Positions 1-32,000 of a DNA stretch of 32,000 bases are shown here, one piece after another (position 1 is the stretch's first letter; each line of letters begins with the position of its first letter). The DNA lies in the NCBI RefSeq assembly GCF_000341895.1, contig NC_020409.1, positions 2,910,001 to 2,942,000 on the forward strand, read 5' to 3'. The notes beneath the pieces are model-generated. The model did no database searches. It was not told the origin of the DNA and saw only the letters and a program-made list of their open reading frames with translations. Origin of the DNA: Pseudodesulfovibrio piezophilus C1TLV30. GTDB lineage: Bacteria > Desulfobacterota > Desulfovibrionia > Desulfovibrionales > Desulfovibrionaceae. A program made the position numbers and the translations under genes.

Positions 1-1015
1 TGGAGAGTTGTGCTTCCGGCGAGAGCAGGAAATTGGAGACGACCATGGCTCCTGCCTTGTTGGGCGCATTGGCGGGAATCGCCGTGAAATGCAGATTGAA
101 GAGAGCTCCTTCATGCATGACATAGGTGTGGATAGACTCGGGGTAGGAGCCATCCAGGATTTTCGATTGGGCATGAAGAGGATGATAGGACATGTTGATG
201 CTTAATTCCCCTCGGGAGAACAGAGTGTCCATTTCTGCAGAGCTTTTGGGGTAGGATTTGCCTTTTTGCCACAGAAACGGTTTGAGCTCATTGAGGTACT
301 CCCAAAGCTTGGGAGCTTGCCTGTTGAACAGTTCCTCATCCCATCCGTCCATATACTGCTGTGCTCCCCCGGTTGTGGCGTAAAAAGCCTGTCGGATGAA
401 TGCGGAGCCGGTAAAATCAGGGGGCTGAGGGTACGTGAATTGGCCCGGATTTTCCCGAACCCATGAGGAAAGATCCAGGAAACTCGCCGGTGTTGTTGGC
501 GTTGTCTGGGTATCATATTCGTAGACAAACTGGGCGCGTCCATAAGGAGCTTCAAATCCATCGACAGGATAACCGAAGTCAAAGGAGGCAAGAGATTTGT
601 CCACATGTTTTATATAGTTCGGCAGTTTTTCGGCATAGGGACCAAAGAGCGTCCCGGCCTGTTTTGTCGTCTTGAAATTTTCGCCGTTGATCCAGAGCAG
701 ATCAATGGATCCAATTGTCTTGCCCGCATCCTTTTCAGTCAGGAGTTTGTTGACAAAGACACTCGCGTCCATGGGGACACGAACCAGACTGATATCAAAG
801 CGTTTTTTGACTTCTTGGGCAACGTATGTATCAACCCAGTTATTCACATGAGCGAAACCACCGTACATATAGAATCGGACAGTGCTTCCTTCTGCTGCTT
901 TTTCGATCGATGTCCAGTTTTCATTGAGCAGTGCGGTCCCGTCCTGTTTTGGCGGTTCCTCGGCGCATCCTGCCAGAATGACTATCATCATGATGACGAT
1001 CAGTAATTTTTTCAT
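1..1015 (-). CDS. ABC transporter substrate-binding lipoprotein (YnjB/COG4134-like); C-terminal part lies beyond the window start
   Basis: Absent from the supplied track because it has no stop inside the window. I checked every plus-strand triplet 2-4 through 1013-1015 and found no tta/cta/tca, so 338 codons are open on the minus strand. ATG at 1015-1013 has AGGAG 9 nt upstream. The N-terminus MKKLLIVIMMIVILAGC is a signal peptide plus lipobox. The body (VRFYMYGGFAHVNNWVDTYVAQEVKKRF...IDLLWINGENFKT) looks like an extracellular solute-binding protein. It lies 12 nt downstream of the ABC ATPase gene. Confidence 0.75.
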   Translation of the reverse strand, partial: MKKLLIVIMMIVILAGCAEEPPKQDGTALLNENWTSIEKAAEGSTVRFYMYGGFAHVNNWVDTYVAQEVKKRFDISLVRVPMDASVFVNKLLTEKDAGKTIGSIDLLWINGENFKTTKQAGTLFGPYAEKLPNYIKHVDKSLASFDFGYPVDGFEAPYGRAQFVYEYDTQTTPTTPASFLDLSSWVRENPGQFTYPQPPDFTGSAFIRQAFYATTGGAQQYMDGWDEELFNRQAPKLWEYLNELKPFLWQKGKSYPKSSAEMDTLFSRGELSINMSYHPLHAQSKILDGSYPESIHTYVMHEGALFNLHFTAIPANAPNKAGAMVVSNFLLSPEAQLS

Positions 1016-1027
1016 TGTCATTGACTC

Positions 1028-1969
1028 CTATTGGTTCTTGAAGACGAGATTCACTCTGTCGCCGCACCGAACATCACTGTCAGATGTGAAAACAATAAGT
1101 GAAACTCCCTCTGCTTCGATAGTATATTTGACGTAATGGCCTGCAAAAATGGCCTCTTTTATTTCGCCAATACCTTCTGCACAGGCTGTAATCTGTAAAT
1201 TTTCCGGGCGTGTGTAGTATTCTCCGTTCTGCTTATGCACACCCAATTTCTGCGCCAAAGCTTCCGGGAGTATGTTCACCGGTCCGAGAAAGCGTGCAAC
1301 ATCCAGACTGATGGGGGTGCCATAGATTTCCCTGGGCGGAGCGAATTGAGCCAGTCCCCCTTCGAGTATGACACCGACTTTATCCGACATCAAAAAGGCT
1401 TCCTCCTGATCGTGGGTTACGGCGATGGTCGTGACGCCGAATTCCTTCTGCGTGTCACGGATGAACTCGGCGGTTCGCAGCTTGAGGTTGCGATCAAGAT
1501 TCGCAAAGGGTTCATCCAGCAAAAGCATGGCGGGATTGACGATCATGGCACGGGCAATGGCGACGCGTTGCCTTTGTCCGGCAGACAAGGCAGCGGGATA
1601 TGCCTTTCTTTTTTCGGCCAGTTGGAAATACTCAAGGTGGGCCATGACCCGTTTTTCGATTTCTTTTCCTGAGACTTTTCGTGTGCGTAACCCAAAGGCC
1701 ACATTTTCAAAAACCGTCAGGGTTGGGAAGAGGAGATAATCCTGAAAAACGAGGATAATCGGGTTCTCCTTGCTCGGCAGATTCCCGAAATTCACCGTGC
1801 CCGAATCTGGTTCCTCCAGCCCGGCGATGATCTTGAGCAAGGTTGTCTTTCCCACGCCGGATGGACCGACAAAGGAAACGGCACAGCCTTCTTCAACCGT
1901 GAAGCTGATGTTCTTCAGGATTGGTTTGTTTCCAAAGGCCTTGTTCAGTTTTTTGATTTCAAGAAACAT
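1028..1969 (-). CDS. ABC transporter ATP-binding protein (PotA/YnjD-like, single ATPase plus C-terminal regulatory domain)
   Basis: 313-aa ORF. Walker A GPSGVGKTT, signature LSAGQRQRVAIARA, Walker B LLLDEPF, H-loop VTHD. Confidence 0.9.
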   Translation of the reverse strand: MFLEIKKLNKAFGNKPILKNISFTVEEGCAVSFVGPSGVGKTTLLKIIAGLEEPDSGTVNFGNLPSKENPIILVFQDYLLFPTLTVFENVAFGLRTRKVSGKEIEKRVMAHLEYFQLAEKRKAYPAALSAGQRQRVAIARAMIVNPAMLLLDEPFANLDRNLKLRTAEFIRDTQKEFGVTTIAVTHDQEEAFLMSDKVGVILEGGLAQFAPPREIYGTPISLDVARFLGPVNILPEALAQKLGVHKQNGEYYTRPENLQITACAEGIGEIKEAIFAGHYVKYTIEAEGVSLIVFTSDSDVRCGDRVNLVFKNQ

Positions 1970-2946
1970 TCTATTCCGTCCAGATATTGCCCTATGGTCT
2001 TGAACGTGGCCTCATTTTTCAATGCACGGTTGCTGTGGGTGTATTCATAATGTGCCATATAACACCATGACAGTGCCCGGAGCAGGATTGTCCTTTCCAT
2101 TATTTCCGTGCAGTGCAGGATTGTTTTCATATCCATGTCAAGCTTTGCGTCTTGAGCATAGTCCTTCAGAAAGAGTTCCCGCGCTTCACTGTCAAAACGA
2201 TACTGGGTCTTCCAAAGGGTCGTGGTGGGAATAAGAAAATGGCCGAGGTCCTGAAAACGGCTTGAGACAACAGCTTTTTCCCAGTCAACCAGCCACCCTT
2301 GCTTGTGATCATCCTGCTCCAGAATGATGAAGTTGCGGGAATTGACCTCGGTGTTGACAATGACCATGGGATCATCCTGAAACAGGAAGGAAGATTCATC
2401 GGCCAAATTTTGTATCTGCTCGTGATACCTGAACAGTCGATTACCGGTTTCTTTCATGGGATGGTCGGGGTAGCGACGAAGGAGTTGATCGCTTTCATTA
2501 GCTATATCCAGAAGAGGATTGGCTTGGACGATCAGACGGTTGTCGATAGGTTGCTCATGGACCTTGGCGAAGAGAGCAGCGGCTTCTGCGAGGTCAGTGG
2601 TATAATCCAGAGGTCGCCCCGGAAGATATTCCATGAGCAGGACGCCGTTGCCAAGAGCCGTATCGGTCACATTTACCTCACAATAAAAGGGGCGGGGAGT
2701 GGCCTTTGACCTGGCAAGGGCGTGGAGGACTGAGAATTCATATTCTATCTGGTCTTCCAGTCCGAGTTGGCTGCCATGGTTGATGCGAAAGACATAGTTT
2801 GCTTCGCCGTATATCTCCTGAACCGTGATATGATAATTTTCGTTGTATTCCCCGGCTGCCAGGAAGCGTATTTGCTCTTCTGCATCATCAAGATGAAGCC
2901 ATCCCCTAGCCGTGAGGAAGTCATATATTGACTGTATTGTGTTCAT
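1945..2946 (-). CDS. Phosphotransferase of the APH/choline-ethanolamine kinase fold
   Basis: 333-aa ORF. Nucleotide-binding region EYNENYHITV...YVFRINHG and a metal-binding VDWEKA motif, with the usual spacing to QDLGHFL. The catalytic-loop position reads VNTEVNSRN instead of the usual HxDxxxxN. It overlaps the ATPase start by 25 nt, so the two are probably co-transcribed. Confidence 0.8.
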   Translation of the reverse strand: MNTIQSIYDFLTARGWLHLDDAEEQIRFLAAGEYNENYHITVQEIYGEANYVFRINHGSQLGLEDQIEYEFSVLHALARSKATPRPFYCEVNVTDTALGNGVLLMEYLPGRPLDYTTDLAEAAALFAKVHEQPIDNRLIVQANPLLDIANESDQLLRRYPDHPMKETGNRLFRYHEQIQNLADESSFLFQDDPMVIVNTEVNSRNFIILEQDDHKQGWLVDWEKAVVSSRFQDLGHFLIPTTTLWKTQYRFDSEARELFLKDYAQDAKLDMDMKTILHCTEIMERTILLRALSWCYMAHYEYTHSNRALKNEATFKTIGQYLDGIECFLKSKN

Positions 2947-3254
2947 ATTTCAGATTGATAGCAGGAATGATGGAACTTAGGCAATTGCCGTGTCCCGGTA
3001 GAGGGATTGCTTTTCGAAATGAGGCTGATGTGCTCATTCGGATCGTTTTGACCGTCTCGCGTCTCGCCCTCGTTTTCTCCGTGTTTGTCGGAAATGGGAA
3101 AGTTGTCTTCCCCGTTCATATCTATTAGTAGTAATCTCGTTATCAAACAGCGAGGCGTGTCAGAGAGTTGAGGCGCCTCGACCTCGGCGTGAGGCTCTGT
3201 GCTCCCTGCCGTGATTCCGTGTCACACCCTCTTGTCATCTGATCTGGAGTCTTC

Positions 3255-6200
3255 ATGCTTCGTTTTTCCGATATCCCCATTCGTCAGAAACTCATATTTC
3301 TTTTTCTTGTTACGGGTATCATCCCATTGCTTATTGTCGGGGTTGTTTCCAATACGCTGACCGTGAAAACCTTGATAAAAAAATCCTTTGAGGAGCTGGG
3401 ATCAGTCCAGGCGATTCGGAAGGAACAGGTCGAGAAGGCTTTTGACGCACGAGTCACCGATATGAGCCTTCTGTCTGAAAGTGCACAGGTGCACAAGGCG
3501 TTGGCGACCCTGCTGGACTATAAAACAGCGGTCAATGGTCTGGCTGAGTTGGATCTGGATGTCACCACGGCGGAGTATCATACCCTTCATAAGCAATTGT
3601 CACCCGTTTTCAGGAAGTTTATCAAGGAATACGGGTACTACGATTTATATCTTATGGATGCAGACGATGGGCATGTGTTGTATTCCGTTTTGCGGGAAGA
3701 AGATATTGGGACCAATCTTGTTACTGGCCCCTTTAAAAATTCCCGGTTGGCTGAGATGTGGCGCAAGGTTGTTTCCACTGGCCGGGAAACCGTGGTTGAT
3801 TTTGGGAAATATGAACCGAGCGGAGGTATCCCCTCGGCGTTTATCGGTATCCCTGTCAGGAACGATGCACATGCCATCATCGGAGTCTTCGCTTTGCAGG
3901 TGCAGAGTCAATTCATCACTTCATTGATGGATTCCCGTGTGGGATTGGGAAAGACCGGAGAGTCCTACCTGCTCAACTGGGACCCGCTGACCGACCTTTT
4001 CGAGCTGCGTAGCAATATGGAGACCATGGGCAAGGGAGATTATGTCGTCGGTTATGCGCTCAATCGTCATCTCGACTACTGGGAAGACGCAGTGGAAGCG
4101 GGGCAGCTTGGCGGGCATAATACCTACAAGGATAGTGAAGGCAACGAAGTCCTGGTCGCCTACGACAAGCTGAGTATCCAGGGGTTGAACTGGTATCTCA
4201 TTTCAAAGATCAACAAGAGCGAAGTCACGGCTCCGACGCAGGAATTGACTTTCAAGATCCTGGTCCTGGCAGCGGGCCTCGTTTTGATCATCGCTTTTGT
4301 TGCCTGGTTCATTTCCCGGCGAATTACCCGGCCTATTCTGGAAGATGTCCGGTTCGCCAAGGATATTTCCAATGGAGCATACGACACGGTCCTGCATCTC
4401 GATCAACGGGATGAATTGGGGCAGCTCGCTGAAGCGCTCAATTCCATGGCCCGTAATCTTGCAGACCAGCATTGGCTTAAATCCGGGAAGGAAGGCCTTG
4501 ATGACGACCTGCGGGGTGAGCACGACCTTGGCTTGTTGGCCAAGCGATTCGTCAAGTTTTTCGTGACGCACATGAACGCTCAACTCGGCGCGTTATATCT
4601 GAGTGATGGCGAGAAACTCGATTTGGCGACAAGTTATGCTTTTACGGACCGGCGGGGTAATTTCAATTCCTTCAATATGGGTGAAGGCATGGTCGGACAG
4701 GCTGCATTGGAAAACGAAACCATTCTTTTCTCCGATGTTGATCATGGTGCGCCGGAAGTCAATTATGGTGCAGGACAGACCATGCCGTCCAATTTTATGA
4801 TTACTCCCATAGCGTCGGAGGGTGTGGTTCTGGGAGTCCTGCTGGTCGGTTCTTTGTCACCATTTACGGACTTGCAGAAACGGTTTGTTGAAATGAATTC
4901 CGAAAATGCCGCGATTCTGTTCAACGCAGCCCAGTCCAGAGAAACGATTCGCAAATTGCTTGACGATGCTCAGGAGCAGCAGAAAAAGCTGCATCTGGCA
5001 AATAAGGAGCTTGAGGAACAGGCTCGGGCGCTCAAAGAATCCGAAGCCGAATTACAGGCCCAGCAGGAAGAGCTGCGGGTCACCAATGAGGAATTGGAAG
5101 AGCAGGCCAAGGCGCTCAAGGAGTCGGAATCAATTCTCCAGGCCCAGCAGGAGGAACTGCGGGTCACCAATGAGGAACTGGAAGAGCACACCCAGACTCT
5201 GGAAGAGCAGAAGGATGCCATCCGCAAAAAGAATTCCGAACTGATCAAGGCTCAGGAAGTGGTTAAGCAAAAAGCCCACGACCTTGAGATTGCCAGCAAA
5301 TACAAGTCAGAGTTTTTGGCAAACATGTCCCATGAATTACGGACGCCACTCAATTCCATTCTTATTCTGTCGCAACTTTTCGGCAACAACAAGGATGGGA
5401 ATTTAACGCCCAAGCAGATTGAATCCGCCATGGCTATTCATTCTTCGGGATCAGACCTTTTATCATTGATCAACGAGATTCTTGATCTTTCCAAGGTGGA
5501 GGCTGGGAAAGTCGAGCTGGTTATCGAGGATATTCCGGTTAAAACTATTGTCAATGATATCAGACGAATGTTTAAAGATGTTGCGGCAGACAAGGGGCTG
5601 GCATTTGATGTTTCCGTGGCGCCCGGATTGAGCGAGACGATCAAGACTGATTCCCAACGGCTCCATCAGGTTCTCAGGAATTTGCTGACCAATGCTTTTA
5701 AGTTTACTCGGCAGGGGCTTGTTGCCCTGACAATCGATCGCCCTTCACCCGAGCGGACGCCAGATTGGCTGAGCCAGGAATCTGCTTTTTCCTTTGCAGT
5801 TCGAGATGAAGGCATCGGAATTCCTCAAGAACAACAAGTCGCGATCTTTGAGGCATTTCAACAGGCGGACGGCTCAACGAGTCGGAAATATGGCGGAACC
5901 GGTCTTGGATTATCTATTTCCAAAGAGTTGGTCAAACTGTTGGGCGGTGCCATTTATCTCGAGAGTGAAGAGGAAAAGGGCAGCACGTTTACGATCGTTT
6001 TGCCCGAGAAATACGTTCCGCTCGCCACACGAGCGCAGGCCGAGTTCCCATCGTCACGGATTGAGGAAGAGCAAACCGGGGAAGAGTCTTTCCAGGCCGA
6101 AGCCCTTTCGCCGGAGAACGCGGTGCCCAGTGCTGTCCATTTCGAGGATGAGGAGCCTGTTCTTCATTTTGAAGCCTCGGGGGACGAATCAAGAAGGACG

Positions 6201-7436
6201 AACGTTGCATCACGACTTCCCTCCGCTGAATTTGTCGAGGATGACCGCAACGAGGTTGTCCCTGAGAGTAAAAGCCTTCTGATAATTGAGGATGACGTTA
6301 ATTTCGCCAAGATCATGCGTGACTTTGCTCAGGAACGTTCATTCAAGTGCATCGTTGCCGAAGATGGTGAAACCGGATTGCATTTTGCTGACTTCTATAA
6401 ACCGAGTGCGATCATTCTTGATATAGGGCTGCCTGGTATTGACGGCTGGACTGTCATGGAGCGGCTCAAGGACAATCCGGAATTGCGGCATATTCCTGTT
6501 CATTTCATGTCCGCAGCAGACTCTTCGCTGGATGCCATGCGTATGGGGGCGGTGGGCTTTTTGTCCAAGCCTGTCTCATTGGATAAGGTTGCTGACGCTT
6601 TCGGGCGAATTGAAAATGTTATATCCAAGCCCGTGTCCAAGCTTTTGCTCGTTGAGGATGACGCCATCCAACGTGAGAGTATTCAGCAACTTATAGGGAA
6701 TGGCGATGTGGAAACCGTTGCTGTGGCAACAGGGCATGAGGCCTATGAAGAGCTGAACAAGGGAGTGTATGATTGCATGATCCTTGATCTCGGTCTTGAG
6801 GATATGTCCGGGTTTGATCTGCTGGAAAAAATCCGTCGGAGTGACACGACCTCCCGAGTGCCGATTATTGTCTATACCGGCCGGGACCTCACCCGCCTTG
6901 AGGAAAACAAGCTCAATCGATACGCTGAGTCTATCATCATCAAGGGGGCGAAATCGCCTGAACGGCTCTTGGATGAGTCAGCCCTGTTTCTGCATCGTGT
7001 GGAATCCGAACTGCCTGAAGACAAGCAGAAGATGCTCAAGATGGTCCATGACAAGGAAGCAGTCCTTTCCGGGAAGACTATTTTGTTGGTCGATGATGAT
7101 ATGCGTAATGTCTTTGCCCTCTCAAGTGTGCTGGAGGAAAAAACCATGGATGTGGTTATAGCCAGAAATGGGCTGGAAGCCATCGACAAGCTCAAGGAGC
7201 ATGACGAAATTGACCTTGTGCTTATGGATATCATGATGCCTCTGATGGATGGCTACGAAGCTATGCAGGCCATTCGCAAGGAACATAAATATGCAAAGTT
7301 GCCCATGATTGCGCTGACAGCCAAAGCCATGAAGGGTGATCGCAGCAAATGCATCGAAGCCGGTGCCAATGATTACCTGGCTAAGCCGGTCAACACGGAC
7401 AAACTGCTCTCCATGCTGAGGGTGTGGCTTTACTAA
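3255..7436 (+). CDS. Hybrid sensor histidine kinase: TM - periplasmic Cache-like domain - TM - HAMP - GAF - long coiled coil - HisKA - HATPase_c - acidic linker - REC - REC - REC
   Basis: 1393-aa ORF.
- TM1 at residues 13-32, about 300 aa periplasmic region, TM2 at residues 335-354.
- HAMP at about 355-405 (DELGQLAEALNSMARNL).
- GAF at about 425-555.
- Coiled coil at about 563-680.
- H-box MSHELRTPLN, His693 at nt 5331.
- N-box NLLTNAFKFT; G-boxes DEGIGIP and GGTGLGLSISK.
- Receiver Asp residues D1056 (nt 6420), D1178 (nt 6786) and D1325 (nt 7227).
- No HPt domain seen. Confidence 0.95.
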   Translation: MLRFSDIPIRQKLIFLFLVTGIIPLLIVGVVSNTLTVKTLIKKSFEELGSVQAIRKEQVEKAFDARVTDMSLLSESAQVHKALATLLDYKTAVNGLAELDLDVTTAEYHTLHKQLSPVFRKFIKEYGYYDLYLMDADDGHVLYSVLREEDIGTNLVTGPFKNSRLAEMWRKVVSTGRETVVDFGKYEPSGGIPSAFIGIPVRNDAHAIIGVFALQVQSQFITSLMDSRVGLGKTGESYLLNWDPLTDLFELRSNMETMGKGDYVVGYALNRHLDYWEDAVEAGQLGGHNTYKDSEGNEVLVAYDKLSIQGLNWYLISKINKSEVTAPTQELTFKILVLAAGLVLIIAFVAWFISRRITRPILEDVRFAKDISNGAYDTVLHLDQRDELGQLAEALNSMARNLADQHWLKSGKEGLDDDLRGEHDLGLLAKRFVKFFVTHMNAQLGALYLSDGEKLDLATSYAFTDRRGNFNSFNMGEGMVGQAALENETILFSDVDHGAPEVNYGAGQTMPSNFMITPIASEGVVLGVLLVGSLSPFTDLQKRFVEMNSENAAILFNAAQSRETIRKLLDDAQEQQKKLHLANKELEEQARALKESEAELQAQQEELRVTNEELEEQAKALKESESILQAQQEELRVTNEELEEHTQTLEEQKDAIRKKNSELIKAQEVVKQKAHDLEIASKYKSEFLANMSHELRTPLNSILILSQLFGNNKDGNLTPKQIESAMAIHSSGSDLLSLINEILDLSKVEAGKVELVIEDIPVKTIVNDIRRMFKDVAADKGLAFDVSVAPGLSETIKTDSQRLHQVLRNLLTNAFKFTRQGLVALTIDRPSPERTPDWLSQESAFSFAVRDEGIGIPQEQQVAIFEAFQQADGSTSRKYGGTGLGLSISKELVKLLGGAIYLESEEEKGSTFTIVLPEKYVPLATRAQAEFPSSRIEEEQTGEESFQAEALSPENAVPSAVHFEDEEPVLHFEASGDESRRTNVASRLPSAEFVEDDRNEVVPESKSLLIIEDDVNFAKIMRDFAQERSFKCIVAEDGETGLHFADFYKPSAIILDIGLPGIDGWTVMERLKDNPELRHIPVHFMSAADSSLDAMRMGAVGFLSKPVSLDKVADAFGRIENVISKPVSKLLLVEDDAIQRESIQQLIGNGDVETVAVATGHEAYEELNKGVYDCMILDLGLEDMSGFDLLEKIRRSDTTSRVPIIVYTGRDLTRLEENKLNRYAESIIIKGAKSPERLLDESALFLHRVESELPEDKQKMLKMVHDKEAVLSGKTILLVDDDMRNVFALSSVLEEKTMDVVIARNGLEAIDKLKEHDEIDLVLMDIMMPLMDGYEAMQAIRKEHKYAKLPMIALTAKAMKGDRSKCIEAGANDYLAKPVNTDKLLSMLRVWLY
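5028..5195 (+). repeat. Tandem in-frame 84-nt duplication inside the kinase coiled coil (2 x 28 codons)
   Basis: Unit 1 (5028-5111) encodes ALKESEAELQAQQEELRVTNEELEEQAK. Unit 2 (5112-5195) encodes ALKESESILQAQQEELRVTNEELEEHTQ. 23 of 28 residues are identical. The 17-aa core LQAQQEELRVTNEELEE is identical despite four synonymous codon differences (tta/ctc, gaa/gag, gag/gaa, ttg/ctg). Confidence 0.9.
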
Positions 7437-8270
7437 ATGCACGAATCCGAACTCATTGAAAACGAACGACTCGAAGTTAAGCTGTTGTTGGAAGCAATCT
7501 ACCTGAAATACGGGTATGACTTTCGCAACTATGCCTTTGCGCATACCAAGCGGCGGTTGGAACATCGGAAGTTGATGGACGGTATCGAGAACTATGCCAC
7601 GATGATCCATCGGATCATTTATAACGAATCCTTTTTCAACAAATTGTTGCTTGATCTGTCCATCAATGTCACGGAGATGTTCCGTGATCCATGGGTGTAC
7701 CTGAAAATCCGGGAACTGATTATTCCTCATTTGAAGACCTACCCATTTATCAAGGTCTGGCATGCCGGATGTTCTGCCGGGCAGGAGGTCTATTCCATGG
7801 GAATTCTCCTCGAAGAGGAAGGAATCAAGGACCGTTCTCAGATTTATGCTACTGATTTTAATGAATATGTTCTGAGTAAAGCTAAGATGGGGATTTACCC
7901 CATGGACCTCATCCGCGAATATACAGCCAATTATCAGAAAGCGGGAGGACGACACTCCTTTTCGGATTATTATACCGCTGATTACGATAATGTACTGATG
8001 AAACAGTCACTTAAGGATAAAGTGCTTTTTTCTTCGCATAATCTGGTCACTGATGGTGTCTTTGGTGAGATGAACATTATTTTCTGCCGTAATGTTCTCA
8101 TTTATTTCGATAAGGATTTGCAGAATCGAGTGTTTAATCTTTTCTATGATTCCCTGTGTCCTGGTGGATTCCTTTGTCTTGGTTCCAAGGAAAGTCTCAA
8201 ATTTTCTGGAGTGGCGGATAAGTTCGAGGTGGTTTCCGAACGCGAGAAAATATATCGGAAAAAACGATAG
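7437..8270 (+). CDS. cheR: CheR-type protein-glutamate O-methyltransferase
   Basis: 277-aa ORF starting immediately after the kinase stop (TAAATG). SAM-binding motif VWHAGCSAGQEVYSMGILLEE, FRDP motif and IFCRNVLIYFD are typical of CheR. Confidence 0.9.
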   Translation: MHESELIENERLEVKLLLEAIYLKYGYDFRNYAFAHTKRRLEHRKLMDGIENYATMIHRIIYNESFFNKLLLDLSINVTEMFRDPWVYLKIRELIIPHLKTYPFIKVWHAGCSAGQEVYSMGILLEEEGIKDRSQIYATDFNEYVLSKAKMGIYPMDLIREYTANYQKAGGRHSFSDYYTADYDNVLMKQSLKDKVLFSSHNLVTDGVFGEMNIIFCRNVLIYFDKDLQNRVFNLFYDSLCPGGFLCLGSKESLKFSGVADKFEVVSEREKIYRKKR

Positions 8271-8279
8271 GGTGGTGCC

Positions 8280-8867
8280 GTGATCGAAGAAAGACCATAC
8301 GATGCCGTGGTGATCGGCGTCTCAGCCGGGGGACTGGCTGCTCTGGAAAAAGTATTGCCTCGGCTTGATGCGGCTTTCCCCGTGCCTGTGTTCGTTGTAC
8401 AGCATCTTCGGCCTGATTCTGAGAACTATATGTCCCTGCATTTTGATCGGCGCTGCAAGGTTGCGGTAAAAGAGGCCGAGGACAAGGAAACACCGGAGCC
8501 GGGCACAGTCTATTTCGCGCCGCCGAATTATCATCTTCTCATTGAGCTTGAAAAAACCATGGCTCTTTCCGTCGAGGATCGGGTCAATTACTCCCGCCCG
8601 GCCATTGATGTTCTTTTTGGTACGGCGGCAGAGGCGTATCGAACCCGGCTTATCGGCGTGATCCTCACCGGAGCCAATTCGGATGGTGCTCAGGGGTTGG
8701 CCAAGATCAAACGTCTCGGCGGCCTGGCTATTGTCCAGTCTCCGGAGACGGCTGAGGCCGATGCCATGCCGTTGGCTGCCATTGCCGCTGCCGGACCTGA
8801 CCATGTGCTCCCGCTGGGGGATATCGGATACTTCATTAATTCATTGTTGATGGGTGAGACTTTATGA
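8280..8867 (+). CDS. cheB: CheB-type protein-glutamate methylesterase, catalytic domain only (no N-terminal receiver)
   Basis: 195-aa ORF with a GTG start 9 nt after the cheR stop. Catalytic triad contexts are present: GVSAGG (Ser), VVQHLRPD (His), TGANSDGAQG (Asp). Its length matches the C-terminal domain of canonical CheB only. Confidence 0.88.
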   Translation: MIEERPYDAVVIGVSAGGLAALEKVLPRLDAAFPVPVFVVQHLRPDSENYMSLHFDRRCKVAVKEAEDKETPEPGTVYFAPPNYHLLIELEKTMALSVEDRVNYSRPAIDVLFGTAAEAYRTRLIGVILTGANSDGAQGLAKIKRLGGLAIVQSPETAEADAMPLAAIAAAGPDHVLPLGDIGYFINSLLMGETL

Positions 8868-9859
8868 CCAAGGCAAAAATATTGATCGTTGATGATCGAC
8901 CGGAAAATCTTTTGACACTCGAAAGTCTGCTCGACAATCCTGATGTGGATGTTATCCGTGCCAATTCGGGCGGTGAAGCATTGGCCAAGACTCTGGACCA
9001 CGACTTCGCGCTCGTTTTGTTGGATGTCCAGATGCCGGATATGGATGGGTATGAGGTTGCCGAGTTGATGCGTGGCAATAAGAATACGAGGAATATCCCG
9101 ATCATTTTCGTGACTGCGAAGGTCGATAACATGAATCAGGTCTTTCGAGGATATGAATCGGGTGCAGTGGATTATCTTTTCAAGCCCCTTGATGCCAAGG
9201 TTTTTCAGAGCAAAGTGGGTATTTTTCTGGACCTCTTTCGACAGAAAGCACAACTGGAGCAGAAGACCAGAGAACTGGATGCAAAAGTTGTGGAGCTGGA
9301 AGAATTGCAGCAGATTTTGGAAGAGACCAATGAGCAGCTTCGTTTGCTTTCTGCCATGGATGGCCTGACCGGATTGCTGAATCGCCGCCGTTTCGACGAA
9401 ATCCTTCAGGAGGAATGGCAGCGGTGCCTGCGTGATGGTTGTCCCTTGTCCCTGCTTTTGGTGGATATTGACCATTTCAAGGCGTACAATGATTCGTACG
9501 GGCACCTCATGGGGGACAATTGCCTCAAGAAAGTCTCAGGCATGTTGGCAAATTCACTCCAGCGTCATGTTGACAAAGTCGCCCGCTATGGAGGGGAGGA
9601 ATTTACCATTGTCCTACCCAGCACGGATGAAGAAGGTGCCATGCAAGTGGCGGAAAGAATGCGTGCCAATGTCGAGGAACTGGGCATTGAGCACTGTGAT
9701 TCAGACACATGTGGCAATGTTACTATCAGCGTCGGTGTGGGGAGCGTGATGCCCAAAGCGGACGGTTCATCGCATAATCTTTTGGATCAAGCTGACAAGG
9801 CGCTTTACAAGGCTAAAAAAGAAGGCCGGAATCGTTGTTGCACCATACGCCATTGCTAG
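8864..9859 (+). CDS. Response regulator diguanylate cyclase (REC - coiled coil - GGDEF)
   Basis: 331-aa ORF whose ATG overlaps the cheB stop (ATGA). Receiver motifs ILIVDD and LLDVQMPDMDG. Active site RYGGEEF with an RxxD I-site (RHVD) 5 residues upstream. Confidence 0.93.
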   Translation: MTKAKILIVDDRPENLLTLESLLDNPDVDVIRANSGGEALAKTLDHDFALVLLDVQMPDMDGYEVAELMRGNKNTRNIPIIFVTAKVDNMNQVFRGYESGAVDYLFKPLDAKVFQSKVGIFLDLFRQKAQLEQKTRELDAKVVELEELQQILEETNEQLRLLSAMDGLTGLLNRRRFDEILQEEWQRCLRDGCPLSLLLVDIDHFKAYNDSYGHLMGDNCLKKVSGMLANSLQRHVDKVARYGGEEFTIVLPSTDEEGAMQVAERMRANVEELGIEHCDSDTCGNVTISVGVGSVMPKADGSSHNLLDQADKALYKAKKEGRNRCCTIRHC

Positions 9860-9875
9860 ATTTTTTTGGTATGGG

Positions 9876-9923
9876 AAAAAGAAAAGGCGTGACAGAATAT
9901 TTCTGTCACGCCTTTTTATTTTC
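9876..9923. terminator. Bidirectional rho-independent terminator between convergent operons
   Basis: 12-bp perfect stem GGCGTGACAGAA (9886-9897) / TTCTGTCACGCC (9901-9912) with a 3-nt loop. It is flanked by an A-run upstream and TTTTTATTTT downstream, so it could terminate both strands. Confidence 0.75.
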
Positions 9924-9937
9924 TGTACAAGTCGTGG

Positions 9938-10921
9938 CTAGAGTCCCTTTTTGGGGTCAAAGTCCTGACCCAGAGCGGCTGGTGCTTCAATGGACCAGCC
10001 TTTTGAAAAGGATTTGAGGAAAGGATGGCGGCGAACAATATCCTGAATCCACCCCATGCGTCCCATGTTCACGGCCAGCAGGGTCAGAATCATCATTGGG
10101 AAGGGGGCAACTTGAAAGACCGGTGCCGGAATGGATGGGAAGATTTCTTGAAGGTAGATACCGGAAACCTGTAACCCGGCAAAAAAGAATGCTCCGAGTG
10201 CGGCCCGGACGGGGTGCCAGCCTCCGAAAATGACAATGGCCAGGGCGATCCACCCAGCTCCTTCACATCCCTGCGGTCGACCCCATCCGGTTTTTACCGC
10301 CAGGGAATATGCTGCACCAGCCATGCCGACCAGGGCTCCACCAGCGAGACAGTAAGAGAGTCGTACCAGACGGACTCGAATCCCTCGCCCGAAAGCCGCT
10401 CGTGGAGATTCTCCCACGGCGCGGAGGCGCATGCCTCCCTCGGTGCGATACATCCACCACCAACAGCCGAAAATAGCTGCAAGCCCCATGTATACCACAG
10501 GAGATTGAGAACCGAAGACAGGGCCAATGAGTGGTATGGAACCGATTCCCGGAATGATCCATAATCCGAGGTCCGGGCCCGGCTGGCGGGAGAAAGAGTG
10601 ACCCAGAAAGTAGGCCAGATCTCGGGAGAGCAGAGTCAGGATAAATCCAACAGCCAGTTGCGATTGGCCGAGATAGATGCCGATGACCCCAAGTATCCCG
10701 GCAATGGCCGCTCCTACGGCCATCCCTCCAAGGACACCGAGCCATGGGTTATCGAAGGTCGAAGAGATAGCGAAGGCCGTCATGGCAGCCAGCAGGATTG
10801 ATCCGTCCAGTGAGAGGTTGATGATACCGGCTTTTTCCGTGAGTGTTTCACCCAGGGTCGCCAATACCAGGGGAGCGCCTGCCAGTAAAATGGCCGCCAG
10901 AGTCAGACCGAAGGTTTCCAT
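9938..10921 (-). CDS. ABC transporter permease (BMP/nucleoside-sugar type)
   Basis: 327-aa highly hydrophobic multi-TM ORF. Its start overlaps the upstream permease stop by 1 nt (TAATG). Confidence 0.88.
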   Translation of the reverse strand: METFGLTLAAILLAGAPLVLATLGETLTEKAGIINLSLDGSILLAAMTAFAISSTFDNPWLGVLGGMAVGAAIAGILGVIGIYLGQSQLAVGFILTLLSRDLAYFLGHSFSRQPGPDLGLWIIPGIGSIPLIGPVFGSQSPVVYMGLAAIFGCWWWMYRTEGGMRLRAVGESPRAAFGRGIRVRLVRLSYCLAGGALVGMAGAAYSLAVKTGWGRPQGCEGAGWIALAIVIFGGWHPVRAALGAFFFAGLQVSGIYLQEIFPSIPAPVFQVAPFPMMILTLLAVNMGRMGWIQDIVRRHPFLKSFSKGWSIEAPAALGQDFDPKKGL

Positions 10922-11961
10922 TAATCAACCTCCCGGTGTTGTTGTATCCACAGGCGAATTCCCTGAACAATAAAGACCGAAAGGACCATAATTCCCTGAA
11001 TAACACCGGACAAGGATGAATCCAGTCCCAGTTGCAACGGAAGTTGGATGGAGCCGACATTGAGGATGGCAAAGAAAAGGCAGATGAAGGGCACCAACGA
11101 TAATCGGAAGGAAGCCATCATGCCGACCAGCAGGGCAGTATAGCCATAGTTGGATGAAATGGCTGGCAGAAGTCTGTGATAGACGCCGAGAACCTGGGTG
11201 GCTCCTGCCAATCCGGCCAAGGCGCCGCATATCATGAAGGATTGGAGAAGACGACGTCGCGGCCCGAGAGAGAAAAGGGTCGCGGCCTTGGGATTCTCTC
11301 CGACAGCACGCAATTTTAGTCCCCACTCAGTGCGGTGCATAAGAAAATATATGGCGAGAATGGCGGCACACGCCAAGGCGAGCGCAACTCCGCTGACTGA
11401 AAGTTTTCCCAGACGAGGGAGCCACAAGGAGAAATCAATCGGTTCTGTTCCGGACATGGAAGCAACGCCGGGCCGTTTCCATGGACCGAAAATAAGCCAG
11501 AGCGTAACCCCGAGCGCGACGAAATTCAGCCCTAGCCCTGAAAATATTTCGTGGACTCTTCCGAAAACCCTGAGGAGACCGGCAAGAAGCGCCCAAAAAG
11601 CTCCTCCGGCCATGGCTGCGAGCAGGGCCAAGGCAATCTGGAATGCCCCGCCATCATCATATGGTCGCAACGCCGCAGTAGCGAATATGGCTCCCATAAT
11701 AACCTGTCCTTCAACGCCGATATTCCAGAGCCTTGCTGTAAAGGGAATGAGCAGCCCCACAGAGCACAGGGTCAGGGGAACCCAGCCTGCCAGTACCCGG
11801 CCTATTTTGGACATGGATCCGACGCCACCCTTGAAAAGAACAAAGATGGTTTCGAATGGGGAAGCCCCGGAGGGTATCATGACCAGAATCGTCAAAAAAA
11901 GAGCCAGGGCCACAGCGGCCAGCAGCCATCCCACTTGTGTCAGGAGAGATTCTCGATTCAT
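10921..11961 (-). CDS. ABC transporter permease (BMP/nucleoside-sugar type)
   Basis: 346-aa multi-TM ORF with a 4-nt ATGA overlap with the upstream ATPase gene. Confidence 0.88.
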   Translation of the reverse strand: MNRESLLTQVGWLLAAVALALFLTILVMIPSGASPFETIFVLFKGGVGSMSKIGRVLAGWVPLTLCSVGLLIPFTARLWNIGVEGQVIMGAIFATAALRPYDDGGAFQIALALLAAMAGGAFWALLAGLLRVFGRVHEIFSGLGLNFVALGVTLWLIFGPWKRPGVASMSGTEPIDFSLWLPRLGKLSVSGVALALACAAILAIYFLMHRTEWGLKLRAVGENPKAATLFSLGPRRRLLQSFMICGALAGLAGATQVLGVYHRLLPAISSNYGYTALLVGMMASFRLSLVPFICLFFAILNVGSIQLPLQLGLDSSLSGVIQGIMVLSVFIVQGIRLWIQQHREVD

Positions 11962-13436
11962 CCTGCCTGCTCCATGACTTCATTAAAGGGCTTGCCTGCC
12001 ATGAGCGCTCCGACAACTTTTATTGAGGCGTCTTCCCGGTTCACGATTCCCGCAATGGCTCGGTCGTAAAAGACAATGATACGGTGGCTGTGCTCCAGGA
12101 CTTCATCCAGATCTGGTGAAAAGAAAATGAGGGATGCACCGTGAGCACACCGCCCTTTGAGATGATTCCAGACCTGTCTGGCGGAACCGGCATCCAAGCC
12201 GCGCGTGGGGTGTTCCATGAGCAGCAATTTGGTTTCGTCAGGGATCAGCGAGAGGAGCAAGCGTTGTTGATTTCCACCTGAAAGCTCACTGGCATTGGTG
12301 TCCGGGTGGGCGCGCAGGTTGAATCGGTCCATGCATTGGGTTTGGTAGAATTCGGTCAGATCACCTTTTCTTTCAGGAAAAGCAAGTTTGATATGTTCCA
12401 TGAGATTGAGGGCCGGAAAGAGAGCCATCTCTAATCTATCTGCCGGGACAAATTGAACTCCAGCTCTACGAAGTGTCGCGAAATCATTACTGGAATAATC
12501 TGTCTCATCCAGGGAAACTGCTCCAGAGGGCATCCTGTCCAGCCCACAGAGTCCGCGCAGGAAGAGTTCCTGGCCTGATCCGTCCAACCCCGCCAAACCG
12601 ATACATTCTCCTGGCTGCATGGAGAAATCCATGGGTCCCATGGAGTACTTTGGCCCGGCGAATGAAGTCTTGGACAAGGTTAATCGGGGAAGCTTCTTGT
12701 TCTTGTCAATTTCCGGGAGTGCATCAGCTTCTCCCTCGGCAGCGTCGCCGAACATGAGGGAGACAAGTTCCTTTTCCACATATGGCGGTTCTAGCGTGGA
12801 GACCAGTTGGCCTTGCCGCATGATGAAAATGGAATCAGCCATTTCATATGCTTCAGAAAGCTTGTGGGTGACCAGAATGATGGTGTGATTGTCCTCACGC
12901 GCCAACTTCATGAGCAGATCGAAGAGATCCTGTTTCTGTTCCGGTGTGATCCCGGTGGTTGGCTCATCGAGAATGAGGGTGGTTGCTCCGAGGTCGAGAA
13001 GGCGCAGGAGTTCGAGCAATTGCCTTTCTCCCACGGTCAATGAGGAGACCGGCTCATCCGGCAGAAAGCAGGCGTCCAGACGAAAAGACAGTTCCCCGAT
13101 AACATCAACGACTTCTTTTTTCGTCCTTTTGGGTGCACCTAGCTGAAAATTTTCCCAAACGGGCATGGCCGGAAAATCAAGAGGGTCCTGGTAAAGCATG
13201 CCAACACCGTGTTGTCGAGCCAACGCCGGAGTCAGAAACGAGCGTTTTTCATTGCGTATTGTCAGGGTTCCGGACGTTGGACGAGTATGACCTGCCAACA
13301 CGCGCATAAGTGTGGACTTGCCCGCGCCGTTTTCTCCGACAAGAGCGTAAATTCGGCCGGGTTCGAGAGTCAGGCTGATGCCGTCATTGGCCCGAACCCG
13401 GCCATAATGTTTGTGAATGTCTTTGAGGACTATCAT
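11958..13436 (-). CDS. ABC transporter ATP-binding protein with two fused ATPase domains
   Basis: 492-aa ORF. Domain 1: GENGAGKST, LTVGERQLLE, LILDEPT. Domain 2: degenerate P-loop GLDGSGQ, LSGGNQQRLLL, LLLMEHPTRGLD. This layout is typical of RbsA/NupA-type importers. Confidence 0.92.
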   Translation of the reverse strand: MIVLKDIHKHYGRVRANDGISLTLEPGRIYALVGENGAGKSTLMRVLAGHTRPTSGTLTIRNEKRSFLTPALARQHGVGMLYQDPLDFPAMPVWENFQLGAPKRTKKEVVDVIGELSFRLDACFLPDEPVSSLTVGERQLLELLRLLDLGATTLILDEPTTGITPEQKQDLFDLLMKLAREDNHTIILVTHKLSEAYEMADSIFIMRQGQLVSTLEPPYVEKELVSLMFGDAAEGEADALPEIDKNKKLPRLTLSKTSFAGPKYSMGPMDFSMQPGECIGLAGLDGSGQELFLRGLCGLDRMPSGAVSLDETDYSSNDFATLRRAGVQFVPADRLEMALFPALNLMEHIKLAFPERKGDLTEFYQTQCMDRFNLRAHPDTNASELSGGNQQRLLLSLIPDETKLLLMEHPTRGLDAGSARQVWNHLKGRCAHGASLIFFSPDLDEVLEHSHRIIVFYDRAIAGIVNREDASIKVVGALMAGKPFNEVMEQAG

Positions 13437-14612
13437 TTATTGAGGGCTGGAGAGTCCTTTCATACCTTCAAGCAGCTGAGGCATGTACCAAATCTGTTTG
13501 TCCGTGGCTGTTTCACCTGCTTTCAGGAACGGAGTGCCGTCCTGATAGTTGAGCGGACCAGTGAAAAGATCCAGGTCGCCGGACCCGAGCTGGGCGATGA
13601 ATTCATCAAGCTTGGCTCTGGTCTCGGAAGACATGCCGGGACCGGGCATGAAGCCAACGGGCGACTTGTCATGGTCATTGATATTTGCCCAGTACGGAGC
13701 ATCCCATTCAAAGGATGGCTCGTAATTCCCGTCCTGAACCTGTGTGACCAACCGCAGGAAGGTCGGTCCCCAATTGAAATAGGGAACGCCGAGGCAAATA
13801 TCGCCTTGGCCCTCACATCCTTTTTCATAATCGTATGGAAGTGCCCAGACCTGCTTGCCAGCCTCGCGGCGTTGCTTGGCGACTGTCACTGCCTCTGGGG
13901 TATCGATACCGGAGATAAGGACATCACAGCCGGAGTCGAAAAGGGAACCGGCTACCTGGGTCGGGTCCGCGGTAACACCGGGAATATTGAACCAGAATCC
14001 GATCCATTTGACGTTGAAAGTCAGGTCTTTGATATCCTTGCCACGGACTTTGGTCCATGCATGGACTGCTCCGAGATAGGCTGACGCGATAAGGCGGCGG
14101 GTCTCTTCATTGATAAGGGGGCCAACAACACCGATCTTGCCGGTTTGTGTGGTCATGGCGGCAGTAAAGCCAGCCATCATCTTGGAATATTCCATGCGGC
14201 CGAAGACATTTCCGAGATTTTCAGGTGCCTTTCCGGACCATACTGAGTCACCGGAAGCATGCACAAAAGTTGTTTCTGGATGCATGGCTGCGGCTTCGAG
14301 GATACCGTCTTTCATGTCGTCGGAGCCTGCGATGATCAGGTCTGCTCCTTTTTCAATCAGGTCGTCAGCGACCTGGGGGATAGTCAGGCCCGGACGGTCT
14401 GCCGGATTGACTTTGTCGAGGAAAATCATTTTGGCACCGGGCATGTGGGCTTCAACGTATTTGCCTCCCTCATATTGGGCCTGGCTGTAGCCTTTGTCAT
14501 TGTAGGGGCCGACCAGGATCAGACCAAGAGTAAAGTCCTTGGCCATGGCAAGTCCGGGCACGAGCAGCAAGGCCATGAGCGCCGAAGCGATCAGCAAGCG
14601 AAATTTTAACAT
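13437..14612 (-). CDS. BMP-family (basic membrane protein/PnrA-like) ABC substrate-binding protein
   Basis: 391-aa ORF. Signal peptide MLKFRLLIASALMALLLVPGLAMA. LGLILVGPYNDKGYSQAQYEGG resembles the N-terminal BMP motif. Its stop abuts the ATPase start. Confidence 0.82.
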   Translation of the reverse strand: MLKFRLLIASALMALLLVPGLAMAKDFTLGLILVGPYNDKGYSQAQYEGGKYVEAHMPGAKMIFLDKVNPADRPGLTIPQVADDLIEKGADLIIAGSDDMKDGILEAAAMHPETTFVHASGDSVWSGKAPENLGNVFGRMEYSKMMAGFTAAMTTQTGKIGVVGPLINEETRRLIASAYLGAVHAWTKVRGKDIKDLTFNVKWIGFWFNIPGVTADPTQVAGSLFDSGCDVLISGIDTPEAVTVAKQRREAGKQVWALPYDYEKGCEGQGDICLGVPYFNWGPTFLRLVTQVQDGNYEPSFEWDAPYWANINDHDKSPVGFMPGPGMSSETRAKLDEFIAQLGSGDLDLFTGPLNYQDGTPFLKAGETATDKQIWYMPQLLEGMKGLSSPQ

Positions 14613-14839
14613 CCTCTCCTCCAGTGTGAGCTGGCATCCTCCTTTTTTAGGGATGGATGGCTACCAGCAGTTCATTGTCAGGCCTGGTGTGCAGGCCACA
14701 CAAATGCAGGGAGCAGCCGGATGCCGATCCCGTGAAAAAAGCTATTCTTGGATTATGAAACGACGTGTGTCAACAACCGGGGGCGTTTTTCTGCCCGGAA
14801 GTGAAAAAGAGTTCCTTTTCGGTGTGTCATATCGTGTGT

Positions 14840-16138
14840 TCAGCCGATGAAAGGATTGAAGTATCCGTATTCAATCCAAGGTAATGCTTTTTTCAGTCGC
14901 TTTTTGAAGTTCATGAATCCCATGCATGGAGAATGACCAAAAGGTTTCATCAGATTCAAGTATAATTCGGGATCGAGATTGAGGTTACGCAACTGGACGA
15001 AATCGAATGTGCATCTCTCCCCTAGGTCGACCAGAGCATCGAACTCTTCTTCCGTGTCTGTGACGCCGGGAAAGTAAAGCAGGTTTAATGAGATGAAGAG
15101 GCCAACGTCATGAGCTTTAGCTATTGATTCATACACATCGTCAAAGGAATATCCCTTGGGTCGATAGTATGCTTCATAGGGGCCTTTCCGTGCAGAGTTC
15201 AGGCTGACACGGATGGAATTGACACCAGCTATTTTGAGTGCTGGCATCACTTGTGTCCTCGAACCGTTGGTATTGACGTTGACCGTCCCTGTTCCACCAT
15301 CTGCACGGTACGTTTTTACGGCATCGCAGATCAACTCTGCTTCCAGAAGAGGCTCTCCTTCGCATCCTTGGCCAAAAGAGAAAATCGGCCGGCGTTCACG
15401 GGATTCGTGGCGGCGCATGATCTGAACAATCTCATCCACTGTGGGAGTAAAACTGATCCGGCACTGCGGTGACGGAAATCCCGAGTCCTCTGGTTGAAGG
15501 GATATGCATCCGACACACTCCGCATTGCAGGTCTTGGAAGTGGGCAGAGGACATTCGAATCGCCCTAAAGCAAGATTACGGGCAGCAGGGCATCCACTGG
15601 TCAGAGCACAACCCGCCAGGTGTTTTACCAGCCGGTTGTCCGATAGTTCTCTAATCAGTTGGTGCGCGCCGGCCTCGATTCGGTCGGGCGGTATATGGGT
15701 GAAGACTTGTCGTTTGTCCTCATCAACTTTCTTGGCACAGACCCAGAATTTGCCATTGGCATACCCGATGGCTCCATAGGAGAGGAGTGGCAGAACAGGT
15801 GCGTCGTCATCGGCTTCGTACGCGGAAATCCCTGTCAGAGTATGGCCTGGGCTGGCAAAGGCAGCCACGGCGAGTTCTTCCATGACCTCTGCTTGTCCTG
15901 TTTCCTGATTATAGCCCATGGCATGTCGGCCGGGGAGCATGAAAAATTCTGATTCCGGCGGGAGCGGAGTGATTTCATCAGGCCTGGGGAGGCCGAATTC
16001 TTCTCCTCGACGACACATGAGGAGGAGGTCCGGGTGATCGTATATTTCGCCGTCAGGACTGGCGAAAAGCATTCGTGGCTGAGGCTTCTTCTTGGATGGC
16101 ATGGCCGTGATATACGGGACAGATGCTCGCTTGGGCAA
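14840..16138 (-). CDS. Radical SAM protein with an uncharacterised N-terminal domain of about 190 aa
   Basis: 432-aa ORF. CxxxCxxC motif CNAECVGC, followed by GQGCEGEPLL. The upstream Cys motif CALTSGCPAARN...FEC could bind an additional cluster. The start codon is uncertain (alternatives M13 and M23). Confidence 0.85.
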   Translation of the reverse strand: MPKRASVPYITAMPSKKKPQPRMLFASPDGEIYDHPDLLLMCRRGEEFGLPRPDEITPLPPESEFFMLPGRHAMGYNQETGQAEVMEELAVAAFASPGHTLTGISAYEADDDAPVLPLLSYGAIGYANGKFWVCAKKVDEDKRQVFTHIPPDRIEAGAHQLIRELSDNRLVKHLAGCALTSGCPAARNLALGRFECPLPTSKTCNAECVGCISLQPEDSGFPSPQCRISFTPTVDEIVQIMRRHESRERRPIFSFGQGCEGEPLLEAELICDAVKTYRADGGTGTVNVNTNGSRTQVMPALKIAGVNSIRVSLNSARKGPYEAYYRPKGYSFDDVYESIAKAHDVGLFISLNLLYFPGVTDTEEEFDALVDLGERCTFDFVQLRNLNLDPELYLNLMKPFGHSPCMGFMNFKKRLKKALPWIEYGYFNPFIG

Positions 16139-16280
16139 GAAATGATTCCATTTTATAACTTAAAAAGGGGCAGATGAGTGATATCTCCATGTGGGAGAGG
16201 TGAACTGAGGGGCAAGTTTTCTCTACGTGAAGCGCAGAAAGAGAGGCAGAGGGTGTGTTGCATTGGAAGAGATGACAACG

Positions 16281-16314
16281 CAGAAAGACCGACACCCCAT
16301 GGGGCGTCGGTCTT
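16281..16314 (-). terminator. Rho-independent terminator downstream of rpsI
   Basis: On the minus strand, AAGACCGACGCCCC / GGGGUGUCGGUCUU forms 14 pairs including one G-U that pairs only on this strand. UUCUG follows. It lies about 28 nt after the rpsI stop. Confidence 0.6.
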
Positions 16315-16341
16315 GACTTGTCTGCTGATCCTGGACTCGGC

Positions 16342-16731
16342 TTAGCGCTTGGAGTACTGGAAGCTGGCGCGTGCGCCGCGAAGACCGTACTTCTTACGCT
16401 CTTTCTTACGAGCGTCACGAGTCAGGAGGCCTGCGGGCTTCAAGACTGCGCGAAGTTCCGGGTCGATCTCACAGAGGGCGCGGGCAATGCCGTGGCGCAG
16501 GGCTTCGGCCTGACCGGAGACGCCGCCGCCGGAGCAGTTGGCCTTGATGTCGTACTTGTCGAGCATCTTGACCAGCTTCAGGGGTTGCTGCACAACCATC
16601 TGCAAGGTTTTACGGGGGAAGTAGTCCTCGAAAGGACGACCATTAACGGTGATCTGCCCGGTACCGGCATAAAGGCGGGTACGGGAGATGGCGTTTTTTC
16701 TTTTACCAGTGCTGTAAGTGAAATCGCTCAT
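16342..16731 (-). CDS. rpsI: 30S ribosomal protein S9
   Basis: 129-aa ORF ending in the diagnostic ...[16 protein letters not shown], directly downstream of rplM. Confidence 0.97.
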
Positions 16732-16743
16732 GATAATCCCCGA

Positions 16744-17172
16744 TTAAAAATCCAGAGTTGTAGGAGCCTGGGCAGCGTGCGGATGCTCGGAACCGGCGTA
16801 GACCTTCAGCTTTTTCAACTGCTGGGCTGCCAGCCTGTTCTTGGGCAACATACCCTTGACTGCGGCGGTGATGACGTTTTCAGGCTTCTTTTCCAACATC
16901 TCGCGCAGAGTCTTTTCTTTCAGACCGCCGGGATGGTTGGAGTGTTTATAGTACATTTTCTTGTCGAGTTTCTGGCCGGTGACTTTAATCTTGTCGGCGT
17001 TGATAACGACAATGAAGTCGCCCATATCCATATGGGGGGCGAACTCAGGCTTGTGCTTGCCACGCAACCGATTGGTAATCTCGGTGGCGAGACGGCCCAG
17101 AATTTTATCCGTAGCGTCGACTATGAACCATTCACGGTTCACGTCTTCCGGTGTCGGGCTATATGTCTTCAT
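16744..17172 (-). CDS. rplM: 50S ribosomal protein L13
   Basis: 142-aa [35 protein letters not shown] is the classical L13 N-terminus. AAGGAG RBS upstream. Confidence 0.97.
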
Positions 17173-17205
17173 AATAAATGCTCCTTGCGCAAACTAAGAG
17201 GAGGA

Positions 17206-17234
17206 CTTCTACGCATATAAAATGCGCATGTCAA
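17206..17234 (-). promoter_or_regulatory. Candidate sigma70-type promoter for rplM-rpsI
   Basis: Minus strand: TTGACA (17234-17229), 17-nt spacer, TAGAAG (17211-17206), about 30 nt upstream of the rplM ATG. Pattern match only. Confidence 0.35.
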
Positions 17235-17500
17235 CCTGTATGCATCGTATAATTTACGGTCGCGCGATCAGGTAAGCTGGAAACAGAAACTGGGTGTAAC
17301 GGGTGGCGCTTCTGCAACCGGTAGCTCTGACCGGGATGAATCACTTACCTGAAATAGATGCGGCAGACAAGCGTTATTTTTGGCGGAGAACCATTCTGTC
17401 GTGACAATTTCGTGAGTCGTTTTAAGCAGTGTATGAAGCGTGCTCAAGCACGTTATTTTGCCTTGTATATGAATCTCAGAGCGACGTCTGATTTCTTCTG

Positions 17501-17536
17501 AAAGGAAAATCCCCTGAAAACAGGTGTTTCCAGGGG
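17501..17536 (-). terminator. Rho-independent terminator downstream of alaS
   Basis: On the minus strand, CCCCUGGAAAC / GUUUUCAGGGG forms an 11-bp stem (one G-U, strand-specific) with a 4-nt loop, followed by AUUUUCCUUUC. It lies about 90 nt after the alaS stop. Confidence 0.6.
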
Positions 17537-17626
17537 AGAGATTCATGTTCACTGTCACTCTCTGGAACTTCGTACTGACCGGAGGGAGGCAGAGAGACGT
17601 CCCTTCATATCTTTCGTTGTTTCTTT

Positions 17627-20278
17627 CTAGCCGGCGATCAGTTTCTTGATTTTGGCAATTGCATCAGGGATACCGGCAACATTGGTGCCACCTGCGCGAG
17701 CAAGGTCGGGGCGTCCGCCACCGCCACCACCAACTTCAGCGGCGACAGATTTAATCAGGTCTCCGGCCTTGAAGCGGTCATGCAGATCCTTGGTCACGGA
17801 GAGGGCCACAGAAACCTTGCCATCGTCATGACCTGCCAACAGGCAAATGATGCCGGAAGGCAATTTTGAGCGAAGAGCATCCATTTGTTCGAGCATCACG
17901 CCCATGTTCGGAGCTTCCAAGGCAACAGCGAGTACCTTTATCCCGTTGATTTCTTCGAGTTCGCTCAACATATCTCGGCCCGCCCCGGATGCAAGTTTGG
18001 CTTGGAGGGATTTCATTTCCTTGGCCATATCTTTGACTTGCTGTTGCAGGGCTTTGACTTTTGTTGGAATATCGGCAGGTTGTGCCTTAAGCATGGCTCC
18101 GGCCTGGCTTATAGCTTTTCTGCGTTCGTTCAAATATGCTGTGGCATTACCGCCCGTTGCCGCTTCAATCCTGCGGATGCCTGCGGCGACACCAGCTTCG
18201 CTCGTGATGACGAACGCCCCTGCTATGCCGGTGTTCTCCAGATGTGTTCCGCCGCAAAATTCCATGGATACACCGGGGACTTCGATCACGGACACAGTCT
18301 CACCGTACTTTTCGCCAAAGAGGGCTGTTGCACCTTTTGACTGGGCATCCTCTATGGACATGACTTGGCGGTCAACGGGGATGGCGTCCAGAATATTTTG
18401 ATTCACAAGCGTTTCGACCTCGGAAATTTCCGCATCAGAAAGGCCTTTTATATGCGTGAAATCAAAACGCAAACGATCCGGTCCGACCAATGACCCCGCT
18501 TGTTTGGCATGCTCGCCCAAAACTTTTTGCAAAGCGGAGTGCAGGAGATGGGTCACGGTATGGTTGCGCATGGTTGCCAGGCGTTGGCCCCGGTCAACGG
18601 TCAGTAAAACGGAATCGTCGGTTTTCATTTCTCCATCAATCACGGTGATTTTATGTGCCGTGAGTTTTTGCGATGGTTTGACAGAATCTTCGACTGTGGC
18701 TCGTCCCGCAGAGGATGCGATCTCGCCTGTATCACCCGTTTGTCCCCCGGATTCGCCGTAGAAAGGAGTGCTGGCTGCGAAAAGCCATCCTTTGGAACCT
18801 TGAGGAAGTGTCTGAACAACGGTCCCGCTTTCATTCGTCAGAAACTGGATGTGTGATTGGTCGGCCATGGTTTCATAGCCTGTAAACTCACTGGTCACAT
18901 CCTGTTCAAGCAGGGTCTGGAAAACAGAAGCCACGTCTTTTTCACCGGAGCCTTTCCACGCTGCCTTGGAGCGAGTCTTCTGCTCCTGCATCAGTGCATC
19001 AAAGGATGGCTCATCCACATCCATATCGTATCTTTCGGCAATATCACGGACGATATCGATAGGAAATCCATAGGTGTCGTAGAGTTTGAAAGTCGTTTCA
19101 CCAGGGACCAGATTGATTTTTTTCTCTTTGAGATTTGCAAGCTCTTCTTCAAGCATTTCAAGGCCTTTGTCGAGTGTTTTGGCAAACCCCTCTTCCTCGC
19201 CCTTGACGACTTCAATCATGAAATCTTTGACTTCGGCCAATTCGGTGTAGTGGTTCCCCATATCTTCGACAACCTTGGACGCTGTCTTCCAGAGGAAAGA
19301 ACCTTCCAGCCCCATGAGTTTGCCAAATCGATATGCTCGGCGAATGAGTCGGCGAAGGATATATCCGCGCCCTTCATTGGATGGCAGTACCTGGTCCGGA
19401 ATCAGGAACGCAATGGCTCGGCTGTGGTCGGCGATGACCTGCAATGCGGTGTCGATTTCTTCGCCTTCCGCACCGGGTTGGTGATATTTCACTCCGGCCA
19501 GGTCGGCAGTAAATTGGATGATGGACTGAAAAAGATCAGTCTCGTAGTTGGACGCGACTCCCTGGCAGACGGCTGCTATGCGCTCAAGTCCCATGCCAGT
19601 GTCAATGGACGGACGGGGCAGGTCAGAGCGAGTGCCGTCTTCTGCCTGCTCATACTGCATGAAAACGAGGTTCCAGATTTCCAGATAACGGTCACAGTCG
19701 CATTTGCCGATGCCACAATCCGGGCCGCAGCCCACATGTTCACCTTGATCAAAGTGGACTTCGGAGCAAGGGCCGCAGGGACCGGTGTCTCCCATGGACC
19801 AAAAATTGTCTTTTTCTCCAAGGCGGAAAATACGCTCGGTAGGAATTCCAGCAACTTTCTGCCAGAGCTTTCCGGCTTCGTCGTCGTCCTTATATATAGT
19901 AATATAGAGACGCTCCTTATCGAGCTTCAGTTCCTCGGTAAGAAATCCCCAGCAGAACCTGATGGCATCTTCCTTGAAATAATCTCCGAAGGAAAAGTTG
20001 CCCAGCATTTCAAAGAACGTGTGGTGCCGAGCTGTGCGCCCGACATTTTCCAGGTCATTGTGCTTGCCGCCGACGCGGAGGCATTTCTGTGACGTGGTGG
20101 CCCGGATATAATCCCGTTTCTCCTGGCCCAGAAAAAGTTTCTTGAACTGAACCATACCCGCATTGGTGAACATCAAGGTTGGATCATCCTTGGGTGTCAG
20201 TGGGGCGGAATCGACGATGGTGTGGCCGTTCCTCTGAAAATATTCCAGATATCTTTGACGAATTTCAGCAGCTTTCAT
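17627..20278 (-). CDS. alaS: Alanine--tRNA ligase
   Basis: Motifs [10 protein letters not shown] and [18 protein letters not shown], the editing domain, and the C-terminal [14 protein letters not shown]. The track ORF runs to a TTG at 20359. I place the start at the internal ATG ([14 protein letters not shown]) because it gives about 883 aa, has a GGAGAGAAG RBS, and the 27-codon extension contains a terminator-like hairpin. Confidence 0.93.
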
Positions 20279-20303
20279 TGGGTACTTCTCTCCAGAAAAA
20301 ATC

Positions 20304-20341
20304 TCCAAATGAAAGCGCCTCGGAGACATGTCCCGAGGCGT
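20304..20341 (-). terminator. Hairpin plus U-tract between recA and alaS (partial terminator/attenuator)
   Basis: On the minus strand, CGCCUCGG ... CCGAGGCG forms an 8-bp GC-rich stem with a loop of about 9 nt, followed by CUUUCAUUU. It lies between the recA stop and the proposed alaS ATG. Confidence 0.5.
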
Positions 20342-20361
20342 TTCATTCGGGAAAAACAAAT

Positions 20362-21414
20362 CTATTCGCCAGCGTCTCCGGCTTCAACTTCTTCAGGGGC
20401 ATCTCGGTATCCGAGATGTGTCATCAGTTTTTCTTCAATGGAACCTGCTATATCAGGATTTTCTTGAAGCAACTGTCTGACATTTTCCTTGCCCTGTCCG
20501 AGCTTTTCCGAACCATAGGCAAACCATGAGCCTGATTTTTCTATAATCCCATGTTCGACGCCCATGTCTATGAGTTCGCCCATGCGACTGATTCCCTGGC
20601 CGTATAGGACATCGACAAGGGCTTGACGGAAGGGCGGGGCGATCTTGTTCTTGACAATCTTGATGCGCGCACGAATTCCGTATGATTCTTCCTTGTCCTT
20701 CAGTGTCTGGATGCGGCGGATATCCAGTCGGCATGAAGCGTAGAATTTCAGCGCGTTTCCACCGGATGTCGTTTCCGGGTTGCCATAGCCGGTCATGCCG
20801 ATCTTCATACGGATCTGGTTGATGAAGATGACGACACAATTGGACTTGTGAATGGTGCCTGTGAGTTTTCTGAGTGCGTGTGACATCAATCGAGCCTGAC
20901 CACCCACCTGGGTCTCACCCATCTGGCCTTCCAGTTCCGCTTGCGGGATGAGCGCGGCAACCGAGTCGATGACCACGACATCGACAGCCCCGGAGCGGAC
21001 AAGCAGGTCTGCGATTTCCAGGGCTTGTTCGCCATAGTCTGGTTGCGATATCAGCAGTTCGTCCGTCTTGACCCCCAGGCGTTTTGCATAGCCGGGATCC
21101 AGAGCATGCTCGGCATCGATAAAGGCGGCATTGCCACCAGCTTTCTGAGCTTCGGCAATAATGTGCAGAGCCAGTGTTGTCTTACCGGATGATTCCGGGC
21201 CGAAGATTTCGATAACGCGTCCGCGCGGCACGCCACCAATTCCCAGGGCCATATCAAGGCCGATGGAACCGGTGGGAATGAACGGAATGGAGTGCGATGC
21301 CTCATCGTCAAGCCGCATGATTGACCCCTTGCCGAACTTGCGTTCGATAGAGGTAAGGGCGGTTCCGAGCGCTTCTTTGCGCAAGACGTCGGGGTCGACG
21401 ACTTTACGTGCCAT
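20362..21414 (-). CDS. recA: Recombinase RecA
   Basis: 350-aa [16 protein letters not shown]-loop, FIDAEHALD and VVIDSVAAL motifs, acidic C-terminal tail, AAGGAGA RBS. Confidence 0.98.
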
Positions 21415-21704
21415 GGGTGTCTCCTTGAAAAATTACAGACGCAACAATTGAGCAACATGTTTGGATACCAGATACGTGCTCAGCGAGCAATAGTCATATG
21501 GATGCGGTTTCTTGCAGCGGGGCAATGGTCTTCCCTGTTGATATCGTTGAAAATCGGAAGAGGTTCTTTTGCCTGTTTTATTTTTTGTCTCTGAATATTC
21601 TCTTTCAGGTCATTGCCGGCATGATGCAGAAGTATGGTCTTCATGCGGGAAGAGCCGTTTACAAGGGGTTGCCCTAATGCGGATTCTCAAATAAGGGACG
21701 CCTC

Positions 21705-22781
21705 ATGAACAACACGGTGAACAAAAAATACGATGCACTCGCGCTTTTGTCCGGTGGCCTGGATTCCATACTCGCCATGCGGACTGTCATGGATCAGGGA
21801 CTGAGCGTCCTTGGTCTTCATTACGTGACTCCCTTCTTTGGCAAGGCACATCTCATTCCGTTTTGGAAAGACCATTATGGTATCGAGGTCGTTGCTGTTG
21901 ATATCTGTCAGCAGTACGTAGACATGATGTTGGACGGGCCTTCGCAAGGGTACGGAAAATGGTTGAATCCTTGTATCGATTGCAAGATCACCATGCTCTC
22001 TCATGCGGTTGAGCTCTTGACTGAATACGAAGCTGAATTCCTTATTTCAGGCGAGGTGGTCGGTCAGCGTCCCATGAGTCAGCGTGAAGATGCACTCAAT
22101 CTGATCACCAAACGGGCAGTTGTTCGCGATGTTCTGCTTCGTCCCCTCTGTGCCAAAAAACTGCCATCGACTCCCATGGAAGCGTCTGGACTTGTCGATC
22201 GTGAAAAGCTCCATGACTGGTATGGTCGCGGTCGCAAAGAGCAGTATAAGCTTGCTGCTCATTATGGCTTTACCGAGATTCCGACACCAGCTGGTGGGTG
22301 TTGCCTGACAGAAGCCAATGGTGCGGCCCGGTTCGTTCAATTGTTGATTCATAAAACCCGTCCGACTCCCAATGACTTTGCCCTGGCACGGGTCGGGCGT
22401 CAGTATTGGGCCGGTTCGCACTGGTTGACCTTTGGCCGGACCGCTGCAGACAATGCTCAGGTCGAGGCGTGTCTCCAGTCCTCGGATTCCACCTTGAAGG
22501 TGCAAGGGTTTCCCGGTCCTCTCGCTGTTTGTCGTCCGGTTGCCGAAGAATGGGATGCGAAGGCTATCGAAGATGCCGCTGCATTGGTGGCTTCCTATTC
22601 GACAAAAGCGCGCAAGCATGCCGAAAAGACAGGCGAGCACATCACTGTCAGGGTGCAGTGTGGTGAAGAATGGCATGATATCAATGTGATGCCAAGTCGG
22701 GACAATCTTCTGGATTGGACTGAACCTAAGCCTGAGATAGTCAAGGCCTGGAAGAAAGATCTTCTCGAAGCAGACCGATAG
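21705..22781 (+). CDS. PP-loop ATP pyrophosphatase family protein (ThiI/MnmA-like putative tRNA sulfurtransferase)
   Basis: 358-aa ORF. N-terminal SGGxDS PP-loop (ALLSGGLDS), NPCIDCK, GEVVGQRPMSQ and LRPL motifs resemble ThiI/MnmA-type thiolation enzymes. The exact function is not resolved. Confidence 0.75.
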   Translation: MNNTVNKKYDALALLSGGLDSILAMRTVMDQGLSVLGLHYVTPFFGKAHLIPFWKDHYGIEVVAVDICQQYVDMMLDGPSQGYGKWLNPCIDCKITMLSHAVELLTEYEAEFLISGEVVGQRPMSQREDALNLITKRAVVRDVLLRPLCAKKLPSTPMEASGLVDREKLHDWYGRGRKEQYKLAAHYGFTEIPTPAGGCCLTEANGAARFVQLLIHKTRPTPNDFALARVGRQYWAGSHWLTFGRTAADNAQVEACLQSSDSTLKVQGFPGPLAVCRPVAEEWDAKAIEDAAALVASYSTKARKHAEKTGEHITVRVQCGEEWHDINVMPSRDNLLDWTEPKPEIVKAWKKDLLEADR

Positions 22782-22819
22782 TCCTTGCTCCATTGAGTCT
22801 CGTCAAATAGAGTGGGATA

Positions 22820-23749
22820 ATGACATTTGACATCATTACTTTTTGTGCTTCGGCTCTTCTCTTGTGGTTCGGTGCGAATTGGATCGTGACATCGGCGGCG
22901 CTTATAGCCCGGAAATACAACGTTTCCGAGCTGGTTATCGGATTGACCATCGTGGCTCTGGGGACTTCCGCTCCCGAATTTCTCGTGACGGTCAATGCGG
23001 CCCTGCGTGGGCACAATGACATTTCCCTTTCCAATGTTGTTGGTTCCAATATCTTCAATCTTGGGTTTATTCTTGGCCTCATGGCTATGATAAAGCCACT
23101 TATTTCAAATAAAACAATTGTTTATCGTGATGGTTTGCTTCTATTCATGACGACAGCAGGCATTCTGCTGGTTTCCATGACTGGGGAACTTGGCCGTTTT
23201 TTTGGTGGCGCACTGATAACTTTGCTCGTCATATATCTGGTTTATCTTGGCATGAAGCGGGAATCCCCTGGTGAAGAAGAATTGGAGGAACTGGAAGGGA
23301 GGACCGCCACATGGAAAGATGTCGGAATTCTTGTCGCCGGTTTCGTCTCTATTGCAGCGGGTGGGCATCTCATGGTTTCTGCCGCGACCAGTATTGCGAC
23401 CACATTCGGGGTTTCCTCGTGGGTTATTGGTGTGACCATTGTTGCGGCCGGGACGAGCCTTCCTGAATTGGTGACCTGTCTTGCCGCCTCGGTCAAAGGC
23501 AAGAATGAAATGTTGCTCGGCAATCTTATCGGTTCGGATTTTTTCAATTTTGCCGGTGTGCTCGGATTGACATGCCTCCTTAAACCCTTGCCGGTTTCAG
23601 CAGAGGCTTCGTCCGGGTTGATCATGCTGGTAGGGATGGTGGGGTTGGTCCTGCTTCTTTTGCGGACCGGTTGGCGGCTCACCCGCTTGGAAGGCGCTTT
23701 GCTTGTGGCAATCAATCTGCTGCGCTGGGCGCGGGATTTCATGGTATAG
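22820..23749 (+). CDS. CaCA-family cation/Ca2+ antiporter (YrbG-like)
   Basis: 309-aa multi-TM ORF with the two alpha-repeat signatures GTSAPEF and GTSLPEL. Confidence 0.9.
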   Translation: MTFDIITFCASALLLWFGANWIVTSAALIARKYNVSELVIGLTIVALGTSAPEFLVTVNAALRGHNDISLSNVVGSNIFNLGFILGLMAMIKPLISNKTIVYRDGLLLFMTTAGILLVSMTGELGRFFGGALITLLVIYLVYLGMKRESPGEEELEELEGRTATWKDVGILVAGFVSIAAGGHLMVSAATSIATTFGVSSWVIGVTIVAAGTSLPELVTCLAASVKGKNEMLLGNLIGSDFFNFAGVLGLTCLLKPLPVSAEASSGLIMLVGMVGLVLLLLRTGWRLTRLEGALLVAINLLRWARDFMV

Positions 23750-24023
23750 TCGGCGCTTTTCATAATGAAGAAGGGCGCAATGCGCTTTGCTTGTTTTTCG
23801 AAACGATCACGGATCTGCGTTTTTCGTTCCGCTTGTATTCATGTGAAAGTATCGATAAGGGGCTGAATCATCCCGTTCCTGATCTGTATCGAAAAAAGGG
23901 TCAACCCCAAGGATTCCTTGCCGGGGAGTTTGTCGGGGATTCCTTTGGCATAAATGTACCGGGTCGCCCCTTGTACGTTTCACTCATTCCATATGCTTCC
24001 TTCGAACTTTTCGTATCCCGTGA

Positions 24024-24058
24024 ATACGCCCAAGAACAGCGTCTGTCCTTGGGCGTAT
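24024..24058. other. Perfect 11-bp stem hairpin in a convergent intergenic region (possible rnr or antiporter terminator)
   Basis: ATACGCCCAAG (24024-24034) / CTTGGGCGTAT (24048-24058) with a 13-nt loop. Neither side has a clear U-tract. Confidence 0.4.
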
Positions 24059-24125
24059 TGTTAGGTCATATGGTATGCAGCATCTCTCATGAAAGGAGAG
24101 CGCACAGTTCGGATATGATTGTCCT

Positions 24126-26363
24126 CTAAATGAGTTCTTTGTAGTTTTTTGCTGACCCTGTCACTGACTTGAGTTTGAAGTTCAACTCCAATCTTTCGAG
24201 GCTGACATCTTCAAGGATCACTTCCACGGTCTGACCCAGCTTGAAGGCTTGTCCAGTGCGTTCGCCAACGAGCATTTCGCGATGGGCCCAGTAGGTGTAG
24301 TAATCGTCATCCATAGTTGACAACCGGACCATCCCTTCAGCCATGACTTCGCGCAATTCCACATAGAACCCATAGTCGGTGATGTGGGAAATAACTCCGC
24401 CAAATGTTCCCCCGACCTTGTCGCGCATGAAGAGGACCATGACACGCTTGAGGATTTCTCGCTCGGCATTCATGGCCGCGCGTTCTCGCTTTGATATTTG
24501 TTCGGCAATGTTGAAGAGTCGTTTCTGTCCTGGAATAGAAGAAGTTGGTTGGCTTGTATCGTCAAGGGAAAGGGCCGATTTGACCAGTCTGTGAACCACC
24601 AGGTCGGCGTATCGCCTGATGGGAGAGGTAAAGTGGCAGTATTCTTCTGAGGCCAGCCCGAAGTGCCCTTCGTTTTCAGGCGAATATTTCGCTTGTTTCA
24701 TGGATCGCAGGAGCATCCTGTTGACGATGTATTCCTTGTCTGTCCCCTTTTGGGAAGCGACCAAAGCCTGGATGGCCTTGGGGGTCATCTCCTTGGGCAT
24801 GGTGATGCTTTTATCGGTTTGGGCCAGCAGTCGAAACATGGTTTTGAGTCGCTCTTCATCAGCCGGAGGATGGATACGAAAGAGGCATGGCAGGTCTTTT
24901 TGAATCAGAAAGTGAGCAACCGCTTCGTTGGCCGCGATCATGAATTCTTCGATGAGCTGGTGCCCGAAGTGGCGTTTTTTTGGCCTGATGTCTGTTGTTT
25001 CTCCGTCGACATCAAAGAGGATTTCCGGTTCAGGCAGATCAAAGTCGAGGGAGCCTCGTCTGGAACGAAGCGTGTTGATTTTCCTTGCCAGTTCCTCGGC
25101 TAACTCCAGCATGGGAAGGATATGGGCTATCTTGGCCCGAGTATCCTCTTCCTTGTCGAGAATGGCGAGTTTGACTTGTCCATAGGTCAGGCGGGCATGA
25201 CTTTCGATAACTGCGGGGAAAACTTTGGTGTTTCGAGTCACGCCTTTGTCGTCTGTGTCCATTCGGGCGACCATGACCAGTCGTTTGACATTGGGGTTGA
25301 GAGAGCACAATCCATTGGAAAGACGCTCTGGGAACATCGGCTCCACGGATTGGGGAAAATAGTAGGAATTTCCTCTTTCTAGAGCTTCTTTATCCAGCGG
25401 GCTGCCTTCTGGCACATAGTGGGAAACATCGGCGATAGCGACCCAGAGTCGGTAGCCGCGCGGCATTTTCTCCACAAGAATGGCGTCGTCAAAATCCTTG
25501 GCAGTGGCGCCGTCAATAGTAATGAACTGTTTTGATGTCAGATCCTTCCTGCCCCTGATATCTTTTTCGGCAGGCTCATTGGGAAGAGCCTCAGCCTGGC
25601 TTATCGAGCCGGAAGGGAACCGAAGTCGAATAGTATGGTTGGACTTGACGAGGGCTTCTTGCACTGAAATATCGGATTCCGGTCCGAGGTATGAGGTGAT
25701 CCTTCCTTCCCACATGGTCGGATCGATTCTTTCTCCCGGTTCGCATAAGGCGATGTCACCCTGTTTGAGTTCAAGGGTCTGGTCCTCAAGTTCTGCCATG
25801 ATACCGAAAGCGAGGCGGGGATCAGTGGGGCGGCAAAGCCAGTCCCCATTGCGCATTTTTTTGTAGAGTTTGACCGGGAGCGTTTTTCTTCCCCGTTCGA
25901 GCACTCGGATTATTCGGCCTTCATTATTGCGCTGCCCCTTGTTCTCCTTGATGACGACTGCCACGACTTTATCGCCATGCCATGCCTCGTTGATATCGCG
26001 CTGATTGATGAAAATGTCTTTTCGGCGGGAATCTTCGGGAATGACGAAACCGAATCCACCGCGCTGGATTTCCAACTGGCCTGTTACGCAGTTCATAGAT
26101 TCAGCCAGGCCGTAGCCGCGGCGCATCCGAATGAGCTTACCCTGTTCAACCAAGGCCGCGAGCATTTCTTTGACAGCGGGTTTGTCTCTTTTCTTGAGCT
26201 TAAGCTCTCGAACAACTTCGGCTCGGGAAAGCGGACGTTTTATTTCTCTGAAGAGCTTGAGCAGGAGGGAAAGAGAAAGGGGTGGAGTGGACGGTCTTGG
26301 TTGTTGGCGTTTCTTTTTAGCCACGGCTTTTTTCCCCGGAATGTTGTTTTTCTTTTTCGCCAC
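24126..26363 (-). CDS. rnr: Ribonuclease R
   Basis: 745-aa ORF. Basic N-terminus and HTH-like region, cold-shock-like domains, RNB catalytic motif ITIDGATAKDFDDAILVE, C-terminal S1 domain (GGVISHITDYGFYVEL). Confidence 0.95.
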   Translation of the reverse strand: MAKKKNNIPGKKAVAKKKRQQPRPSTPPLSLSLLLKLFREIKRPLSRAEVVRELKLKKRDKPAVKEMLAALVEQGKLIRMRRGYGLAESMNCVTGQLEIQRGGFGFVIPEDSRRKDIFINQRDINEAWHGDKVVAVVIKENKGQRNNEGRIIRVLERGRKTLPVKLYKKMRNGDWLCRPTDPRLAFGIMAELEDQTLELKQGDIALCEPGERIDPTMWEGRITSYLGPESDISVQEALVKSNHTIRLRFPSGSISQAEALPNEPAEKDIRGRKDLTSKQFITIDGATAKDFDDAILVEKMPRGYRLWVAIADVSHYVPEGSPLDKEALERGNSYYFPQSVEPMFPERLSNGLCSLNPNVKRLVMVARMDTDDKGVTRNTKVFPAVIESHARLTYGQVKLAILDKEEDTRAKIAHILPMLELAEELARKINTLRSRRGSLDFDLPEPEILFDVDGETTDIRPKKRHFGHQLIEEFMIAANEAVAHFLIQKDLPCLFRIHPPADEERLKTMFRLLAQTDKSITMPKEMTPKAIQALVASQKGTDKEYIVNRMLLRSMKQAKYSPENEGHFGLASEEYCHFTSPIRRYADLVVHRLVKSALSLDDTSQPTSSIPGQKRLFNIAEQISKRERAAMNAEREILKRVMVLFMRDKVGGTFGGVISHITDYGFYVELREVMAEGMVRLSTMDDDYYTYWAHREMLVGERTGQAFKLGQTVEVILEDVSLERLELNFKLKSVTGSAKNYKELI

Positions 26364-27438
26364 GTCGGCGTTTGCTTAATTTCTCATGGTGGCGGTTCCA
26401 CCATGTGTCAAATCGGACTTTCTCGCCGATCGAGGATGGCCCGAATTCAACTCTCAGGTCGAATTGCCAGAATGCTTCGTTGCACATGGGGCCGAGTTTG
26501 ACTGCGTCTTTAGGGGTGCATAAAATTGTCTTGCAGCCGAGTTTTCGTGCGGTGGCCTGCATTTCGAGCATGTCGCTTTTGGTATAGGAGTGGTGGTCTC
26601 TGTAAATCATATGCCTGACAGGTGGATATCCGAGGAACTGTGTGGCCGTTCTCTTGACCAATTCGGGGTCGCCGACACCTGTCACCAGGAGGTATCCTGC
26701 GCCTTCGAAGTTTTCCGCAGTCTCCGGGCCGATAATCTGACTGACACTTGTGGGCACGACTCGAAAGCTGAAAAAAGGTTTGTGCAGATGGTCGAGACGT
26801 TCCTTGAAAAGAGGGAGCAGTCGTTTGAAATAGGCTGGTCCGGCCTTCACCATAAAAGCATCGGCACGCTTGAGCGCTGAGACTGGTTCACGCCACGATC
26901 CTGCCGGGGTAACGGCATTCCATTGGGTCGATAAATCTTCCGGCCGCAGCAGTACCAGATTGAAATCCCGTGCAACAGCCATGTGTTGAAATCCGTCGTC
27001 AAGAACAATGAGATGGGGCTTGAATTGCCTGACCCCCAGTTTGCCTCCCCGCGTTCGAACAGGATCGACAATGATATGCGCTTCGGGATGTGTCGTGGCA
27101 AGCATGAGCGGTTCGTCTCCTGCTTCTTCCGGGAGTGCTCCGGGGAGGACTCTATACGGGTAGGAAACGGGTTTAGCCTTGTAACCGCGAGTCAGGAGCA
27201 GTGGGCGCAGGTTGTTTTTTTTTGCCCAGTCAAGGAGCCAGCCTGCTATGGGAGTTTTGCCGGAGCCTCCCCAGCCGATGTTTCCAACAGAGACTGTCAG
27301 AGGGGTGGGTTTCCATGCGGTGAAAAGTCCATAGCCATAGAGGTTCTCTCTGAGTCGCATCAAGGCCCCATACCCCCAGGACAGGGGCTTGAGCATCGGA
27401 GAAAGGAGAGTCTGTATCGTGGTGATGGAGTCGGGCAT
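26317..27438 (-). CDS. lpxK: Tetraacyldisaccharide 4'-kinase
   Basis: 373-aa ORF. VGNIGWGGSGKTP P-loop and ILDDGFQH motif. Its basic C-terminal tail overlaps the rnr start by 47 nt. Confidence 0.9.
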   Translation of the reverse strand: MPDSITTIQTLLSPMLKPLSWGYGALMRLRENLYGYGLFTAWKPTPLTVSVGNIGWGGSGKTPIAGWLLDWAKKNNLRPLLLTRGYKAKPVSYPYRVLPGALPEEAGDEPLMLATTHPEAHIIVDPVRTRGGKLGVRQFKPHLIVLDDGFQHMAVARDFNLVLLRPEDLSTQWNAVTPAGSWREPVSALKRADAFMVKAGPAYFKRLLPLFKERLDHLHKPFFSFRVVPTSVSQIIGPETAENFEGAGYLLVTGVGDPELVKRTATQFLGYPPVRHMIYRDHHSYTKSDMLEMQATARKLGCKTILCTPKDAVKLGPMCNEAFWQFDLRVEFGPSSIGEKVRFDTWWNRHHEKLSKRRRGEKEKQHSGEKSRG

Positions 27439-27440
27439 AA

Positions 27441-27468
27441 GTAAGAAGGGGAGGCGAGAAGCCTCCCC
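27441..27468 (-). terminator. Rho-independent terminator downstream of ybhL
   Basis: GGGGAGGC / GCCTCCCC, an 8-bp stem (27448-27455 / 27461-27468) with a 5-nt loop. UUCUUACUU follows on the minus strand. It lies 12 nt after the ybhL stop and ends about 10 nt before the lpxK ATG. Confidence 0.6.
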
Positions 27469-27480
27469 GCTTGGAATTGA

Positions 27481-28212
27481 TTATCTGCGGTCGCCCATGA
27501 GTCGAAGCAACATGAGGAAGAGATTGATGAAGTCGAGATAGAGGGTCAGGGCGCCCATAATAGTTCCGCGTCGTATGGCTGCTTCGTCTCCGGCCGGGAC
27601 CATTTCTCCCATGGTCTTCAGTTTCTGGGTATCATAAGCTGTGAGGCCAAGGAAGATGATGACACCGATGCCGGAAATGGCAAAAGCCATTGCGGAGCTT
27701 TGAATGAACATATTGACCACCATGGCGATCATGATACCGATAAGTCCCATGAAAAGCAGACTTCCCCAACTTGTCAGGTCTTTTTTAGTGAGCAGACCAT
27801 ACAAGGACATGGCACCGAACATGCCGGCGGTAATGACGAAAGTAGAAGCCACTGATTCTGCTGTGTAAGCAAGCAGTATGGGCGTCAGTGTCAATCCGTT
27901 AAGTCCACTGTAGACAAGGAAGAGTGCGGTAGCGGTCCCAGGGGCGAGTGTCCGAATTCGTGCGCTCAGGAAAAACACGATGCCGATTTCGGCCAGGAGC
28001 AGGACAAAAACCAGCGTGGACATGCTGACAGCGCCTGTCGAAGGATTGACGTTGAAGAACATCTGGAGCAGCGAGCTGGTGTTGACGACTGCGTAAGAGA
28101 CTGCGGCAGTTAGAGCGAGTCCGGCACTCATCCAGCCATACACGCCTCGCATGAAAGCGTTGACGACTTCGGCTTTGGCAGCCGAGTGCTGCATGCTGGG
28201 ATACTGATTCAT
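27481..28212 (-). CDS. ybhL: BAX-inhibitor-1/YccA family inner membrane protein (YbhL-like)
   Basis: Very similar to E. coli YbhL as I recall it (VYGWMS.GL, TAGMFGAMSLYG, GLTAYDTQKLK, GALTLYLDFINLFLMLLR). The start is set at the internal ATG 28212 (MNQYPSM...), which has a GGAGG RBS. The 36-codon upstream extension in the track is unsupported. Confidence 0.9.
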   Translation of the reverse strand: MNQYPSMQHSAAKAEVVNAFMRGVYGWMSAGLALTAAVSYAVVNTSSLLQMFFNVNPSTGAVSMSTLVFVLLLAEIGIVFFLSARIRTLAPGTATALFLVYSGLNGLTLTPILLAYTAESVASTFVITAGMFGAMSLYGLLTKKDLTSWGSLLFMGLIGIMIAMVVNMFIQSSAMAFAISGIGVIIFLGLTAYDTQKLKTMGEMVPAGDEAAIRRGTIMGALTLYLDFINLFLMLLRLMGDRR

Positions 28213-28332
28213 TGTATTCCTCCAAGGATTTTTTTGTAGAGTTTGCCGAAGAGTCATTCGGCGTTGCTTATAGTTAAGCAGGATTGAGACAGGAGGCAAG
28301 AGAAACCGGATTTTGCACAAACAATAAATGGA

Positions 28333-28764
28333 TTATAATTTCATCCCCTGGGCGCGCTCTGCGTGGGCTATGGGGACAACGGCCATGCCGATGGGGGCAA
28401 GGGTAATCGCTGCAATCTTGAAATGTTGCCATCCCCATGGGATTCCGATGATAGTCAGGCAGCAGGCCAGCCCAGACATGATGTGTCCGATGCAGAGCCA
28501 CCAGCCAGCAAAGACGAACCAGATGACATTGCCTATGAATCCGAAAGCGGAGGTGCCGATGTCACTTCTGCCGGTCAGTGTATCGCGGCGGACAAGTGTT
28601 CTGCCAAAGGGCATCAGAGCAAATTTTGCAATATTGAAAGCTGCCCGCGCCCATGGCAATCCTACAATGGAGAGGGCCATGAGGCATCCTGCCAGAAACC
28701 AACCCAGCGCCATGAATACGCCGCCGAAAAGAAACCAGATTATGTTGCCGATAAATGAGAGCAT
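28333..28764 (-). CDS. yccF: YccF-family inner membrane protein (two DUF307 repeats)
   Basis: 143-aa ORF. GWWLCIGHIMSGLACCLTIIGIPWGWQHFKIAAITLAPIG closely matches the E. coli YccF signature as I recall it. Confidence 0.87.
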   Translation of the reverse strand: MLSFIGNIIWFLFGGVFMALGWFLAGCLMALSIVGLPWARAAFNIAKFALMPFGRTLVRRDTLTGRSDIGTSAFGFIGNVIWFVFAGWWLCIGHIMSGLACCLTIIGIPWGWQHFKIAAITLAPIGMAVVPIAHAERAQGMKL

Positions 28765-28926
28765 GGAGCCTTCCTGTTATTCATGAATTATGAGTAATAG
28801 TATCTTGTACCGGAAAAATGTTTCCCGTCAATGAGCTTCTATTGAGTTTGTATGGTTGACTTGAGTGTGTAATAATAGTAAACACAATTTAAGACAAAGC
28901 AACATTTCATCAACTAAGGCGCAACA

Positions 28927-29586
28927 ATGAGTAACGGATTTGAAACGTTCTTCAAGAGGCTGTGTTCGGAAACTGAAATACGAAATCAATCACAACTGGC
29001 TCGCGAACTGGAAGTAGGCAGAGCCGCTGTTTCTCTTGCCAAACGGAAAAATTCGGTTCCGGCACGCTGGATTCTGGATTTGGCTGCACGCTATGAACTG
29101 AATCCGCTTTGGCTTGAGCAGGGGGTTGGGCTTCCTCGTCAGACGTGTTTGGCTGAGGTGACCGAAGGGCCGGAGGCCTACCAGGAAGTCCCCAAGGTTC
29201 GGGCGCGTTTGTGCGCGGGTGGCGGGTCTTTCGAGACCGAAGGGATAGTGGAAGGATATTATTCATTTCGTGCGGACTGGCTGAATACGCGGGGGAATCC
29301 GTCAAACATGGTTTTGATGGAAGTCATTGGAAATTCCATGGAGCCGGAGATCAAGGAAGGGGACATGGTCCTCATTGATGAATCCCGTACCGATGTCCTG
29401 TCTGGTGGTATTTACGCTGTCGGTGTGGAGGATACGGTGATGGTCAAACGGGTGGAGCGATTGCCCGGAACTCTCGTGCTTCGAAGTGATAACCTGGACT
29501 ATGCTCCCATCCATTTATCCGGCGATGAATTGAACAATGTCCGAGTTATAGGCAAGGTCCTTTGGATATCCAGGGAGTATCGGTAA
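28927..29586 (+). CDS. CI/LexA-like transcriptional repressor (phage-CI-type HTH plus S24 self-cleaving peptidase domain)
   Basis: 219-aa ORF. N-terminal HTH QSQLARELEVGRAAVSLAKRKNSVPARWILDLA resembles the phage CI repressor. A candidate Ala-Gly cleavage site lies in RARLCAGGGSF. Catalytic Ser is in IGNSMEPEI and catalytic Lys in VMVKRV. Confidence 0.85.
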   Translation: MSNGFETFFKRLCSETEIRNQSQLARELEVGRAAVSLAKRKNSVPARWILDLAARYELNPLWLEQGVGLPRQTCLAEVTEGPEAYQEVPKVRARLCAGGGSFETEGIVEGYYSFRADWLNTRGNPSNMVLMEVIGNSMEPEIKEGDMVLIDESRTDVLSGGIYAVGVEDTVMVKRVERLPGTLVLRSDNLDYAPIHLSGDELNNVRVIGKVLWISREYR

Positions 29587-29658
29587 GCCTCTCAATCAGG
29601 GTCGTCTCATATGTTTCTTTGATCCGACTGAAGGCTGTCAGGGGAAAAATCCCTTGTG

Positions 29659-29700
29659 ACAAGAAAGCCCCGTGTGACTGTGCACACGGGGCTTTCTTGT
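29659..29700 (+). terminator. Strong hairpin terminator after the S24 repressor gene
   Basis: 18-bp perfect stem ACAAGAAAGCCCCGTGTG / CACACGGGGCTTTCTTGT with a 6-nt loop, followed by TGTCATT. Confidence 0.75.
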
Positions 29701-29945
29701 TGTCATTACTGAGAATTATTTTTGAAATGACACGTAACTTCGGTTCTTTTAGGCGGGTATGCTCGCCTCTTTTAGTACACTAAAAGGTGAAATTGATGGT
29801 CCATAGCATGGAAGGTTTGCCTGGCGAGATGAAAACCACGTTTTTGCTGAGTCCTAATTGTCTACTTCGTCTTCATGTAATGTGCAGTAAAAAAGGCAGA
29901 TTATAGAGGATGTAAAAAATACGACAACAAAATGTAAATAATAAG

Positions 29946-29975
29946 TTGACAAAATAAAGAGGGGTTGTTTATTAC
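29946..29975 (+). promoter_or_regulatory. Candidate sigma70 promoter of the microprotein gene
   Basis: Consensus TTGACA (29946-29951), 18-nt spacer, TATTAC (29970-29975). The upstream 70 nt is AT-rich and contains three ATGTAA repeats (29875, 29910, 29932). Confidence 0.5.
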
Positions 29976-30035
29976 TAAGACACGTTGGCAGGAGCGATAA
30001 GAAATTCGCCAGAGCGCGATACAAGGAGAAGTGTC

Positions 30036-30200
30036 ATGCAGGAACGATTTTGCAAGTGCGGTCACAGGCTGAAAGTTCAATACACCCTTGATGGTTTCAT
30101 CCCCTGGGAGGCAGTTATCCTCAAAGATGAAAATCTTGTGTCTCCGGTCAAGGTGTGTCCCTGCTGCGGTTCATATCTCAGCATTCATTTCCTCCGATAA
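30036..30200 (+). CDS. 54-aa Cys-rich (zinc-ribbon-like) microprotein of unknown function
   Basis: ATG at 30036 with AAGGAG 7 nt upstream. The sequence is MQERFCKCGHRLKVQYTLDGFIPWEAVILKDENLVSPVKVCPCCGSYLSIHFLR, with CxC ... CxCC knuckles. The track lists it with an unsupported TTG extension from 29985. It has its own promoter and a downstream hairpin. Confidence 0.5.
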   Translation: MQERFCKCGHRLKVQYTLDGFIPWEAVILKDENLVSPVKVCPCCGSYLSIHFLR

Positions 30201-30294
30201 TATTGGTAGGCAGATTTTCTTTCCTGACATCATGATTTTCCATGGCGGGCCCGGCCCTACCGGATTCCCTGTCCCGTCAACCCCATCCCTGTTG

Positions 30295-30336
30295 AGAGCG
30301 GGCTGAATGGTTCCCCCAAACCGTTCAGTTCGCTCT
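30295..30336 (+). terminator. Strand-specific 18-bp hairpin downstream of the microprotein gene
   Basis: AGAGCGGGCUGAAUGGUU / AACCGUUCAGUUCGCUCU with a CCCCCA loop. The three G-U pairs form only in the plus-strand RNA. GGUCUUUCUGCUG follows. Confidence 0.5.
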
Positions 30337-30603
30337 GGTCTTTCTGCTGATTCGGCATGTCTTTAAATAAAAACACGCAGCTGTCAGGCTGAGGGTTTTC
30401 GCGGAATCTGCTTTTGGTTGCGTACGCAGATATCAAATGAAGCAGGCATTATTCCCTTTCATCTTTTCCTGTACAATTTTCGGCCTGTATAAAGGCTTGG
30501 CAGGTATGGGTTTTGTCGAGGAAAAGAAGAATAAAAGAACAGGAGCAACTCCACTGTTGTCTTCTGCTTGCTGCCAGGCGAAAGGAAAAGAGAAAAAGAA
30601 AGG

Positions 30604-31584
30604 TTATTGCCTGAGAGAGTCTGGACCACGCAAAGTCATGCTTTTCGTTCGATTCCTGCCCTGTTGCTTGGCCTGGTAGAGTGCTCTGTCCGCAGCATGG
30701 AGGAGATTCTCAGGGGTTGTTTCACAGGCGGGCACACAGGAGGCGACTCCGATGGAAACAGTCACGGCACAACTCACCGACGACTGCGGATGCCTGATAC
30801 CCGATTGGGCCAAATTGGCATGTATGGTCTCAGCTACGGCAGATGCTCCCCGGCAGTCTGTGTCCGGGAGGATGACGACAAATTCTTCTCCGCCATAGCG
30901 GGCAACCATGTCACCGGGCCTGTGGACTGCATTCTTGATGGCTGCTGCCACGGCGCAGAGACATGTATCCCCATCAACATGACCAAGTGTGTCATTATAG
31001 GATTTGAAGTGGTCGATATCTATCATGATCAGGGCCATGGGCACATCCTGGCGCCCATTGCGTACCCATTCCTTGACGAGTGTGTCATCAAAACAGCGTC
31101 TGTTCGCCAATCCTGTCAGGCCGTCAAGGTTCGTCATTTTTTCAAGTTTATAGGCAAGCGTCTGCAGTTCCTGCTCCCGTTGCCTGCGTTTGGCCATTTC
31201 CCGTTTTAACTGGAGGGCGGAGCGTATCCGTGCTCTTAATTCGATTTTGCTGGGAGGTTTGATGATATAATCCGAAGCTCCGGCAGCAAAAGCCCGATCC
31301 AGATAGGCTTCATCGTCATGGGCGGTGACGATGATCACAGGCGTATCTTCAAACTCATATTGCGATTTGATCGTCAGAGTGGCGGCAATACCGTCTGTTC
31401 CGGGCAGAGATATATCCATGATAATGAGATCAATGGGAATTTCGGTTTTCCGAGAGTCGTTGAGTGCCTGCATGGCCTGTTCAAAATCATGCACTGCGAT
31501 GCTATCCGGGAAACCCGCCTGGTTCAGGACTTCCGAAATGTGCAGCGCGGTAGCGCGACAGTCATCAACGATAAGAATTCTCAT
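30604..31584 (-). CDS. Response regulator diguanylate cyclase (REC - coiled coil - GGDEF), orphan
   Basis: 326-aa ORF. Receiver motifs ILIVDD and IMDISLPGTDG. Active site RYGGEEF with an RxxD I-site (RPGD) 5 residues upstream. Same architecture as the gene at 8864-9859. Confidence 0.93.
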   Translation of the reverse strand: MRILIVDDCRATALHISEVLNQAGFPDSIAVHDFEQAMQALNDSRKTEIPIDLIIMDISLPGTDGIAATLTIKSQYEFEDTPVIIVTAHDDEAYLDRAFAAGASDYIIKPPSKIELRARIRSALQLKREMAKRRQREQELQTLAYKLEKMTNLDGLTGLANRRCFDDTLVKEWVRNGRQDVPMALIMIDIDHFKSYNDTLGHVDGDTCLCAVAAAIKNAVHRPGDMVARYGGEEFVVILPDTDCRGASAVAETIHANLAQSGIRHPQSSVSCAVTVSIGVASCVPACETTPENLLHAADRALYQAKQQGRNRTKSMTLRGPDSLRQ

Positions 31585-31844
31585 ATTGGACTCACTTCTA
31601 GCAAAAATCTAGAGTTAAGGCGAGTGACAATTCAGTCAAAGAGGGCTGACAAAAAACGTTGTTTCATTTGTGAGAATGCCCAGCGCTTTTGTTTTAAAAC
31701 TGGTGAATGTTTCTTAATTATAACGTAATACGAGTTGATAATTACAGTTAACCTTTTGCAAAAAAACTTGGGCCAATGTAATGTCTGAGTTGGTTTGGAT
31801 GATTCAGTTCACATTAGAATCCAGTTCATTTATTCGGAGGATCA

Positions 31845-32000
31845 ATGATTCGTCTTATATCTCGCGTGGTTTGCTTTGCTCTCATTGTTTCATTCGTGTG
31901 TTTCTCAGTTGAAGTGCAGGCTGCTGTCACTGAAGGTGCTGACCTGGCAGTATACAACAGTGGGCGTGCTCAGGTCACGGAATCCCGTTCAGTTACTTTA
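31845..32000 (+). CDS. Secreted protein, N-terminal 52 codons only (continues beyond the window)
   Basis: ATG at 31845 with GGAGG 6 nt upstream. MIRLISRVVCFALIVSFVCFSVEVQA is a signal peptide. The following ADLAVYNSGRAQVTESRSVTL vaguely resembles DUF4139-type N-termini (from memory, unverified). Confidence 0.55.
   Translation, partial: MIRLISRVVCFALIVSFVCFSVEVQAAVTEGADLAVYNSGRAQVTESRSVTL

Follow-up and report, generated by a model that had tools for sequence, protein, structure and literature searches.

A four-gene operon of Pseudodesulfovibrio piezophilus would encode a self-contained two-component c-di-GMP module whose own methylation enzymes, a CheR and a CheB, act on the coiled-coil stalk of the sensor kinase, a reading to which we assign a probability of about 0.55. 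The textbook route to sensory adaptation, reversible glutamate methylation by CheR and CheB, is considered specific to CheA-coupled chemoreceptors; the literature searched documents no methylated histidine kinase. The methyl-accepting-kinase reading is well supported comparatively, at the level of protein sequences and gene neighbourhoods. It is from these that we name the stalk as substrate, pick out the glutamates that would be modified and infer adaptation as the effect.

The operon consists of four tightly packed genes on the + strand (positions 3255-9859, from the ORF list and Pfam) of the window, the whole 32-kb stretch of DNA that was analysed. The first gene codes for a hybrid sensor histidine kinase of 1393 aa (3255-7436; ORF list, Pfam, translation and REC alignment), and is followed by genes for a CheR-family protein-glutamate O-methyltransferase of 277 aa (7437-8270; Pfam, junction and residue check), a CheB consisting of the catalytic domain only, with 195 aa and a GTG start (8280-8867; Pfam and alignment to E. 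coli CheB), and a REC-GGDEF diguanylate cyclase of 331 aa with a coiled-coil linker (8864-9859; Pfam, motif check and linker comparison). The cheR start codon abuts the kinase stop codon in TAAATG (7434-7439), the CheR stop codon (8268-8270) is separated by a 9-nt gap from the CheB GTG at 8280, and the CheB and cyclase genes overlap by ATGA (8864-8867). No strong internal terminator was found within the operon, which is closed against convergent ABC-transporter genes by a strong bidirectional intrinsic terminator (9881-9917), with a 17-bp stem and T runs on both strands. An earlier note on this DNA had proposed a same-strand operon with these junctions, composed of a Cache-HAMP-GAF-HisKA-HATPase-REC3 kinase, a CheR, a CheB catalytic domain and a REC-GGDEF protein. 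All its coordinates are borne out by the ORF list and the sequence, Pfam and motif checks agree on the components, and the operon as described is confirmed.

The kinase is arranged in the order TM1, dCache, TM2, HAMP, GAF, long helix, HisKA, HATPase and three REC domains, all encoded on the + strand. The periplasmic sensor is dCache_1-like (aa 71-317; 3465-4205), with a Pfam E-value of 6.5e-10 and a score of 39.4 bits, which is below the gathering score of 45, and hydrophobic segments read from the translation lie on either side of it (about aa 12-34 and 333-355). Pfam further assigns the HAMP (aa 352-403; 4308-4463) and GAF (aa 428-555; 4536-4919) domains, as well as the kinase core (5304-6008), formed by HisKA (aa 684-751) and HATPase_c (aa 799-918), with the phospho-acceptor His693 at the H-box position (nt 5331-5333). 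The three receivers lie at about aa 1003-1120, 1125-1245 and 1276-1388 (6261-7418; Pfam and alignment to CheY), and the same alignment indicates that the phospho-Asp is kept in all four REC domains, three in the kinase and one in the cyclase. Since the kinase contains no Hpt domain detectable by Pfam, there are two candidate routes for phosphotransfer to the cyclase, either directly from the His or via an unlinked Hpt protein.

The stalk that leads from the GAF domain to the phospho-His is made of exact 28-residue (four-heptad), EE-rich modules of the form ELQAQQEELRVTNEELEEQxKALKES, with QQEELRVTNEELEE as near-invariant core. Register analysis and family alignment identify a degenerate first module (aa 563-590; 4941-5024, + strand), which keeps NKELEEQA and E587/E588, and, together with conservation, module A (aa 591-618; 5025-5108, + strand; RALKESEAELQAQQEELRVTNEELEEQA) and module B (aa 619-646; 5109-5192, + strand; KALKESESILQAQQEELRVTNEELEEHT). 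The candidate methyl-accepting Glu pairs are E605/E606, E612/E613 and E615/E616 in module A, and E633/E634, E640/E641 and E643/E644 in module B. Across the family, the distance from the end of the GAF domain to the His takes only the values 104/132/160 or 111/139, barring a few outliers in divergent loci, which corresponds to steps of 28 in two series offset by 7. Among 142 distinct modules, Q13 is present in 100%, N21 and L24 in 99%, Q14 and L17 in 95%, and E15 and E16 in 92%. The modules are conserved at the level of catalytic domains, with mean conservation of 0.76-0.83, compared with 0.85 for DHp, 0.69 for the ATPase domain and 0.54-0.56 for the flanking stalk. In the AlphaFold2 prediction, aa 538 to 710 form a single unbroken helix, with pLDDT values of 84-94 over the modules. 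Conservation of a signalling helix could be purely mechanical, a point against a methyl-accepting stalk.

Both CheR and CheB look active, judging from the catalytic residues that they keep. CheR, which is 100% identical to an NCBI protein from P. piezophilus, is recognised by Pfam CheR (142.6 bits) and CheR_N (27.0 bits, equal to its cut-off), and a residue check found the equivalents of R53, R98 and Y235, together with the motif AGCSAGQEVYS. Its score with the NCBIfam CheR equivalog (88.7 bits) is so far under the cut-off of 435 that it is not a chemotaxis orthologue. CheR has the highest median identity within the family (72%, against 62% for the cyclase, 59% for CheB and 57% for the kinase) and is 29% identical to E. 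coli CheR, as expected of an enzyme dedicated to an invariant substrate. CheB contains only CheB_methylest (Pfam, 196.6 bits), with no receiver domain, and aligns just to residues ~150-349 of E. coli CheB; its S, H and D align with E. coli S164, H190 and D286, so that the triad is intact, and its orthologues have 189-215 aa. As a receiver-less enzyme, CheB is presumably constitutively active.

A CheR search in species-representative genomes retrieved 277 relatives, and synteny was counted in ±10 kb neighbourhoods of the best 80 (61-85% identity). At least seven phyla are represented among these 80 loci, which include Desulfobacterota, Vibrionaceae/Ferrimonas, Thiotrichales, Rhodospirillales, Spirochaetes, Bacillota, anammox Planctomycetota and Omnitrophota. 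The complete order kinase-CheR-CheB-REC_GGDEF is found in 47 of them, with many of the rest on truncated contigs, while five carry CheR without CheB. Starting from the kinase, we queried 1.84 billion representatives with the 81-aa module region in HMMER and obtained 661 matches, the best 150 of which are all GAF-module-kinase proteins; CheR and a receiver-less CheB lie downstream in all six evaluable contigs, with no CheW, CheA or MCP among their Pfam-annotated neighbours. Synteny, the loss of which the earlier note had named as evidence against its proposal, is thus strongly conserved from both the CheR and the kinase sides, and a cluster shared by dozens of genomes that are only distantly related is not a chance arrangement.

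The alternative that survives best, and which we consider unlikely, is that CheR and CheB serve ordinary chemoreceptors encoded elsewhere, with the operon merely co-expressing them, for example to retune chemotaxis at the sessile shift. P. piezophilus has MCPs, at least one of which is made (PMC3559428), and two enzymes with all catalytic residues in place could act on them; however, the pair sticks to one kinase family across phyla in both search directions, and CheR shares 62-78% identity within the family compared with the 29% to E. coli CheR. An MCP domain does occur within 10 kb in 10/80 loci, but it is never adjacent and never conserved, and CheA (phmmer with E. coli CheA, ±10 kb) as well as CheW (within 10 kb, with a single E. 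coli CheW query and no positive control, in agreement with the Pfam-annotated contigs) were found in 0/80. In the giant sulfur bacteria the CheR-CheB pair has no module kinase within 10 kb, which fits chemoreceptor targets and counts against a methyl-accepting stalk. In P. putida, on the other hand, a chemotaxis role of the orthologues is reported to be ruled out (PMC4951495), and the CheB described here lacks the receiver that couples to CheA. The earlier note had pointed to the absence of MCP, CheA and CheW, and this holds in the window, where Pfam detected none among the other ORFs of at least 80 aa, as in the family.

The known Wsp pathway is composed of the MCP WspA, the CheW proteins WspB/D, the CheA WspE, the CheR WspC, the CheB WspF and the REC-GGDEF protein WspR. 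It resembles the P. piezophilus operon in having methylation enzymes and a REC-GGDEF protein in one operon, and c-di-GMP as output. In contrast, its MCP, CheW-like couplers, CheA-type kinase and receiver-bearing WspF have no counterpart here, where the sensor is a transmembrane kinase of the classical HisKA type. A Che/Wsp-type chemosensory pathway was considered and rejected, since the window contains no CheA, CheW, MCP or CheB receiver.

Like E. coli Tar and Tsr, the stalk is a long coiled coil whose surface carries acidic Glu/Gln pairs, in both cases 7 residues apart (Q295/E302/Q309 in Tar). The pair at module positions 25-26 (EEQ[A/T]xAL, here EEQAKAL) shares its heptad register with Tar EETAASM, with small residues at ‘a’ and ‘c’, followed by Leu. 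The ten-residue MCP methylation consensus, taken as [ASTG][ASTG]xx[EQ][EQ]xx[ASTG][ASTG], is matched only partially by the modules, in which the heptad EE spacing fits and about two of the four small residues are present for any EE pair. The kinase is without the MCP signalling hairpin and the C-terminal pentapeptide, and it is expected to form a parallel two-helix stalk running into the DHp, whereas Tar and Tsr form an antiparallel four-helix bundle. This difference from the known CheR/CheB target is a point against a methyl-accepting stalk, as are the incomplete consensus and the five loci in which CheB is missing.

A second comparison is provided by the CheB/CheR-fusion sensors (KEGG ‘two-component system, chemotaxis family, CheB/CheR fusion protein’, PAS_10), in which CheR is physically coupled to a non-MCP signalling protein. 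Directly after their CheR domain there is a chain of [ST]xNEELx heptads, and the module heptad VTNEELE fits the xxNEELx consensus of these proteins, which is biased towards the query, one of our own making, that was used to fetch them. The fusion proteins carry the enzymes in cis and have about four uninterrupted heptads with no 28-residue super-repeat, whereas in the operon the enzymes are separate and the modules lie between GAF and kinase. EEL-heptad helices are thus found with CheR in another, independent architecture as well. The earlier suggestion that the kinase itself is the methyl acceptor is strengthened by these chains, by the conserved modules and by CheR being the most conserved protein, and it is weakened by the limited agreement with the MCP consensus. 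For the further-reaching proposal, that the kinase is truly methyl-accepting with integral-feedback adaptation, and that EEL heptads are a portable ‘methyl-accepting coiled coil’ used in cis by the CheB/CheR fusions, we see the odds as even.

The cyclase, which likewise looks active, has GGEEF at 243, the I-site RHVD at 234 and the D57-equivalent phospho-Asp (motif check), and a Pfam GGDEF score of 175.6 bits. With the NCBIfam PleD equivalog it reaches 261 bits, below the cut-off of 474, so it is not PleD itself. Its linker, ELEELQQILEETNEQL, resembles the kinase module and is common to close relatives, in line with a somewhat less likely alternative than chemoreceptor targets, namely that methylation is directed to another member of the system, be it this linker, a receiver domain or an unlinked partner. 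Yet outside the close relatives the linker motif decays fast (to ELEVLHKELEEKNQKL and ELTELQKTNWNLE, for instance), and the output gene is interchangeable in the family, with REC-GGDEF here and a REC-kinase in Pseudomonas, Massilia and others, while neither the kinase module nor CheR changes. The acidic linker that follows the ATPase domain, for its part, shows the lowest conservation in the kinase (0.18).

That the modules are an unmodified, length-adjustable mechanical spacer, and CheR and CheB non-enzymatic, of unknown role or evolutionary passengers, is the least probable alternative: module number does change in heptad-preserving steps, as for a rigid transmission helix, polar Q, N and T occupy core ‘a’ positions, as is typical of dynamic signalling helices, and loss of cheR or cheB gave no phenotype in a P. 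putida screen, but a spacer has no need of surface Glu pairs that are near-invariant from Bacillota to Proteobacteria while the adjacent stalk drifts freely, nor of two enzymes with conserved catalytic residues, one of them the most constrained of the four proteins, nor would it account for the EEL heptad chains beside CheR in unrelated fusion proteins.

If the stalk is indeed the substrate, the system could work as follows. The dCache sensor, acting with the HAMP and GAF domains in the cytoplasm, would control the dimeric kinase through one very long continuous helix, and phosphate from the kinase would reach the REC-GGDEF cyclase at the end of the operon, which would produce c-di-GMP. CheR would methylate the glutamates of the stalk modules and the receiver-less CheB would strip the methyl groups from them. 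Neutralisation of the acidic heptads may alter the packing of the stalk and thereby shift the set-point of the kinase; if each enzyme prefers one stalk conformation, as is the case with chemoreceptors, the c-di-GMP output would show adaptation, or memory.

Ordinary two-component systems would then be able to adapt and “remember”, and what adapts would be c-di-GMP, and hence the choice between a motile and a sessile life. A classical two-component system would gain integral-feedback adaptation, which has so far been known just from chemoreceptor arrays, and reversible glutamate methylation would be a general control of bacterial sensor proteins beyond MCPs. The analysis singles out about a dozen glutamates in two 28-residue modules, in a kinase family that keeps a private CheR and CheB in at least seven phyla, with no adjacent chemoreceptor, CheA or CheW.

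Clusters of this kind are already known genetically as cfcABCDE of P. putida and bmsA of P. alkylphenolica. In P. putida, the CfcA kinase was shown genetically to be required for the activity of the cyclase CfcR, while the crinkly high-c-di-GMP phenotype persisted in mutants of the other cfc genes, cheR and cheB among them (PMC4951495). Under the overexpression conditions used there, kinase output thus does not need methylation, which counts against a methyl-accepting stalk. The earlier note was undecided on whether homologous clusters had been characterised; the link from kinase to cyclase has been, genetically, whereas the role of CheR and CheB is unexplained there. By analogy with the Pseudomonas homologue, the P. 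piezophilus kinase probably activates its REC-GGDEF regulator. The comparison also places the genetically tractable CfcA/CfcB/CfcC of P. putida in the same family, and offers a possible reason why Pseudomonas has CheR3-type enzymes with no chemotaxis role.

By its sequence, the P. piezophilus operon fits the Cfc/Bms architecture of a sensor-GAF kinase with three receivers, followed by CheR and CheB. The kinases of both have a periplasmic sensor, two TM segments, GAF, kinase core and three receivers, they are followed by CheR, a receiver-less CheB and a REC-containing protein, and they are tied to a REC-GGDEF(-EAL) cyclase, with biofilm traits as the outcome in Pseudomonas. At the sequence level, for which other Pseudomonas species stood in for KT2440, the related kinases share the stalk module LQVQQEELKTANEELEEQ, with the His at ~497 (H496 in CfcA), and their CheR is ~50% identical to the one described here. 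The sensor is CHASE3 in the Pseudomonas clusters and dCache plus HAMP in P. piezophilus, and the stalk has one canonical module plus degenerate ones in the former, compared with two canonical and one degenerate in the latter. The gene after CheB encodes a REC-kinase of the cfcD type in Pseudomonas, and CfcR is encoded away from the cfc cluster in P. putida, whereas in P. piezophilus this position within the operon is taken by the cyclase itself. Both the dCache/REC-GGDEF and the CHASE3/REC-kinase variants occur in the wider family.

The hybrid sensor kinase gene (3255-7436, + strand), the CheR gene (7437-8270, +), the CheB gene (8280-8867, +, with a GTG start) and the cyclase gene (8864-9859, +) form a coupled operon. 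The CheR start abuts the kinase stop (TAAATG), the CheR stop and the CheB GTG are separated by 9 nt, and the CheB stop and the cyclase start overlap (ATGA). A bidirectional terminator with a 17-bp stem (9881-9917) follows the cyclase gene, and no comparable terminator was found inside the four-gene cluster. It is common to the kinase operon and to a convergent ABC-transporter operon (9938-14612, − strand), which encodes a Bmp/PnrA-like binding protein, a double ABC ATPase and two BPD_transp_2 permeases.

In Pfam, the kinase comprises dCache_1 (significant by E-value, with a score under the gathering score), HAMP, GAF, HisKA, HATPase_c and three Response_reg domains, with no Hpt domain. CheR comprises CheR_N plus CheR, CheB the CheB_methylest domain alone, and the cyclase Response_reg plus GGDEF. 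The Ser/His/Asp triad of CheB and the equivalents of R53, R98 and Y235 in CheR are intact, the phospho-Asp is kept in all receivers of the kinase and the cyclase, and the cyclase has a GGEEF motif with an RxxD I-site 5 residues upstream; these residue checks support active operon proteins. The gene content, junctions and domains described in the earlier note proved right in every detail that was checked (ORFs, junctions, Pfam and residues). Its observation that the window holds no MCP, CheA or CheW was also borne out, as Pfam detected none among the 20 other window ORFs (longest non-overlapping, at least 80 aa). The CheR protein is 100% identical to the NCBI entry from P. piezophilus. The window also encodes a second REC-GGDEF regulator (30604-31584, − strand, 326 aa), which has GGEEF at 231, the phospho-Asp and, where the I-site would be, RPGD at 222. 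No kinase gene of the window is linked to it, and it might be another target of the operon kinase.

The stalk of the kinase, from the GAF domain to the H-box phospho-His, is an unusually constrained, continuous acidic helix of modular build that connects the sensor domains to the kinase part. Alignment of the GAF-to-H-box segment of 67 kinases revealed an exact 28-residue repeat of four heptads (the module), present in one to four copies per kinase, with the consensus x-A-L-K-E-S-E-x-E-L-Q-A-Q-Q-E-E-L-R-V-T-N-E-E-L-E-E-Q/R-T/A. Among 142 distinct modules, conservation reaches 100% for Q13, 99% for N21 and L24, 95% for Q14 and L17, and 92% for E15 and E16. The window kinase has a degenerate module (aa 563-590), module A (aa 591-618, nt 5025-5108) and module B (aa 619-646, nt 5109-5192), after which comes His693. 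Measured from the GAF end, the His lies 104, 132 or 160, or else 111 or 139, residues away, a few divergent loci being outliers; all the differences are multiples of 7, so that the stalk stays in a constant helical phase with the catalytic His. Averaged by region over 53 non-redundant kinases, the commonest residue has a frequency of 0.76 and 0.83 in the modules and 0.54-0.56 in the stalk segments on both sides of them, the values for the DHp, the ATPase domain and the dCache being 0.85, 0.69 and 0.42, respectively.

In a single-sequence AlphaFold2 model, aa 538 to 710 are predicted to form a single uninterrupted helix, in which the modules have pLDDT 84-94; the GAF domain is poorly modelled (pLDDT 25-50), and only the helix call over the stalk was used. 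Each heptad has a Leu at one core position and a polar residue (E, Q, N or T) at the other, as in dynamic signalling helices. From this register the Glu pairs would be surface-exposed and 7 residues apart, which is the spacing of Q295, E302 and Q309 in Tar. Module positions 25-26 fall in the register of the Tar sites (EEQ[A/T]xAL, versus EETAASM and EQQASAL in Tar). The modules fit the ten-residue MCP consensus only partially. The best named NCBIfam models for the window kinase, BarA, HrmK and TorS, all score far under their cut-offs and none indicates membership. The match to the cyanobacterial HrmK model covers aa 549-1114, beginning in the module region, and scores 349.7 bits against a cut-off of 725; Pfam HmpF gives weak matches on the module region of three related kinases; both HrmK and HmpF come from cyanobacterial hormogonium-motility systems. 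A tblastn search of a plasmid collection with the module returned no match, possibly on account of the low-complexity filter.

In the mechanism that we propose, the operon CheR would methylate Glu residues in the kinase modules, and the receiver-less CheB, presumably constitutively active, would demethylate them. Neutralisation of these Glu residues would change the packing of the stalk and shift the set-point of the kinase and, if each enzyme favours one signalling conformation, as with chemoreceptors, the c-di-GMP output would adapt, in a loop that would need no CheB phosphorylation. We infer the methylation, the set-point change and the adaptation, and place the probability of the mechanism as a whole slightly above even, at about 0.55. 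The proposal of the earlier note that the kinase is the methyl acceptor is partly supported. It gains strong comparative backing and named candidate sites, which are the Glu pairs E605/606, E612/613 and E615/616 in module A, E633/634, E640/641 and E643/644 in module B, and E587/588 in the degenerate module; methylation itself is suggested by sequence comparison. No report of a methyl-accepting or methylated histidine kinase was found in the literature searched, and such a kinase, if real, would surprise specialists; one member of the family comes from a tractable model organism, where the idea is directly testable.

The arrangement of the four genes is conserved across phyla. Queried with the CheR protein, a collection with a single genome for each prokaryotic species yielded 277 relatives. 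The 80 best are 61-85% identical and belong to Desulfobacterota, Vibrionaceae, Ferrimonas, Thiotrichales, Rhodospirillales, Spirochaetes, Bacillota, an anammox planctomycete and an Omnitrophota MAG. Domains were mapped by phmmer on every ORF lying up to 10 kb from these 80 CheR loci, the queries being the domains of the window proteins together with E. coli Tar, CheA, CheW, CheB, CheR and CheY. Against the possibility, raised in the earlier note, that the genes are not syntenic in related genomes, the complete order kinase-CheR-CheB-REC_GGDEF clearly recurs, in 47 of the 80 loci, and many of the others sit on contigs that end early. At a few loci a REC-kinase takes the place of the cyclase, and five (from Desulfobacterium-type and Bacillota MAGs) have kinase, CheR and cyclase without CheB. 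The modules at these five loci show no change, also in the QQ pair; we think that the invariant Q13 and Q14 are structural, because they occupy g and a positions and persist in these CheB-less loci. Three loci from Desulfovibrionaceae MAGs encode a second, receiver-less kinase directly upstream of the hybrid kinase (L058 2848-5688, L069 2804-5566 and L080 2849-5758), with more degenerate 28-residue modules, which suggests two methyl-accepting candidates per CheR. In seven Thioploca/Thiomargarita/Beggiatoa-type loci, CheR (62-64% identity with the window CheR), in most cases accompanied by the receiver-less CheB, lies in unrelated neighbourhoods, with no module kinase within 10 kb; at two Parabeggiatoa loci, kinases are present in the vicinity.

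Neither CheA nor CheW was detected by the E. coli queries within 10 kb at any of the 80 loci, and an MCP signalling domain occurs within that distance in 10 of them, sporadically and never adjacent. As the window also lacks CheA and CheW, we rejected the reading of the operon as a disguised Che or Wsp pathway.

The same linkage is seen from the kinase. HMMER with the 81-aa module region against 1.84 billion representative proteins gave 661 matches. The 150 best are without exception GAF-module-kinase proteins, whose sensors vary (dCache, CHASE3, 4HB_MCP, PAS), and none of them is fused to CheR or CheB. We inspected the contigs of module kinases picked as divergent or apparently non-hybrid: two ended at the kinase gene, and all six that were long enough encode CheR and a receiver-less CheB (189-211 aa) downstream, with no CheW, CheA or MCP in their Pfam-annotated neighbourhoods.

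The nearest characterised relative is the cfcABCDE cluster of Pseudomonas putida KT2440, in which cfcA (PP_3761) encodes the hybrid kinase, cfcB and cfcC a CheR/CheB pair, and cfcD a receiver closest to that of CfcR (PMC4951495). The cyclase activity of CfcR (REC-GGDEF-EAL) needs His496 of CfcA, and the crinkly high-c-di-GMP phenotype persists in mutants of the other cfc genes (PMC4951495). CfcA, as described in a paper that does not mention methylation (bioRxiv 10.1101/2024.11.25.625174), combines a CHASE domain and two TM helices with a GAF domain, a kinase part and three receivers. With a CHASE3-type family member as query, we found one canonical module in 110 of 118 matches among Pseudomonas and Massilia CHASE3-GAF kinases, which sit in kinase-(REC)-CheR-CheB-REC_kinase clusters; the P. 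soli protein has its His at 497. The link of the operon to the Pseudomonas clusters is thereby confirmed by sequence. The kind of cluster is already known from genetics; the window locus is a variant of it that differs in its dCache sensor and in having the cyclase inside the operon.

The CheR/CheB pair could also serve ordinary MCPs encoded elsewhere, and P. piezophilus does express an MCP, according to its genome paper (PMC3559428). We consider this unlikely here, given the phylum-spanning linkage of the pair to one kinase family and the statement in PMC4951495 that a chemotaxis role for cfcB/cfcC "has been ruled out". The divergence from chemotaxis CheR argues in the same direction: the window CheR is only 29% identical to that of E. 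coli, compared with ~50% for those of Pseudomonas-type clusters, and the NCBIfam chemotaxis CheR and CheB models score far under their cut-offs, so the operon enzymes are a separate, dedicated lineage. CheR is also the most conserved of the four proteins, with a median identity to the window protein of 72% in the 36 loci that have all four; the kinase, CheB and the cyclase reach 57%, 59% and 62%, respectively. That another component is methylated instead, such as the cyclase through its linker at aa 125-165 (ELEELQQILEETNEQL), seems a shade more doubtful still: this linker echoes the kinase module (EEL, TNE[EQ]L), but the output protein is interchangeable and the motif is kept in close relatives only, for which reason we downgraded the linker as a conserved methyl acceptor. 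Least probable is that the modules are a purely mechanical spacer and CheR/CheB do something else, which agrees with the absence of any cheR/cheB phenotype from the screen in P. putida (PMC4951495) but does not explain why the surface Glu pairs are invariant and CheR is so tightly constrained.

Glu-rich heptads similar to those of the modules occur in CheB/CheR-fusion proteins. A self-composed 55-aa linker query, which biases the retrieved set, gave 118 proteins (up to 87% identity), many of them named "two-component system CheB/CheR fusion protein" by JGI or carrying PAS_10; the retrieved fusion sequences are chains of [ST]xNEELx heptads, e.g. MQSVNEELQSTNEELETSKEELQSVNEELATVN. The module heptad VTNEELE fits this consensus, a likeness of heptad type within a query-biased set for which we claim no homology; direct homology was not borne out, there being no fusions in the top 150 module matches. 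In one contig (L090) a heptad fragment has a CheR gene on one side and a PAS-GGDEF gene on the other, and the same arrangement is found in a frameshifted gene in another (L091). Both CheR-linker-PAS-GGDEF sensor genes (L090 3724-7261 and L091 969-4937) appear to be divided among several ORFs in their assemblies, and each is probably a single gene of the CheB/CheR-fusion class, frameshifted or mis-assembled. At the sequence level, the modules and these linkers are two independent cases in which CheR is accompanied, outside chemoreceptors, by acidic EEL-heptad helices.

Elsewhere in the window, a 219-aa LexA/CI-like protein with a CI-repressor HTH and an S24 peptidase domain is encoded at 28927-29586 (+ strand), ~7.5 kb from recA (20362-21414, − strand).
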